64,000 nt of DNA, taken from UHGV virus genome UHGV-1358930; one strand, written 5' to 3'. Position 1 is the first letter of the stretch; each line of letters begins with the position of its first letter. The translations under genes were made by a program, and so were the position numbers. The stretch is from a virus. Shown one piece after another: positions 1 through 64,000 of the stretch. The notes under the pieces are model-generated. The model did not search any database and was not told where the DNA came from. It worked only from the letters and a program-made list of their open reading frames with translations.

Positions 1-1001
1 CAACAGCTACAAGTTTGAGAGGACGGAAAGAAAGCGTCTATTTTGACAAGTTGTTTTCCATACCAGCTGCACTTGTAAGTCAAGAATTCAACGAATTTTG
101 ACCAGCTTGCGTCAGAAATTGCTCGAGCTAGCTTATGATTCTTGATCATATTTTTGACTTTCAAGTTTTCAACACAAATGATGTCGTGGTTTTTGACAAA
201 TTCTGCTGACAGCTTGTGCAAGAAATCGTTTCGTTGATTTGTTACTTTTTCAAATTGTTTAGCAAGGCTAATTCTTAATTTATTTCTGTTTTTAGATCCT
301 TTCTGTTTCTTCAAAAATTGCCTTTGAAGTCTCTTTAACTTCTCAGCTGATTTTGAAAGATACTTTGGATTTTTGATCTTATCACGATCAGAAGTTATTG
401 CGAAATCTTTGATGCCTAGATCAATTCCTACAACAGATCCGGTCTTGTCAAACTCTTCAATTTTAACATCTTTACAACAGATACTTGCGAAATATTTTCC
501 GGAAGCTGTTTTTGAGATGGTTGCCGAAAGCGGGACACCTATGATATCTAAATTTCCTCTAAATTTTACCCATTTGAGTTTAGGTACGAACAATTTGTTG
601 TTTTCAACATGAAATTGAGCCGGTGTTGAATATGTAGATTTATAGGATTGACGGCTTGCTGACTTTTTCTTGAATTTTGGAAATCCTAGATTCTTTCCTT
701 GTTTTATGTTACGGAAGAAATTTTGGTATGCAGTATCAAGATCTCTAAGAGAAGATTGCAAACTCATTGCTTCTACTTCCTTCAAGAAAGCATACTCATC
801 TAATTTCTTCATCTGAGTAAGAAGTGAAGAATTTTGATTATAAGTGTTCGACTTTCCAGTCTCTTCATAATCTTTGATAGATTTAGCCAGATAATAGTTG
901 TAAACAAATCTGCAGCATCCAAAGGTTTTTCCAATTTGCGCAATCTGCTGTTTATTCGGGTATATTCTTATTTTATAAGCTTTCAGAATCATTTTGGTCA
1001 T
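1..1001 (-). CDS. tnpB: TnpB (OrfB_IS605 family RuvC-like, RNA-guided-nuclease-type) protein, C-terminus truncated by window edge
   Basis: Manual translation of the reverse complement from ATG at 1001-999: MTKMILKAYKIRIYPNKQQIAQIGKTFGCCRFVYNYYL..., the typical TnpB N-terminus. RuvC-I GIDLGIKDFAITSD, RuvC-II CVENLKVKNM, and a zinc-finger start SSQTCSCC at the window edge. Absent from the ORF track because it has no in-window stop. Overlaps the tnpA stop by 28 nt. Confidence 0.8.
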   Translation of the reverse strand, partial: MTKMILKAYKIRIYPNKQQIAQIGKTFGCCRFVYNYYLAKSIKDYEETGKSNTYNQNSSLLTQMKKLDEYAFLKEVEAMSLQSSLRDLDTAYQNFFRNIKQGKNLGFPKFKKKSASRQSYKSTYSTPAQFHVENNKLFVPKLKWVKFRGNLDIIGVPLSATISKTASGKYFASICCKDVKIEEFDKTGSVVGIDLGIKDFAITSDRDKIKNPKYLSKSAEKLKRLQRQFLKKQKGSKNRNKLRISLAKQFEKVTNQRNDFLHKLSAEFVKNHDIICVENLKVKNMIKNHKLARAISDASWSKFVEFLTYKCSWYGKQLVKIDAFFPSSQTCSC

Positions 1002-1593
1002 CTTCAAGTGCCTCTCTTATTTTTGCTACTCGACGCTTTGAATACATTTTCATTGAGTAACAATGTAGCAAACTTACGATTTCCTCAAAAATTTCTTCAG
1101 AATCTAATTTTTCTGATCCTACTTGAGAAGCAACAACTATCTCTGTGCCAAATTTCTTAAAAAGATGATAAAATAATTCAAAACCAACACGCGAAAGTCG
1201 ATCTTTGTAAGTGATGACAACTTTAGCGACTTTATAATTAAGCACATCATCTAACAATTTGAAAAATTCTTTTCGCTTATCGAATGATATTCCAGATGCG
1301 ATGTCTTTGAAAACATCATCTACTTGAATACCATTGTTTATGCAGAAGTTATTCAAAATTTCAACTTGTCGACTAAGATCATTTTTCTGTTCAGGAGTAG
1401 AAACTCTAGCATAAATATAGTTGAGACGCATATTTCCTTTATTCAACATCGCATATACATCATCATCGTTGTATATGCGTTTCCCTGTAGGAGATAATTC
1501 ATAACGAATGAGGCCTTTTTTACAATATGTACCGAGTGTAGGTTGTGTAATATCTAATAGTTCTAAAACTTCCTTAGCCTTCATATGTATCAC
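973..1593 (-). CDS. tnpA: IS607-type TnpA serine recombinase (MerR-like HTH fused to resolvase catalytic domain)
   Basis: Catalytic serine motif YARVSTPEQ and DRLSR motif. N-terminal HTH (KAKEVLELLDITQPTLGTYCKKGLI). 206 aa. Confidence 0.85.
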   Translation of the reverse strand: MIHMKAKEVLELLDITQPTLGTYCKKGLIRYELSPTGKRIYNDDDVYAMLNKGNMRLNYIYARVSTPEQKNDLSRQVEILNNFCINNGIQVDDVFKDIASGISFDKRKEFFKLLDDVLNYKVAKVVITYKDRLSRVGFELFYHLFKKFGTEIVVASQVGSEKLDSEEIFEEIVSLLHCYSMKMYSKRRVAKIREALEDDQNDSESL

Positions 1594-1711
1594 CTCAAAA
1601 ATGATATAAGGTTAAGAAATTTATAGAATATGTTTATTTTTAGGAGATTTAATCAATGAACAGGGAGTTCCAGTAAATGACGACAGATATAACAATCGGT
1701 TCAATCTTTGT

Positions 1712-2122
1712 TTGGAATACAGTCAACTCTATGGGCACACATACGGCATCGATAAAGAAGTTGTCGTTGCAAGATACAATCGACCCGATGATACTTTTTA
1801 TGAAGAGGATACGGGAAAGCCTATCAACTATAGAGATATTAAATCTTGGTATCGCTCTTATGACGACGACGAAATTGGGATGCAAATTGTTTATCAATCT
1901 ACTTTTAAGTTTGATAAGAACTTGAGTGAAATTGTAGTTTGCTACAGCATGTTTGATTACTATTTCGTAGATGTTTGGTTTCATACTGGAGAAGCTGATG
2001 ACAGCGATCCAAACAGAATCAATTACATCAGAACTAAATCTTTTCTAGCTGCAGAGAAAGTATACTATGAGAAACTGTCGGATCTAAACAAGAAAATGGA
2101 GGAAAAGAAGATGAATTGCTGA
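1712..2122 (+). CDS. Hypothetical protein; only a TTG start is available, possibly the 3' portion of a gene disrupted by the IS607 insertion
   Basis: 136-aa ORF with protein-like composition but no upstream in-frame ATG and no RBS. Begins about 60 nt from the inferred IS end. Confidence 0.35.
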   Translation: MEYSQLYGHTYGIDKEVVVARYNRPDDTFYEEDTGKPINYRDIKSWYRSYDDDEIGMQIVYQSTFKFDKNLSEIVVCYSMFDYYFVDVWFHTGEADDSDPNRINYIRTKSFLAAEKVYYEKLSDLNKKMEEKKMNC

Positions 2123-2180
2123 ACCTAAGCGCAGTGGAAGATGATGAACAGTTATAGGAAAATTGATAGGAGGAAATCAT

Positions 2181-2411
2181 ATGACACTTATTGAACTGCA
2201 GAATAAACTTGGAGAGCAGATAGACGCATTGACAGATCCCGACACTTCTTTTGAATACAAGAAGCAAGTTGCCGAAATTTCATCTGTTATTTCGAGTTTA
2301 GCAAAACAGATGATCAACAATGCGAACATTGTTCTTCGTAGAGATAAGATGGTATCTGAGGGCAAGCTCAAACACGCTACAATTAACAAGCTGATTGATT
2401 ATGAAAACTAA
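2181..2411 (+). CDS. Hypothetical small early protein
   Basis: ATG at 2181 preceded by AGGAGG (2170-2175). 76 aa. Confidence 0.5.
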   Translation: MTLIELQNKLGEQIDALTDPDTSFEYKKQVAEISSVISSLAKQMINNANIVLRRDKMVSEGKLKHATINKLIDYEN

Positions 2412-2958
2412 GCGACACTTCACGCAAGAGCAAGATACTTGGCTAAGGAGAAACTACACATGTTTTTCTAGTTATAGAGATATGACAGAAAAATTCAACG
2501 GAGTATTCCAAGAAACTAACTCCATGGAACGCGTTCGAGAACATTGCAACAAGGTACTTCATCTAAAGGGTAAACCAAGTACAACAAGATATGGATGTAA
2601 AAGAAAGGAACAGCTGCCTATCGGAACTATACGTGTTTCCCAGACTGCTACATTCATTAAAGTTAAAGAGGTTCCAGAGCAAGAGCATTCTAGCATCAAA
2701 GGATACATGAGACCTTATTGGATACCTTTGCAAGAAAAAATATATTCCGATAAATTTGGACCTGTACCTGAAGGAAACATGATATGTTTTCTCGACAACG
2801 ACCGGACGAATTTTAACATCGATAATCTTTGCATGATAGATAGAAAGATTTCTGCTGTTATGTCCAGCAACCAATGGTGGTCAACGGATCCTGAGATAAC
2901 AAAAACAGCTATACTCTGGTGCAAGCTACACTACGCAATTAAATCCGCATCTAATTAA
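2401..2958 (+). CDS. HNH-type homing endonuclease (HNH_3-like)
   Basis: C-terminal segment GPVPEGNMICFLDNDRTNFNIDNLCMIDRKISAVM fits the HNH_3 pattern with conserved D/N residues. N-terminal basic region. Confidence 0.5.
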   Translation: MKTKRHFTQEQDTWLRRNYTCFSSYRDMTEKFNGVFQETNSMERVREHCNKVLHLKGKPSTTRYGCKRKEQLPIGTIRVSQTATFIKVKEVPEQEHSSIKGYMRPYWIPLQEKIYSDKFGPVPEGNMICFLDNDRTNFNIDNLCMIDRKISAVMSSNQWWSTDPEITKTAILWCKLHYAIKSASN

Positions 2959-3009
2959 ACAAGCATCGTTATATTTGAATGTAATCAATATTACCTGGAG
3001 GTAAACAAT

Positions 3010-3954
3010 ATGTCTGCTAATGTAGAAACAATGTTTAGTGTGAGAGAAGTTCCGTGGCACGGTCTTGGAACTATTGTGCAGGAAGCACCTACTTCTAAAG
3101 ACGCACTTCATCTTGCTGGCCTGGATTGGAATGTTGTCTCTCGTCCGATCTTCACAGAAGACGGACAAGAAATCGAAGGATATAAATCTAATATTCGAGA
3201 TTCTGATAATACAGTACTCGGTATTGTATCTAATAAGTACAAGATTGTTCAGAACGCTGAAGCCTTTGAGTTCACTGATGCGCTTATTTCTGAAGACGTA
3301 AGATACGAAACAGCTGGATCACTTAGAAATGGAAAGCAGATCTGGCTCCTCGCAAAGATGCCTCAGACAAAAATTGTAGGAGATGCGGTAGATCCATATA
3401 TCTGTTTTACAAACAGCCATGACGGCTTAGGTTCTATCAGATGCTGTATGACTCCGGTTCGCGTCGTTTGCAACAACACCTTGTCGCTCGCCCTTGAGAA
3501 CGCCTCGAGATCATGGTCTACTAAACATGTTGGTGATATTTCGACTAAGCTTGCAGAAGCCAGGCGCACATTGCTTCTTGCCAATGACTATATGAGTAAC
3601 TTAGCCGAAACTGCTGATAAGCTTGCAAATACAACATTCACACAGAGCAAGGTTGAGGAGTTCGTTTCTGAGTTGTTTAAAGCACCTGATGACGCAACAG
3701 ATCGAGTAAAGAACAATGTAGAAGCCTCTAAGCAAGCTTTCATGTATTGTTACTTTGCACCAGATATTGCGAAGTTTCAGGGTACTGCGTGGGGAGTTGT
3801 AAATGCGGCTTCTGATTTTGCAACACATGCAGCTCCAGTTCGTAAGACGGCGAAGTACGCAGAAAACCGGTTCTCAAATTTGTTGAATGGTAATGTTATC
3901 ATTGACACTACAATGTTAGCTATGATGAAACTTCTCAATAAGAGCGTCAGTTAA
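3010..3954 (+). CDS. DUF932 / phage-plasmid TIGR03299-like protein
   Basis: Motifs LLAKMPQ and NSHDGLGSIRCCMTPVRVVCNNTL resemble the DUF932 core. RBS GGAGG upstream. Confidence 0.55.
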   Translation: MSANVETMFSVREVPWHGLGTIVQEAPTSKDALHLAGLDWNVVSRPIFTEDGQEIEGYKSNIRDSDNTVLGIVSNKYKIVQNAEAFEFTDALISEDVRYETAGSLRNGKQIWLLAKMPQTKIVGDAVDPYICFTNSHDGLGSIRCCMTPVRVVCNNTLSLALENASRSWSTKHVGDISTKLAEARRTLLLANDYMSNLAETADKLANTTFTQSKVEEFVSELFKAPDDATDRVKNNVEASKQAFMYCYFAPDIAKFQGTAWGVVNAASDFATHAAPVRKTAKYAENRFSNLLNGNVIIDTTMLAMMKLLNKSVS

Positions 3955-3984
3955 TTCCGTATTCGATTTTGACAAATATGCCTG

Positions 3985-4587
3985 TTGGAAGAGATGCTTA
4001 TTTTCAAATCTGATGTGATACGCTCAAAGATGCACTTATGCGCCAGCCATGCCCATCAGGTGACAAAATATGATTTTGAGATTGCTAATTGGCTTGAGAA
4101 TCCTAGTGTTGATGTAGAGTCTATATCCGATGGCGATGGTACATCTTTCGAGAAACTACTGTATGGTAATGACGTAACTGACGGACTATGTCGCCACATT
4201 GAGGAAATTGAGGTAAAAAAATTGACAGAAATCGTTCTAATGCCCTGTAAAAGATGCGGTTACAATCATGGCAGAATAATACCATACGGTCATTTTCAGA
4301 GCAATCAAACTACATATCGTATTTCTTGTCCAAGATGTAGTTATTGTACTAAAGAAAAAGCAACAGTAGAAGAAGCAGCTGAAGCTTGGAACAAGAGGAA
4401 GCGCAATGATGGATTGAAACCATGTCCGTTCTGCGGTGCACATCCTGTTCGGGAATATTTGCCAGACGGAAAAGAATATATCATTTGCTCAAATGCAAAT
4501 TGTTCGTGTCAACCAATGACTGCGGCATACAAATGTAAAGGTACAGCGGCAAGAAACTGGAACAGGAGAATGAAAGATGACTCGTAA
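3985..4587 (+). CDS. Tandem Lar-family restriction-alleviation-like zinc-ribbon protein (start codon uncertain)
   Basis: Two repeats of the Lar-like module: PCKRCGYNHG...CPRCSYC...EEAAEAWNKRK and KPCPFCGAHP...CSNANCSC...AARNWNRR. TTG start in the track, no strong RBS. Confidence 0.5.
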   Translation: MEEMLIFKSDVIRSKMHLCASHAHQVTKYDFEIANWLENPSVDVESISDGDGTSFEKLLYGNDVTDGLCRHIEEIEVKKLTEIVLMPCKRCGYNHGRIIPYGHFQSNQTTYRISCPRCSYCTKEKATVEEAAEAWNKRKRNDGLKPCPFCGAHPVREYLPDGKEYIICSNANCSCQPMTAAYKCKGTAARNWNRRMKDDS

Positions 4588-4712
4588 ACGATTTATCAAG
4601 TTGCTGATGTCTTGTAGAATACAGAGAAATAGCGCGAGACGGTTGGCAGATCTTATGTGCGAAGCACGGTATCCATACTTTTTCGCTTGGATCATTATAG
4701 AATGGAGGTTAC

Positions 4713-4886
4713 ATGCAACATAAGAAACTAATAGAAGAGCTATTAGACGATTGCAATAGTCTTGATATTCTTGCTAGTTACATTGAGCTTGCTCCGGAAT
4801 TAGAACAACTGCGCACTCATCTGATTTCCATCAAGAGTCGAATTTTAGAAGCAGTCGATATTCTGAAGGAGGGGAATAATGATTAA
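4713..4886 (+). CDS. Hypothetical small protein (57 aa)
   Basis: ATG at 4713 with GGAGG 7 nt upstream. Not in the ORF track (<60 aa). Overlaps the next gene by 8 nt. Confidence 0.45.
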   Translation: MQHKKLIEELLDDCNSLDILASYIELAPELEQLRTHLISIKSRILEAVDILKEGNND

Positions 4887-5142
4887 AACTTTTGTTAAGA
4901 AACCGGTTGAAATTCACGCAGTTCAATGGACTGGTGACAATTTCAGTGAGATTGCAGATTTTGTCGGAGCAGAGAATTTAGTCTGTATCGGAAGATGTGG
5001 AGACTTAGATCTAAATATCTACACCTTAGAAGGCATCCATCATGCTGAAGTAGGTGATTGGATTATCTGTGGTGTTAAAGGAGAATTTTATCCTTGCAAA
5101 CCTGATATTTTTGAGCAAACATATGAAGAGGTATCTCAATGA
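4879..5142 (+). CDS. Hypothetical protein
   Basis: Strong RBS GAAGGAGGGG upstream. 87 aa. Confidence 0.6.
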   Translation: MIKTFVKKPVEIHAVQWTGDNFSEIADFVGAENLVCIGRCGDLDLNIYTLEGIHHAEVGDWIICGVKGEFYPCKPDIFEQTYEEVSQ

Positions 5143-5426
5143 TATGGCCTAAAGATATTTCATTTGAAGGGTACAGCAAAAAGAAAGACGAGTGGTTCAA
5201 CGATCCGGATCATTTTCTTGGTGATCCTCCAATTTCTGCTCAGTATGCACTTGATCTGATATTTAAAACCTTGGTAGATGATAAAGAAAATTATCCTTAT
5301 CTTACCACTATGTCAGAAAACGCAGAGCAAACTAACTCAATTATGCTAGAAATATTACTAAGGAAATACAGCAGGAGATATCGTAAATACTTAAAGAAGT
5401 TAAGAAAGGAAAAGCATAATGAGTAA
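5139..5426 (+). CDS. Hypothetical protein
   Basis: ATGA overlap coupling with the upstream gene. 95 aa. Confidence 0.5.
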   Translation: MIWPKDISFEGYSKKKDEWFNDPDHFLGDPPISAQYALDLIFKTLVDDKENYPYLTTMSENAEQTNSIMLEILLRKYSRRYRKYLKKLRKEKHNE

Positions 5427-5613
5427 TGCAACGCAAAACGCGTCTAGATGTTTTCTTGGAGCAACATCCCGAGGAAAAGCTCAATGCACAGGAGGTGTTA
5501 GATTCATGACCGATTACTTCTGCTGCTTATGAATATGTTAGTGACCATTGTAAAAGTCTAGATAAGAGTTGTGGATTTTGCCGACGTGATTTCTGGTTGG
5601 AGGAGGTAGAATA

Positions 5614-5985
5614 ATGGATACAGTAAACTTCATTAAAGAACGAACCAGAATGCGCAAGAGTTTTGGTGATGAATGTGAAGAGTGTCCGGCTTTTAATGCC
5701 TGCGAAGATGAATTATGTTCTTGTGCAGTTGACGTAGAGTCGCCAATGGACGCTGTAGATCAAATCGCTATAGTCGAGGAGTGGGCTAAAGAGCACCCAC
5801 GCAAGACTCGGCAGAGCAAGTTCTTGGAGCAATATCCAGAGGCAGATCTGAATGCGCTTGGTGTGATATCTATCTGCCCGCTTAAACTTATCAAAACTCA
5901 TGAGAATTCCAACAGAATTTGCAAGACTGTAGGCAAAACATGTGATGATTGCATGCAGGAATTCTGGAGTGAGGAAATAGATTGA
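5614..5985 (+). CDS. Hypothetical Cys-rich protein
   Basis: RBS GGAGGAGG. 123 aa with CEECPAFNAC...CSC and CDDC clusters. Confidence 0.55.
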   Translation: MDTVNFIKERTRMRKSFGDECEECPAFNACEDELCSCAVDVESPMDAVDQIAIVEEWAKEHPRKTRQSKFLEQYPEADLNALGVISICPLKLIKTHENSNRICKTVGKTCDDCMQEFWSEEID

Positions 5986-6028
5986 CGTAGCGATAATGCT
6001 GTTTTAGATATTTAGGAGGAACAAAACA

Positions 6029-6247
6029 ATGAGTATTGAAGTAATTGTAGATATGTTAGCAAACGCTTTTCCGGATGCCGGAGTCAGAATCGTCAAAATG
6101 ATGAACTACGGAGGTCGAACGCTTGTGCATGAGGGTAAGATTTCGGATAGTAGACCAATAGCATCAGCACTCAATCCAATCTTGTCCGTAAAGTCCACCG
6201 AATACTATCCCGAAGCAGGTATAATCGTGATTTTGTGTACAGCTTGA
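6029..6247 (+). CDS. Hypothetical protein
   Basis: RBS TAGGAGGAAC. 72 aa. Confidence 0.5.
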   Translation: MSIEVIVDMLANAFPDAGVRIVKMMNYGGRTLVHEGKISDSRPIASALNPILSVKSTEYYPEAGIIVILCTA

Positions 6248-6311
6248 TTTTTTTTATTTTTCCTTTCGAGCTACTGGCACAGCTAACCGCTGTGCCTTTA
6301 GCTTTGATCAA

Positions 6312-6365
6312 ATTATTAACGAATTATTAACGATAGTTGAATTTCTGCTCAAATCGTTATATAAT
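6312..6365 (+). promoter_or_regulatory. Strong sigma70-type promoter preceded by two perfect tandem 11-bp direct repeats (ATTATTAACGA x2)
   Basis: Repeats at 6312-6322 and 6323-6333. -35 TTGAAT at 6337-6342. 17-nt spacer. -10 TATAAT at 6360-6365. Near-identical module at 60654-60707. Confidence 0.7.
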
Positions 6366-6469
6366 ATAAACAATAAGATATGTAGTCAGTATCAGGACGT
6401 AGATAGAAACTATAAACATAAACAAATATCCTCAACACATCAAGAAGGTTCAAACCTGGAGGTACTAAA

Positions 6470-7660
6470 ATGGCTCAGTATGCAATTTACGAAGAGAATT
6501 TCGATCGTCTGCAGAAGAAAATCACGACAATCGCAAACAAGTGCAAGAAGTTCGGATGTGAGTTCAAGTTTGAAGTAGTTGGAAGCGAACTCCGACAGGT
6601 AACTGATGACGAAGGAAACCAGAGAAACTGCAGATTCATTCTTGTAGAAGCAGAAGGAACTGCTAAGCTCAATGATTGGGAGTTCATTGCTTCTATTGAA
6701 CATAATGAAGGCGGAAACGTCATTCGTACTTTCAAAAAAGACGTAGACATTCCTACTCGTTATTTCAATTCGGATCCAATCTGCGAACATTGCAATAGCA
6801 AACGTCGTCGTAGCAAGACTTGTCTCGTTCGTAACACCGTCACAGGTGAGTGGAAGCAGGTAGGTCTCTCTTGTCTGAAGGATTTTACTTGCGGACTCAG
6901 CGCAGAAGATGTAGCAAAATATATCAGTTTCTTTGATAAGCTGATCGAAGCCGAAGCGCCTTATTCTGGAACTTGGATCAAGCCTTATTGGTACATTTCT
7001 CAGTATCTTCCTTATGTAGCAGAATGCGTTAAGCGATTTGGATACTTCAATAGCTATAGCGAATATCCGACTTCTATGAGAGCTTTCAGCTATTTCGAGG
7101 TTGACGCATTAGGTAGAGAGTACATAGGTAGCAAATCTATCGAGAACGAGATGCTTGATTGTGGGTTTGAAATTACAGAAGAAAGCAAAAAGCTTGCTGA
7201 TGAAACTATCAATTGGTGCAAGAGTCTCTCCAACGAAACAGACGCTTACATGCACAACTTGGAGGTCATCTTTTTCAACGATTATTTCGCAAGAAGCGAG
7301 TTAGGATATGTTACGTCTGCTGTCAAAGCCTACATGCGTCATAAAGACATTGAAGACAAGAAGCGCAAAGAAGCTGCTGAAAGAGCAAAGGTAGCTCAGA
7401 AGTCTTCTCATAAGTACAACGAAGGCGACAAGGTACAATTTGAAGTTGTCAACTTCCGATACATTACTTCTTTCGATAACATGTACGGAACCACTCATCT
7501 TTACAAGTTTGAAGACAAAGAAGGTAACGTCTACTCTTGGTTCGCTTCTTCTGGGTGTGATGAAGAGAAAGTAAAGTCCATCAAAGGCACAGTTAAGTCT
7601 AACGGCGAATACAACGGAGTAAAGGAAACTTGCCTTACTAGATGCAGAGTTAGTTACTAA
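6470..7660 (+). CDS. Hypothetical early protein (396 aa)
   Basis: RBS TGGAGGT. First gene downstream of the repeat-bearing promoter. About 100-nt leader. Confidence 0.6.
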   Translation: MAQYAIYEENFDRLQKKITTIANKCKKFGCEFKFEVVGSELRQVTDDEGNQRNCRFILVEAEGTAKLNDWEFIASIEHNEGGNVIRTFKKDVDIPTRYFNSDPICEHCNSKRRRSKTCLVRNTVTGEWKQVGLSCLKDFTCGLSAEDVAKYISFFDKLIEAEAPYSGTWIKPYWYISQYLPYVAECVKRFGYFNSYSEYPTSMRAFSYFEVDALGREYIGSKSIENEMLDCGFEITEESKKLADETINWCKSLSNETDAYMHNLEVIFFNDYFARSELGYVTSAVKAYMRHKDIEDKKRKEAAERAKVAQKSSHKYNEGDKVQFEVVNFRYITSFDNMYGTTHLYKFEDKEGNVYSWFASSGCDEEKVKSIKGTVKSNGEYNGVKETCLTRCRVSY

Positions 7661-7675
7661 CAGGAGGAAAACAAA

Positions 7676-7930
7676 ATGAAAAGGGAACTTACACCACAGG
7701 CTATGGTGATGCTTGAACAACAGGCTAAAGCAAATATTAAAAAGTGCAACGAGCAAATCCGAAAAAACACCGAAGTATATAACAACTGGGAGTCTGTCAC
7801 AGATGAACGGCTCTTGAGGTACACTAGAGAACAATATAAAGAAAAATTCATCGACTATTGGCGTGAAGAAAGACGACATCAAGTTTACCGTCTTAACAAT
7901 CAAATCAGAAAAGGTTTCTTGTTTGAATAA
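7676..7930 (+). CDS. Hypothetical protein
   Basis: RBS AGGAGGAAAA. 84 aa, basic. Confidence 0.55.
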   Translation: MKRELTPQAMVMLEQQAKANIKKCNEQIRKNTEVYNNWESVTDERLLRYTREQYKEKFIDYWREERRHQVYRLNNQIRKGFLFE

Positions 7931-7983
7931 GCCGAAACGGGCATACGCGTATTGATAAGACAGGTCAGAAAGGAAGGTAAAAC

Positions 7984-8202
7984 ATGACTCGTTATCATTA
8001 CATTAAGAAGCTCATGTATCTCCAGTACCGGTTGCTGATGCTCCCTACTTGTATAAACCACCATTACTGTACTTCCTATGTTAAGTGTAATTCATATGTT
8101 CTTTATCTTCCTTTTGCAAACGGCGCGCAGACTTATCAAGAGGCTTGGGATCACATATGTGAATCATTAAGAAGTATTAAGGGATTGGAAGATCTAAAGT
8201 AA
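7984..8202 (+). CDS. Hypothetical protein
   Basis: RBS AAGGAAGG. 72 aa. Confidence 0.4.
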   Translation: MTRYHYIKKLMYLQYRLLMLPTCINHHYCTSYVKCNSYVLYLPFANGAQTYQEAWDHICESLRSIKGLEDLK

Positions 8203-8240
8203 TCAACACATCAATAGAATTCAAATTTGGAGGTAGTATT

Positions 8241-8759
8241 ATGTCTAACGGATTTTCTGTTTATCCTTGCAGATGCGGTCGTATTCATATGATTAGTTTG
8301 GACCTTGTAGAGGAAGCTTGTGAAAAGAACATGGACATCATTCATATTTGTCAGAGATGCGGAAGGATGATGAGGATTGGTGGGGATGAGTTTGAGGACG
8401 GATTCTCTCTATACTCATATGATATGACCTTAAACAATCATGTAGTAAACATCGATCTATCTTCTGACTATTCTAGCGAATGTAAACCTATTCTGAGAAT
8501 CATTTCAGAGCCTGGTATTTGTGTTCCAATGAGGACTGGCGGATACGCAACCGAATATTACTCCGGAATTTTTAGAGATGGCACTAGACCTGATTTTTAT
8601 AGAAAGCGTACAGATGAAACTTACGAGGAGTTCCTTCGAAAGTGGGACATCGATGCTTCAACTGTCAATATGAATCTTTTGAAGAGGTGGAATGACAAAG
8701 AGAAGTTGGAATACATTAAGAAGCATACTTGTTTTGATCAATTCAATTGGAGTGAATGA
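8241..8759 (+). CDS. Hypothetical Cys-cluster protein
   Basis: RBS TGGAGGT. CRCGR...CQRCGR zinc-ribbon-like pairs. Confidence 0.55.
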   Translation: MSNGFSVYPCRCGRIHMISLDLVEEACEKNMDIIHICQRCGRMMRIGGDEFEDGFSLYSYDMTLNNHVVNIDLSSDYSSECKPILRIISEPGICVPMRTGGYATEYYSGIFRDGTRPDFYRKRTDETYEEFLRKWDIDASTVNMNLLKRWNDKEKLEYIKKHTCFDQFNWSE

Positions 8760-8779
8760 AAGTCTAGGAGGAGATTAGC

Positions 8780-9064
8780 ATGGAAAACAAATATTACATT
8801 GTCTGTGGAGATCGTAGTGGTGTTTTCTTCGGTCAGATTGCCAGTCGGAACGGGCCGGAGGTTGAGTTGCGAAATGCGCGGAAACTTTGGTGTTGCGATG
8901 GTGCGTTTTCAGTAAAGGAGTTGGCTGTAGAGGAGTTGGCTGTAGAAGGTGTGACGAATCCAAGCATCTGTAAATTTACTGCAGTTGTGCCAGAAATCGT
9001 TATCACAGACGCAATTCAGATTTTGCTATGCTCGGATAAAGCAGCTTTTGCTATGCTCGGATAA
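8780..9064 (+). CDS. Hypothetical protein containing two recent tandem duplications
   Basis: RBS TAGGAGGAG. Encodes ELAVEELAVE from a 15-bp duplication. The 3' end lies inside a 25-bp duplication. Confidence 0.5.
   Translation: MENKYYIVCGDRSGVFFGQIASRNGPEVELRNARKLWCCDGAFSVKELAVEELAVEGVTNPSICKFTAVVPEIVITDAIQILLCSDKAAFAMLG
8916..8945. repeat. Perfect 15-bp tandem duplication (AGGAGTTGGCTGTAG x2) inside a CDS
   Basis: Read directly from sequence. In-frame 5-aa repeat. Confidence 0.9.
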
Positions 9065-9068
9065 AGCA
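9021..9068. repeat. 25-bp tandem duplication (TTTTGCTATGCTCGGATAAAGCAGC, second copy ends ...AGCAAC) spanning the stop codon of the 8780 gene
   Basis: Read directly from sequence. The period is not a multiple of 3, so the second copy supplies the stop. Confidence 0.85.
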
Positions 9069-9160
9069 ACAAAGATTCTAAGCGAGGTAAAGGCATGTAA
9101 ACGACGGTAGATCAGAAGACGAACGCATCAGAGATTGAATCAATTTAGGAAGGTTAGTGT

Positions 9161-9454
9161 ATGCAAATTATTTCAGCTACAGAAGCTAGAAGACGTTCGG
9201 CATGTGCAGACGATAGGTTCTTGGTACAGATAAACAACGAAATCAAAGCTGCTGCCGATCGAGGAGAATATATGTGTGTCGTGCATCTAGATGATATCTA
9301 CACTGACAGAGCAGCTTATGAATATCGTAGTATGCTTGAAAACGCTGGTTATCAATGTAACGTAGCTAAAGAAGAACATAAATATTCTGATGATAACACA
9401 GAGCATGATCCACATTCGTATTTTACAACAGTGATAGCACTCATTTGGAAGTAA
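9161..9454 (+). CDS. Hypothetical protein
   Basis: RBS AGGAAGG. 97 aa. Confidence 0.5.
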   Translation: MQIISATEARRRSACADDRFLVQINNEIKAAADRGEYMCVVHLDDIYTDRAAYEYRSMLENAGYQCNVAKEEHKYSDDNTEHDPHSYFTTVIALIWK

Positions 9455-9508
9455 CATATTTAGTTGCTACAAACCGATCATTTGTCAAGATTAGGAGAAA
9501 TAACTGAA

Positions 9509-9775
9509 ATGGACAACACCATCTATTCAGCTGAATTTGCTAAGAAACTTTGTGACGAATATCACTCACTGACGAATCGAATCAACCGATCGATAAAAGA
9601 AGCTGTACGCTATGGAAGATACGAAACAAATCTTGTGTTAGCAACCGATTGTTATGATTACGACAAGATTATAGAATGCGTAAATCAATTCAAAGATCTT
9701 GGTTACGATATATCGGTTCAAACTGAGAATTGTTTCTTAGATGATTCTGTTGTGGTTTCAATTTCTTGGAGATAA
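9509..9775 (+). CDS. Hypothetical protein (start moved to ATG 9509)
   Basis: RBS TAGGAGAAATAAC then ATG at 9509. 88 aa. Confidence 0.5.
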   Translation: MDNTIYSAEFAKKLCDEYHSLTNRINRSIKEAVRYGRYETNLVLATDCYDYDKIIECVNQFKDLGYDISVQTENCFLDDSVVVSISWR

Positions 9776-9886
9776 CAATCAAAAGTGGATGTAACTTAGC
9801 TGCTATCTGGTTTGGACCTTGTATACAAACGAAGGTGAGGTATAAAATTCACCATAACCAAACAAAACTTTTGGAGGTTTTACTTT

Positions 9887-10717
9887 ATGGCGTTATCTGA
9901 AAAGATACAGCTTCTGGGCGCAGGGCTGTATAAAAATATTCCCGATGAACTTACGCTTAAGAACATTCCGACAGCGTCCGAATTGGATTATGTAGGTAGC
10001 GAAGATTTTGATCAGACCATGATCGATACAATTCTTCCTCAAGCCATTGAAGAATCAATAGACACGAAAGAGCTTCTTGAAATCGACTATCAGTGGATCT
10101 GTAGATGCCTTAGATTGCTCAACTACGGTCCGTATGTGACGGTTCATTCCATCTTCTGCGATCACTGCGGTAGAGTTGATGGAGAGTATCGAGTTAATCT
10201 CAATTCTGTTCAGTGTAAAGCGCTTCCAGATTCATTCTTAAACAAGCTTGTCATCAAAGCAGATGAATTCATCGATTTTGATGGTGATGTAGAACTACAT
10301 CTTCTTACTATGCAGCAAGCTCTAAATTCATACAAAGATAAGCAGTTTATCATCCCGTCTTCTGGTAAGTCAATGAGAGAGCTGTCTAGAATCTGTTATA
10401 TGATTACATCTATGGGTGAGGATAAGAACTTAACACCTGTTGATGTAAATATGCTGATTAAGTCTAAATTGTCTTCTGCAGATTACATTGTTCTCAAGAA
10501 TAGAGTAGCTGAATTGACTGACTATGGTTTGAGAGCAGGCGGAGAGTGTAAATGCCCTAGATGCGGAAGCAATGATGCAGCATTCATGGCTCTGATTGAC
10601 GAACGATTTTTTCGCCCAACCTTGGACGATTTACGGGAATGGAAACGAAGTAGAAATAAACGGAGAGATGAAGACGTACATGGAACTTCGGCAAAGGATG
10701 TACGAAAACATAATTGA
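9887..10717 (+). CDS. Hypothetical Zn-ribbon protein upstream of the tape-measure-like gene; likely continues into the 10596 ORF frame via a +1 shift at a T6 tract (chaperone-like two-frame arrangement)
   Basis: RBS TGGAGGT. Cys pairs CRC/CDHC and CKCPRC. The last ~35 codons of this frame are low-complexity and basic, while the +1 frame reads as normal protein. Confidence 0.5.
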   Translation: MALSEKIQLLGAGLYKNIPDELTLKNIPTASELDYVGSEDFDQTMIDTILPQAIEESIDTKELLEIDYQWICRCLRLLNYGPYVTVHSIFCDHCGRVDGEYRVNLNSVQCKALPDSFLNKLVIKADEFIDFDGDVELHLLTMQQALNSYKDKQFIIPSSGKSMRELSRICYMITSMGEDKNLTPVDVNMLIKSKLSSADYIVLKNRVAELTDYGLRAGGECKCPRCGSNDAAFMALIDERFFRPTLDDLREWKRSRNKRRDEDVHGTSAKDVRKHN

Positions 10718-10865
10718 TGAAACCTTATTTATTTCTAGAGCGTCAGAAGGCGCAGTTTCTGCAGAATGGCTCATGACTCAACCAATATTTGTAAGAAAGA
10801 AATATGTAGAGTCTTTTGAAAAAGAGCTGAAAGAACGCGAAAAGCGATTGAAGCAGAAAAAGTAA
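10596..10865 (+). CDS. Alternate-frame 3' extension (likely C-terminal part of the 9887 gene after a +1 frameshift or homopolymer indel)
   Basis: Frame opens exactly at 10596 after a TGA. No RBS. Overlaps the 9887 ORF by 122 nt. T6 run at 10607-10612. Confidence 0.35.
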   Translation: MTNDFFAQPWTIYGNGNEVEINGEMKTYMELRQRMYENIIDETLFISRASEGAVSAEWLMTQPIFVRKKYVESFEKELKEREKRLKQKK

Positions 10866-10898
10866 ACAACTCCTCCTTTGAATAAATTGCCATGAGAA

Positions 10899-10940
10899 GC
10901 AGATCAGTAAAATTTTGCCAGTTTTGCTGATCTGTTTCTA
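10899..10940 (+). terminator. Putative hairpin terminator
   Basis: Stem CAGATCAG / CTGATCTG with a long loop, followed by a T-rich tail. Confidence 0.35.
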
Positions 10941-10997
10941 TGTATGTGCTAATCTTTTATAATAGTATAACAACCAATATGTTGAGGTGAAGAAACA

Positions 10998-13900
10998 ATG
11001 TCAGATAATCCTAGTAACAATAATTACGCTAGCAAATCAGCTAGATTTGTTTCTGAGTCTCAAGGACTGACAGATAACACTACAAAGCAAACAAACGCAA
11101 CTGCAGAACAATCTATCAAGTCACAGGTAATCGAAAATGGTGCAATCCGAGATTATTTAAAATCTATTGATTTGACTACAAAGGAGATACTTCGCAAAGG
11201 TGTTTCGCAGTCAAGTGCAAAAGATAGAATAAAAGACGAAAAAAGCAAGTTTCAGAACGCTGCCAAGGAAGCAGAAAATAGAAGATCTGCTACGCGAGAT
11301 AGTGATAGTAAGAAATCTACTGAAAAGAAAAGATACAGTACATTCTCCGAAGGTGCTGAAGATGCATTCTGGGAAGAAATTCTAGGTAAGAACTTCAAAG
11401 ACCAGATGAGCAGTATTGTTTCTGGCTTTGCAAAAGATTTTGGTGTTAACTTAAAAGACGTACAAGGTGAGCTTGGAAATCAGCTCATGCATCAGGGCAT
11501 GCAAGCTCTTAAGAACACTAAGTTCGGACAAGCTGTTCAGCAGAAAATAGATGATGTAAAAGCAAGTGCGTTTTCAAAGCTTTCGCAGACATTTGATAAA
11601 GGCGCTGAAGGTGGTAAGTCTTACGGCGGAGATGCACTACGTAGTGTAGCTAACCAGATGAAGGGCAAAGAAGCTTCGCCTGCTGCTGAAACAATAAAGA
11701 ACGCAGCTCCTGAAACTGTATCAAAGGTCAGATCTATACTAAGAGATAAAGGATTATCTACAGCTGCTACAGAGTCTGGAAATCTAGGATCTACCGTAGC
11801 AAGCGTTGTAGGAGACGCAATCGGCGGATCTGTACCAGGAGCAGAAATTGCAACCAAAGCTGTTGCAAACGTAGCTACAGACGCTGCAGCAGATATGGCA
11901 ACAGCAGCAGCGGGAAACGCAGCAGCTACAGCTTCTTTGACAACTGCGTCTACAGAAGCAGCAGCAGGTTTATCTGCAGCCGGAGGAACTGCTGGAACCG
12001 CTGGAACCGCAATAGCTGGATTATCAAGCGTAGCAGCTGCAGCTGGCCCAATACTTTTAGCTGTATTGATAGGAATAGAACTATTAACAGACGCAGTCGG
12101 TCCTGCGATTGAAGGGTTCAAAAAATTTGGCGCTGCTTTGAAGAAGTCTGCTAATCGACAGAATGAAACAGACGATAGGCGAGCTGAACTAGCAAAAGAT
12201 AGGCTTGAAGCAGACATAAAAACAATAATAACGGAACCCTTCGACATATTAAAAGAAGCTGCACAAGCTGTATATCAAGCTTGGGACAGTAATCTTCGTC
12301 TCATAAATCAAACTCAAGGATACACAAAATCGGACCTGCAGGATCTGATGGCTATATATGCTCAACGATTACGAGACGAAAATCTATCTAAATATGTCAG
12401 TGGCTCTGATATAACAGCAAATCTAACAAAAGTACTTGAATCTGGTTTATCTGGACAAGTCGCAGAAGAGTTTGCATATGTAGCAACAAAGCTCAACGCA
12501 GCAATACCGACGGAAGACTTCTTCCAGTATTCTTCTACATATGCATCTATCGCCGCGAATCAGATAAAAGCTGGAATGTCTCAAGCAGATGCAATTCAAT
12601 ACGCTACAAAACAGCTGGAGTCATTTGCAAGTAGTTTGCTATATTCTAGCCGTCAGCTTGCCGGTGGATTTAGTTCGGGATTGAAGAATGCATCATCATT
12701 GTTTGAAGAATCTGTAAAGATAACACAAGCAGCAAAAACAGGAAATGCAAGTCAGCTGTCTGCTGTAATGACTGCGGTATCTGCAGCAACTGGTGCAATT
12801 GCGCCAGATCTTGCATCTTCTATGACAGATGCAATAGTAAAAGCAGCAACTGGCGGAAACTCAAGTCAAATTGTTGCACTTAGATCTCTGGCTGGTGTAA
12901 ACGCAGGCAATACAGAATTTTTAAACCAATTAGTATCAGATCCGCAAAGAATATTCTCAACTTTGTTTGAGAACCTCGCTAAGATGCAAAATATGTCTAA
13001 CGACAACTTCATGGAGGTTGCCGAAGGACTTTCCGATGTATTCGGAGTATCAATGGATGCGTTTGCAAGAATCGATTTTAATTATCTTGCAAACGCAATC
13101 AAAAATATGAATACATCTGACGCATCGTTAAACGAAAATATAACTAATCTTAAATCTGGGCAATCTACAACAAATGCTGACATACTCAAGAATCAGCAAA
13201 TAAACCAGTATATAATTGAAAACGGGTTATCGCTTGTCCTAGATAACGAAGCTGCCAGAACAATTCAAGAGCATATGTGGGACGAGCAGATGATGCAGCA
13301 AATTCAAGAGACTACATACGGAGTAGAAATTCAGGGTGCTGCACTAGAGTTATTATCAGGAATTCGTCAAACAATACGTAATTTGATGAACATGCTGAAC
13401 CCGATAGGTTGGTTGGTAAAAACTGTATCCAACGTGTCACAATCTGTGACTGAAGGTGAAGCGCTAAAGGACGATGTAGCTAAGATACTTCAGCTAGGTG
13501 CGGTTGGACAAGGAAACGCTAAATCGTTTTATCAGCTTACTACAAGAGGAAAAGAATTAAATGTAACAAACAATCTTGTAGAGCTACTAGGTGGTAGATC
13601 TAGTTATCAATTAGCTGGTGATTTTTACTCTGCAGTACGAGACGCTTCAGATATATTCAGCCCGATTACGTCTGGTACATTTCGCTTGGCAGATAGCGCA
13701 GCAGAATGGCTGTTGAATAGAGACGCATGGAACAATTATGCTTGGCAAGAAGCATACAACACAATAACGGGAAAGTCTAAACCAACATCTGTATCTAGTA
13801 AGTATACCTGGGGAACTATAAGCAAATCATTAAGCAAATCATTGTCTGCGTCTTCTAGATCAACTTCATTGATATCTAGCGCAGCTTCAAATTCTGCGTT

Positions 13901-14591
13901 AGCTGAATCACAACAACAGGCAGCTGACAGACGAAGCACAGAAATCCTTCAGTCTAACTTCAACAGGATGAAGGATACAATCCAAACATTTGTAGATGAC
14001 AATAAATCATACGACGAATGGAAGGCAACTGCTAGAAATTACGGAATATCTGATTTCGACAAAGCAATAAATAAGCTAGGATACGCAGAAGCTGATCTAC
14101 AAGGCTACTTCGAAGCTCTACAAGGTCAGAAAGGTGCGCAAGCTGCACATGATCGACAGCAGAAAGAAGAAGATTTCTGGGCTATGATGTCTACTAATGA
14201 TGACAGCCAGATGAATCAGCTGATCAGTTTGAAGACTGCAGGTAATGATATTCTAACTAAAATACTAGAAACAACTTCTGCATTTAAGCAGATGTTCAAC
14301 GACTATTTTGTTGAGCCCAAGTGGTATGCAAACACCTATGATAGCGCCGCTGTAGCAAAGATACAAAAAGATGAGAAGTATCAAGCTTCTGACGCTATAT
14401 ACAAACTAGCTGAAGCAATAACTGCTTCAAACAATCTAGATAATCCAACAGTACAAACAAACGCATTGTTAGGCCAGATATTGATTGTTGTACAAAGTAT
14501 CATGCAACAAAATAATACTAAAGGTAAGCTTACAATTCCTGATGCTATCGCCGCGATGGCTACAGGTCAGATGACTGTAGAAGCAGATTAA
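10998..14591 (+). CDS. Putative tail tape-measure protein (1197 aa)
   Basis: Long mostly helical protein with an Ala/Gly-rich hydrophobic block (roughly residues 260-370), typical of tape-measure proteins. Sits immediately upstream of the baseplate-type genes. RBS GAGGTGAAG. Confidence 0.55.
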   Translation: MSDNPSNNNYASKSARFVSESQGLTDNTTKQTNATAEQSIKSQVIENGAIRDYLKSIDLTTKEILRKGVSQSSAKDRIKDEKSKFQNAAKEAENRRSATRDSDSKKSTEKKRYSTFSEGAEDAFWEEILGKNFKDQMSSIVSGFAKDFGVNLKDVQGELGNQLMHQGMQALKNTKFGQAVQQKIDDVKASAFSKLSQTFDKGAEGGKSYGGDALRSVANQMKGKEASPAAETIKNAAPETVSKVRSILRDKGLSTAATESGNLGSTVASVVGDAIGGSVPGAEIATKAVANVATDAAADMATAAAGNAAATASLTTASTEAAAGLSAAGGTAGTAGTAIAGLSSVAAAAGPILLAVLIGIELLTDAVGPAIEGFKKFGAALKKSANRQNETDDRRAELAKDRLEADIKTIITEPFDILKEAAQAVYQAWDSNLRLINQTQGYTKSDLQDLMAIYAQRLRDENLSKYVSGSDITANLTKVLESGLSGQVAEEFAYVATKLNAAIPTEDFFQYSSTYASIAANQIKAGMSQADAIQYATKQLESFASSLLYSSRQLAGGFSSGLKNASSLFEESVKITQAAKTGNASQLSAVMTAVSAATGAIAPDLASSMTDAIVKAATGGNSSQIVALRSLAGVNAGNTEFLNQLVSDPQRIFSTLFENLAKMQNMSNDNFMEVAEGLSDVFGVSMDAFARIDFNYLANAIKNMNTSDASLNENITNLKSGQSTTNADILKNQQINQYIIENGLSLVLDNEAARTIQEHMWDEQMMQQIQETTYGVEIQGAALELLSGIRQTIRNLMNMLNPIGWLVKTVSNVSQSVTEGEALKDDVAKILQLGAVGQGNAKSFYQLTTRGKELNVTNNLVELLGGRSSYQLAGDFYSAVRDASDIFSPITSGTFRLADSAAEWLLNRDAWNNYAWQEAYNTITGKSKPTSVSSKYTWGTISKSLSKSLSASSRSTSLISSAASNSALAESQQQAADRRSTEILQSNFNRMKDTIQTFVDDNKSYDEWKATARNYGISDFDKAINKLGYAEADLQGYFEALQGQKGAQAAHDRQQKEEDFWAMMSTNDDSQMNQLISLKTAGNDILTKILETTSAFKQMFNDYFVEPKWYANTYDSAAVAKIQKDEKYQASDAIYKLAEAITASNNLDNPTVQTNALLGQILIVVQSIMQQNNTKGKLTIPDAIAAMATGQMTVEAD

Positions 14592-14615
14592 AACTTGTTT
14601 GGAGGTAAATAGTAG

Positions 14616-17258
14616 ATGAATTTTATTAAATTCTCAACCGGAACTACTAATATATTCCCATTAGCTAATTCTACTACGGGTGGACAGCTGATGACTGAAT
14701 ATAATCTCAGATCCCGAGAAAGCGTAAAAGTTGGCCCAATTGATCATGATAACAGAATACAGTATATGGTAGGAGAGTCTTTTGTTAATTCTGAAGATGA
14801 CTTCAAACTTAGCAAAAGCTCTTCTGGAGACAACCAGATATTTGAAATATCTTCCGGACGAGCTGTAATAAACGGTCATTTCTTTGAATCACTGGTTCCT
14901 GTATCTATTAACCTTGCTGAAGCTAACACCACATTGAGAAAGAATGCACAACCCGGGCTAAAAGGCGATCTAGTAGTTGGCCTGAGAGCTATGTATAGTA
15001 CCGAAAAAACTATGGCAGGCGCTATGCTGAAAGAGAATAAGACTGAGTACTTTGAAGGTGTACAAGTTGTAGTGTGCAGCCCGCGTGATTTCGTATTACC
15101 AGAAGATTCTCCAGACGATGAGAGCAAAGTAACTGCTCATATTAAACTAGGACAAATTTATTATAGCGATGGCAACGGGCAGATAAATGATAATATTATT
15201 CAAAACGCAGATAAATGTAGATACATTGATGCGAACAGAATAAAAAACATCGCAGATATCACTTCAGATACATACATCAGCAGAACTGGGTTGAATCCTG
15301 GAAAAATATACGGATTTTCGGGTAAGGGAGATGCCGATAAAGACACTTGGTGCGATCTACTTGACAGCTTGATCGTCTGGGACAGAGCGTATGCACGTCC
15401 TACTACGAATAAACCTTCAGTAGATTCTGCACAGTTTGGCACGTACAATGGACGTGTAGTATTACATCTGCCTCACAAACAAGTTGATGGAATGGTAGAC
15501 GCAAACAATAATCGTCTATACTATCCTACTAAAGTGCTAGAGCTTCCTAGAGCTACATATTCTGGCGGCGAGGCTGGAACCATTGACTATAACTACACTA
15601 AGGCTATTAAAGATCAATTTGAAGCTATCCACACTAAGATGCTACAAGGTAAACAACGCGGATATGTACCTGTAATTGATAGTGTAGATAGGCAAGAACT
15701 TCCACCGGTAAATACAGCTTGGGACTTGGGAGATTACATACTTGTAGGTACAGACAATTCAGTAGTAGACTCTGCGACAACTAATTTGATTAAGTCTCCG
15801 TCTACACTTTATGCTGTAGTTGATGGTGTCGTAACTTCTCTTGATTACAAAACTTCCAAAGTAGATGACTCAAGTGTTCCGAATGGTTTAGGAATGCAGA
15901 TGAAACGATTTGACTGGTATGATTCCAAAAACGACCCAATCCCTTCTGTAGACGATTCTGATACTTGGAACAATCAGCTTGAGGTAGCTACTGGAAACTA
16001 TATCGGCACTGTAGGAAAAGATTATGTATTAGTAACATATGCGCAAGCAGACAGCGATGGTAGCATTCATACCACGTATTACTATTATGTAGTAAAGACG
16101 AATACAGGTAAACGATATTCTGATCCGATCTTCTTGACCGGTGAAGTACAGCTTGCAACAGAAGATACAATAGGTGGATTTTTGAATGTTCCAGATACTG
16201 CTTTAGATGCGGGATACATATATAGAGATGACACTGGACATCTCAGATTATTAGACTATGCTCTATTGAGATCTGGTACACTCGCATATCAGCTTGCAAC
16301 TGATCAATCTTATGGAGATGGACTCACATCCGAATCTATACAAGAGCAACTAGATGAATATGTAAATGATCGTGTTGCATTCCCTTCAGCAGATAAGCTT
16401 GAGGATTCAAAATACGATGGACGCATATTCATAGCACTAGAGCTTCCTAAAGAAGAAGATGCGACAACAATAACAATCCGAAACATCGACAGTCGGTTTG
16501 GCACAGCTGTTCACCTTCATCTATCCGGTACTGCAGATAGTCATACAACAATAAATATTGAAAATTGTGAGAAAATACGAGTAGATTATACGTTTACAGC
16601 AGAAAACGGAAATCGTCCTACGCTGAATATCAAAAATTGCAATCTATACTATGATGCATACGTGCTATCTTGTGCTACTAAAATTGAGGGCATGACATTA
16701 TGGTACAAGAAGTACGACAGTACAGACCCTAATATCACTGTATCAGGTATGAAAGTTATTTCCTTAGACGAAGTAACAACTGTAAAGGATATAGATCTGT
16801 GGAATGAATCTGTGGACAATGATATTCACTACAACTGGGGACTAAAGAGCGTTACATTTGGTTTGGACGGTTACATTTTAGGCTTCGGCATACTTGTTAG
16901 AAACGAAACAACTGCTAATGTATCGCTAGGAAAATCAATCATTGTATCTAAGTTCAAAGTTCCACAATCAAGCGGTTTATCTTATCCTATAAGTAGAGTA
17001 AATAAACAGGTCAAAATATCTGGTACATTTGAAAGTGCTTATGCGACTGACAGTCCTCAAGGATATTTGATGATGACAACTAATTTCACTGCGCTGTCTC
17101 AATACTACGATGCAACAACGGAAACGGAAGTAGATGGGCAGCTGTCAATATTCATGAATGCAGAAAACATCACAAATGTAGTAGGCGTGAACGCAGGAGA
17201 GATACTAGACGGCTGGTCAACGGATTCATATCATCCATTTGAAGGAGTGATTGTATAA
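14616..17258 (+). CDS. Large virion structural protein (880 aa; tail/baseplate module)
   Basis: RBS TGGAGGT. Position directly after the tape-measure-like gene. No recognisable catalytic motif. Confidence 0.55.
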   Translation: MNFIKFSTGTTNIFPLANSTTGGQLMTEYNLRSRESVKVGPIDHDNRIQYMVGESFVNSEDDFKLSKSSSGDNQIFEISSGRAVINGHFFESLVPVSINLAEANTTLRKNAQPGLKGDLVVGLRAMYSTEKTMAGAMLKENKTEYFEGVQVVVCSPRDFVLPEDSPDDESKVTAHIKLGQIYYSDGNGQINDNIIQNADKCRYIDANRIKNIADITSDTYISRTGLNPGKIYGFSGKGDADKDTWCDLLDSLIVWDRAYARPTTNKPSVDSAQFGTYNGRVVLHLPHKQVDGMVDANNNRLYYPTKVLELPRATYSGGEAGTIDYNYTKAIKDQFEAIHTKMLQGKQRGYVPVIDSVDRQELPPVNTAWDLGDYILVGTDNSVVDSATTNLIKSPSTLYAVVDGVVTSLDYKTSKVDDSSVPNGLGMQMKRFDWYDSKNDPIPSVDDSDTWNNQLEVATGNYIGTVGKDYVLVTYAQADSDGSIHTTYYYYVVKTNTGKRYSDPIFLTGEVQLATEDTIGGFLNVPDTALDAGYIYRDDTGHLRLLDYALLRSGTLAYQLATDQSYGDGLTSESIQEQLDEYVNDRVAFPSADKLEDSKYDGRIFIALELPKEEDATTITIRNIDSRFGTAVHLHLSGTADSHTTINIENCEKIRVDYTFTAENGNRPTLNIKNCNLYYDAYVLSCATKIEGMTLWYKKYDSTDPNITVSGMKVISLDEVTTVKDIDLWNESVDNDIHYNWGLKSVTFGLDGYILGFGILVRNETTANVSLGKSIIVSKFKVPQSSGLSYPISRVNKQVKISGTFESAYATDSPQGYLMMTTNFTALSQYYDATTETEVDGQLSIFMNAENITNVVGVNAGEILDGWSTDSYHPFEGVIV

Positions 17259-17815
17259 TGAACTCACTTATCCATGATATGATAAAAATCAAATACTCTA
17301 ATGAAGGATATTTACCAGATACACCATATCATCTAGTATCTGACGAAGAAATGATCGAAGCATTCATGAATTCTGATAAAGATTCAGGTTATTTCTTCGA
17401 CAACTACTACGTCACATCGGATTCATTGACTGAGGCATACGAGAAATTAGTATCCACAATTAGATTCCTGCTGAATCGATATATTTCAGATGCATCTGAC
17501 GAAAAGCAGCTACCTAACTGGATATACTCTTACATGCTCGGCGCAGTTATTTCGGATACATCTCCAGACATAGATCGACACGATTTACTTGTGTTACTAG
17601 ATAGAGATAACGTAGATGATGCGATAACTGATAGGGAAAAAAGCTTATGCCTAAGAATCAGCAAGAATTGGATACATAAACTCTCTTCAGATACAAAATA
17701 TTTGAAGATATTGCAGCCTGACGGGTCCTACAGTACAGTTGACATAAGACCTCCTACAATGTTTGGAGAACCTCACATAATAAAGAGCCTTAGATTAGAC
17801 GTAGAGGGAATATAG
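17258..17815 (+). CDS. Hypothetical structural-module protein
   Basis: ATGA-type overlap with the upstream gene. 185 aa. Confidence 0.5.
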   Translation: MNSLIHDMIKIKYSNEGYLPDTPYHLVSDEEMIEAFMNSDKDSGYFFDNYYVTSDSLTEAYEKLVSTIRFLLNRYISDASDEKQLPNWIYSYMLGAVISDTSPDIDRHDLLVLLDRDNVDDAITDREKSLCLRISKNWIHKLSSDTKYLKILQPDGSYSTVDIRPPTMFGEPHIIKSLRLDVEGI

Positions 17816-17827
17816 AGGTGAGCTACA

Positions 17828-18832
17828 TTGAAATATCTACAAGTAACTAATGATACTAAACTTACAGATATTGCCGATATTGTAAGCTCATATAATGTTC
17901 AACATGTATTAGCTGCAAACAATTTAGAGAGAACTCCGATGATAGGAAAGTCGTTTCTATCTAAATGCAAGACGATAATTGCAGAATCACCTGATGTGTC
18001 TTGGCAACGGAAATCAACAGTGCTTAATACGCTGACTTCAGACTCAGATGTATTTGAAAAGGCGTCCCTGCAAAGTGATGAAGACTGGAAAGTTTTAAGT
18101 ACACTCGGCACATTCTATGGTATGTTAAAGATTCCAGATGATTTAAACGTACCTACTTCTTACGGGTTACTTGGGGACGAAACACCTGTAGATAACACGA
18201 TATATAAGAATGCAATGAAGATGTTAGCTGATCCTCCTCATTACATTGATCCATCAATATTTAATGAAGTAAGTACAATTCGACCTGCTCAGATTTTAAG
18301 TAGATATAGAGACAACTCTAATTTTACTCAATTCTTCCACTTGCCTTGGGGTGATATTACCTTATACTCATCTTTAGAGTCATCAGGTGTAGATATTCCT
18401 GCTTATCCAGAAGAATACGAAGATTCGAGAAAAGCGAATTACACGACAATGCCTGATATGCTGTATCAATATGAACCTTGGCAGCTATATGAAAGTTCTG
18501 GACCTAGATCGAATAATTTTGATTTTCAGCTACACAGAGATATGTGGACAGGTGATCATAGAGACGCAAACGCGAATAACTTAATACGATTCTGTCAAGC
18601 AAACTGCTATCCTCGATACCATGGATCCGCAGTGAATGTACCTATCGTTAGTTTATATGTAAAGGGTAGATGTTTGATTTCCGGTGTAATGACAGACTGT
18701 AGTGTAAACTGGAACGGACCTATAGGACTAGACGGATGGTATCTGGCTTTTAAACTTTCATTGTCGATTACAGAGATATCTCAAACTGCGTTGAACTACG
18801 ATACAACACGATCAAAATCGATAATCGGCTGA
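17828..18832 (+). CDS. Hypothetical structural-module protein (TTG start)
   Basis: GAGGTGA RBS 7 nt before TTG. 334 aa. Confidence 0.5.
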   Translation: MKYLQVTNDTKLTDIADIVSSYNVQHVLAANNLERTPMIGKSFLSKCKTIIAESPDVSWQRKSTVLNTLTSDSDVFEKASLQSDEDWKVLSTLGTFYGMLKIPDDLNVPTSYGLLGDETPVDNTIYKNAMKMLADPPHYIDPSIFNEVSTIRPAQILSRYRDNSNFTQFFHLPWGDITLYSSLESSGVDIPAYPEEYEDSRKANYTTMPDMLYQYEPWQLYESSGPRSNNFDFQLHRDMWTGDHRDANANNLIRFCQANCYPRYHGSAVNVPIVSLYVKGRCLISGVMTDCSVNWNGPIGLDGWYLAFKLSLSITEISQTALNYDTTRSKSIIG

Positions 18833-19019
18833 TCAAATCGGATTAACATCTTATATAGACCGTATAAAATACTAAAATTTCGTATATTTATAATTTCATT
18901 TTACTAGAAACTTTAGTCAGCTAAAGGAACGTGTTTTCTATCACAAGAGAAACACAAAAAGCGAAGATAATATTATGTAGATGATCGTATAAATATACGA
19001 TCTAAATGAGGTAAATACA

Positions 19020-19442
19020 ATGACTTTTTACAACACTTTGACGCCTTACAAGGTAATAGAAAAACGAGGAATTCAATACAGTGTATGCAAGGATTACAGT
19101 CATGTGTCTCGATATCGCAATCTTCGTCAAGTTATACATCTGCCAACAGATACTGACAGAGTAACAACACTAGAAACACCAAATCCGTTTACTACAAATG
19201 TTGATGTAATATATTACGAAGTACCTAATCGATATGAAGATCGGTTAGATCTTATCGCTAGAGATACATTAGGATCAGCGCAATATAGCTGGGTAATCGC
19301 ATACTTCAATAAGATTGCTGATGGATATTCTGCTAAGGAAGGGCAACGACTAGTTATACCGAAATCCTTCTATGATTTATTCAATCCAGGAGAGGTTCTA
19401 CAATCAGTCTCCGCAACATCGTTGAATTTAGGGCAAGAATAG
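19020..19442 (+). CDS. Hypothetical protein
   Basis: RBS TGAGGTAAA. A 20-bp perfect palindrome lies 18 nt upstream. Confidence 0.5.
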   Translation: MTFYNTLTPYKVIEKRGIQYSVCKDYSHVSRYRNLRQVIHLPTDTDRVTTLETPNPFTTNVDVIYYEVPNRYEDRLDLIARDTLGSAQYSWVIAYFNKIADGYSAKEGQRLVIPKSFYDLFNPGEVLQSVSATSLNLGQE

Positions 19443-19483
19443 TATCAGCATAAATAATATTATCAGTATTTGGAGGAAGTTAT

Positions 19484-20098
19484 ATGAGTAATCGCACATG
19501 TGAAAATCATCCGTATCGTGTTTCCGAAATGGTATACAGATCTGTTCCAGACACAGATAATCGACAACGATACATTGAGTATCTCAATAAGCATATTGAA
19601 GCAGTCAATACAGCATGGAACGATATACTGAAGCCTGATCTCATCAAGTACAGAAAAACTGTGGGTGAACTATCCGATGAATACATTTCAGATGGTGTAT
19701 TGAACAATATAACAAACAATATTAAGCATCACGATGCTACTTCGTTCATGCCTGATGAAATGAACGGTACAATGAATTCGCTGTTTCCTTCAGATTCAAG
19801 CAAAGATAACTCAGTTACAGCACATATGTATGAATGTGCAAGAAATCTACATTATTTAAGAAACAATCACCATTGGCAACACTGGTTAACTTTTAGATCC
19901 ATTGACGGAATTGGTCCAGTTGAAATGACATTCTCTGCTATTTGTCACATGTTATGTTACTATTCATCTTCGCAATTTACACAAGATAAATCAATGACTG
20001 CGCATCTTTGGTGGAGTTCTTTTGATCCTACAGATAGGATTCACCCTACTACTTGTGTCGAAATTGAAAGGTTACTTAGGATTTCACCTAAACTATAA
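19484..20098 (+). CDS. Hypothetical protein, paralog A (HHWQ motif family)
   Basis: RBS TGGAGGAAG. Shares NNHHWQHW and a C-terminal ERLLRISPKL with the next gene. Confidence 0.55.
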   Translation: MSNRTCENHPYRVSEMVYRSVPDTDNRQRYIEYLNKHIEAVNTAWNDILKPDLIKYRKTVGELSDEYISDGVLNNITNNIKHHDATSFMPDEMNGTMNSLFPSDSSKDNSVTAHMYECARNLHYLRNNHHWQHWLTFRSIDGIGPVEMTFSAICHMLCYYSSSQFTQDKSMTAHLWWSSFDPTDRIHPTTCVEIERLLRISPKL

Positions 20099-20122
20099 TC
20101 TATGACTGGAGAAATCAACTCT

Positions 20123-20659
20123 ATGAAAAGATATATCAGAGCATCATATAATCTTCGTCAGTCCGAATACAACGAGTATCTTATGAAGCACATAAACGGA
20201 GTAAAGACAGCGTGGCATGATATTCTATATCCTGCCATCCTTACCGAAAGCGATGAAGATGTTGAGCAGATTACAAAGGTACTGACGTTAATAGATAATC
20301 ACGATAAGTCAAAATATCAAGAAGATGAATACGATGCATATCTAAATTATTTCTATCCTGATAAGAATAACAAGAAAGATTCGAAAGCATTTGATATGGC
20401 TTGGCTACTACATCAAAAGCGGAATCCTCATCATTGGCAGTATTGGTGTCTCATTAGAGATGAAGGCGAAGTAGAAGCAATGGATATGCCGTTTGAGTAT
20501 ATTTGTGAAATGCTATGTGACTGGAGCTCGTTTCAATTTGCTGTGGATCCAAATTCAACTGCAAATAGCTGGTATGCTGCTAACAAAAATAAAATGATTC
20601 TATCTGATAAAACTAGAAAGGAAGTTGAACGACTTCTTGCTTTAGCACCTAAACTATAA
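20123..20659 (+). CDS. Hypothetical protein, paralog B (HHWQ motif family)
   Basis: ATG at 20123 after GGAGA. RNPHHWQYW and a C-terminal ERLLALAPKL. Track ORF starts at 20102. Confidence 0.5.
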   Translation: MKRYIRASYNLRQSEYNEYLMKHINGVKTAWHDILYPAILTESDEDVEQITKVLTLIDNHDKSKYQEDEYDAYLNYFYPDKNNKKDSKAFDMAWLLHQKRNPHHWQYWCLIRDEGEVEAMDMPFEYICEMLCDWSSFQFAVDPNSTANSWYAANKNKMILSDKTRKEVERLLALAPKL

Positions 20660-20671
20660 TAAGGTGATTAG

Positions 20672-22132
20672 ATGTTTAAACAATGTTTTGCAAATGTAGC
20701 CCTGGCAGGTGTATCGCTTACAGACTTCGGGCTCAAAATCCCGTCTCCATTTACATCATTATCGCTAAGTAATAGTGAAATATCGTCTATGACTCAATGG
20801 ACGCTAGAATGTATAGTAGGCGGAGATGATACAAATAGAATAAATGTCGCTGCATTTGAAGCTCTACTTTATCAATCAGCGCAGAATGCAAGTAATTATT
20901 CAAATTCATCTGGTATTCCTTGTTCATTCATATTTGGATGGCTCAATCCAGATGGCAGTATTGCTGAATCTTTGTCGTATCAGGGATACACGCTTACATT
21001 TAAAGTGTCTACTTCTGGCAGATACATGAAATATTCTATAACGGGATATGCATCACTTGCAATACAAACGAGTTTACCTGTACTTAGAATTCCAGAAGTG
21101 TCTGGAGTGGTTCAGCCTTCTGCTATTGTTGAGGGACTTGCTATCGCAGTGAAGGCAACAAATTACTATGATTTGGATATTGACCACAATGATTCACCTA
21201 CACTTGTGACTCATGGTGCGTTAACAACTTCGTTCAACAGATACGTCAGAGGTTCATACAACGGAAAAGACGACTATGTAAATTTTCCAGGACTCCTCAA
21301 ACTATCTAAATCTTATAATTCATCTAGAGACAGCGCAGGACTGAATACATACAAAGTAAATAAACTAAGTCAAGCAATAAATAATCGAAGCGTTTCTAAG
21401 CTTGACGATTTTTTGAAAACAAGCTTTACGGATACTAAGCCGCAGAGTAGTACATTTTCTTACTGGGTAGATGAACCCACAATGACCCAACGAGGCTGTA
21501 TACATTATAAGAGCAATGCAGGGTTAGTTGGAACACATCTAAAAGATACATTAGAATACGGCACAGCAAATACAAATGTATTGACACTTAGTGGTTCGTA
21601 TAATGGCGTCGCTTACAACATGACTGATATGAATTACACTCAAGTTGGATTCATCGTAGACGGTAGCGGCAACACAGTACTACAAGATGAGCAGGTCATA
21701 AACAGCTGGAGCAGTACATTAGCAGATGTGTTCCAATCTGCTAACATTGTAAATGACGTAAACGCTATCGCTTCTCAGTTCAGCGGAGATTTTACAGTAA
21801 CTGTTGCTGGAAGTACAAATAAATATGAAATTGCTCAGCCGATATCTCTTCTAGTAATGTCAGGTAATACAATATCTCCAATTACAGGAATATATAACAT
21901 AATATCTGTATCTCACGATATTGGAGCAACATTCATCACTACTTTGAAGCTACAAAGATTAGTCATGAGCACAGCTAATCAGGTCGCAGCAGGACAAAAC
22001 ATATTGATAAGAGGAAGCTCATCCTATCCTACATTATCATATGCAACAACTAAAAATATTGTATCGACTGGCAAAGTAGAGTTCGGAGATTTGTATCCAG
22101 ATTTCACACATCTTTCAACTTATGCAATGTAA
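20672..22132 (+). CDS. Virion structural protein (486 aa)
   Basis: RBS AAGGTGATTAG. In the tail module. Ser/Thr/Asn-rich beta-type composition. Confidence 0.5.
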   Translation: MFKQCFANVALAGVSLTDFGLKIPSPFTSLSLSNSEISSMTQWTLECIVGGDDTNRINVAAFEALLYQSAQNASNYSNSSGIPCSFIFGWLNPDGSIAESLSYQGYTLTFKVSTSGRYMKYSITGYASLAIQTSLPVLRIPEVSGVVQPSAIVEGLAIAVKATNYYDLDIDHNDSPTLVTHGALTTSFNRYVRGSYNGKDDYVNFPGLLKLSKSYNSSRDSAGLNTYKVNKLSQAINNRSVSKLDDFLKTSFTDTKPQSSTFSYWVDEPTMTQRGCIHYKSNAGLVGTHLKDTLEYGTANTNVLTLSGSYNGVAYNMTDMNYTQVGFIVDGSGNTVLQDEQVINSWSSTLADVFQSANIVNDVNAIASQFSGDFTVTVAGSTNKYEIAQPISLLVMSGNTISPITGIYNIISVSHDIGATFITTLKLQRLVMSTANQVAAGQNILIRGSSSYPTLSYATTKNIVSTGKVEFGDLYPDFTHLSTYAM

Positions 22133-22158
22133 ATATTTTATATACTGGTTGTGATAAC

Positions 22159-22716
22159 TTGATAATAAAGAACTGTAAACTAACTAATACCGATGTAACT
22201 TGGCCTGAGCGCGGTTCTGAACAAAGTTACGGAGAGTCCAATAAACTTATACATACAGGAGTAGACATTGCTTGCACCGACGTCTACTCCATTTGCGCAG
22301 GTACTGTGATAGAATGCAGTTACTACAATGTAGGATACATGATCGTTATTCAATATAACAGCGAAATATTTTTGAAATATATCGTTCAGAGTAAACCAGA
22401 AGTAAGCTGTGGAGATGTTGTACAGTCTGGACAGCACATAGCAAAAACAGATAAATTTATGCACTTAGAGTATTTACGAACAGATGGTGGAGACATTGGA
22501 ACTGTTGTAATTTATAGGGACATCGCGTTACATCCTAACGACCCTATTCATTTATTTGATGGTTCAGTGACGTTTCGTGATTATGCTATTGATAGATCAA
22601 AATCAGAACCAGCAATTGACGGATTATATGAAACTAAAGTGATTACAAAGCTAGAAGACATTACAAACTCTGCGCTACAAGAATTTATCAGCATGGGTCA
22701 GAACAGAGGAGAGTAA
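22159..22716 (+). CDS. M23/LytM-family peptidase (tail-associated lysin)
   Basis: HxxxD motif IHTGVDIA and the second His motif MHLEY. TTG start. Confidence 0.6.
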   Translation: MIIKNCKLTNTDVTWPERGSEQSYGESNKLIHTGVDIACTDVYSICAGTVIECSYYNVGYMIVIQYNSEIFLKYIVQSKPEVSCGDVVQSGQHIAKTDKFMHLEYLRTDGGDIGTVVIYRDIALHPNDPIHLFDGSVTFRDYAIDRSKSEPAIDGLYETKVITKLEDITNSALQEFISMGQNRGE

Positions 22717-22718
22717 CT

Positions 22719-23912
22719 ATGCCAAAGTACAGTAACAGTTCATTAGTCACTTACAAGAAGCTCTCTCCTATGTGTAGTTCCAGGATAATAGATTCTAATC
22801 CAACCGGTAAGATTGACACGATTACAATTCATCATATGGCTGGAAATCTGTCTATCGAGGCTTGTGGAGAGGTTTTTCAAAACAGAGAAGCTTCGTCTAA
22901 TTATGGAATTGGATCTGATGGGCGCGTTGGACTCTACGTAGATGAGTCAATGCGATCTTGGGCTTCATGTAGTCCTGCAAATGATTCAAGAGCAGTTACT
23001 ATCGAAGTTGCTAATAGCGTAGCTGGAGGAGAATGGCCAGTTAGCAAAACAGCTTATAATGTTTTGATAAAGCTGTGCGCAGATATTTGTAAGCGGAACA
23101 ACATAAAACGTCTCAATTATACTGGTAATAAATCTGGGAACTTGACCATGCACAAGTGGTTCGCAGAGACTGCTTGCCCTGGTCCTTATCTTTCTGCGAG
23201 ATTCGCAGATATTGCTACACAAGTAAATCGACTATTAGCTAATCCAACATATCAAGTTAAGTCAGCGCCTAGCTCCTTTTCTGACGGCGGTAATTCTGCT
23301 GATGCTGTAGATACTGCGACTGCTTACGATGCAGCTGTTAGCGGAGGTATACTTCCTCCGAAGACAGATATAACACCATACATAGTCACGATAAATCAAC
23401 ATGCAACAGCTATAAATTTCGATAAGCTAAAGGAGCTAGGTGTAATCGGTGTAGTTGTTGAAATTGGAAGTTTATTTGATGTAGGTCATAATCGTAAAGC
23501 TTTTAGAAATCCTAATTTGATTAAACAGGTAAACTGGGTGAATGACGCTGAACTCATGTGTGGCTTGTATTTCAACGCTCGGGCGCAAGATATATCTGAA
23601 GCAAAGGATGAAATGCAAGAACTATATCTTGCTATCAAGTCGCTTCATCCAAACTTAGGGTTATGGGTCATCCCTACATTTAGTTTAAATAAAACTAAAA
23701 ACAACGAAATATATAAGTACTATCAGAAATGTTTTGTTCAGATGGGACTAAAAGGCCAAATAGGCATATATACAAAACGATCTGAGATAAAAAAGTTTGA
23801 CTGGAAAACATTTAGCGAAGACTGGTACTTGTGGATTGATGAGCATATAAACAAGTTTGACAATGTAACTGAGTTATTAGTTCCGTCATTCTTTGCTCTT
23901 GATAAAAATTGA
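22719..23912 (+). CDS. N-acetylmuramoyl-L-alanine amidase (Amidase_2/PGRP fold) with C-terminal extension; virion-associated
   Basis: ITIHHMAGN...NYGIGSDGRV...CPGPYL amidase_2 signature. RBS AGAGGAGAG. Confidence 0.7.
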   Translation: MPKYSNSSLVTYKKLSPMCSSRIIDSNPTGKIDTITIHHMAGNLSIEACGEVFQNREASSNYGIGSDGRVGLYVDESMRSWASCSPANDSRAVTIEVANSVAGGEWPVSKTAYNVLIKLCADICKRNNIKRLNYTGNKSGNLTMHKWFAETACPGPYLSARFADIATQVNRLLANPTYQVKSAPSSFSDGGNSADAVDTATAYDAAVSGGILPPKTDITPYIVTINQHATAINFDKLKELGVIGVVVEIGSLFDVGHNRKAFRNPNLIKQVNWVNDAELMCGLYFNARAQDISEAKDEMQELYLAIKSLHPNLGLWVIPTFSLNKTKNNEIYKYYQKCFVQMGLKGQIGIYTKRSEIKKFDWKTFSEDWYLWIDEHINKFDNVTELLVPSFFALDKN

Positions 23913-23925
23913 ATAGGAGTTGATA

Positions 23926-24390
23926 ATGATGAATATTATCAATAATCGAATACCATCAGGTAACTGCTTTATTGGAGATACAGAATTCATAACAAAACAC
24001 GGCATCATAAACATGAAAGATCATGTCGGAGAAATTCATGAGGTATATTCGCTAGAGGGTGAATGGCGTTCTGCAGTAGTCATGTACTTTGGTAAGGGTA
24101 ATATCTGGAGTGTTAAATTGTCCAATGGCAGTGAGCATCTGTGCACAGATACGCATGATTGGATTGTGAAGACACATTCAGATGAATACAAACGAATTCG
24201 CACATCTGATATATGGCCATTCATGATACTTCCTACTATAGATAAGGAGTTTGTTTATGTTAAGAGTATTGAAAATCTCAATAAGACAGCTGATACGTAT
24301 TGTCTTGTTCAGCCTCATTCTCATTCTTTTACGTTAAGTGACGGAGTAATAACAGGTAACTGTACTTGTGATCTAAGCAGAGATACGTGA
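23926..24390 (+). CDS. Free-standing Hint/mini-intein domain protein (about 132-aa Hint core flanked by 13-aa and 9-aa extein-like tails)
   Basis: Block A CFIGDTEF. Block B GSEHLCTDTHDWIVKT (TxxH). Blocks F/G DTYCLVQPHSHSFTLSDGVITGN followed by +1 Cys. Own RBS AGGAG 6 nt before the ATG. Confidence 0.6.
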   Translation: MMNIINNRIPSGNCFIGDTEFITKHGIINMKDHVGEIHEVYSLEGEWRSAVVMYFGKGNIWSVKLSNGSEHLCTDTHDWIVKTHSDEYKRIRTSDIWPFMILPTIDKEFVYVKSIENLNKTADTYCLVQPHSHSFTLSDGVITGNCTCDLSRDT

Positions 24391-24392
24391 TT

Positions 24393-26069
24393 ATGAGCTT
24401 CACAGAAAGAACAACTGGCCCAGCTAGAAGCGGTACAAAGTATTGGCATACAGATAATCCATTTTATCCTGCGTATGGTATGCCAAACTGCACTGCCTAT
24501 GCCTGGGGCAGATTTTATGAAATACTAGGGCAGAAGCCTAAACTATATACAGGTAACGCAGGTACTTGGTACGCTCATACAGAAGACGGATACAAGCGAG
24601 GTAAAGAGCCTGCTTTAGGTGCTGTAATATGTTTTAGCCGACCTGGAGACGCAGGGCACGTTGCAATCGTAGAAAAGATAAACGCAGATGGATCTATAGT
24701 TACATCAGATAGCGGATGGGGAAGCTCAAATTGGTGGTGGAGAATGACTCGTACACCTCCTAGATATAATAATGATGATAGCGGTTTGGTGTTCCAGGGA
24801 TTCATCTACAATCCTGCTGCTGCTAACGCTTCTAATGTTACATCTGATTTTATCGCTGCTGCACAATCACAGATAGGTAAGGATGGAACATGGTCTTGGA
24901 AAACTTCAGGATTAGCTGTAGGTCAGCCCTGGTGTGCTGCTTTCGTCGTAGCTTGTGCAAAAACGGCTGGAATACTTGGAAAAATAATTCCGGTAACTTA
25001 CGGAGCAGGCGAAATTCCTCGACAAGGTGTTAAGAAGAATTGGGGAACCTGGTATTCAGGTCCGTATTGGGGAACAAATTTCAAACCTCAATGCGGAGAT
25101 ATAATATTGTTCCGATGGGATGATAGATCAGCTTACGCTGGATATGATAAATACCTGTCAGACCATGTAGGCATTGTAGAAAAAGTAAAGGGCAACCTCG
25201 TAACAACAATTGAAGGAAATTCAGGTTCTGGTGATAGTAACTATGCTAGAAGAGTAAATAGAGTTGAGTATAAGTATACATCAACTTGCATAAATGGATA
25301 TTATCGTCCAGACTGGGCAAAATGCGGAGGATCTGCTGCGGGAGCCGGATCTGGATACTACATGGGCGCGTTGTATGATTCTGAAAATACTAAACAAGAT
25401 GCTATAATTCGAGAGATTGGATATGTAAATTCTGCCTGGGAACCTTCTATCAACTCATCGAATATTAGACTATCTGCTGTAAATTACACCGCTTTGTTCT
25501 CTGCTTTGTTTGAGGCAGGTAAATCAACATTAGGCGGATATGAATATCAAGCTTCTGACGTCGATCTAAAAGATACAGATGCTGTAGCGAGAGAAATCGT
25601 GAAATTCTGTATGAGTAAAGGCATGAATGCTGCTGGAGGAATTGGTATTGTAGCTAATGTAAACGGCGAATGTGGACTAGACATCAGCTTGAGCGGAACA
25701 GACAGCAATGGCCTTACTTCTGGCGGAATGTGTATGTGGAACGGAGCTAACTGGAGGCGGTTCCTCGAATATTGCGGACCGGATTGGAAGACTAACTTAA
25801 CAAAACAGTGTGAGTTCCTATTTTATTTTATGGAACATATTGAAAACGGTTTCCTGAATTATCAAGTCCATAGATACTACGGCACAAACTGCAGCTTACT
25901 TGAATATTTGTGTCAAGTTCCTAATACGGAAGCAGGAGCAATCAAAGCAACTGAAATATTTGTTTATTGCTACGAGAATCCTGCTGACCCTGCCGGTGAA
26001 AGTCGAAGACGCGGTAAATATGCTTCTCAATTCTGGAAGAAGCTGAGCCCGATATTGAAGAAAGGATAG
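24393..26069 (+). CDS. Dual CHAP-domain peptidoglycan hydrolase with a C-terminal domain (tail lysin)
   Basis: CHAP 1: NCTAYAWGRFY ... GHVAIVEKI. CHAP 2: QPWCAAFVVACAKTAG ... DHVGIVEKV. Start is the ATG right after the upstream TGA. Confidence 0.65.
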   Translation: MSFTERTTGPARSGTKYWHTDNPFYPAYGMPNCTAYAWGRFYEILGQKPKLYTGNAGTWYAHTEDGYKRGKEPALGAVICFSRPGDAGHVAIVEKINADGSIVTSDSGWGSSNWWWRMTRTPPRYNNDDSGLVFQGFIYNPAAANASNVTSDFIAAAQSQIGKDGTWSWKTSGLAVGQPWCAAFVVACAKTAGILGKIIPVTYGAGEIPRQGVKKNWGTWYSGPYWGTNFKPQCGDIILFRWDDRSAYAGYDKYLSDHVGIVEKVKGNLVTTIEGNSGSGDSNYARRVNRVEYKYTSTCINGYYRPDWAKCGGSAAGAGSGYYMGALYDSENTKQDAIIREIGYVNSAWEPSINSSNIRLSAVNYTALFSALFEAGKSTLGGYEYQASDVDLKDTDAVAREIVKFCMSKGMNAAGGIGIVANVNGECGLDISLSGTDSNGLTSGGMCMWNGANWRRFLEYCGPDWKTNLTKQCEFLFYFMEHIENGFLNYQVHRYYGTNCSLLEYLCQVPNTEAGAIKATEIFVYCYENPADPAGESRRRGKYASQFWKKLSPILKKG

Positions 26070-26074
26070 TATCA

Positions 26075-26371
26075 ATGATTGTATATGGATATGCAATGCA
26101 GTACCAATACACAAGCGAAGGTACTTTGTTGATTCAGGTCAGAATCCCGTCTATTCATGGCCCGATGAATAAGTCTGAATACAAAGGAAAATCCGTTAGA
26201 AACTATACAAGCGACGAAAACCTACCTTGGTATCCTTCATTGCTACTATCAGTTACCCCCGCTAAGGGTCAAGTAGTTGCATTATCGTCTCTAAATGAAA
26301 CTTCTAACAGCTTTCTGGTTTTAGGCTTGACTGGCGGTCAATATTCTACTAGAGGATTTTCTCAAATATAG
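26075..26371 (+). CDS. Small baseplate/spike-associated protein (gpV/gp45-like size class)
   Basis: RBS AAAGGATAG. 98 aa, beta-rich. Position before the gp25-like gene. Confidence 0.4.
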   Translation: MIVYGYAMQYQYTSEGTLLIQVRIPSIHGPMNKSEYKGKSVRNYTSDENLPWYPSLLLSVTPAKGQVVALSSLNETSNSFLVLGLTGGQYSTRGFSQI

Positions 26372-26387
26372 GTAGGAGATGTAATAC

Positions 26388-26828
26388 ATGAAAACTTCGT
26401 CTATAGCATGGCCTAAGATGTTTGACATTTCTAGAAACAAATTGGCTGTATATGAAGATAACAGATCTGTAGTAAATCGAACAAAGCTTTTGATGCTGTC
26501 CGATCCTACAGAGCTTTATATGGAACCAAATTTTGGTGTAGGATTGAAAAAATACTTATGGCAATACAATAACGATAATCAAAAAGCTAGAATAAAAGAC
26601 GATATCATTTCTCAGCTTAGGTTACATGAACCATGCTGTATTCCAGAGGATACTCAATTTGCTGATGGTTTGCTATACACGGGTACAAGCGATGTGCAAA
26701 CTGTGAAGGACGAGCAGCAATCGTTGAAGATGACGGTTGCCATCAAAACAACTTTTAGCACAGTAGCAAACATAAATACATCTGATCTACAAGCTAGAAT
26801 AGATTACATCAATGCATCTGGAAATTAG
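26388..26828 (+). CDS. Baseplate wedge protein, gp25/GPW-like
   Basis: IAWPKMFD...NRTKLLMLSDPTELYMEPNFGVGL...HEPCCI resembles the gp25/W family. RBS TAGGAGATG. Confidence 0.55.
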   Translation: MKTSSIAWPKMFDISRNKLAVYEDNRSVVNRTKLLMLSDPTELYMEPNFGVGLKKYLWQYNNDNQKARIKDDIISQLRLHEPCCIPEDTQFADGLLYTGTSDVQTVKDEQQSLKMTVAIKTTFSTVANINTSDLQARIDYINASGN

Positions 26829-26851
26829 TTATCATAGGAGGCGTAACATAA

Positions 26852-28735
26852 ATGGCAGATAATGGATTGATAAATTATACTAGTAGAGACTACGAATCGT
26901 TGGTATCCGAATTCTTCAAGATTGTCCCCGCGTTGACAGAACTTTGGAAACCTGAAGCGGATGCAGATCCAGGCGTCGTGCTAGGAAAGTATCTCGCTGG
27001 TATCGGAAATATGCTGTCGATAAATCTAGATTTCATGGCAAATGAGGTATACGCACCCTCAGTCTCTTTGCGAAAGAATGCAGAGAAGCTATTCTCGCTT
27101 ATTGGATATGACTTAGGGTTCTACACAGCCGCACGAACTGAAGTCACATTTACAAATTCATCTACAAAATCAATGTCAATTGATTTTGGATTCAACGGAA
27201 GTAATTTCTCTACACTGAACGCATATACAGATATTACTAATCAATCCAGAGTCATAACGTACAATATTTTGCCGTTAACTAACAAGTATGGAACAAAAGA
27301 GTCTAGAAGCCAACGCAGCGTGCTCACGGAGAACGTGAATGTCTTTGTTAACTCTGATTCAGTTCAATTAGCTCCTGGTGATAGCTGTACACGAGTTGCA
27401 ATTGAAGGCGAGCTTAGGAGTTACAGTGTTTCGGTAGATAAGATAAAATCTAGCAACTACATAATCAAATTACCTTCTCAACATATTGATACTACCGCAA
27501 TTTGGGTCAAAGCTAAAACAAGTCAAACTGCAGATGACTTCTTATCAACACAGTGGATACAGTGCAACAGCCCTGCTGAATTTATCCAGCCTGAGCCTAG
27601 ATTCTCTGTAACATATGATAACTACTCAAATGCACAGATTCAGTTCTCTAACTATTTGAATCAGCTAGAAAATTATGACAAAAACTGGATAACGGTATAT
27701 TGGATTGACTGTTCAGGTGTGATAGGATGCGTAGGCGAGAATGTTCTACAAGATTTGCTTCTCGCTAAACCTAATCAGGGTATTAGTACAGATGCTGGTG
27801 AACTCACCATATCTAATCTATCTAATACAGTAGAGCTACCGCATAGTCATACAGTAACTGGTAGAAGCCCCGAAACTGCAAGAGAAGCTTATCTGAATAG
27901 CCGAAACTACATAAATACATTCGACAGTCTAGTTACACTTCCAGATTTCAATAGATTTTTGAACAGAGAACCTGGAGTAGACTGCGGACTAGTATTAGAT
28001 TGTCAAAAAGCTTTAGAGATCAACATGGCGATATACAACAATCAAAATCTGACGGCAAGCCAGAAATCTAAGATGTATATCACAAAGTATGATTTTCCTG
28101 AGGGTGATGCTACGTTTGATTGGGGAAAAGTGTTGAACTTAGATTTTGATCCTACCGATCCAAATAAGTTCGTGTTCGCAGCCAACTTCAAACAGTATAC
28201 CGCGATGTGTTTTGCTGTACACAATGATTTCCTCTCTAGTAATTATGGATCGGGTCAGGTAACCAAAGCTCAAATTCGTAAGCAAACTACCTTTACTCGA
28301 TACAAGCCGCCAATTCAATTCATAGATAACGTCAAACGAGATTATAAACCGCTACAAGCGATGACGGTAGACATAGATTTCGGATGGTTGAGATTATTCG
28401 ACTTCTACATAGTAGGTACAATCACACCAAAAAAGTCTCTGGATAAAGATACAGCTGCAGTCATCATCAACAAAGTTAAAGAGGATCTATCTATCTACTT
28501 TGCTCCTGCTAGCAGACAGATTGGAGTAAAGCCCACATTGATGGAGATAATTGATGTTGTAGAAAACGCAGATAGCCGCATTCGTCATTTTGATCCAGGT
28601 AGCGCAAAAACACTAGGCATTGTTTGGAGTGATTGCGATATTGAATATTTCAATCCAATTAGCTTTGCTAGATATAGACCAGATGCCGGATCATCTATGA
28701 ACATACGAATCAATCCTGAATACTTAAACTCCTAA
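26852..28735 (+). CDS. Baseplate J-like protein (gp6/gpJ family)
   Basis: N-terminal INYTSRDYESLVSEF...GVVLGKYLAGIGNML...YAPSVSLRKNAEKLFSLIGYDLGFYTAARTEV fits Baseplate_J. RBS TAGGAGGCG. Confidence 0.6.
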   Translation: MADNGLINYTSRDYESLVSEFFKIVPALTELWKPEADADPGVVLGKYLAGIGNMLSINLDFMANEVYAPSVSLRKNAEKLFSLIGYDLGFYTAARTEVTFTNSSTKSMSIDFGFNGSNFSTLNAYTDITNQSRVITYNILPLTNKYGTKESRSQRSVLTENVNVFVNSDSVQLAPGDSCTRVAIEGELRSYSVSVDKIKSSNYIIKLPSQHIDTTAIWVKAKTSQTADDFLSTQWIQCNSPAEFIQPEPRFSVTYDNYSNAQIQFSNYLNQLENYDKNWITVYWIDCSGVIGCVGENVLQDLLLAKPNQGISTDAGELTISNLSNTVELPHSHTVTGRSPETAREAYLNSRNYINTFDSLVTLPDFNRFLNREPGVDCGLVLDCQKALEINMAIYNNQNLTASQKSKMYITKYDFPEGDATFDWGKVLNLDFDPTDPNKFVFAANFKQYTAMCFAVHNDFLSSNYGSGQVTKAQIRKQTTFTRYKPPIQFIDNVKRDYKPLQAMTVDIDFGWLRLFDFYIVGTITPKKSLDKDTAAVIINKVKEDLSIYFAPASRQIGVKPTLMEIIDVVENADSRIRHFDPGSAKTLGIVWSDCDIEYFNPISFARYRPDAGSSMNIRINPEYLNS

Positions 28736-28745
28736 GCTGAGGTAG

Positions 28746-29897
28746 ATGACCATGAAACTACAAGATGTAGCCTTACCAGAAATATACAAAGAAAGCGCAG
28801 ACTTTCGTTTCTTTTTAGATTGGTTCTCTAAATCATTGAGCCAGATTCAGTATGATACAGAAAACCTGATTGACTGTTATGATCCTCTTAGATGTAAAGA
28901 AGATCTATTGTGGTTGCTCGGTGATACTATAGGGTTCAAATATGACGACAGGCTCTGCACAGCATATAACCGATTAGTTATGCTGTACTTCATGTCAATG
29001 ATACGAAATAAAGGATCCAGAGATGGTGTGACACTTGCGGCAGAGGTGAACCTTGCTCAATTCAATATAATTGAATACGGCAAAGAAAACGACATATTAC
29101 AGAACCGACTTGAAGACACCTCAATTCCAGTAAACGCAGTATATGTTACACAAAATGTAGAAAAGGGATATATAGATATTGTTTATTTTACAAGTAATGA
29201 ACTTCCGATTGACGCTTGTATCGAATATGTTAGACCTTTAGGAATGTATTGTTTTCAGCATTCAGGAGTTCGATACGACAGCAGAACAAAACTGTCTATT
29301 GATGCAAGACTCACTAATACAAATGATATGAGCAACATCTCTAATATGATCACTAGAGTTGGACACTACAGCCGAAATGATTATGCTAGAATGCAGCACA
29401 TGTATAATGAACCTGATCATGAAGTGAACACAGAGGATACACGCAGAGGGGTATGGTACAGAAATAAAACTTCGGAAGTAACTACAAACAAAGATATTGA
29501 TCCTGGATATCGTGCATTGTATTCCTTGCAACTATCTAATAATGAACATATTGTTAAATCGTTGTTTGGACCTGATACAGATGTTGAGAAAATATTTGGA
29601 CTAGGTAAAGAGCCGATTACTCTGGACTATACATTCTCCGATGACTATGTAGTTTCTAATGACGGACCTGAATATGAACAATACAATCTTCGCTACGATA
29701 AAGATAAAGAAGAATCTGTATCACCTGACGTATACACAATAGATACAGATAGATCTAAAGATATACTCAATCCAAGACCCGCAGTAAATCCTGTAATGTC
29801 TGAAGTAGGCTCGGGTATTGTACTAGATGACGGACATAGCTACATCGTGAAAGATGAACACGGAAACATTGTTAAAAAGGATCTAAAATCAGAATAA
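28746..29897 (+). CDS. Tail protein, P2 gpI-like
   Basis: Follows the J-like gene. N-terminal LPEIYKESADFRFFLDWFSKSL...LLWLLGDTIGF, as in gpI-type proteins. Start could be ATG 28752. Confidence 0.5.
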   Translation: MTMKLQDVALPEIYKESADFRFFLDWFSKSLSQIQYDTENLIDCYDPLRCKEDLLWLLGDTIGFKYDDRLCTAYNRLVMLYFMSMIRNKGSRDGVTLAAEVNLAQFNIIEYGKENDILQNRLEDTSIPVNAVYVTQNVEKGYIDIVYFTSNELPIDACIEYVRPLGMYCFQHSGVRYDSRTKLSIDARLTNTNDMSNISNMITRVGHYSRNDYARMQHMYNEPDHEVNTEDTRRGVWYRNKTSEVTTNKDIDPGYRALYSLQLSNNEHIVKSLFGPDTDVEKIFGLGKEPITLDYTFSDDYVVSNDGPEYEQYNLRYDKDKEESVSPDVYTIDTDRSKDILNPRPAVNPVMSEVGSGIVLDDGHSYIVKDEHGNIVKKDLKSE

Positions 29898-29967
29898 GAA
29901 CCTTCTATTTAGATGTCAGGTACAGGATACTGATTTGACATCTATTTTTATCTAAAGGTGAGCTAAC

Positions 29968-30213
29968 ATGCCAATTGATATAAAATATGCGGGTCAAGGT
30001 CCTTGGAAACCCGCCGAAGACGAAGACATATCAAAGGACAATTTAGGATACACGCACCCTAATCTTCATAGACGGTTAGATATTCAACAACCTGCAGATC
30101 CAAAAGAACTTCTTCCTAGAGAATATCAAGTAGGCATATATGGAAGAGATTCATATCGAACTACAACAATATACACGCACGATGAAGATGATGAGTACAA
30201 TGAAATTCCTTGA
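29968..30213 (+). CDS. Hypothetical protein
   Basis: RBS AAAGGTGAG. 81 aa. Confidence 0.45.
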   Translation: MPIDIKYAGQGPWKPAEDEDISKDNLGYTHPNLHRRLDIQQPADPKELLPREYQVGIYGRDSYRTTTIYTHDEDDEYNEIP

Positions 30214-30227
30214 GGAGGTGAGCAGCA

Positions 30228-31430
30228 TTGAACGATCTTAGAAATATTGCAAAACGAATACCTATACAGCACAATGTTTCTATTCGAGTGATAGATCCAA
30301 TCTCCGGTAAGGTTGTATCTAGTCATACAGGACATAATGCATCCACCAATTCTCTACTAACTGGAGTTGCTCACTACTTAACTGGTGATGGAGTCTTGAA
30401 CCAAGGATATCATATGCTAAGTTCATATGTACCTAGATACATATCTTTAGGCACCATGGGGCTTATAAGTCAAGATTGTGATGAATTTGGATTACCTACA
30501 GGTATCGGTAATGTGTCATATCAAGATAAATATCCCGATGATCCTGATATAGAAGAAGCGCACAGATTTGTAGATTACTTAACACAAGTTCCCGGATATG
30601 GAGCGGACGGATATGACCCTAATGAGAACAACGGTAGACCGTTTCTAGGATTAGGTCCGGTTTTTGCAAATCGAAAAATAAGTACAATCAAACAAGAGAT
30701 TCTACAGGTAGGTGACATAAATTTTGACGGCAAAATAGATTATGCCGATGTCATGTTACTTGTTGATTATAATTGCGGAGCCATAAAGCTTACAGATAAG
30801 CAGCTATTTGTTGCAAACGCAGATAAAGATGGAAACGTATCATGCGATATGGTTCAGAAAGTAAAAGATTGTGCCGAAGGTAAGATACCTCGTTCGGAAT
30901 TAGGTTCTGTTGTGTATCAGCCATCTACCGCTCCAACTATAAACTGCGAATTGATTTCTGGCACATTTCCCAGAGCAGACATATCTTTTCGTGATATTGT
31001 TCCAGAAACGGAAGCCGAGTTCCCTCAAACTATTGATGTTGTGTTTAGTGCGATGATATCTACAGGTGCTCTTGCACAGTTCAGAGAAACAGATAAGGAC
31101 TACATATTCATCACAGAAGCTGGATTATGGTCAGATCGGACTTGGAAGGAAGGCGGAGATAACGGATTACTTGCGGGATATAGAATCGCTCCTCCGAATT
31201 CTAATAACTGGAAAATGGCAGAATGGGACCCAGATCGGCATGTATACTATGATAGCCCAGAATGCAAAGAAAATAGAAAGATTTTGAAACAAAATATAAT
31301 AAGAGTAAATAGAAATCAAGTTGTTCAAGTTGTGTGGAAGATACAATTAGGAGGTATGGATCAGCTTGGTGGATTAACTAGCCTGTATCCTCAATATACT
31401 CCTTCATTGACTTGGAACAAATGGAATTAA
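30228..31430 (+). CDS. Tail fibre/receptor-binding protein carrying dockerin type-I-like repeats (TTG start)
   Basis: Paired Ca-binding dockerin repeats GDINFDGKIDYADVMLLVDY and ANADKDGNVSCDMVQKVKDC. GGAGGTGA RBS. Confidence 0.6.
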   Translation: MNDLRNIAKRIPIQHNVSIRVIDPISGKVVSSHTGHNASTNSLLTGVAHYLTGDGVLNQGYHMLSSYVPRYISLGTMGLISQDCDEFGLPTGIGNVSYQDKYPDDPDIEEAHRFVDYLTQVPGYGADGYDPNENNGRPFLGLGPVFANRKISTIKQEILQVGDINFDGKIDYADVMLLVDYNCGAIKLTDKQLFVANADKDGNVSCDMVQKVKDCAEGKIPRSELGSVVYQPSTAPTINCELISGTFPRADISFRDIVPETEAEFPQTIDVVFSAMISTGALAQFRETDKDYIFITEAGLWSDRTWKEGGDNGLLAGYRIAPPNSNNWKMAEWDPDRHVYYDSPECKENRKILKQNIIRVNRNQVVQVVWKIQLGGMDQLGGLTSLYPQYTPSLTWNKWN

Positions 31431-31452
31431 CAAGAAACCGAGGTGACACAAA

Positions 31453-31833
31453 TTGAAGAAACGATATATCAGATCCGCAGAGCTTGAGAATTCTACACTG
31501 TTGCTTACTCCAGCAAGCTTAGTAGATTTCTTGAGCCAGATTGACGAGTTGTCTGAAAAATCTATATCTTTGAATTCCGATAATGAATACATTGAAGTGT
31601 CTATAGGAGAAGCGACTTATCGTATTCGTCCTCAAGACGAAGTCAATGTTCCGGTTTCGGTCGATGACATAGACGAAGTCAACGATGCGGCTGATGACAC
31701 ATATGATGAATTAGTAGATAATGGATATATTGAAAATTCAGATGAAATTGAATCCGGACTCATTAAAGAATTGATCAAGACATTAGCAATCGGCGGGATG
31801 GTTCGACTTGCTGCAAAGAAACTTAAGAAATGA
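31453..31833 (+). CDS. Small acidic prohead core-like protein (TTG start)
   Basis: GAGGTGA RBS. 126 aa, very acidic. Immediately upstream of the protease/scaffold gene, as T4 gp67/68 are. Confidence 0.45.
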   Translation: MKKRYIRSAELENSTLLLTPASLVDFLSQIDELSEKSISLNSDNEYIEVSIGEATYRIRPQDEVNVPVSVDDIDEVNDAADDTYDELVDNGYIENSDEIESGLIKELIKTLAIGGMVRLAAKKLKK

Positions 31834-31844
31834 GGTGAGAGATC

Positions 31845-33338
31845 TTGCGTAAAAATAATAAAATTTTAGCCGATGACATAACTAATCACAATTCTGCTAT
31901 CATTGGTAAGTTTTCTGGTGAATGCGCAGACTCTAACATAACTAATCTAAATGGGTTAGACATTACGAGAGAAGTTTGGGAACACGTATTTGCATCCGAA
32001 GATTATAAAAAAGCCATAGAACTGGGTCATTACATCGGTTTTCTAGGTCACCCAAGCGATGTAAATTGCATGGATTTCAAAGATGCCTGTATTGTGATGA
32101 CAGAAGGTCATATTGCAGATAACGGCAAGGTTTATGGTGAATTCAATCTGATTGATACTCCTGTAGGTAGAATCGTGAAATCATTCATAGACGCAGGGGT
32201 AACATTCGGCATATCTGTAAGAGGCGCTGGAGATATTATACATAATTCCGTAGATCCCGAAACTTTTGTATTCAGAGGGTTTGATCTGGTAGCTTTCCCC
32301 GCATTCCCTGAGAGTATTCCAAAATTTATTGCAGCGTCTGCGGATGGTCAGCAAAAATATAAATCAATCTGTGCATCTGTTAAATCTAATCTTAAGGACA
32401 TTACAAGCTGCTCTACACTGCATACACTGTCTCATCAGTTTGCACAGATGTCCGATGTATACGAAGATATTCAGAACAGAATCGCTGAACTTTCAGAAGA
32501 ATCAACTGATTCTGGTGAACTTCCAGATAATCCTGCAGCTGAAGAAGTTCTACAGGATAACGATGAATCTATTTGTCAGGCAGTAGCTCAAGAAAAGATT
32601 GATGCGCTAACTAAGCTCTATGTAGAACAGCTACGTAGATCAAAAGAACTAGAATCTCAACTAAAAGCGCAGACAGTTCAATGCGCTAGAAAGCTATCTA
32701 CTATGAATAGACTTGTAAATGAGCAGATAAGATCTGCGGTAAGCGCACGATACAAAGCAGAGTATGATAAAACATCTGCTATAACTGCGCATAAACAAAC
32801 TATCGAGAAGCTCAAGTCCTCCATAGCTGTAGAGAAAGATGAATTTGCAAGTTATAGAAAGTCAGCTAGTAGAGAAATTTCTGATATTAAAAAACGTATA
32901 ACTTCCGCTAAAGAATTGAACCTTAAATATCTTCAGAAAATAAGAGCCAATGAATCTGATATCAAATCTAAAGATGAATTGATCTCCTCATTGAAAAGTC
33001 AGCTGCATGAAACTGTCACCGCATCTGAAAAACTCAAAAGAGGGCAATCAAACCTTGATGCAGAATTAACTTCATACAGAGATAAGATATCTGAATGCAG
33101 AAGAATGCTAACAGAATATCAAAAAGCATATTCTGAATTGTATTCACAGGCAGTTGGCGCTGATTCTAAAAATATCAAAATCACAGCTTCAACAGACGTA
33201 TCTTCTTTAAAGGCAGCAGTAAGGGAGTCCATCAAATACAATCCAGTTGTTCGAGATGAACCTACTGAAGCAGATATAGAAGATATGCAAGATATCGACT
33301 ATTCAGATTATTCCGATTCCGATATCGTATCAATGTAA
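31845..33338 (+). CDS. Prohead protease / scaffolding fusion protein (TTG start)
   Basis: N-terminal about 180-aa globular domain, then about 300 aa of Lys/Glu-rich coiled coil typical of scaffolds. Directly precedes the major capsid gene. Confidence 0.5.
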   Translation: MRKNNKILADDITNHNSAIIGKFSGECADSNITNLNGLDITREVWEHVFASEDYKKAIELGHYIGFLGHPSDVNCMDFKDACIVMTEGHIADNGKVYGEFNLIDTPVGRIVKSFIDAGVTFGISVRGAGDIIHNSVDPETFVFRGFDLVAFPAFPESIPKFIAASADGQQKYKSICASVKSNLKDITSCSTLHTLSHQFAQMSDVYEDIQNRIAELSEESTDSGELPDNPAAEEVLQDNDESICQAVAQEKIDALTKLYVEQLRRSKELESQLKAQTVQCARKLSTMNRLVNEQIRSAVSARYKAEYDKTSAITAHKQTIEKLKSSIAVEKDEFASYRKSASREISDIKKRITSAKELNLKYLQKIRANESDIKSKDELISSLKSQLHETVTASEKLKRGQSNLDAELTSYRDKISECRRMLTEYQKAYSELYSQAVGADSKNIKITASTDVSSLKAAVRESIKYNPVVRDEPTEADIEDMQDIDYSDYSDSDIVSM

Positions 33339-33368
33339 ATTAAAACTTAATAAGGAGTGCATAATAAT

Positions 33369-34745
33369 ATGATTACAAGACGTAATCCGGCTCAGATGGG
33401 CAACGGTCGCAGACCAATCCGAGCAAGCCGGAGCATCACCTCTAACGTACAGAATAGAAATAATCGTTCCATCATGGCAGCAACGAATCTTACCCCGGCT
33501 CAGAGAGCATTTGCTTCTCAGCTTCAGAGAAACTGTAATCGTTCTTCTGCTATCATGGCAGCTACGAATACGTCAAACATCATGACTCGTCCGGAATTCA
33601 CGGAGCTTCTTCCGATGTTTGTTCAGCAGCTTATCATCACTGATATTGCTGGTTCTGTTGCAATGAAGTCTCGTCAGCAGCTCATTCCATATTTCAAGTT
33701 TATCGCTGAAAACACCAAGGGTGAGACGAAGGCAGGTACTGTTCTTGCTTCTCCGTTTGCTAACCGTCAGGGCGTAGATCCTAACTTCACGGGTCGTGTA
33801 GTAAAGAACGAAACGGTTGAAGATCAGCTGATGTATACTCCGGTCCTTCCGGGTACTGTCACTATCAAGACTGAGGCTGGTGTATATGTCGATAAGGGTG
33901 ATGGTAAACTCTACGACAAGAACATGACTGAGAACGGCACCATTGAGTATGGTACAGGTGCAATCACAGGCATTGACGGCGATATGGTAGCTACTTACCA
34001 GTACGACAATGAGACTGTTGGTCCTGACACGAATAGCCAGTATGGCGCAAAGATGGGAAAGGGCTACCTCCAGCTAGACGAGCTCAACCTCGTAGCTGAA
34101 GCACATGAGCTTGCTTGCTACCACAGTGTATTCTCTGCATTTGCTGCACAGCAGGAATATGGCGCATCTATCGCTGATATGCAGAAGGAAGCTGCTATTG
34201 GTGAAATCACCGCAGAGATCAACACGAACTGCCTTGATCAGCTTGCAAAGGCTGCTTCTTACAAGCCGCAGTTCAACTGGGACGCATCTCCGGTACTTTC
34301 TGGTTCAGTTGTTCCGTCCGACTACCTCAACATGTTCAAGCTGAAGCTCGGTCAGGCTGCTGCTTCTGTCTATCAGCAGACAAGAATGACTCGCCCGAAT
34401 AGACTTGTTGTAGGTACCACGGCTGCTGAATACATATCCATGATCAACGGCTTCCAGTCTGCAGGCGATCACGCCGATGAAGTAGGTCCGTATCATCTTG
34501 GTAAGCTTGATGCATTCGAAATCTATGTCAATCCGTCTTACAATCCGGATACATGGGTTATGTGTTCTAAGTCTAACGACCTTAGAAAGAACAGCTGCCT
34601 ATTCGGCGAATATATGCCTGTCATGACTACCGATGCCATCGGTCTTGCCAACATGTCTGTACAGCAGGGATATGCTACGATGTACGCATTCAAATGCACA
34701 GTACCAGAAACGATCGTCAGCGGCAAAATCCTTGGAACATTCTAA
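33369..34745 (+). CDS. Major capsid protein (T4 gp23-like / HK97 fold)
   Basis: RBS AAGGAG 10 nt before ATG 33369. Sequence texture resembles the gp23 family (ELACYHSVFSAFAAQQ...NRLVVGTTAAEYI...AFEIYVNPSY). Strong terminator follows. Confidence 0.65.
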   Translation: MITRRNPAQMGNGRRPIRASRSITSNVQNRNNRSIMAATNLTPAQRAFASQLQRNCNRSSAIMAATNTSNIMTRPEFTELLPMFVQQLIITDIAGSVAMKSRQQLIPYFKFIAENTKGETKAGTVLASPFANRQGVDPNFTGRVVKNETVEDQLMYTPVLPGTVTIKTEAGVYVDKGDGKLYDKNMTENGTIEYGTGAITGIDGDMVATYQYDNETVGPDTNSQYGAKMGKGYLQLDELNLVAEAHELACYHSVFSAFAAQQEYGASIADMQKEAAIGEITAEINTNCLDQLAKAASYKPQFNWDASPVLSGSVVPSDYLNMFKLKLGQAAASVYQQTRMTRPNRLVVGTTAAEYISMINGFQSAGDHADEVGPYHLGKLDAFEIYVNPSYNPDTWVMCSKSNDLRKNSCLFGEYMPVMTTDAIGLANMSVQQGYATMYAFKCTVPETIVSGKILGTF

Positions 34746-34771
34746 TCTATAGTTTAATAAGTAGATAAATC

Positions 34772-34810
34772 TTAGCCTAAGTTCTAACGAGCTTAGGCTA
34801 ATTTTTTTTG
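34772..34810 (+). terminator. Rho-independent terminator after the capsid gene
   Basis: Perfect 10-bp stem TTAGCCTAAG / CTTAGGCTAA, 10-nt loop, then T8. Confidence 0.8.
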
Positions 34811-34853
34811 TTGTTTTGAGTTGAATCGTTAAGATTATTGGAGATGATAACAA

Positions 34854-36722
34854 TTGGCTATCGCTAAAGTTCCAGATGATTTATTTAAAATATGTCAAAC
34901 TTGTGGTGAAAAATTCCACCCTAACACATACAGACAACGTAATTGTGGTAAAACAAGAACTAAAACATGTCCAATATGTGGCAAGGATTTTACATATACA
35001 TGTACTCCGGAAGGATCAAAGAAGAAAACATGTTCCAGAAAGTGTGCAGATCAATTCGCTGAACAAGTTAGAGAATCTAAGTCATCCGCAGTTAAAAAAG
35101 CTTGTGAGTACTGCGGCAAACTATTTACACCTAAAACAAAGTTTGATAGATACTGCTCAGGTCCTCACTACAAGAAGTGTGTAGTTTGCGGAAAAGAATT
35201 TGAGTTTGACATACTATACTACAAAGGAATAAAGACATGTTCTAAAGAATGCAGATATAAGCTTGCAACAGATAATAGAGATATTCCTACTATGGTGCAA
35301 AATCTAGAAAGCACAATGCTTATGAAATACGGCGTCAAGCATGCTATGGATATTCCTGGTGTAGTAGATAAAATAAAAGAAACAAACAGAGCTAGATATA
35401 GAAGTGATTGGTATACGCAGACCGATGAATACAAGCAATCTGTAGAACAGACTTCACTGGCTAACTACGGAGTTAAGCACTTTCTTTCTAGTGAAGAAGT
35501 AAAGTCAAAACGAAGAGATACGTGTAAAGAAAAATATGGAGTGGATAATGTATCAAAATCTCCTGAGATTCAAGAACGAATAAAAGAAACATATGCTAAG
35601 AAATTCGGTTTAGAGAACGTGAGCCAGACACGAATCGGCAATATATCTGAATGGGTACAATTCAAAGCAGACCCTAAAAAATATCTAGAGACTACATTTG
35701 ATAACGCTCCTACGATACAAGATCTTTGTTTGTATTTTGGCTGCTGTAGTGCGTCATTGTACAACGCGATCAAAGGTGTAGATGTCAGTAATCTAATTAA
35801 GCATACTAGTTCAAACGTAGAATCCGAAATAATTGATTGTTTGAAATTTATTTCGCCTGAATCTAACGTGATAAGAAATTGTAGATCGATCATATCTCCG
35901 TATGAAATTGATATTTATCTACCAGAATTGAAGTTAGGAATTGAATGTGATCCAACAGTAACTCATAATTCATCTGTTTCAGATCCCTGGGGTCAGCCTC
36001 CAAAAGATAGTAAGTATCATCAAATGAAAACAGATATGTGTGAATCACAAGGTGTCAGACTTATTCATCTATTTGGATACGAATGGAACCATAAACGTGC
36101 TATCATGGAATCTATTTTACGGAATGTATTGGGTAAAAATGATAGGCGAATTTATGCAAGAAAGTGTGAGTTGCGTGAAGTTTCTTATACAGACAGTAAA
36201 GTGTTTCTGATTGCTAATCATAGACAAGGCTTTGCAAATTCGTCTGTTAGACTTGGACTATACTATCAGAATGAATTAGTTTCACTTATGACATTTGGCA
36301 AGATTCGACGAACTATTGGAGCAAACAAAGATGTTGACGGTTGGGAACTTGTCAGATTCTGTAATGCGTTGAATACCTCAGTTGTAGGTGGAGCTTCTAA
36401 GTTATTCAAACATTTTGTAGATACATACCATCCTGAAGTTATACTATCATTCTCAGACAGAGCGCATACAACCGGTAACTTGTACCAAACTTTAGGATTT
36501 ACAGAGAAGAGCAGATCTGCTCCTGGATATGTTTGGGTAGATGAATTAACTGATATCGCATACAACCGTGTCAATGCACAAAAGCATAACTTAAAGAAAT
36601 TTTTGAACGATGATAACATCGATTTAACAAAAACTGAAGCTCAGATAATGGAGGAACACGGATTCGTGAGAGTATACGACAGCGGTGTAATAACATGGCA
36701 GTGGAACAAACCGATGAAGTAG
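34854..36722 (+). CDS. Multi-domain homing-endonuclease-like protein (N-terminal Zn ribbons, repeated KYGVxH modules, PD-(D/E)xK Vsr-like nuclease core, C-terminal domain)
   Basis: Four CxxC pairs at the N-terminus. Repeats KYGVKHAMDIPG / NYGVKHFLSSEE / KYGVDNVSKSPE (HNH-associated-repeat style). EIDIYLPELKLGIECD...H..K nuclease-like core. TTG start with GGAG RBS. Confidence 0.5.
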   Translation: MAIAKVPDDLFKICQTCGEKFHPNTYRQRNCGKTRTKTCPICGKDFTYTCTPEGSKKKTCSRKCADQFAEQVRESKSSAVKKACEYCGKLFTPKTKFDRYCSGPHYKKCVVCGKEFEFDILYYKGIKTCSKECRYKLATDNRDIPTMVQNLESTMLMKYGVKHAMDIPGVVDKIKETNRARYRSDWYTQTDEYKQSVEQTSLANYGVKHFLSSEEVKSKRRDTCKEKYGVDNVSKSPEIQERIKETYAKKFGLENVSQTRIGNISEWVQFKADPKKYLETTFDNAPTIQDLCLYFGCCSASLYNAIKGVDVSNLIKHTSSNVESEIIDCLKFISPESNVIRNCRSIISPYEIDIYLPELKLGIECDPTVTHNSSVSDPWGQPPKDSKYHQMKTDMCESQGVRLIHLFGYEWNHKRAIMESILRNVLGKNDRRIYARKCELREVSYTDSKVFLIANHRQGFANSSVRLGLYYQNELVSLMTFGKIRRTIGANKDVDGWELVRFCNALNTSVVGGASKLFKHFVDTYHPEVILSFSDRAHTTGNLYQTLGFTEKSRSAPGYVWVDELTDIAYNRVNAQKHNLKKFLNDDNIDLTKTEAQIMEEHGFVRVYDSGVITWQWNKPMK

Positions 36723-36805
36723 ATATAGAAGAGTCTGCAGAGGATTAGTTTGTATCGTTAATTTGATTATCAACAAATTCATCTATCAAGGAAGGAATAA
36801 AATAA

Positions 36806-37207
36806 ATGAGCAGAGAATACGAATTTGAATTCAACAGTTATGTACCTCCCAAATACACATACAAAGTTCGCTACAAGGATAAAATGTATTTATTTGATAA
36901 GCTATCCGAATGCTGTAAGTTCTTGAATTCCTTAGACGTACTAGATAGACCAATAAATACTAATAAATTATTGAAGTATCTGAAACATATTGAAGACGGT
37001 TCTTACTCAGCTAAAGTTCCAGATTTTATTCGTAGTAATGTTCGCAGAGAAGAGTTACCTTACAAAATTTGTGAATATTGCGGAAAGAAGATTTATTTAG
37101 GCAGACCGTATTTTATGAGAGATTACAGAAGCAATGTATTCTGCTCTCCAAGATGCCTCGCGTATCATGATAACTCCATCAGACGAATTGATGATTGGCA
37201 AGGTTGA
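36806..37207 (+). CDS. TRASH/FCS-type zinc-ribbon protein, paralog 1
   Basis: CEYCGKKIYLGRPYFMRDYRSNVFCSPRC. N-terminal aromatic beta-hairpin KYTYKVRYKD. RBS AAGGAAGGAA. Confidence 0.6.
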   Translation: MSREYEFEFNSYVPPKYTYKVRYKDKMYLFDKLSECCKFLNSLDVLDRPINTNKLLKYLKHIEDGSYSAKVPDFIRSNVRREELPYKICEYCGKKIYLGRPYFMRDYRSNVFCSPRCLAYHDNSIRRIDDWQG

Positions 37208-37292
37208 TACTTACTAGCGACGGATTGTTATTTAGTAATTTCGTCGCTCATATTTTCAGAATTTAAAAATTTATAAATCGTTAATAATTGTA

Positions 37293-37319
37293 CAAATAGA
37301 TCAAATAGATCAAATAAAT
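37293..37319. repeat. Three tandem 9-bp direct repeats (CAAATAGAT, CAAATAGAT, CAAATAAAT) directly upstream of the RBS of the 37336 gene
   Basis: Read from sequence. An ATCGTTAAT motif lies 8 nt upstream. Confidence 0.85.
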
Positions 37320-37335
37320 CGGAGGAACATCATAC

Positions 37336-37710
37336 ATGGCAGCTAGAGGAAACAACAAGTATTACTACTACATCAAAGGTGTAAACAAAAAATTTACTAC
37401 ATCTCGAGAAGTTTGTAGGTATCTAAAAATTTACCTAAATGTAGCTATATACGAAACAGAGCTATTGAAGTTGCTGAATCATCCAGATCAAGTATTCAAA
37501 TTCGATTTTGATAAGTCCTGGGTTATCGACAACGTATACAGAGAGGAAGTGCCGCATACATATTGTAATAGATGTGGAAAGCGCATATATCAAGGCTCAA
37601 ACGTCTTCCACAGATCTGGAGCAGAATTCAAAGACAAACTATTCTGCTCTATTAGATGTTTTGCACTAGAATACACAGATTTAGTCGAATCTACCTATCA
37701 TCCTCAGTAA
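37336..37710 (+). CDS. TRASH/FCS-type zinc-ribbon protein, paralog 2
   Basis: CNRCGKRIYQGSNVFHRSGAEFKDKLFCSIRC. N-terminal NNKYYYYIKG. RBS CGGAGGAAC. Confidence 0.6.
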   Translation: MAARGNNKYYYYIKGVNKKFTTSREVCRYLKIYLNVAIYETELLKLLNHPDQVFKFDFDKSWVIDNVYREEVPHTYCNRCGKRIYQGSNVFHRSGAEFKDKLFCSIRCFALEYTDLVESTYHPQ

Positions 37711-37768
37711 AACTCAGTTCAGTAAAATCAATTTAACTCAATAATATCAACATACCAGGAGGTACAAC

Positions 37769-38710
37769 ATGACAAGAGAAAAACAGTTAGAAACACTTCA
37801 TAAGATCCGTGATCTCAACTTCAGCATCGCGTGGAATTATGATGAACTTAGACGTGAGCAGAATCGATGTTTTCAGTCTCCTCCGGCAGCACCTACAATG
37901 CCAGAAATCAGAAAGTCATATCCTGTTGTGAAATCTAATAGGAAATATGACTGGAAAACAAGTTTTGGTGTAATGGGAGCAGGTCTACTTTTGAGCATTA
38001 TGTTCATTACAATTTCGTCGATCATTCCTATCGGATTTTTCTGGTATCTGTCGTCTCTTGCAAACATCTTTTTCGCATGCGCTGCTATCATTTGGCCTAT
38101 CGGATTTACAGTTTGGTGGTATGAAAAACGTAAGCAAGATGTAAACAACATTTTAAACTCTGCAGAGTACAAAGCCAAATGCGCACAGATTGATTTAGAA
38201 TACAAAGCAGCTGTGGAAAAAGCAACTAATACATATAATAATGCTGTACATGAATATAAAACAGTTACTATTCCGAAGTATGAAGAAGAGAAACGTAAAT
38301 TTGAAGAAGTCAGAAATTCGGCTGTACGAGAATTGAAGCACAAGCTGTCTGAAGACAATGCAGAGCTAAATTCCCTTTACGATTCAACTAAGATTCTGCC
38401 TAGTCCGTACAGAAGTATCAAAGCTATTGAATTTATCACGAACTACATGGATACGTCTGATGCCTCACTTGAAGATGCAATTCTTAGCTATGACAGAAAT
38501 CTTCAGCTGGATCTTGATAATCAGAAGCTTTCTGAGCAGATTAGAGAGAATGATATCAAAGATAGAATGGCGAATGCACAGGAAGCTGCAAATGACATCG
38601 CTGAGCGAAATAACGAAATTGCTGAACAGACAAGACGTGATGCAAACCGAGCAGCGTTTATTGCTGCAGTACAGAGACATAATACTAACAAACACCTCAA
38701 ACGAATGTGA
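37769..38710 (+). CDS. Membrane protein with two TM helices and a long C-terminal coiled coil
   Basis: Hydrophobic segments GAGLLLSIMFITISSIIPIGFFWYL and IFFACAAIIWPIGFTVWWY. RBS CAGGAGGTAC. Confidence 0.55.
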   Translation: MTREKQLETLHKIRDLNFSIAWNYDELRREQNRCFQSPPAAPTMPEIRKSYPVVKSNRKYDWKTSFGVMGAGLLLSIMFITISSIIPIGFFWYLSSLANIFFACAAIIWPIGFTVWWYEKRKQDVNNILNSAEYKAKCAQIDLEYKAAVEKATNTYNNAVHEYKTVTIPKYEEEKRKFEEVRNSAVRELKHKLSEDNAELNSLYDSTKILPSPYRSIKAIEFITNYMDTSDASLEDAILSYDRNLQLDLDNQKLSEQIRENDIKDRMANAQEAANDIAERNNEIAEQTRRDANRAAFIAAVQRHNTNKHLKRM

Positions 38711-38745
38711 TTCAGATAAACAAAATAGAAAGGATGTAAACAATT

Positions 38746-39153
38746 ATGGTCGCATCTCCAAGATACTATTACTACGTGAATAACACTCGGTTTAACTCTG
38801 CTTCAGAAGCTGTAGCATATATCAACTCGAATGGATTCTGCGATAAACGTATCACAGACTCTCATCTCCGTATTATGCTCAATTATCTGGAGCACCCGAC
38901 CAAGCCTATTAAAGTCTGGCCGTGGATACGAGACCATGTCAAGCGAGAGTTAGTTCCATACATTGAATGCAGCTTCTGCAGGAAACCTATCTATGTAGGA
39001 GAATCTTATGTAACATTTAATGATGTAGATCATGGTATTCATAGATTTTGTTCTACGCATTGCGGTGCAATGTATAACCACAAGCAGATCAAGTATGAGA
39101 CTGTAACTCTGGCAGATACAAACCCTATGAATATTCCGGAAGAACTTCAGTAA
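38746..39153 (+). CDS. TRASH/FCS-type zinc-ribbon protein, paralog 3
   Basis: CSFCRKPIYVGESYVTFNDVDHGIHRFCSTHC. N-terminal SPRYYYYVNN. RBS AAAGGATG. Confidence 0.55.
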   Translation: MVASPRYYYYVNNTRFNSASEAVAYINSNGFCDKRITDSHLRIMLNYLEHPTKPIKVWPWIRDHVKRELVPYIECSFCRKPIYVGESYVTFNDVDHGIHRFCSTHCGAMYNHKQIKYETVTLADTNPMNIPEELQ

Positions 39154-39155
39154 TC

Positions 39156-39794
39156 ATGAAATACATATATAGATGTGGATCACGCTTATTTGATGATGCA
39201 GCAGCTTGCGCAGCATATATAAAATCTACGCTGAATCTGTCATATATGACATCAAATCTGTTGCTAGATATTGTTGCTGGCAAAACAACAGGACAAGATA
39301 GCAAGACTGTAAATTGGATAAAAAAGCATGTAGAGCAGCTTCCTTCTCCTTACATACCTTGCTGTCGATGCGATAGACCAATATATACAGGTGATTGGAT
39401 ATACACAGCAGGTAAATCAGATAATATGGTGTTCTGTAGCGTAAATTGTTTGGCCAGCTATTATTTGACCATAACAAAACGTAAATTCAAGTTAGGAGAA
39501 GCTTTAACCAACATTTCTGATGACAATGAACTAATCGAAAATTGCAATCTGTCTAAACGAACTAAGTATGCGCTGCTTCGATCCGGATACAGTACACTAG
39601 GAAAAGTTGCAAGGTTATCTTTCATGGATACTGAGGCAATACGAGGATTTGGATCTACGTGCTTAGCAGAATTGATGAATTTCCTGGAAGATAATTCATT
39701 CGATATAACTAGTTTATATCCGCCAGATGAGCGTAGATATCTAAGAAAGCGTCAATCTGTAGAAATCATTCGTGAGAGGTTAAGAAAACAATGA
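39156..39794 (+). CDS. TRASH/FCS-type zinc-ribbon protein, paralog 4, fused to a C-terminal RNA polymerase alpha-CTD-like helix-hairpin-helix domain
   Basis: CCRCDRPIYTGDWIYTAGKSDNMVFCSVNC. Then NLSKRTKYALLRSGYSTLGKVARLSFMDTEAIRGFGSTCLAELMNFLEDN matches the alphaCTD pattern (LSxRxxNxLxxxGxxTxxxL...GxxSxxEL). Confidence 0.5.
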   Translation: MKYIYRCGSRLFDDAAACAAYIKSTLNLSYMTSNLLLDIVAGKTTGQDSKTVNWIKKHVEQLPSPYIPCCRCDRPIYTGDWIYTAGKSDNMVFCSVNCLASYYLTITKRKFKLGEALTNISDDNELIENCNLSKRTKYALLRSGYSTLGKVARLSFMDTEAIRGFGSTCLAELMNFLEDNSFDITSLYPPDERRYLRKRQSVEIIRERLRKQ

Positions 39795-39979
39795 GCGTGC
39801 AAGAACGAATCAAATTAGCTGAAAAATCTTACGAATACAAAAACGTAACAATAAACTGCTATGCCTATGGTTGGTTCATTTACTACATAGATAGAAACAT
39901 GGTCTATCCGATGAAGCAACGTGTGAACTTTGCTACTAGCGAGGAAGCAGAAGAATTCATCGACACACATATACTGTAG
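39791..39979 (+). CDS. Hypothetical small protein
   Basis: ATGA overlap with the upstream gene. 62 aa. Confidence 0.4.
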   Translation: MSVQERIKLAEKSYEYKNVTINCYAYGWFIYYIDRNMVYPMKQRVNFATSEEAEEFIDTHIL

Positions 39980-40112
39980 TACAATATTGTAAGCATACTG
40001 GTGAACCTTATATTTTACGTGAAGGTCACTCAAGCAGTAATGTTGTGGCCTAGATTAAATCGCCTATTAGATACTAGGCAATGAATTAAAAATCGTTTTG
40101 GAGGTTTTATCA

Positions 40113-40517
40113 ATGAGCTACAAGATTACTGTTAAGTATGTAAAGCCGGTTCAGGCTGAAGCTTCTATTCCGACTTATCCAATTGCACCTGAATTCATTC
40201 TAGGTACATCTTATGTGGATCAGGAAGCTTTCCGGAAGGGCATCGATGATGCAGCATACCCGAGGAACATCTGGGGCATGAACAATGTAGGCATGGCAGA
40301 CTCTATCGAGCAGTTCCTCGGTGAAGTTTCTGTACATCCTGGCGTTGTCTTTGCTTGCAAGTCTGCTATTATGTCTGCTCAAGCTGCAGCTGCTGCCGCT
40401 ACTGAAGACAAGGGCTACGAGTTTGAGGCTGCAGATTATAAAGACAAGATGCTTTACGAAGACGCTGCTCGTGCTCTAAAGGATCAGGGTTTTGAAATCA
40501 CCGTTTCCCCTATGTAA
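40113..40517 (+). CDS. Hypothetical virion protein (134 aa)
   Basis: RBS TGGAGGT before ATG 40113. Ala-rich segment. Confidence 0.55.
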   Translation: MSYKITVKYVKPVQAEASIPTYPIAPEFILGTSYVDQEAFRKGIDDAAYPRNIWGMNNVGMADSIEQFLGEVSVHPGVVFACKSAIMSAQAAAAAATEDKGYEFEAADYKDKMLYEDAARALKDQGFEITVSPM

Positions 40518-41197
40518 AGGGTCAAGTAGATATTACATCGGCTGATAGTGAAGATGCAATTCAACGAGCTATTTCAAATAACCCGAGTAACGCATATATT
40601 CACTTGACCCAAAACGTAGCGCAGAGCGGAATTCAAACGGAAGCAGGATCCAATGTAACGCTTGATCTAGATGGACACACCATTACATGTGTCGCTCCAT
40701 TTGTAGGTTCTTCTGAGGAATATACAAATGGTATGAGATTCATGAAAGGATCAAACGTAGTTATAAAGAACGGTACGATCAAAGCAATCTCACCCATGTT
40801 GGCTATACTTATTCAAAACTTTTCGGATAGTTTAGTTTTGGACAATGTCACGCTACAAGGTAAACTTGCTACGCAGTACATTCTTTCTAATAATTACGGA
40901 CATGTAACTCTGAAGAACAACACAGTTGTTAAAGCTTCTGGAGGACATGTCGCATTTGATGCGCATTACGGACTGTCTGAAGAATACGACGATGGATGTA
41001 CTGTCACTATTGCCGATAACACAGTTAAGATTGTTGGCGAAGTAGAGTACACTAAATCAGATAGATGTTCTGAAGAAAACTTCTTCGCAAAAACGCACAT
41101 CTACATTCCTTCAGATTATACACTCACTGCTCCTGCTGGATTTGAATTCAAGCTTACAGCAGATGGTACACAAAAAGAGCTAGTTAAGGCTCAGTAA
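40496..41197 (+). CDS. Pectate-lyase-like beta-helix protein; reading frame open from 40496 with no canonical start before TTG 40604
   Basis: N-terminal texture DITSADSEDAIQRAISNNPSNAYIHLTQNV...GSNVTLDLDGHTIT is typical of right-handed beta-helix tailspike/depolymerase N-termini and extends upstream of the tracked TTG. Confidence 0.45.
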   Translation, partial: NHRFPYVKGQVDITSADSEDAIQRAISNNPSNAYIHLTQNVAQSGIQTEAGSNVTLDLDGHTITCVAPFVGSSEEYTNGMRFMKGSNVVIKNGTIKAISPMLAILIQNFSDSLVLDNVTLQGKLATQYILSNNYGHVTLKNNTVVKASGGHVAFDAHYGLSEEYDDGCTVTIADNTVKIVGEVEYTKSDRCSEENFFAKTHIYIPSDYTLTAPAGFEFKLTADGTQKELVKAQ

Positions 41198-41214
41198 GAT
41201 AGGAGGCCTAGTAC

Positions 41215-41925
41215 ATGACGATGGATGAAATAACAGAACAGGTAGGATTTATGCTAGGCCTCCCTACTAACGAAAACGTAGAAGAAGTAGATCTGAGAAA
41301 AGCTGTATTGATTGCATTTCGAGAGCTCAAGCGCTATATACGTCAATCAGTTGAAAAAACTATTCCGTTTCAAACTAGAATTGATCTAGTAAAGAATGGC
41401 ATTCATACAAAAACAGTATTGAATGTCCAATCAGCTAGCCCAAGAATAGGGTTGACGCTAAGTAATATTGATAGCGCAAATGTATTCCAAGCTGCAATGG
41501 CTGTGAAGACATACAGCGGAATCGGAAATAATCGAAACATCAATATTGATCCAATTCTAACTGAGATGGCAATGGCACAAGTTCGAAATACAATCTCTAC
41601 GGATTTTCAATGGAAATTTGATCCATACAATCAAGTTGTATATGTAACACATCGAGATCCAATACCTGCAATGATTACAATAAGATATGTGCCGGACCTG
41701 CAGGATGTATCAGAAATCCAAGGAAATACTTGGATAGATTATCTTGTCAGAATGAGCATAGCTTTTGCTAAGATATCATTAGGTAGATCCCGATCCAAAT
41801 ATACAATTGAAGGCTCAAATGTAACGCTTGACGGAGACACACTTCTGTCAGAAGCTAATGCTGAGCTAGAAACAATACGAACTGAATTGAATGATAAGAA
41901 AAATAAACTTATAGTATTAAATTAA
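41215..41925 (+). CDS. Hypothetical virion protein
   Basis: RBS TAGGAGGCC. 236 aa. Confidence 0.55.
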   Translation: MTMDEITEQVGFMLGLPTNENVEEVDLRKAVLIAFRELKRYIRQSVEKTIPFQTRIDLVKNGIHTKTVLNVQSASPRIGLTLSNIDSANVFQAAMAVKTYSGIGNNRNINIDPILTEMAMAQVRNTISTDFQWKFDPYNQVVYVTHRDPIPAMITIRYVPDLQDVSEIQGNTWIDYLVRMSIAFAKISLGRSRSKYTIEGSNVTLDGDTLLSEANAELETIRTELNDKKNKLIVLN

Positions 41926-41936
41926 GGAGGCCAAAT

Positions 41937-42311
41937 ATGGTTATTTACAGCAAGCGTTCTACTAAGGCAATCAAGGCAGACGATGAACTTGATGTAGAAG
42001 ACGAACTTCCAGAAGTCGAAGATACCGATGTCGAGGTTTCTCCTGAAGCTACCGAGCTTCTTTTTGAAACCGAAGATGTTGCTCAGCTACTCGCAGAAGT
42101 AACTCAGCAGCCAGTAGATGTTGATACTGCTGACGACGGTGAGTCTGTAGAATTCACTGTTGGAAAAGATGTTTACACGGTGGAATCTGAGGGCAACGAA
42201 GAAGTTCTTGAGTCTGTCAGAAAACCCTTCAAGCGTAAGAAAGCAATCAAGTCTTCCAGACAGATGAGCAAAAATATCAAGAAGCCTGTTAGACAGATCA
42301 GAAGAAAGTAA
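41937..42311 (+). CDS. Acidic N-terminal / basic C-terminal small protein (possible internal or DNA-associated virion protein)
   Basis: RBS AAGGAGGCC. Charge-segregated composition. Confidence 0.5.
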   Translation: MVIYSKRSTKAIKADDELDVEDELPEVEDTDVEVSPEATELLFETEDVAQLLAEVTQQPVDVDTADDGESVEFTVGKDVYTVESEGNEEVLESVRKPFKRKKAIKSSRQMSKNIKKPVRQIRRK

Positions 42312-42382
42312 TATAAGTTTCATATTCACCCTCACTGGCAGGTAGCGTTGTTAAATACGATTCTACCTGCCAATATATTTAT

Positions 42383-43468
42383 ATGGAGGTAAGTACATTG
42401 GAGAAAGAATATGTGCAGAGCGGGTTGATTACAAATCTGCTCAAATCTCTGCCTAAATTCATTGGCAAAGGGATTGAACAAGTCTCTAAGATGGGCGTAA
42501 ACGTAACTGAATCAAAACCTGTCGATGGCAACTATGAAAATGGTGTTATTTTCGTTGCAACCGGCGGCAAGGGTCATATCATCAAGTGCAAAGTTGTGCC
42601 TGTACCCGAACTAAACGGTAGATTCAATTTTTACATCAAGTCCAAAGATGGTCATCAAGCTAGCTGGCCGTCTATCAAGGAAGATCAAATGGACGACAAG
42701 ATCACTGAATTTTTTGATAAATTCTACGACGAAAGCTTTGAAGACGCAGAAGATAACAAAGATGACTTCAATATGGATGAGTTTTCAAAAGAAGACGAAT
42801 CCAAGAAAGAAAGTCCTGAAGCACCTCCAGAAGAACAAGATATGAATTCTAGTAAGAAGTTATATGTTACTCTGTCTAAGGTAACTGCAGGCTCTAAGAT
42901 TTCCGCTAAGGTGCACAGAGTATATGCTAACTACGGCGCTGTTCCGGCAATGGCTGACATGACGTGCTTGCTGAACGATACAGATTTTGTGAATTCACTC
43001 ACAGAGGAACCTCAGTCATTCTGTGTAGAATCTTGTCCAGAAGAATTGACTACAGAGGAAGTAGACAGTGTAGAACCGCATGATCCAATGGATTGTGTTG
43101 TTCAGCAGCTGTATGTAAGCATTCTGAATCTACAATATTTAGGTATGGTATATTGTACCCCTAACATGTCTAATTTCTACGATGGATTCAACATAGCTTA
43201 TGATGTAATGTATAGCGTCAGAAGAATGATTTCAATATTTGTAGCATCTGGATGGAAGCCAAAGAGCCCAATCTCTTTAGTTCAGCTAGGCGAATGTGTT
43301 TCCATCTTAAGCACAGACGCCGATTCTATTCAGGCAGATGTCAAATCATGTTTAGAGAACATTGTTTGTACATTGTCTTTGTATCGCCCAGAGTTTTCAC
43401 CGGACATTCAAACCGTATTTGATGAGCTTGTAGCACAAATCAAATGCTCTTATTTGTGCGTGATGTAA
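42383..43468 (+). CDS. Hypothetical protein (start ATG 42383 or TTG 42398)
   Basis: A GGAGGT sits right at the start. 361 aa. Confidence 0.5.
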   Translation: MEVSTLEKEYVQSGLITNLLKSLPKFIGKGIEQVSKMGVNVTESKPVDGNYENGVIFVATGGKGHIIKCKVVPVPELNGRFNFYIKSKDGHQASWPSIKEDQMDDKITEFFDKFYDESFEDAEDNKDDFNMDEFSKEDESKKESPEAPPEEQDMNSSKKLYVTLSKVTAGSKISAKVHRVYANYGAVPAMADMTCLLNDTDFVNSLTEEPQSFCVESCPEELTTEEVDSVEPHDPMDCVVQQLYVSILNLQYLGMVYCTPNMSNFYDGFNIAYDVMYSVRRMISIFVASGWKPKSPISLVQLGECVSILSTDADSIQADVKSCLENIVCTLSLYRPEFSPDIQTVFDELVAQIKCSYLCVM

Positions 43469-43528
43469 TATTTTAAGGATCGTTAATTGTATCTGTAAAT
43501 ACATCAATATAAACATGGAGGATGTATA

Positions 43529-44020
43529 ATGAAAGATACAATCGGTTTTATCACGTATCCTGAATCTTCGCACGAAATATCCGATGTAGATAGACTTCAA
43601 ACATATATAACTAGCGGTCAAGGCGTAATTACTTTAGAGAATCCAGAAACGGGTGTTCATAAAACTTACGCCTTCAATGACCCTAGACACAAGGATAGAT
43701 TCACAGACGGTACAATCTTTATATATTATCATTCATCTTCTGGATATTGGCTATATGTAGGAATGCTCAGATATGGAAATATACGAGTAACTAAAGCGTC
43801 TAATTTCTATTCTGATAATCCGGTGTACCTTGGGGCAAAATACATAGTAGACGTAGCAAACAATCGTCGCAGAAACACAAAGATGAAAATATATCATTGT
43901 GGTATGTGCTGTGTATGCGGACGAAAATTGACCTCCCCCAGATCAATACTAGAAGGTATCGGACCTAGATGTAAGCGTAACAAGCAAAAGTTAGCTGACA
44001 TCCAGGACGTGAGATCGTGA
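43529..44020 (+). CDS. Hypothetical protein with a C-terminal CxxC...GIGPRC zinc-ribbon motif
   Basis: RBS TGGAGGATG. CGMCCVCGRKLTSPRSILEGIGPRC. Confidence 0.5.
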   Translation: MKDTIGFITYPESSHEISDVDRLQTYITSGQGVITLENPETGVHKTYAFNDPRHKDRFTDGTIFIYYHSSSGYWLYVGMLRYGNIRVTKASNFYSDNPVYLGAKYIVDVANNRRRNTKMKIYHCGMCCVCGRKLTSPRSILEGIGPRCKRNKQKLADIQDVRS

Positions 44021-44463
44021 GTATTCGAGACAATCAGAAATTCGATGTAATATGTAAAGAATGTGGGAACAACGTATTTGAGGCTGTAAAACTAATTTCA
44101 AGTTGTGCTGATTATATATCTAAATCTACCTTTCATAAGGTTGATGAATCAGATGCAATAGAATGGATAATGAATAGAAAATATCCGAAATTTGAAGATC
44201 TTTTATCTTATCCGCAGTCTAAACAACATCTGATAGATACGTATATATCTATATATACCGAATTAGTTGACGACGCTCAAGTTACAGCAAGTGTAAAACT
44301 CTCTATTTATTCTAGCTACAGAAGCCGTAAATTGAAGTTTATTTATGCTTTTGTGTCAGATGACTATAGAAGAAGTAGAGTGAGAATACTAACCCGAATG
44401 ATTTGGTACGCATTATATCCAGTACCTAAAAGAACACAAGGAGGCATAGATGATGGAACCTGA
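44017..44463 (+). CDS. Hypothetical protein (GTG start coupled to the upstream stop)
   Basis: GTGA overlap. 148 aa. Confidence 0.45.
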   Translation: MSIRDNQKFDVICKECGNNVFEAVKLISSCADYISKSTFHKVDESDAIEWIMNRKYPKFEDLLSYPQSKQHLIDTYISIYTELVDDAQVTASVKLSIYSSYRSRKLKFIYAFVSDDYRRSRVRILTRMIWYALYPVPKRTQGGIDDGT

Positions 44464-44941
44464 AGTAAATTTGAACGAATCCGCAGAAAAGACAGAAGTG
44501 AAAGAACGAAAGAAACCTGGACCTAAGCCGAAACGTAAACTTGATGACGCAGCGGTCGAGACAACAAAGGTTGAGACAACAGAAAAGCCAGAGATTGAGA
44601 CAGTAGAGAAAGCCGATCTTAATGTAGATACAGCTGAACCCGTTGTAGAATCCTCTGTAGAAGTTGTCAATGAACCTGAAACAAACGAAGGTGAAGTTGC
44701 TGATAATCAGGCAGACGAGCCTAATGAACATCTACCCGTAGGATCTATCATTGCAACACATGGTAGGGCTATCGTCATACATAAGTATGCTAATTTGTCT
44801 GATATCGGCATTCGGCACTCTGGCGTTGTTCGAGTTGTTGAGAATAACAATGGCGTATGCTGGGTTAGATATATGGTAAGCGGATTTGGCCCATGTATGG
44901 GTTATATTCACGAAGATAAATTAAACAAATACATGAAGTAA
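44450..44941 (+). CDS. Hypothetical protein with an acidic N-terminal region and a beta-rich C-terminal domain
   Basis: RBS AAGGAGGCATAG. 163 aa. Confidence 0.5.
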   Translation: MMEPEVNLNESAEKTEVKERKKPGPKPKRKLDDAAVETTKVETTEKPEIETVEKADLNVDTAEPVVESSVEVVNEPETNEGEVADNQADEPNEHLPVGSIIATHGRAIVIHKYANLSDIGIRHSGVVRVVENNNGVCWVRYMVSGFGPCMGYIHEDKLNKYMK

Positions 44942-44955
44942 AGGAGTAGTTAATC

Positions 44956-45090
44956 ATGCCAGAAACAAACGTAATTGACCAGATTCATCCTGAAGAAACT
45001 GCACCTGTTATCGAAGATGCATCTCAGATTTCTGAAGAAACAATTCAGGAATTTACTGGTGGTAAAGGTGAAGAGAAGGAGGCTGAATAA
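44956..45090 (+). CDS. Small acidic protein (44 aa)
   Basis: RBS AAGGAG 9 nt before the ATG. Below the ORF-track size cutoff. Confidence 0.4.
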   Translation: MPETNVIDQIHPEETAPVIEDASQISEETIQEFTGGKGEEKEAE

Positions 45091-45092
45091 TC

Positions 45093-46325
45093 ATGCCTAA
45101 GTACACTAACAGCAGTCTTGTTAATCATACGCATATCAGCCCCATGCAGAACCCAAGAGTAAACAGCTACTACAATCCAACAGGTAAGATTGATAGAATC
45201 ACTATTCACCATATGGCTGGTAACCTTTCTGTAGAAACATGCGGAAATGTTTTCCAGTCTCGTGAAGCTTCATCAAACTACGGCATCGGTTCTGATGGCA
45301 GAGTAGGTCTATATGTTGAAGAATCTGGAAGATCTTGGGCATCTGGTAGTCCTGAAAACGACTACAGAGCTGTAACAATTGAGGTTGCTAACTGTCAGAA
45401 TTCTGATCCGTGGCCAGTATCAAACGCAGCTTATGAAAAGCTCATTCTTCTCTGCGCAGATATTTGCAAACGAAACGGTATCAAGAAGCTCAACTATACG
45501 GGCGATACTTCAGGAAATCTAACAATGCACTGCTGGTTCCAGGCAACAGGTTGCCCGGGTCCTTATCTGAAAGCTAGATTCAAGGACATTGCAAATCGAG
45601 TGAACGCACTGCTCGGCCAGTCTGATCCGACTCCAGCACCTACACCCTCACACTCTGGAAAGATCAAAGTTGGTGATGTAGTCAATTTCCTAGGCGGTAA
45701 TCATTACTACAGCACCGATGCATCTTCTCCAGCATCTACAGGTCTTAGAGCAGGTAAGGCAAAGGTAACTGTTATCGCAAGCGGTAAACATCCATATCAT
45801 CTGATTCATACAGATGGTTCTACTTCTGTATACGGTTGGGTAGACGCTTCTCAGATCAAAGAAGCACAGTCCTCTAAACCAGCAACTAAGGAATATAAAG
45901 TCGGTGATGTGGTCAAGTTTAAGGGCGGCAATCATTATTCCAGTGCTAACGCAACTTCACCTGCTTCTACGGGTCTACCTGCAGGTCCGGCAAAAATCAC
46001 CGTTAAAGCTTCTGGCGCGCATCCCTATCATCTGGTCCATACAAACTCCGCCACCTCAGTATATGGTTGGGTAAACGCAAACCAGATCGAAGGCGCTGCT
46101 ACGCCGTCTCAGCCTAGTAAGCCTGAAACATTCAAAAAGGGAGACAAGGTTAAGCTCAAATCATCTACTACAAGATGGGTGACGGGCGAGACAATTCCTT
46201 CTTGGGTGAAGAATAGTCAGCTTTATATTTGCAACTGGAGTGATAATAACCCGTGTGTAACTATCAACTCCAATCTGTCTGGAATCACCGGTGTAGTAAA
46301 GCAGTCTGATATCTACCACAACTAA
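45093..46325 (+). CDS. Endolysin: N-acetylmuramoyl-L-alanine amidase (Amidase_2) with three C-terminal SH3-like cell-wall-binding repeats
   Basis: ITIHHMAGN...NYGIGSDGRV...CPGPYL. Three repeats of about 70 aa of the form KVGDVV.F.GG.HY.S...SPASTGL.AG.AK.TV.ASG.HPYHL.HT...S.YGWV.A.QI. RBS GAAGGAGG. Confidence 0.75.
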   Translation: MPKYTNSSLVNHTHISPMQNPRVNSYYNPTGKIDRITIHHMAGNLSVETCGNVFQSREASSNYGIGSDGRVGLYVEESGRSWASGSPENDYRAVTIEVANCQNSDPWPVSNAAYEKLILLCADICKRNGIKKLNYTGDTSGNLTMHCWFQATGCPGPYLKARFKDIANRVNALLGQSDPTPAPTPSHSGKIKVGDVVNFLGGNHYYSTDASSPASTGLRAGKAKVTVIASGKHPYHLIHTDGSTSVYGWVDASQIKEAQSSKPATKEYKVGDVVKFKGGNHYSSANATSPASTGLPAGPAKITVKASGAHPYHLVHTNSATSVYGWVNANQIEGAATPSQPSKPETFKKGDKVKLKSSTTRWVTGETIPSWVKNSQLYICNWSDNNPCVTINSNLSGITGVVKQSDIYHN

Positions 46326-46364
46326 TCTAGAGTACAAGTCATTCCATTCTTTATATCTGTACCA

Positions 46365-46397
46365 AGGAGAGTCTCAATAGAGGCTCTCCTACTTTTA
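46365..46397 (+). terminator. Rho-independent terminator after the endolysin gene
   Basis: Stem AGGAGAGTCTC / GAGGCTCTCCT, 4-nt loop, T-rich tail. Confidence 0.7.
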
Positions 46398-46480
46398 TTA
46401 TCAATTGATTTGAATCGTTAATATTTACGTAGATATATCAATATAAAATATTATTTTATTTACATATGTCGGAGGTAAAG

Positions 46481-46954
46481 ATGAAATTTCAGATTGTTAA
46501 TCCAGCAGGCGCATACGTTATGGTTACAGAACATTTCGAATGTTTATATGACAAAGAGACAATATCCGATATGAATTCTGCAGGATACAAATTTCGCATA
46601 GATGGTAAACTTGTTCCCGTTTCTAAATTTAAAGAATACTTATCAGGGAATTCAATCAGTGATACTTCTAGAACTGATGATTTAGATAGTAAGCAGGAAT
46701 CAGATAAGTCCATTGAAACGAAGAATAACTTGAAATCTTCATTTTTTCATACCTCCGATAGTACTTCTAAGATCATATCATCTTCAATAACTCATAAATT
46801 TAAGATGAAAGTAAGATGTATTGATACCGGGGAAATATTCAATAAACAGTCAGAAGCAGCTAAAAAATACGGAATTGACCCTGCAGCAGTCTCGGATAGT
46901 TTAAAAACAGGTAGAAAACGAGCTGGATATACATTCGAGTGGGTAGGAGATTAA
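46481..46954 (+). CDS. Hypothetical protein with a C-terminal NUMOD1-like DNA-binding motif
   Basis: RBS GGAGG before ATG 46481. C-terminus FNKQSEAAKKYGIDPAAVSDSLKTGRKRAGYTFEWV. Confidence 0.5.
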   Translation: MKFQIVNPAGAYVMVTEHFECLYDKETISDMNSAGYKFRIDGKLVPVSKFKEYLSGNSISDTSRTDDLDSKQESDKSIETKNNLKSSFFHTSDSTSKIISSSITHKFKMKVRCIDTGEIFNKQSEAAKKYGIDPAAVSDSLKTGRKRAGYTFEWVGD

Positions 46955-46957
46955 CAG

Positions 46958-49672
46958 ATGAACAGAATACAGATAAATCAGAATGGAAACTACTACGAGA
47001 TAAAATTTAAATATGATCCAACTTTAGTTGCTATGATAAAGCAGATTCCTGGAAAGGAATGGAATCCGGGTGAAAAGCTTTGGAGAATTCATAAAGATAA
47101 GTTAGGAATGCTGCTGAATATGCTCAAGGGTTCTAAGTACGCAGATGCTTATGAATTACAGAGTAATGAGCAGATAGGTGAAAATGCAGAAATTGAACCT
47201 ACTACGACTATCCCGAATGTTGATTTAACTGGAATCAAGTTATTTGTCGAAGATGGCAGTAAGCTGTATCCACATCAGTTAGATTTTATGAAATATGCGA
47301 TTGATCGTCAGCGCAAAGGATACAGAAGCGGGTTTCTTTGCGCAGACGATCCCGGTTGCATCGACGGAGATGCAACAATTCGTATCAAAGAATCTGGAAA
47401 GCCGTGGACGCGTGAGACCAAATTGTCTAACGTGTACAAGTTGTTCTCAGATGGGCATGTATTCAAAGTCAAATGTATGGTTAATGACAGATTTCAATAT
47501 ATGCCAATCAAATATGTATTAGATAGAGGAAATAGATCTGTTGTTAAGGTTACGTTTGAATCCGGATACATTATCTGTACACCTGATCATGAAATATATA
47601 CAGAAAATGGATGGGTTCCTGCAGAAAGCTTGTCTACTGGAGATACAATATTTACAAATGGTGATCCTGAAAGATGTATAAACTGTGGAAGTACAGAAAA
47701 CATCATTCAGTCATCTGACGCAACCTACAAAGGATACTGCAGAAGATGCATGTATAAATTTAGAAAGTGCGGCGTGCTTGACGATGATGTAGTTGTAAAG
47801 ACCGTTGATGAAGATGGATATGTTAGATTGAAGGGTAGACCTACAAGACTATGGCCTTTGCATGACAAATCAAATGGAATGGGAATATATGAGCATCATC
47901 AGGTTTGGTATGAACACACTGGGCATATTATAGACACTAAAACTGAAGCGATTCATCACATCAATCATATCAAGACTGATAATCGATTTGAGAATTTGAA
48001 GTTATTGTCTATTTCCGAGCATGCTAAACTCCATGCTGACATGTCTACAAATCATTTGCCACAGTTTCAAGATCGAGACTTTTATTACTGCCATGGAGTA
48101 AAGACTTGGTGTGTTCCTCATTCTGAAGCCGTCTTATCTGTGGAGCCTTTTGGAACAAAACATGTATATGACATAGTAATAGATAGCGAAGATATCCATA
48201 ATTTTATTGCAAACAATGTAGTTGTACATAACTGCGGTAAGACTTTAGAGAGTATTAACTATGCAATGTACAATAAGCTATATAACAGATACAAACATTG
48301 TTTAGTCATCTGTAACGTCAATACTTCGAAGTATAACTGGCAAGATGATATCAGGAAGCATACCAATGGAAAAATGAGTGGATATATTTTAGGATCTAGA
48401 AAACGGAAACATCCGAAGCCTGGGCAAGCTATTTATATCGTAGGAAGTAGCCAAAACAAATTAGATGATCTATTGTGCGGACATATGTATGGAGATGATA
48501 CTGAACCCGAATTACCCTATTTTATCATCTTAAATGTAGAAGCTATCAGAATGAAAGTAGGAAAACGATACCCTATCGCAGATAAAATCATCGACATGAT
48601 AAATGATGGCGAACTTAATATGATTATCATTGATGAGGTACATAAAAATATGTCACCCACATCCTTACAAGGCAAGCAGATACTTAGGATAAAAGACAAA
48701 ACTCATAGTAGATGTACATGGATATCGTTAACAGGTACTCCTATCGTCAATAAACCTACAGATGTTTTCTTACCTATGCGATTGATAGATGCACACAATT
48801 TTACTAGTTACTACAAATGGTGTCAGTATTTCTGCGTATATGGAGGATACGGTGGGCATGAAGTAATTGCGTATCGAAATATTCCTAGGCTTAAATTTAT
48901 GTTACAGCAAAATATGATTCGTCGGAGAAAAGAAGATGTTTTGAATCTACCTGATAAGATTCATATGGATGTATACGTAGAAAACACTAAATACCAGTCC
49001 AGACTTGCTGAAGAAGTTACAATGGACTTGATTGCACACGCAGAAGAAATTGCAAATGATTTGAACCCTATGGTCAGATTCTTACGACTTCGTCAGGTTA
49101 ATGGATCTCCAGAATTAGTTGATCATGATCTTCGAGTAGATAACACTTATTTGAAATACAACGCAAAGTTAGTCAAGTTGTTAGAATTACTTGAGGAGAT
49201 TCACGAAAGAGGAGAGAAGACAGTTATCTTCTCCAACTGGGTCGAGCCACTTCGTACACTATTCAAATTCTTATCTTCAAAATATAAAGTATGCTGCTTT
49301 ACAGGTACAATGTCTGAATCAGAAAGACAAAAGCATAAGCGTGTGTTTATGAACAATCCTGAATACACTGTTATGATAGGCACTATTGGTGCACTTGGAA
49401 CTACTCATACATTAACTGCCGCAAACAATATCATATTTTATGACGAGCCCTGGACATACGCAGATAAATTACAAGCAGAAGATAGATGCCATCGAATTTC
49501 GGCAAAAAAGTCCGTTAATGTATATACACTTATTTCTAAAGATACAATTGACGAACGAGTACATGATATAGTGTATAGCAAGAAAGACACATCGGATTAT
49601 TTAGTTGACAACAAGCTTGACTTCAAAAACAATCCAAATCTAGTTGCTACACTACTAGGTAAAGACATCTGA
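46958..49672 (+). CDS. SNF2-family (DEAD-like) helicase interrupted by an intein
   Basis: After removing residues 134-425 the Walker A reads ADDPGCGKT. Helicase C motifs (FTGTMSESERQ..., QAEDRCHRI) are at the C-terminus. Confidence 0.7.
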   Translation: MNRIQINQNGNYYEIKFKYDPTLVAMIKQIPGKEWNPGEKLWRIHKDKLGMLLNMLKGSKYADAYELQSNEQIGENAEIEPTTTIPNVDLTGIKLFVEDGSKLYPHQLDFMKYAIDRQRKGYRSGFLCADDPGCIDGDATIRIKESGKPWTRETKLSNVYKLFSDGHVFKVKCMVNDRFQYMPIKYVLDRGNRSVVKVTFESGYIICTPDHEIYTENGWVPAESLSTGDTIFTNGDPERCINCGSTENIIQSSDATYKGYCRRCMYKFRKCGVLDDDVVVKTVDEDGYVRLKGRPTRLWPLHDKSNGMGIYEHHQVWYEHTGHIIDTKTEAIHHINHIKTDNRFENLKLLSISEHAKLHADMSTNHLPQFQDRDFYYCHGVKTWCVPHSEAVLSVEPFGTKHVYDIVIDSEDIHNFIANNVVVHNCGKTLESINYAMYNKLYNRYKHCLVICNVNTSKYNWQDDIRKHTNGKMSGYILGSRKRKHPKPGQAIYIVGSSQNKLDDLLCGHMYGDDTEPELPYFIILNVEAIRMKVGKRYPIADKIIDMINDGELNMIIIDEVHKNMSPTSLQGKQILRIKDKTHSRCTWISLTGTPIVNKPTDVFLPMRLIDAHNFTSYYKWCQYFCVYGGYGGHEVIAYRNIPRLKFMLQQNMIRRRKEDVLNLPDKIHMDVYVENTKYQSRLAEEVTMDLIAHAEEIANDLNPMVRFLRLRQVNGSPELVDHDLRVDNTYLKYNAKLVKLLELLEEIHERGEKTVIFSNWVEPLRTLFKFLSSKYKVCCFTGTMSESERQKHKRVFMNNPEYTVMIGTIGALGTTHTLTAANNIIFYDEPWTYADKLQAEDRCHRISAKKSVNVYTLISKDTIDERVHDIVYSKKDTSDYLVDNKLDFKNNPNLVATLLGKDI
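47357..48232 (+). mobile_element. Intein (292 aa) with an embedded HNH endonuclease, inserted in the helicase P-loop
   Basis: Begins CIDGDATI (block A). Block B ICTPDHEIYT. HNH core HHINHIKTDNRFENLKLLSISEHAKLH. Blocks F/G VYDIVIDSEDIHNFIANNVVVHN, followed by +1 Cys of CGKT. Confidence 0.75.
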
Positions 49673-49682
49673 GGAGGACAAC

Positions 49683-50483
49683 ATGAGCAATACTAAACTT
49701 ACTAATCTAGAACTTGCGTCTGACGAATTAAGATTAGCTACAGACATTATTAACAAACATAATTTGAAACAATCAGAACTTAAATCGGCATTAGACACAA
49801 CTCTGCGTGATATCGTGAATAACAGTGATCTTAGTTTTGGTACGGTTAATTGTACTTATGAGGTCAGCCCAGATATGAATTGGATCTATTTTTATATGGG
49901 GTTGATCACACTCAAAATCATACCGAATGTTTGGCTAGATGACAACGTCAGATGTGAACTTCTGTACTCTGTCAATCAGTGCCTAGCTCTGCCGATTGCT
50001 GAAGATCTGACAAATTGCAATATCTTGATAGAGCTTGTGAGCAATTCTGATATTTCTGAGGTTATTTTGGCTTACAAACAATGTGTGAATGATCCAGAAT
50101 ATTTAGATGCGCTGAACAACATTGACCGACTTAATAAATCGTACCTGGACGATGCTCGAAAGTCTGAATTTGATCGAGTTAGCTACACAGTTGATCGTCA
50201 CACGGGTATTGGAGTATTTGTCAGTAAGAATTCTAGCAAACTAGCTGGATATGCGTTTATTCTGTATAGGAACTCAAAGGATGTTTGCTACAAATTTGTC
50301 CCTATTCAGATGATCAAAAACATCTTGAATATACATACTCAATCTGAGCTCAAAACTATTCAATCTATACTTGAAAATATTAGAGTATCAACCTTAGGTA
50401 TAAACGAGTTCATTGAAACTATCTATTTAAAGAATGAACGAGCTAAGCTGTATACACTTCCGGATGATCTAAGTATAGATTGA
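49683..50483 (+). CDS. Hypothetical protein
   Basis: RBS TGAGGAGGAC. 266 aa. Confidence 0.5.
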   Translation: MSNTKLTNLELASDELRLATDIINKHNLKQSELKSALDTTLRDIVNNSDLSFGTVNCTYEVSPDMNWIYFYMGLITLKIIPNVWLDDNVRCELLYSVNQCLALPIAEDLTNCNILIELVSNSDISEVILAYKQCVNDPEYLDALNNIDRLNKSYLDDARKSEFDRVSYTVDRHTGIGVFVSKNSSKLAGYAFILYRNSKDVCYKFVPIQMIKNILNIHTQSELKTIQSILENIRVSTLGINEFIETIYLKNERAKLYTLPDDLSID

Positions 50484-50495
50484 GGTGAGAGTAAA

Positions 50496-50729
50496 TTGAA
50501 GAAACGTTATAGATACATAACAACCGCAGAATCGACAGAAGCTTCTGAACTTGTACAAGACAAACTCAAAAGTATTAAAGATGATTTTGACTACATTGTT
50601 GACGGCGTAGACAAGCTATCTAGACAGGGTCAAGAAACTAAAGACACACTTGCTATTTTAGACAGTCTAGAATCCAGTTTGTCCGAAATTACTGCAGAAA
50701 TTGCAAAATATATTGTGGAGGCACTATAA
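50496..50729 (+). CDS. Small acidic coiled-coil protein (TTG start)
   Basis: GAGGTGA RBS. N-terminus KKRYRY resembles that of the 31453 gene. Confidence 0.45.
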   Translation: MKKRYRYITTAESTEASELVQDKLKSIKDDFDYIVDGVDKLSRQGQETKDTLAILDSLESSLSEITAEIAKYIVEAL

Positions 50730-50732
50730 CAT

Positions 50733-51536
50733 ATGAAAATTACATGTAACAGACGAGACGATATTCTGAAACGCAAACAGGAATACGAATCAGATCGAGC
50801 AAAGCGTCAGGCTAAGTATGATGAAGAGTATAAAGCTTGGAGAGACGAAGAACGCGGTCGCGGACAGTTTCTAGAGAAAGCAGTTATTCGTGCTATTGGC
50901 AGCACCTCTCTAGATCTTACAATAGATGTAGGTATGCGCTTTGGAACCGGTTATAGAATTCGTGTTTCTGATGAAGACAACAAGTTTGATGAAGATAAAG
51001 CTCTCTCGTGGACATGGGAGGTTTCTTTGGACAATAACGGAGACGTCAAGAAAGAATCGTCATCTTGGTCTGGTATGAAAGCAGTTACAGCCAATAACAT
51101 AAACAATCTGAAAGAAATTGTAAGAGTATTAGAGATTTTGAACAATATTGATTTTAAGACGATGCTCAATCGTGTTACTCCTCCGAATCCTGAAGACTAT
51201 ATTACCGGACCTAGTCCTAAGTATGAAACAGCTCCTGATTTTGATAAGGAACTCATGGAGGCTGATGTTGAAGATTGTATTGGCACCCGAAAAGGCATTC
51301 TAGGGACTTACAGCAAAATATATCGTGGAGATGTTTATCATTTCATTCAGAGAGAAACTCCAGCTAGTTATACAGTATGGGACATTCCGGCATACTATGT
51401 AGAAAATCATGACGGATCTCTATCTGATTTGTATGAAACATATTATGCTAAGCGTGATAGTTATACTTACACTATAAGAAAGAACACATTCTTTGAAACA
51501 ATTGAACAGAATGTTACGATTGTAGATTTTAGTTGA
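50733..51536 (+). CDS. Hypothetical protein
   Basis: 267 aa. Coupled to the upstream gene. Confidence 0.5.
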   Translation: MKITCNRRDDILKRKQEYESDRAKRQAKYDEEYKAWRDEERGRGQFLEKAVIRAIGSTSLDLTIDVGMRFGTGYRIRVSDEDNKFDEDKALSWTWEVSLDNNGDVKKESSSWSGMKAVTANNINNLKEIVRVLEILNNIDFKTMLNRVTPPNPEDYITGPSPKYETAPDFDKELMEADVEDCIGTRKGILGTYSKIYRGDVYHFIQRETPASYTVWDIPAYYVENHDGSLSDLYETYYAKRDSYTYTIRKNTFFETIEQNVTIVDFS

Positions 51537-51580
51537 GATAACTCATATAAACGATATTGTTAGTAAGGTGGTTAAGTAAT

Positions 51581-52417
51581 ATGGCCAAAATAACACACGG
51601 AACTCCGGAGCAATTTCTGAATGCTCTAGAGAATAAAATTCAAGAACTCGGTGGAAATGTTCAAGATGATGTTACTTCCGCAGTAGAAACTGAGGATGAT
51701 AAGGAAAGATACATTCATACATTGATTGGAGACATTCAATCAGAATTCATAGGTACAGTAGATTCTATGAAGTTTGATACTATGGATGACTCCCTCATCA
51801 TCACAGTTGTACTTGGAAATAAAGTGAGAGAATTTTCAGTTCCTTATTCGGATCTTAAATTTGATTGGAACAATATTGATGAAGATACTCAATACATTTC
51901 TAATGAAATTGATGAAGAGTTCAACAGAGAATATATTGATGATACTATCATTGAATCTAACGTAGATTCTGCGTCATCTAGATTCAATAAAGTTCTAGGG
52001 TCTGCAGATTACTATGATCATCCTAAATATTCAAAAACATTGTATTTGCCTTCAACTCGTCAAGGAAAGGTTAAACTGACCATAGGAACATTTAGCGATC
52101 CAAGTTATGACGATGATCATACGTTTGAAATCTTAGCTATAGTAGATGTAGAATCTCGTCGAATTGATTTTACTCTCGACTCTGAAAAGCTGTATGAAAC
52201 AGTAGATATACGTGACGGTCATGAAAAATTATCCGGATATGACGACAGATATGATGATCCGGAAGTTACAGTAGATGAAATTTATGAATACTTTATGACC
52301 TTAGATCAAGATGATGTTGATGATACGATAATAGAATTAGCTGATGATTTTGATGTTAATCGAGTTAAGCAGCTGTTTGGACCGATAACTGCGTCATCTA
52401 GATTCAACAAGGTTTAA
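51581..52417 (+). CDS. Acidic protein, paralog 1 (ITHGTPEQFLNAL family) with an internal ASSRFNKV repeat
   Basis: RBS AAGGTGG before ATG 51581. SSRFNKV appears at an internal position and at the C-terminus. Confidence 0.5.
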   Translation: MAKITHGTPEQFLNALENKIQELGGNVQDDVTSAVETEDDKERYIHTLIGDIQSEFIGTVDSMKFDTMDDSLIITVVLGNKVREFSVPYSDLKFDWNNIDEDTQYISNEIDEEFNREYIDDTIIESNVDSASSRFNKVLGSADYYDHPKYSKTLYLPSTRQGKVKLTIGTFSDPSYDDDHTFEILAIVDVESRRIDFTLDSEKLYETVDIRDGHEKLSGYDDRYDDPEVTVDEIYEYFMTLDQDDVDDTIIELADDFDVNRVKQLFGPITASSRFNKV

Positions 52418-52721
52418 TCCGCTACTATGAAGTATCTAGATCAAGACGTAGAAGAGTACGTATTGTCAGAGTTAAAACAGATGAAAATGGCATATCATCA
52501 TGATATGCCATTTGATGAATAGTTAAGAGAGCCAATCAGAAATGGATATATTTTCGAATCTTACTAACAGATAAGAAATGACATCTTAGGCAAGAAATCT
52601 AAAAACTTCGTCTTTATTTAGATAAGTCGGAAATTTTTATCTGATGATATTACACGCTGACGTTAAGGATCTAGTAATGGTAAATATTGTTAACTAATAT
52701 CGATTTCAGCAAATAACAGAG

Positions 52722-53603
52722 GTGATATATACGGCAAAGACCACGCACGGCACTCCAGAGCAATTTCTGAATGCGCTTAAAAATAGGATAAACGAACTAT
52801 CTGAAGGATCAGATATCACAACAGCTATTAAAACTGCAGATGTTGAAAACTATAGAGATACTGCACAGCCTGATGATATTTATCGTAGCCGATATCTTCA
52901 TGATCTTATCGGAGAAGTTGAGGATGAGCTATCTGATATTTCAAATATTGTAGCAGCAGATTACAACGATAAGGAGTTCATAGTTTTGCTACAAGTAGGT
53001 GGTAAGAACAGAAAGTTCAAATTTGCATTCAATCGACTCAGCTTCCAGTTTGAGACAATTGATATGGACGTAACTTACATCACCGATTTTGTCCGGGACG
53101 CAGTATCTGGCAATATCGCAGAAGATGATAGCCACTACGAGAAAGACTATGTTGAGTCATTGATGATTGATGTTGAATCCAATCTATATCCATATACAGA
53201 CTCTATTAACTATCAGATCCATGGCAAAGATGTCACGATTGTTGTAGTATCTGATAAAGGTATTCGAGAATATACGGTACCATTCGATGATCTTACGATG
53301 GATCCAGAAGATCATGGACCTGACGTTGACTACATCGTCAATTTCATTGACAGAGACTTAAACATTTCAGGAGATAACGACTATGACGGTTACACTCCAG
53401 AAGACTGGAAACCCGCAATCATAAAGAAGCTAGAATCTGAAGATGTAGATGTATCTACACCCGAAGCTGAAGATTACATTGATAGAGCTGCGGAAATGAT
53501 TCAGAATGATGATGATCATGATGTAGATTATTGGTGGAACGAAGTTATGTCAAACGATGACTGGCGTCAAGAAATCAATGATCTGCCGCATCTTTCTGTT
53601 TGA
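52722..53603 (+). CDS. Acidic protein, paralog 2 (TTHGTPEQFLNAL family), GTG start
   Basis: Shares its N-terminal 60 aa with the 51581 gene. Confidence 0.45.
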   Translation: MIYTAKTTHGTPEQFLNALKNRINELSEGSDITTAIKTADVENYRDTAQPDDIYRSRYLHDLIGEVEDELSDISNIVAADYNDKEFIVLLQVGGKNRKFKFAFNRLSFQFETIDMDVTYITDFVRDAVSGNIAEDDSHYEKDYVESLMIDVESNLYPYTDSINYQIHGKDVTIVVVSDKGIREYTVPFDDLTMDPEDHGPDVDYIVNFIDRDLNISGDNDYDGYTPEDWKPAIIKKLESEDVDVSTPEAEDYIDRAAEMIQNDDDHDVDYWWNEVMSNDDWRQEINDLPHLSV

Positions 53604-53625
53604 TTCATAGTGAAATAACGCGAAG

Positions 53626-54105
53626 ATGAACGATGGATTAGGCAAGAAAGCAGAACAAAAAATAAAGCAATGGCTAGATAAACCAGAAGATGGCTATTGC
53701 TTCGATAGAATTCCCGACCAGCTATCTGGATTCTATGGCAGTAAAAACATATGCGATTTCACATGCTTTAAATCTCCTTACATGTTCTACATTGAGTCAA
53801 AAGCAACGTGGGAACATAGATTTGATTTATCTATGATATCCGAATTTCAATATAATTCGTTGTTAGAAAAATCCAAGATAACAAATGTATTTGGGCTAGT
53901 TATAGTACTGTTTGCTACAGATAAACGAGCTTTTATTCTAGATATTCGTGATATTGCAAAGTTAAAGTCTATGGATGTTAAGTCTATCAATATCAATAAA
54001 ATTGATTCATGGAGTATCTCTTATATCGAGATTCCTACAGCAAGTAGTCGAAAGACGCTGTTAGACTATACAGGAGATTTAGTCGAGCTAGTTACAAGTA
54101 AATAA
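53626..54105 (+). CDS. Putative PD-(D/E)xK Holliday-junction-resolvase-like nuclease (Hjc/RecU-like)
   Basis: CFDRIPDQ ... DFTCFKSPYMFYIESKAT resembles the Hjc D...ExK core. 159 aa. Confidence 0.4.
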   Translation: MNDGLGKKAEQKIKQWLDKPEDGYCFDRIPDQLSGFYGSKNICDFTCFKSPYMFYIESKATWEHRFDLSMISEFQYNSLLEKSKITNVFGLVIVLFATDKRAFILDIRDIAKLKSMDVKSININKIDSWSISYIEIPTASSRKTLLDYTGDLVELVTSK

Positions 54106-54113
54106 TCAAATAG

Positions 54114-54148
54114 ATAAGACAATCGTTAAATTGGTTGTCTTATTTTAT
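54114..54148 (+). terminator. Rho-independent terminator
   Basis: Perfect 9-bp stem ATAAGACAA / TTGTCTTAT with a 12-nt loop, then TTTATTG. Confidence 0.7.
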
Positions 54149-54158
54149 TGCTGAAAGG

Positions 54159-54614
54159 ATGACGACATTGAAAAGATATGTGAAAGCTTCAAGAACATCC
54201 GGAAATGTAGGAATTTGGTGGTACTATAACAATCAGGAAGTTTGGGCTGAAATGTGCCCAACAGATGAAGGACAAGCCGATAGTAGATATATTCAATTTA
54301 GTTCTGATAAGAATCATCTTACCGAATGGAACAAAGTTGTCAACGACAACGTACCAGACATTACTCTAAGAGAGCAGATTCGCTATGACAGCTATAAATC
54401 ACTGCCCAGAGGTAGAGTTATTTTTGACTTACTTACACAGTCCTACATCATTACATGCGGGAGTGAATTCAAGTCAAATGTAGAGTTTAAACGAAACATC
54501 TGCGATGCTTTTGAAATTCCAATGAATAGAACAGATGTTGAAGTTATTCCGAATCACTATTACGTATACAAGAAGACTGGAAATGCTGCTCTAGATGAAT
54601 TTGAAGGAGTATAG
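54159..54614 (+). CDS. Hypothetical protein
   Basis: ATG 54159 after AAAGGA. 151 aa. Confidence 0.5.
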   Translation: MTTLKRYVKASRTSGNVGIWWYYNNQEVWAEMCPTDEGQADSRYIQFSSDKNHLTEWNKVVNDNVPDITLREQIRYDSYKSLPRGRVIFDLLTQSYIITCGSEFKSNVEFKRNICDAFEIPMNRTDVEVIPNHYYVYKKTGNAALDEFEGV

Positions 54615-54662
54615 CATGAACCTTAAATTATTTCATAAATAGAAAATAAGGAGACGATACAA

Positions 54663-54929
54663 ATGGATTTTGGTATTGTCAGCTTTGCTGCTATTGTAGT
54701 TCTTGTATATTTGGTAGGCTCTGCTGTAAAGGTATCTAATTTAAACAGTGATTGGATCCCGGTTATCTGCGGTGCATCTGGATTGCTTCTTGGCGTTCTA
54801 GCCTTTTATCTAAAGGTGCCAGACTTCCCTGCTACGGATCCGATGACTGCCGCAGCTGTCGGAGTTGTTTCCGGATTTGCTGCTACCGGCATCAATCAAG
54901 CTATCAAACGCACAAGCATAAAGAAGTAA
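54663..54929 (+). CDS. Holin (two transmembrane helices, basic C-terminus)
   Basis: 88 aa. TM1 IVSFAAIVVLVYLVGSAV, TM2 IPVICGASGLLLGVLAFYL. C-terminal KRTSIKK. RBS AAGGAGAC. Confidence 0.65.
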   Translation: MDFGIVSFAAIVVLVYLVGSAVKVSNLNSDWIPVICGASGLLLGVLAFYLKVPDFPATDPMTAAAVGVVSGFAATGINQAIKRTSIKK

Positions 54930-55018
54930 AATTGATTTCGAGGATTGTTTGGTTAGAGATGCGGGTAATCTAATCAAACAGGACTTCATGGTATTGTGGA
55001 TACCTCCTTTCCGAGAAT

Positions 55019-55048
55019 GGGCAGATTGAAATATATCTGCCTTTTCTT
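55019..55048 (+). terminator. Rho-independent terminator after the holin
   Basis: Stem GGCAGAT / ATCTGCC, 8-nt loop, T-run. Confidence 0.65.
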
Positions 55049-55172
55049 GTGTATTCAGATTCGTTAGTATAGAAAAGAAGATGTAGCTTTGCGATCCCTT
55101 TTAGAAGTATTGATACTTTGATTCGTTAAATTAAATAACACGTACCACAACATAAGAAAGGAAGTATAGTCG

Positions 55173-56021
55173 ATGAAATATAGGGAGTTTAATTATTGGT
55201 TCATTCGAAGGTCTGAAAATGAATTTGATGTTCTGAGCAAAGCTAACAACATGGAGGTTGTAGGGTGGGTTATTGATAACCACACCCACGCTGATTTCAC
55301 TTCTGACGATATACATAATGATGTTGTAGCTGCAGATGTAGAAACTGAATTTGAACTCTATCGAGATAGGATGGAGTATGCTGTCGGAAAGAAAATCATG
55401 CTAAGCAAGACTACAATAGATGCTATTGATTTATCCGATAAGTATAAGCAGCTGATTCTTGGCTGTTTCATGATCCGAGCACAGCGAGCTGGTAAAGATC
55501 CGGAAGATGCAATATCTATTGGTAAGAAGGCGATCACTTGGTTAGATAGCACAGATTTTTTCATTGCGCCAGCTTCTACACGATTCCACGAATCTTTTGC
55601 AAGCGGATTACTTTATCATACATTGAGTGTCTACAACCAGATCGTAGATTTGCATAACTTAACTAAATTCAACAACGTCTCATATGATAGCGCGTGCCTT
55701 GTTGCATTAGTGCATGACTGGTGCAAAATCAATCTATACACACCATATCAAAGAAATGTCAAGAACAATGAAACTGGTAAATGGGAATCGGTAATTGCAT
55801 ATAATCGAGGGAATACAGAATTTCCACATGGACAGCAGTCATTGGAGCTTGCAAGATGTTTCTTTAAATTTGATACAGCTGAGAAACTTGCAATCACGCA
55901 CCATATGGGACATTGGTACACACATCCTGCAGAAGAGAACAGCCTTCAGACAGCTAATGAAAGATATCCGCTTGTATTGATGTTACAGTTCGCAGATTCG
56001 TTAGCTATCACCAGTTACTAA
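55173..56021 (+). CDS. HD-domain phosphohydrolase
   Basis: H...HD motif (ALVHDWCK) and the downstream ITHHMGHW. RBS GAAAGGAAG. Confidence 0.6.
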   Translation: MKYREFNYWFIRRSENEFDVLSKANNMEVVGWVIDNHTHADFTSDDIHNDVVAADVETEFELYRDRMEYAVGKKIMLSKTTIDAIDLSDKYKQLILGCFMIRAQRAGKDPEDAISIGKKAITWLDSTDFFIAPASTRFHESFASGLLYHTLSVYNQIVDLHNLTKFNNVSYDSACLVALVHDWCKINLYTPYQRNVKNNETGKWESVIAYNRGNTEFPHGQQSLELARCFFKFDTAEKLAITHHMGHWYTHPAEENSLQTANERYPLVLMLQFADSLAITSY

Positions 56022-56022
56022 T

Positions 56023-56571
56023 ATGCCTACATTGAATAATCTACCTAGATTATCCGAAGATCAACGAAAGTTAGTCGAAGATAACATGAACTTAGCTTAC
56101 AAGTGTGCATCTGAAATTGCCCCGCACACAACATTAGAATATGAAGATGTAGTTCAATATTGCTTATTAGGGCTGTGTAAGGCTGCATTGATATTTGACG
56201 AATCTAAAGGTGCACTATCTTCTGTCGCATACCAATGTATGCGAAATGAAATATACATGAAAACTAGGCGCACAAAGAAACGCATAGCACAAAACGAACT
56301 ATTAAGTTTAGATGCGCCTTGTCCAAATACAGAAGATTTTACACTTTTAGATACAATAGAAGACTCATATGACAGAATATCCGAAGCAGAATCCTATATG
56401 GATCTGATGTCTGCCATAAGCAAAGTGCCAATAAGCAGACGTCATATTGCTCAGTATCTGATAGATAACCCTCAAAGCCCTCAAGGCGTAGTTGCCAAAA
56501 AATTTAATTGTACTCAATCAAATATATCAAGAGTTAAAAAAGAGCTAATAAAACATTGGCTAAATACATAA
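56023..56571 (+). CDS. Phage-encoded sigma-70-family sigma factor (region 2 plus region 4)
   Basis: Region 2-like EDVVQYCLLGLCKAALIFDESKGALSSVAYQCMRNEIY. Region 4 HTH ISRRHIAQYLIDNPQSPQGVVAKKFNCTQSNISRVKKEL. Confidence 0.65.
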   Translation: MPTLNNLPRLSEDQRKLVEDNMNLAYKCASEIAPHTTLEYEDVVQYCLLGLCKAALIFDESKGALSSVAYQCMRNEIYMKTRRTKKRIAQNELLSLDAPCPNTEDFTLLDTIEDSYDRISEAESYMDLMSAISKVPISRRHIAQYLIDNPQSPQGVVAKKFNCTQSNISRVKKELIKHWLNT

Positions 56572-56616
56572 TGATCACCTTTTATTGTTGTATGAAGATA
56601 GTGAGGTGTACTAAAA

Positions 56617-57312
56617 ATGTATATGAATGAAATATCGGTTATGTCTATGGCTCAAGAGGATGCAAAGTATATTGCAGATCGCCTTATGCAAAAGCATACA
56701 GCTGTGGATGTCAAAGATATCACAACTAATAAAGTATCAGATGCGGCTGTAGATGCTGAAGAAGTTGAATACGATGTACAAATTGTTTTAGATATAGACG
56801 GCAATCAGCAAGCTGTAAATTTCCAGTATTATCTTCAGCCAGATGGAAATGTAGAATTATCTGATGATTTAGATAATGTGATTCAGAGTGTCGATAGCAG
56901 AATAATGTCTGGTCAGAATACGGCCGACTTACATATCATTACAGCCGCGGATGATTTTGATTCTGATAACTTTGATGACGATGATTTTGACGAAATTCCG
57001 CATGAACCGGTTGAAGATGACACGGTAGCTGACGATGATAGCATAACAGACACTTTGAATGATATGTCAGAACAGCTAGATGATTTACAGGATGACATAA
57101 CTGATCCTTCTAATGAAGACGATATCAACATTGATATAAACAACAACATTGATAATCATTACATCGCAGAATGCGAAAAATGCCATGGAATTTTTATTTC
57201 TTCTTTGATAGCTTCCGATCAGCGGGTTGAATCAATTCATGGCGTGTGTCCGCTTTGTGATAAAGAATCTGATCAATATCTCAAATGGATTGTAGAAGCG
57301 GTGGAACAATGA
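56617..57312 (+). CDS. Highly acidic protein with a C-terminal CxxC...CxxC zinc ribbon (candidate sigma-factor partner or DNA mimic)
   Basis: D/E-rich central region. CEKCHG...CPLCDK at the C-terminus. RBS GTGAGGTG. Confidence 0.5.
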   Translation: MYMNEISVMSMAQEDAKYIADRLMQKHTAVDVKDITTNKVSDAAVDAEEVEYDVQIVLDIDGNQQAVNFQYYLQPDGNVELSDDLDNVIQSVDSRIMSGQNTADLHIITAADDFDSDNFDDDDFDEIPHEPVEDDTVADDDSITDTLNDMSEQLDDLQDDITDPSNEDDINIDINNNIDNHYIAECEKCHGIFISSLIASDQRVESIHGVCPLCDKESDQYLKWIVEAVEQ

Positions 57313-57506
57313 GAACAAAAAATTCTGAATTTTTGACTTGTGATATATGCGGTAAGCAATTCTTGAAAGTATATAACAGCATCTATGAAACTACGTTTCA
57401 AGGCAGGAAATGTCATTTTTGTAGTTATACATGTTTCAGAGAAGCTCAAAAGGTACAAGAATCTATAAAAAGTAATCATAGATTGGCCAATCGTAAATTT
57501 GCATAA
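57309..57506 (+). CDS. Minimal TRASH/FCS-type zinc-ribbon protein (fifth family member)
   Basis: CDICGKQFLKVYNSIYETTFQGRKCHFCSYTC. ATGA overlap with the upstream gene. Confidence 0.5.
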   Translation: MRTKNSEFLTCDICGKQFLKVYNSIYETTFQGRKCHFCSYTCFREAQKVQESIKSNHRLANRKFA

Positions 57507-57578
57507 TACAAAATTATTCTAAGCACATCTATGGAAATATTAGATGAATCTAAGTAACATTAGAAGAGAGGTTGTATA

Positions 57579-60566
57579 ATGAAGCGAATCATAAAAAATT
57601 CTGTAATGAGCACAAAGAGCACTAATCCTCAAAGTGAATATGAGTATCGTAAAAATATTTATTTAAAGAGAAAGCATGAATTTGAAACTCTAGGTGAAGA
57701 TGACAACAACGATGTACTTTCCAGAGAAGAGAAGATGCGCATTGCAAAGGCTGAGATGAATAAGGTAGCACCAGAATCTGTTGACTCGGCTAACAAGCAT
57801 GCTATCCATAGTTCTTCATATACTCCGGATATGCTGGATGAGTTGATTAACTATTATTCTTCGCAAGATACAATGAGCTATGAGGACATTTGGGATGAAA
57901 TTGTTAATCAATATCACAATGAAGCTCTCGCAGATGATGTGCTAGATGGCCTTGATGAGTTAAAAGCAGAAGATGACATATATTCTGCTGATGATATAGG
58001 TGATATGTATGACGATAATGTAGATGACATTGAACGCGAATTTCAACGTATTGACAGATCAGGTACTGACGAAGACGTTGAAATTGCAGCTATAATGTAC
58101 AACTTAGGGATTACGATGAAAGAGGCTCGTGAAATATTACCTACATTGAGCAAAGATAAAATCAAAGATTATGTAGATTACTATTATCTTAGAGATTTAC
58201 CTACATCTGAGCGTGTGAAGATTTGGAATAAGCGCAAGATAACTTCTGCTACAGCTTCCGAATACGCACAGATGATTGACGATCTAGATTATTTCTATGA
58301 AGTATACCCAGAAGAAATGGAACCTATACTTATTCGAAATGGGGCTACTCCTGACAAAGATAATTGGCTGGATGGCTGCAATATTCCTCAAGCTTATGAT
58401 GAAGCTGTAGCATACTTTGAATCTAATTATGATAATGACGACGAATATTCTGAACTAGACACCGGTGTAGGCAGTCGATTAGGCTGGTCAAACTATATTC
58501 AATCTGGAATCTATGAAGAAACAGAAGATCCTAAATGGATATGTCTCGATATCAAGCATGTAAGAGATAGCGACGGGATGCTTACAGACTATGCGCTTTA
58601 TACTACTGAAGACGAAGATAAGTATATTTGCATGTTTGGTGATGTTGATGCATATCCGCCAGATGAAATGTATGCGGATGCTGAATTTGACTCAGAAGAG
58701 GAAGCTCTCGAGTGGTTTGAAGATTACACCGGACCTGGAGATGAAGACGACGACGAAGACGAAGACTACGATGTATATCACGATGTTATTGATGCTGCAG
58801 AAGAACTGGATGAAGACGAAGATGATCTAGACCATCCTGATCAAGAATTTGATTCAGCAGATACTTCAATCAACTCTACCAAGCTTCCTGCCATCTATAA
58901 GATGATAACTATTCCTGAAGGGTCTGTGGGAATTGATTTTGGTGGCGGAAAATGGGACAATGCAATCGAGCATATAAGAGATTTAGGAGCTACTCTGTGT
59001 GTATATGATCCGTACAACCGATCAAAGGCTTATAATAAAGAGACGCTGAAAACGTTACGAGCCAACGGAGGAGCTGACTGGGCAGTAACTTCTAATGTTT
59101 TGAATGTTATCAAAGAGCCGAGTGCAAGAAAAGCAGTTCTTGAGAATATCTCAAAGATAACAAAGCCAGGCGCACCTATCTACATCACTGTCTATGAAGG
59201 CAGAGGAGATTCAAAAGCTGGTCAAACTAAGTCAGGCTATCAGCTGAACAGAAAAACCAAAGACTACATGGAAGAAATTCAAGAAGTATTCCCAGATGCA
59301 ACTCGAAAGGGTAAGTTAATCATTGCTCATAATATCAGATCGGCATCTTCTAGTACGGTAGTTACTGCAGCTTCGTCCAGTAAACTAGACAAGTACATGA
59401 ATGTAACTAAAGACCGCAAGAAGTATGCAGTGCACTATACAGAAGTAAACACAGAGCAAGACGCATGGACAATCTATTCTGATTTTCGTGCTCAGGTATC
59501 TAAAATTTCTCCGTATGATGATGCGGATTACGCTTGGGCAGATATCCGAAATGGTCATATCGATGTGATACGGAACGGTAAAGTTGTGAAGCGTTCCTAC
59601 TATTTCAATGCCGATGACATGGACGTGGAAAATACCGAATGGTGTGATATCATAATTGATGAAGCGATTGATTTAATTGCAAAAATAAATAAAGATATTG
59701 AACCTCGGATGGTTTACAACTCTACATCAGTTGCAGCTAGAAACAAATCAAGTATCACGTCATCAGCCGATAAAAAAATTCGACCTATCGATGAACTAGA
59801 TGATGTAACAGATCAACTCAGAGATGACCTAACTCAGAAGCTTGTTGACGTGATGTCAAGTCCGAATTTTGGGTTCAGTAGAAATGAAGCTATTGATTAT
59901 TCAAGAGTAGATATTAGATTTGACGACGATGAAAACAGAATTGAAGTTGAAGTTGGCGCAGAGGTTGACTACGACGGTCTAATGCAGATTGCTCAAGATC
60001 TTGATCCTATCATTCAATCATATGATAAAGCTGCCTATTTCGATGCAGAAGATGCTGGATTGCTTATCGCATTCATTCCATACGAATCATTGAGAAAGCA
60101 CATGAAAGTTAATTCAGCTTCTGACCTTCCTGAACCTTCATTAGATCCTCCTGAATATGATGATCCGGAGGAAGTCGATGAAGATGTAACAGTCGAATTC
60201 GATATGGACAGAGTACGAATTGATGTAGATAAGTCTGGATCCTGGGAATATGTTGACGATTCATTCTTAAATGATGTAATGACCAATGATGCGCTTTATT
60301 CTGAAGAATATGATGTAAAGGTGAGAGACCGAAACGGTTTACTCGAGGATCTAGATGATATTCTTAAATATGATATTCCTGTAGAAGCGGGTGAATATCG
60401 TATCAGCTGTCATATCACGTTAGTGTATCACATAACTGGAATTGAGAAGTATGATGAGTATCCAGATGATAACTACGGTGATTCTTCAGAATATTCAACA
60501 GAAAATGCAGATGTCAAGTTCGATCTCCATGATAGCTATGTAGAAGATTTTAGAATTGTTGACTAA
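57579..60566 (+). CDS. Large acidic protein (995 aa) with an embedded class-I SAM-dependent methyltransferase-like Rossmann domain
   Basis: Motif I-like VGIDFGGGKWDNAIEHIRDLGATLCVYDPY, then DWAVTSNVLNVIKEP. Long poly-acidic tracts. RBS AGAGAGGTTG. Confidence 0.55.
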   Translation: MKRIIKNSVMSTKSTNPQSEYEYRKNIYLKRKHEFETLGEDDNNDVLSREEKMRIAKAEMNKVAPESVDSANKHAIHSSSYTPDMLDELINYYSSQDTMSYEDIWDEIVNQYHNEALADDVLDGLDELKAEDDIYSADDIGDMYDDNVDDIEREFQRIDRSGTDEDVEIAAIMYNLGITMKEAREILPTLSKDKIKDYVDYYYLRDLPTSERVKIWNKRKITSATASEYAQMIDDLDYFYEVYPEEMEPILIRNGATPDKDNWLDGCNIPQAYDEAVAYFESNYDNDDEYSELDTGVGSRLGWSNYIQSGIYEETEDPKWICLDIKHVRDSDGMLTDYALYTTEDEDKYICMFGDVDAYPPDEMYADAEFDSEEEALEWFEDYTGPGDEDDDEDEDYDVYHDVIDAAEELDEDEDDLDHPDQEFDSADTSINSTKLPAIYKMITIPEGSVGIDFGGGKWDNAIEHIRDLGATLCVYDPYNRSKAYNKETLKTLRANGGADWAVTSNVLNVIKEPSARKAVLENISKITKPGAPIYITVYEGRGDSKAGQTKSGYQLNRKTKDYMEEIQEVFPDATRKGKLIIAHNIRSASSSTVVTAASSSKLDKYMNVTKDRKKYAVHYTEVNTEQDAWTIYSDFRAQVSKISPYDDADYAWADIRNGHIDVIRNGKVVKRSYYFNADDMDVENTEWCDIIIDEAIDLIAKINKDIEPRMVYNSTSVAARNKSSITSSADKKIRPIDELDDVTDQLRDDLTQKLVDVMSSPNFGFSRNEAIDYSRVDIRFDDDENRIEVEVGAEVDYDGLMQIAQDLDPIIQSYDKAAYFDAEDAGLLIAFIPYESLRKHMKVNSASDLPEPSLDPPEYDDPEEVDEDVTVEFDMDRVRIDVDKSGSWEYVDDSFLNDVMTNDALYSEEYDVKVRDRNGLLEDLDDILKYDIPVEAGEYRISCHITLVYHITGIEKYDEYPDDNYGDSSEYSTENADVKFDLHDSYVEDFRIVD

Positions 60567-60601
60567 CATAGCTCTTGCATTCTAACAAATTGATCGTTAT
60601 A

Positions 60602-60636
60602 TAAGACGTAGGAATTCATCCTGCGTCTTATTTTTA
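60602..60636 (+). terminator. Rho-independent terminator
   Basis: Stem TAAGACGTAGG / CCTGCGTCTTA, 6-nt loop, T5. Confidence 0.75.
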
Positions 60637-60653
60637 TTGTTCAACAATCATTA

Positions 60654-60707
60654 AATATTAACGAATTATTAACGACCGTTGAAATTATCATCAAAATCGC
60701 TTATAAT
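60654..60707 (+). promoter_or_regulatory. Second copy of the direct-repeat promoter module (AATATTAACGA ATTATTAACGA, -35 TTGAAA, 17-nt spacer, -10 TATAAT)
   Basis: -35 at 60679-60684, -10 at 60702-60707. Same architecture as 6312-6365. Confidence 0.7.
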
Positions 60708-60745
60708 ATAAGCATAAACAAATACATGTTTCGGAGGTCATCAAT

Positions 60746-61102
60746 ATGAAAAGATTCAGCTCTGTATTGTCCGCGATTTTTACTATTCTGTCTGCACTGT
60801 GCTTTGTATTCTGCTTTTCTATAGATACCGAGCAAGATTCATGGTTCATGTATATGGGACTTGCGTTTTTAGGATTTATTATTTCTATCGCGTTATCTGC
60901 ATTCGCAGGAAACTTATATAAGTTGGTTGGAAGCGTTGTTGCATTTGTTTCTGTTATTGCCGCATCAATTGAAATGAAACGCCACCCGAACAGCCGCCGC
61001 ACCAAGGCGTTGATCAGCACATATACTAATCGTAGAAATCAATTCAATTATAGCAAACTTTATCACAATGCAAAGCAAGTTTATTTGAAAGGAAATAGAT
61101 GA
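60746..61102 (+). CDS. Small membrane protein (three predicted TM helices)
   Basis: RBS CGGAGGTCA. Hydrophobic N-terminal two-thirds, basic tail. Confidence 0.55.
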   Translation: MKRFSSVLSAIFTILSALCFVFCFSIDTEQDSWFMYMGLAFLGFIISIALSAFAGNLYKLVGSVVAFVSVIAASIEMKRHPNSRRTKALISTYTNRRNQFNYSKLYHNAKQVYLKGNR

Positions 61103-62721
61103 TGGCTATATCTCTTACATCTCAGCAGCAGACAGCAGTAAATAGCACCAGTTCTAAGATACTGTGCTTAGCAGGAGCAGGTAGCGGTAAAAGCCGTGTT
61201 CTTGTAGAACGTGCTCATAGACTTGCATCAGAGAGCAATCCTGAGTCCATACTATGTTTGACGTTTACTAACGCAGCAGCAGCTGAAATGAGATCAAGGT
61301 ATAAAGCATGGTATTCAGACGATATCTTACCCATATTCAAAACATTTCATGGATACTGTTATGATCTAATATGCAAAGATGCTAGAATTCGACAAGTGTT
61401 AGGGTATTCTAGTATTCCGACCATTCCGAGCGATCATGTTTTATCTACAATCAAAATAAGCAATTTACTTAAGTTAAGTATATCTGTATCTGAGCAGACA
61501 TTGAAGAAAAAAGCTAGAACTGACATCAAATCTAAATACAAATATGACATATTTTTGAAATCTGTTTATAAGGAATTGATTTCTAAAAACTATATCACAT
61601 TTGATATGATGACAGATATGGTAAGTGAGCTGTTTGAGAAGTCCGATGCATCTGTATCCATATACAAGAAACGTGTGTCTAATATACTGATTGACGAGTT
61701 TCAAGACACTTCACCAGACCAATGGAAGTTCGCTAGCAGCTTTTCAGACGCTGATATATTTGTCGTTGCTGATGAAAGACAAGCTATCTATGCGTTCCGA
61801 GGTGCGGATAGCTCAATCACAAAATCTTTGTTTAAAGACGATGCATTTGAAAAAATATTGTTGGATCATAATTTCAGGTCCACACAACAAATCTGTGACT
61901 ACGCCAACCAAATAATTAAGTCGTCCGGAGAGCCGCTTCACATTGCGCTGAAATCTTCTGTTTCTGGCCCATCTGTGAAAGAAATTCGATCAGATAGCGC
62001 ACCCTTTGTATATCCGTTAGGTAGCAACAATACAGCTAGATTTTTATCTGAATACAGTAAACTCAAAGGTTCAACAGCTTTATTATTCAGAACAAACAAA
62101 GAGGTATCAGAAGCTGTCAGCATGTTATCGGATAATAATATAAAGTATGATGCATACAGAGTAAACTCAAATGATGTAAAGAATTATCTTAGATCTATAA
62201 TAGATGATGAGTTTGCGGTTTCATGGCTATCTGATACGCTGCCGAATATAGCTCAAAGCGAATTCATTCGTCTATCTAATATAGTGCCTCCAGAGGACTC
62301 TAGATACGCTTTGTTTAGATCTAACTTCGCCACGAATGATCCAGTACGTCACCACTGCCAAGTTATTGACAAGTTGCGACTAATATATAACAGTGATACG
62401 TCTACTTCTACTAAAATGGCAGATATATGTGCAGTGTTGAACATCAAAAACATCTCAGAGTTTGACGAAAACATAGACAAAAATATTGAATGTTTGATTG
62501 ATAGTGTTGAAAATCATGATTCCAATATCGGCAATGATTCACAATCGTTATATGTAGGTACAATACATAGTGCTAAGGGACTTGAATGGGACAATGTATT
62601 CTTATGGAATGTCAATTGTTATTCCTTCAAACTTAAATCCGAAGAGGACTGGAACTTGTACTATGTAGGTGCTACAAGAGCAAAACAAAATTTATTTGTA
62701 TTCAAAGGAGAGAACATGTGA
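61099..62721 (+). CDS. UvrD/Rep/PcrA-family (superfamily 1) DNA helicase, short form
   Basis: Walker A AGAGSGKSRVL. Motif IDEFQDTSPDQW. Motif VI VGATRAKQNLFVF. Confidence 0.7.
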   Translation: MMAISLTSQQQTAVNSTSSKILCLAGAGSGKSRVLVERAHRLASESNPESILCLTFTNAAAAEMRSRYKAWYSDDILPIFKTFHGYCYDLICKDARIRQVLGYSSIPTIPSDHVLSTIKISNLLKLSISVSEQTLKKKARTDIKSKYKYDIFLKSVYKELISKNYITFDMMTDMVSELFEKSDASVSIYKKRVSNILIDEFQDTSPDQWKFASSFSDADIFVVADERQAIYAFRGADSSITKSLFKDDAFEKILLDHNFRSTQQICDYANQIIKSSGEPLHIALKSSVSGPSVKEIRSDSAPFVYPLGSNNTARFLSEYSKLKGSTALLFRTNKEVSEAVSMLSDNNIKYDAYRVNSNDVKNYLRSIIDDEFAVSWLSDTLPNIAQSEFIRLSNIVPPEDSRYALFRSNFATNDPVRHHCQVIDKLRLIYNSDTSTSTKMADICAVLNIKNISEFDENIDKNIECLIDSVENHDSNIGNDSQSLYVGTIHSAKGLEWDNVFLWNVNCYSFKLKSEEDWNLYYVGATRAKQNLFVFKGENM

Positions 62722-63104
62722 CGATTTGTAGTAATTTATCTGAGAACAGCAGAAACACTTGTAATCTGCTACGATGTATATCAAGTAGACTATCTAGTCG
62801 AGCTGACTGTAAAGGCATAGAATACGAAGTAACAATATTCGATGATATGTCATTGAACGTGGTTCCGAATGTCTTGATATTTCCCAATACGCATAGACGC
62901 AGACCTTGCGATACGATAAGCATCACGCAGTATGCAATTCTCCACTGCTTATCTCCCGTCTCTATCTGCATTTATCCAGATAAAGTAGTATTGAGCAAGC
63001 ACTGTCTTGTTCCGGGTAAGTACGTATTCAAGCTGTCCGCAGATAAACTAAAACGAAAGTGGATCAACATGACGGAGGTAACATATGAAGTTAAAATCGG
63101 TTGA
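62718..63104 (+). CDS. Hypothetical Cys-rich protein (GTG start)
   Basis: GTGA coupling to the helicase stop. 128 aa. Confidence 0.35.
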   Translation: MTICSNLSENSRNTCNLLRCISSRLSSRADCKGIEYEVTIFDDMSLNVVPNVLIFPNTHRRRPCDTISITQYAILHCLSPVSICIYPDKVVLSKHCLVPGKYVFKLSADKLKRKWINMTEVTYEVKIG

Positions 63105-64000
63105 TATTTGGAATATGCACAGCATCAAAAATAAGCATGTTGAGCTGGCAGACAAAAACATCTTAGTCGGTAAAAACGGATCAGGAAAGTCTACTGTATT
63201 GAATGCTATTCAGCTAGCGCTGCTTGGCTACATTCCAGGTACAAACAAACAGAACAGGGATATATTCAACCATGCATGTGCAAGCCCGATGAAGGTTATG
63301 GTTACATTTGATAATGGATACTATATCTGCAGAACGTATACTAAGCAGAAGAACACAGTGAAATGTGATGTAGATACGTTTCCTACAGAGCTTGACATAA
63401 AAGCTATAGTATCCGGTCTTGAGCTTCCGATATTTAACTTCAACGAATTTGTGGCATTAAGTCCGAATATGCTGAAAGATAGATTGATGGAGCTGATCCC
63501 GAGACAAAACTTTGATTTAAGCATAAAAGATGCGATAGCTGACGAATTGGATAAGTTATCTGAAGAGACAAAACACTTGATGACAACAGAACTTGCATCA
63601 ATTGAAACTGACACTGATATCTTATCAGAAATCAAAAAATTACATAAATACACAAAAGACATTGTTTCATTTAAACAGTCTGAAGTCACACGTCTTACGA
63701 ATTCAATTGAATCATCTGTTCAGTATACAGATGTAGACAGCTCATACAACTTAAAGGATGTACAGGCAAAGATCGACTACTATAAGAAGCTCAGAGCAGA
63801 TTCAGCTGAAGTATATAGATGTAATGAAACTATTCAGGCCATTGAATCTCAGCTTGCTGATTTTTCGTTGACAGCGCCGAAAGAAGATAAGTTTCACGAT
63901 GACAGATACAATGAATGGTCGTTTGAACTCACTTGCTATTCGAACAAACGAGATGTGTTGAAAAACGATTTATCTCGTGAAACTGAAAAGATTGCGGAAC
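63085..64000 (+). CDS. SbcC/Rad50-like (gp46-type) recombination ATPase, N-terminal part; continues past the window end
   Basis: RBS GGAGG 7 nt upstream. Walker A GKNGSGKSTVLNAIQLAL then coiled-coil-type sequence. No stop in the window, so absent from the ORF track. Confidence 0.6.
   Translation, partial: MKLKSVDIWNMHSIKNKHVELADKNILVGKNGSGKSTVLNAIQLALLGYIPGTNKQNRDIFNHACASPMKVMVTFDNGYYICRTYTKQKNTVKCDVDTFPTELDIKAIVSGLELPIFNFNEFVALSPNMLKDRLMELIPRQNFDLSIKDAIADELDKLSEETKHLMTTELASIETDTDILSEIKKLHKYTKDIVSFKQSEVTRLTNSIESSVQYTDVDSSYNLKDVQAKIDYYKKLRADSAEVYRCNETIQAIESQLADFSLTAPKEDKFHDDRYNEWSFELTCYSNKRDVLKNDLSRETEKIAE

Follow-up and report, generated by a model that had tools for sequence, protein, structure and literature searches.

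Upstream promoter modules and tandem activator sites are already well known, and the question raised by the locus described here is what two 11-bp direct repeats contribute when they abut the -35 hexamer of a phage promoter and recur, in the same arrangement, 54 kb away. The locus belongs to a stretch of 64,000 nucleotides of the virus genome UHGV-1358930 (the window), and the original prediction saw in the repeats either a class-I activator site or a strong UP element. What is new is that, in a gut phage family not characterised so far, an entire class of promoters bears a tandem repeat that is exact in sequence, that this module is combined with a second, phage-specific promoter, and that it is shared with an unrelated mobile element. 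Very little is known of transcription control in large uncultured gut Firmicutes phages; the analysis provides a testable regulatory map, the elements of which are the module-marked host-type promoters, an ATCGTTA(T/A)/TGTAG element, a phage sigma factor and an alpha-CTD-like protein.

Nearly all genes of the window lie on the + strand, with a GC content of ~38%. Their products include tail, baseplate and lysis proteins, a helicase, a RecU-like protein, a holin, an amidase, and the anti-defence proteins Tad8 and Lar. Deposited phage genomes returned no match to the site 1 region (megablast) or to the 1197-aa protein (tblastn). Proteins of the window were found on ~162-kb metagenomic contigs, assigned by one source to Caudoviricetes sp., and several related contigs are labelled human gut; the phage is a human-gut Firmicutes phage. 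Identification of the host through an IS607-type transposase was uninformative, as the best genome hits are only 61-64% identical (Anoxybacillus, Niallia) and are accompanied by many archaea. A motif search of the literature gave primers only, and one for an Anaerostipes phage gave nothing relevant; no RNA family of Rfam matches anywhere in the window.

Two host-type promoters and their setting

Direct reading of the sequence confirms at both sites the layout that had been claimed: (A/T)TATTAACGA-ATTATTAACGA, 3 nt, TTGAA(T/A), 17 nt, TATAAT. At site 1, the upstream module is formed by two 11-bp direct repeats of sequence ATTATTAACGA (6312-6322 and 6323-6333, + strand), covering about -60 to -39. 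It is followed by a TAG linker (6334-6336), the -35 hexamer TTGAAT (6337-6342), a 17-nt spacer and the -10 hexamer TATAAT (6360-6365). Site 1 is a composite: ATCGTTA (6353-6359), the phage-specific promoter element described below, lies inside its spacer, and ATCGTTATATAAT spans the spacer and the -10. At site 2, also on the + strand, the module assembles AATATTAACGA (60654-60664) and ATTATTAACGA (60665-60675), followed by a CCG linker, TTGAAA as the -35 (60679-60684), a 17-nt spacer containing ATCGCT, and TATAAT as the -10 (60702-60707). The two sites are separated by 54,342 nt, and the distance and common orientation first reported for them are therefore correct.

The 21-mer WTATTAACGAATTATTAACGA is present in two copies in the window, even when up to three mismatches are tolerated, for an expected number of 0.01; none of 100 shuffles reached two copies. 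The pattern TTGAAW-N17-TATAAT is found at sites 1 and 2 only, both intergenic, for an expected number of 0.14. With TTGAAT or TTGAAA, a distance of 17 nt and TATAAT, these cores match the sigma-70/sigmaA consensus at 10 of 12 positions.

Both sites are located directly 3' of a terminator composed of a hairpin and a T-run, and 5' of an operon whose GGAGG ribosome-binding site is strong. A terminator scan revealed the hairpin GGCACAGC..GCTGTGCC, followed by TTT, at the end of the operon upstream of site 1 (6276-6296, +). Upstream of site 2, the hairpin is AAGACGTAGGA-attca-TCCTGCGTCTT, with ATTTTT after it (60603-60635, +); it was read from the sequence and is conserved in loci L001 and L144 of related phages. 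Its left arm is overlapped by ATCGTTATATAAGACGTAG (60593-60611, +), which resembles the phage-specific promoters and is conserved in L144 (~60% protein identity); an exact scan of viral sequences for ATCGTTATATAAGACGTAG returned a single locus, one already known. Transcripts starting at this element would escape termination. To note, the transcription starts are deduced from sequence, and a place between a terminator and an operon bearing a ribosome-binding site is consistent with a start there. The sequence supports the assignment of sites 1 and 2 as sigma-70/sigmaA-type promoters at the heads of transcription units.

The first gene of the site 1 operon (6470-7660, +) encodes a 396-aa protein assigned to phrog_2319, a family of unknown function, and one of its distant phage homologues is annotated as RecT-like. 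The site 2 operon starts with a 118-aa hydrophobic ORF (60746-61102, +) and a 540-aa UvrD-family helicase (61099-62721, +; Pfam helicase match, 1e-43). Downstream are a 128-aa ORF and a 604-aa SMC/AAA_23 ATPase resembling SbcC, the gene of which runs past the window end. The genes originally placed under the two promoters (the 396-aa ORF for the first; the membrane protein, the UvrD-like helicase and the SbcC-like gene for the second) are hence the right ones. The description of the 396-aa gene as early fares less well: the operons concerned deal with recombination, repair and nucleotide metabolism, and several of them also carry the phage-specific element.

A promoter family with a constrained upstream module

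Copies of the module were sought by exact-pattern scans of viral and metagenomic collections and by a regular-expression survey, together yielding 20 sequence variants that were grouped by the analyst into ~8 promoter positions. Further copies, for which the original prediction recommended a search, do exist, and the word twin that it applied to the two promoters has to be abandoned, as each genome has at least five promoters of this family. A near-identical 161-kb contig, OBYM01000008.1, carries five module promoters, P_A to P_E (loci L116, L129 and L139, and two in L151), and a third copy, P_C, lies at the window-equivalent position 72,537 of the window's own genome (L178, from a contig of 162,229 bp, 100% identical to the window over 11.3 kb). 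P_A corresponds to site 1 and P_B to site 2. The small genes headed by P_C belong to no recognised family; P_D heads genes for a dCMP deaminase, a ligase-like and a ThyX-like protein, the last two judged by N-terminal sequence only; and P_E heads genes for a 230-aa protein and a QueD-like protein. All module promoter copies of this lineage are on one strand, and a stringent scan of its DNA for sigmaA promoters found the module at every intergenic match. When 2.9 million viral contigs were scanned for exact copies of the proximal repeat together with the core promoter, only this phage was retrieved (three loci), and the combination is therefore not a generic feature of strong promoters. Sites 1 and 2 belong to a family of strong promoters that is specific to this lineage and read by the host RNA polymerase.

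The block conserved in this family is 22-25 bp long and reads AAAW-TATTAACGAAT-TATTAACGR. TATTAA is invariant across all repeats, and all 20 sequence variants have CG in the promoter-proximal repeat, while in the distal repeat CGA is changed to AGA, GAA or CAA in a few lineages. The module is 73% A/T (16 of 22 bases) and has no A-tract; the retention of CG in the proximal repeat, amid such an A/T-rich block, points to base-specific reading and not to mere A/T richness. Four relatives (L144, L156, L166 and L174), with a mean identity of 54-66% to the window lineage in translated alignments, give the phylogenetic footprint: in their orthologous promoters, TATTAACGAATTATTAACG, the -35 and TATAATATAA are identical and the -10 is conserved, whereas the 3-nt linker has diverged, and so have the flanks and most of the spacer. 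The module block of site 1 is identical in the orthologous promoters of L156 and L174. This comparison shows that the module is under as tight a constraint as the -35/-10 hexamers.

The gap between the module and the -35 is 2, 3, 12 or 13 nt across the 20 variants. It measures 3 nt at most promoters, 2 nt in an integrative element described below, 12 nt at P_A in a lineage with ~91% protein identity, and 13 nt at P_E. The two classes of gaps (2-3 and 12-13 nt) differ by one helical turn. Assuming a start 7 nt after TATAAT, the module would extend from -60 to -39, or from about -70 to -49 in the long-gap class. The -35 of the phage copies is TTGAAT, TTGAAA or TTGACT, the TTGACT type being the one with the 13-nt linker. 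A distant relative (L054:13395) displays at the equivalent position a plain A/T-only tandem repeat, AAAATTTATA twice. Two further observations were set aside: the four occurrences of TTAACG on the coding strand are all in modules, yet a Markov model expects only 6.6, which gives no signal of avoidance; and a minus-strand pair of ATCGTTAT in L053 falls within a coding region and was taken as chance.

Module-like sequences also occur outside the phage. The identical module, followed by AT, TTGAAT, 17 nt and TATAAT, is found in an unrelated integrative element of gut Clostridia, upstream of the genes for two serine recombinases, one small and one large. Many contigs from the human gut carry this element, which also encodes a primase and an XRE-type regulator; the exact recombinase takes its name from Hominenteromicrobium, and one copy of the element adjoins an Anaerostipes hadrus gene. 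The element and the phage have no proteins in common, their matches being limited to a tRNA gene and generic UvrD/PcrA similarity. The GC content of the Anaerostipes-flanked locus (L138) is 36.9%, as compared to 38% for the phage, which is a weak hint about the phage host. In gut bacteria of 26-29% GC that are unrelated to the phage, a -10-like box that has no -35 is preceded, at a distance of 5-7 nt, by two tandem TATTAACGAA units, and a third unit lies 31 nt further on from these. These units precede an operon encoding a SARP-family regulator (BTAD and AAA domains), and the proteins of this locus have no homologue in the phage loci compared. Both findings come from a motif-built search of a very large database that gave ~100 matches, many of them clearly random; they are suggestive only, coincidence or horizontal transfer of a promoter cassette being alternatives. 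Long tandem arrays of ATTATTAACGA were encountered on at least eight unrelated contigs (at least seven environmental ones and L045, a viral contig of 258 kb); these array-bearing contigs, L045 included, exhibit no protein similarity to the phage and were treated as unrelated.

A second, probable promoter element and candidate regulators

Besides the module, the phage family possesses an intergenic element, (g/a)aATCGTTA(T/A), referred to here as class 2, with TGTAG located 14-18 nt from the motif start in about one quarter of the copies. Its copies stand at least ~30 nt before start codons, often just behind terminators, and no -35 is conserved alongside them. Of the unique copies in 281 kb of DNA from the family, 57 lie outside ORFs versus 30 inside, a ~9-fold enrichment in density. 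The window contains four exact copies of ATCGTTAAT (starting at 36754, 37277, 43479 and 46414), all intergenic and on the + strand, which bears out the statement that this motif stands upstream of other genes; the motif survey places the first of them (36754-36762) upstream of a zinc-finger gene. Other class-2 promoter elements start at 2965 and 34825. The shorter TCGTTAAT has eight exact copies in the window, 8/8 intergenic. ATCGTTAAT is part of an element separate from the module, the two sharing only the TCGTTAAT core.

The class-2 element is probably a phage-specific promoter read by a phage sigma factor. The window encodes a sigma-70-family factor of 182 aa (56023-56571, +; Sigma70_r2, 3e-08; phrog_351, 3e-23), which would be the factor that reads the ATCGTTA promoters and could be involved in an early-to-late switch. 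Another candidate regulator is a 212-aa protein (39156-39794, +) that associates an FCS/MYM-type zinc finger, common to three tandem paralogues, with a C-terminal domain resembling that of the RNA polymerase alpha subunit (PF03118, 24.5 bits). This alpha-CTD-like domain retains the counterparts of R265 and G296, but not those of N268, K298 and S299. The cluster of zinc-finger paralogues is headed by the class-2 elements at 36754 and 37277, so the 212-aa protein could act late at a UP-like site. The protein is a candidate for binding, or competing, at the module.

Readings of the module

The reading tentatively preferred is that a sequence-specific protein docks at the module, which would offer it tandem, head-to-tail sites from -60 to -39 with an OmpR/SARP-like geometry. 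Two protomers would line up head-to-tail along one helix face, one per 11-bp repeat, and at about -60 to -39 they would touch the alpha-CTD of RNA polymerase or region 4 of sigma. The geometry would be that of winged-helix regulators of the OmpR/PhoB/SARP type. As one module heads all five operons, a single factor would co-regulate them: the 396-aa protein; UvrD and the SbcC-like protein; dCMP deaminase, ligase and ThyX; QueD; and the small genes of P_C. If the module does bind a specific protein, it defines a phage regulon. The protein occupying it, which host or phage could encode, and the sign of its effect, activation or shut-off, belong to the proposal.

The recurrence of the module, its helical phasing, its conservation at the base level, CG included, and its tie to host-type promoters all argue for such a docking site. 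An arrangement of this kind, with direct repeats of 11-bp period beside the -35, is known for tandem winged-helix activators, and SARP regulators bind direct repeats of this period. The module resembles proximal OmpR sites (~-60 to -40), pho boxes and SARP heptads in its direct repeats of 10-11-bp period, its ~20-22 bp length and its abutting of the -35 on one face of the helix; elsewhere, tandem units precede a SARP-family operon. The tandem units of that operon and the module promoter of the integrative element might be taken as further signs of a dedicated protein, and they are suggestive only. The period and phasing of the repeats are thus those of tandem activator sites, but the poor -35 that accompanies activator dependence is not seen: OmpR/PhoB/SARP targets are usually devoid of a good -35, whereas module promoters have TTGAAT, TTGAAA or TTGACT, and with core promoters so near the consensus an activator should not be needed. 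Furthermore, no gene for a winged-helix or SARP-like protein was detected in the window and the related phage loci scanned (~100 kb of the family).

Specific sites just upstream of sigmaA/sigma70 promoters are also found for phage phi29 p4 and host Spo0A (A2b/A2c/A3) and for P2 Cox (PLL of P4), where a temporal switch is coordinated through them. The Cox boxes, as direct repeats one turn apart, act across two mobile elements, which is reminiscent of a module present in both a phage and an integrative element. The phage differs from these systems in having neither a p4 or Cox homologue nor a matching sequence.

Several known binding sites were compared with the repeat and rejected. Relative to the 0A box of Spo0A (consensus TGNCGAA), TAACGAA matches TGTCGAA at 5 of 7 positions, does not have the conserved G, and recurs with an 11-bp instead of a 10-bp period. 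For the DnaA box TTATNCACA, TTATTAACG mismatches the CACA core. PurBox, cre, SaeR (GTTAA-N6-GTTAA), CiaR, WalR and PhoP sites do not fit the repeat well enough. Iterons and partition arrays comprise four or more repeats, while here each site has only two, in five dispersed promoters with no adjacent rep or par genes.

The position of the module, however, is exactly that of a UP element, and at 73% A/T it could simply be one. According to this possible but somewhat doubtful explanation, the A/T-rich octamers (ATTATTAA), one turn apart, would be the distal and proximal sites for two host alpha-CTDs, perhaps assisted by DNA curvature, and the promoters would be very strong without any extra protein. 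UP elements bind the alpha-CTD at about -60 to -38, and the likeness to the module comprises the position (assuming a start ~7 nt after TATAAT), two A/T-rich subsites about one turn (11 bp) apart, the tolerance of full-turn displacements, and the association with very strong consensus promoters that require no activator. The A/T-only tandem repeat at the equivalent place of the distant relative L054 suggests that the conserved job may be merely that of an upstream A/T element. The presence of the module in an unrelated mobile element of gut Clostridia would also fit a factor common to all hosts, namely RNA polymerase.

The sequence itself is less favorable to a plain UP element. The module fits the UP consensus poorly (nnAAAWWTWTTTTnnnAAAnnn): the A/T-only tracts are missing, a C and a G fall inside the core of the would-be distal subsite, and TATTAA, being rich in TpA, is not an A-tract. 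An exact direct repeat contrasts with the degenerate UP elements. Lineages with ~55-65% protein identity all keep the CG of the proximal repeat, although reading of the minor groove by the alpha-CTD would not need it. Lastly, no other phage among the 2.9 million viral contigs has this architecture. Of the original alternative between an activator site and a UP element, what stands is a discrete, selected element at that position; the invariant CG and the poor fit to the consensus argue against its being a plain UP element. Were it UP-like nonetheless, such a sequence-exact form would be unusual for Clostridia and would be of use as a strong-promoter part.

An unlikely explanation relates the repeats to the class-2 element, whose upstream half (ATCGTTAAT) they would carry in inverted form. 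The reader of that element, be it the phage sigma holoenzyme or another factor, would then bind the opposite strand at -60 to -39, so that in the course of infection the host-type promoter would be occluded or remodelled. In reverse complement, the module gives TCGTTAATAAT twice, with a 13-nt match to the element at 37277, which reads ATCGTTAATAATTG. The probability of an 8-nt overlap between independent motifs is estimated at ~1e-3 or less, and pure chance is an unlikely origin for the common TCGTTAAT. The intergenic location of all eight exact TCGTTAAT copies in the window, the phage's own sigma factor, and ATCG(T/C)T just before the -10 in 3/5 module promoters point the same way. On the other hand, the repeats match the class-2 element through TCGTTAAT alone, on the opposite strand; they have no TGTAG box, most have no leading A, and no gene follows them, nor is a minus-strand gene evident for a divergent transcript. 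Conservation differs as well: the module always keeps TATTAA, whereas some of its distal repeats have no CG, as opposed to an ATCGTTA core in the other motif. Moreover, in distant relatives (helicase 51-61% identical), the sampled ~22-kb segments contain ATCGTTA promoters and no module. The idea that one factor recognises both classes in opposite orientations therefore keeps, in its favour, an 8-mer overlap that is hardly fortuitous, and is otherwise weakly supported, given the separate TGTAG box, the differing conservation and the module-free distant segments.

Slightly less probable again is a dedicated trans-acting factor that would have the module as its operator and would link the phage to the unrelated integrative element of gut Clostridia, with the protein encoded at 39156-39794 as an example of a phage-encoded candidate. 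If so, the element would be able to sense an infection by this phage family through the module-bearing promoter of its recombinases, in a satellite-helper cross-talk that would be analogous to P2 Cox acting on P4. More broadly, the occurrence of the module in this element hints at an exchange of promoter cassettes or at cross-talk between mobile elements in the gut.

It is very improbable that the module has no function of its own and is a likeness left from promoter duplication or gene conversion within the genome: the promoters do look paralogous overall, as they also share TATAATATAA and parts of the spacer, but the phylogenetic footprint largely refutes this origin, since a mere remnant is ruled out by a module that is kept identical in orthologous promoters of lineages with ~55-65% protein identity while linker, spacer, flanks and neighbouring bases drift, is retained where the core differs (the TTGACT type with its 13-nt linker), and has a phasing limited to 2-3 or 12-13 nt.

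Whether it proves to be the docking site tentatively preferred here or a UP-like element, the module belongs to promoters whose organization recalls the early promoters of phages T4, T5 and SPO1: several consensus host-type copies per genome, a conservation that goes beyond the hexamers, and a location after terminators and at operon heads. The differences reside in the extra block, which in this phage is an exact tandem repeat, and in the joining of several copies to a second, phage-specific element.

Repeats beside promoters in unrelated elements and other phages

The module, two 11-bp direct repeats upstream of the -35 box, is also found in an integrative element of human-gut Clostridia that is unrelated to the phage and carries genes for two serine recombinases, one small and one large, for a primase, and for an XRE-type regulator. 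There, an identical module with a consensus promoter heads the recombinase operon, as observed in L078, L115, L138, L145, L175, and about 10 more loci. In L138, the recombinase gene is cut off after 39 residues and adjoins genes of Anaerostipes hadrus.

Repeat units are also encountered in other bacteria and contigs. In gut bacteria of 26-29% GC, TATTAACGAATTATTAACGA comes after a terminator and is followed by a -10-like box, beyond which lie a third unit and then the genes of a 318-aa protein and of a SARP-family (BTAD + AAA) regulator; this order is seen at L104 8334-10428 and at 15 orthologous loci (L085, L093, L094, L097, and others). Long tandem arrays of TATTAACGAA(A/G/T), from 3 to more than 10 units, occur on at least eight mutually unrelated environmental contigs (L045, L072, L077/L102/L143/L168, L099, L118/L171, L134, L083/L101/L136, and L090), and no protein similarity to the phage was found for these array contigs.

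Among phages, the distant relative L054 possesses a consensus promoter, TTGACT-18-TATAAT (~13350-13440), preceded at the position equivalent to that of the module by a 10-bp tandem repeat, 2 x AAAATTTATA. A different phage (L015/L016) encodes a homologue, 41% identical, of the 396-aa product of the first gene in the site 1 operon (6470-7660). Upstream of this homologue, beside a divergent gene, several copies of TATCTTGAA flank a TTGACA-17-TAGAAT promoter in what looks like a classical repressor-operator arrangement.

A probable phage-specific promoter element and its overlap with a terminator

A second element, (g/a)aATCGTTA(T/A), is distributed family-wide, often with TGTAG downstream and without a -35 box. 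Its copies in the window lie at 2965, 34825, 36754, 37277, 43479, 46414, and 60593, and it is also present in L046, L050-L054, and L174, among others. Over 281 kb, 57 unique copies fall outside ORFs as compared to 30 inside. It is probably a phage-specific promoter element common to the family, read by the phage sigma factor encoded at 56023-56571.

Upstream of site 2, the promoter-like element ATCGTTATATAAGACGTAG overlaps the left arm of a terminator hairpin (60593-60635). Transcripts starting at ATCGTTATATAAGACGTAG would carry an incomplete hairpin and read through, while those initiated farther upstream would terminate. The overlap is kept in one relative with ~60% protein identity.

Zinc-finger paralogues, defence-related genes, and inserted elements

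Four tandem paralogues, each harboring an FCS/MYM-type zinc finger, occupy 36806-39794, the last of them (39156-39794) possessing in addition an RNA polymerase alpha-CTD-like domain.

An anti-defence-type gene cluster (3010-5426), with members that include a DUF932 protein, a Lar restriction-alleviation domain, and a Tad8 anti-Thoeris protein, is located directly 5' of site 1. Across the whole window, ATTAAT is absent (~54 expected) and AACGTT occurs only twice (~21 expected), as if restriction sites of the host were being avoided. The P_E operon of the relative with a 161-kb genome has a QueD/PTPS-like gene (L116 606-1046, minus strand) downstream of a module promoter, a hint that this phage may modify its DNA with 7-deazaguanine.

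The phage genome carries two insertion sequences, one IS607-type and one IS605-type. The IS607-type TnpA gene (973-1593, minus strand), coding for a MerR HTH and a serine recombinase, resides in a low-GC patch (1-1600, 33.7%); the IS605-type OrfB, a Cas12f-like TnpB, maps ~7 kb past the window end, at 17055-18311 of L178, the same genome. The 904-aa replicative-type helicase (46958-49672) contains, at about residues 280-360, an HNH endonuclease segment that may be an inserted homing element.
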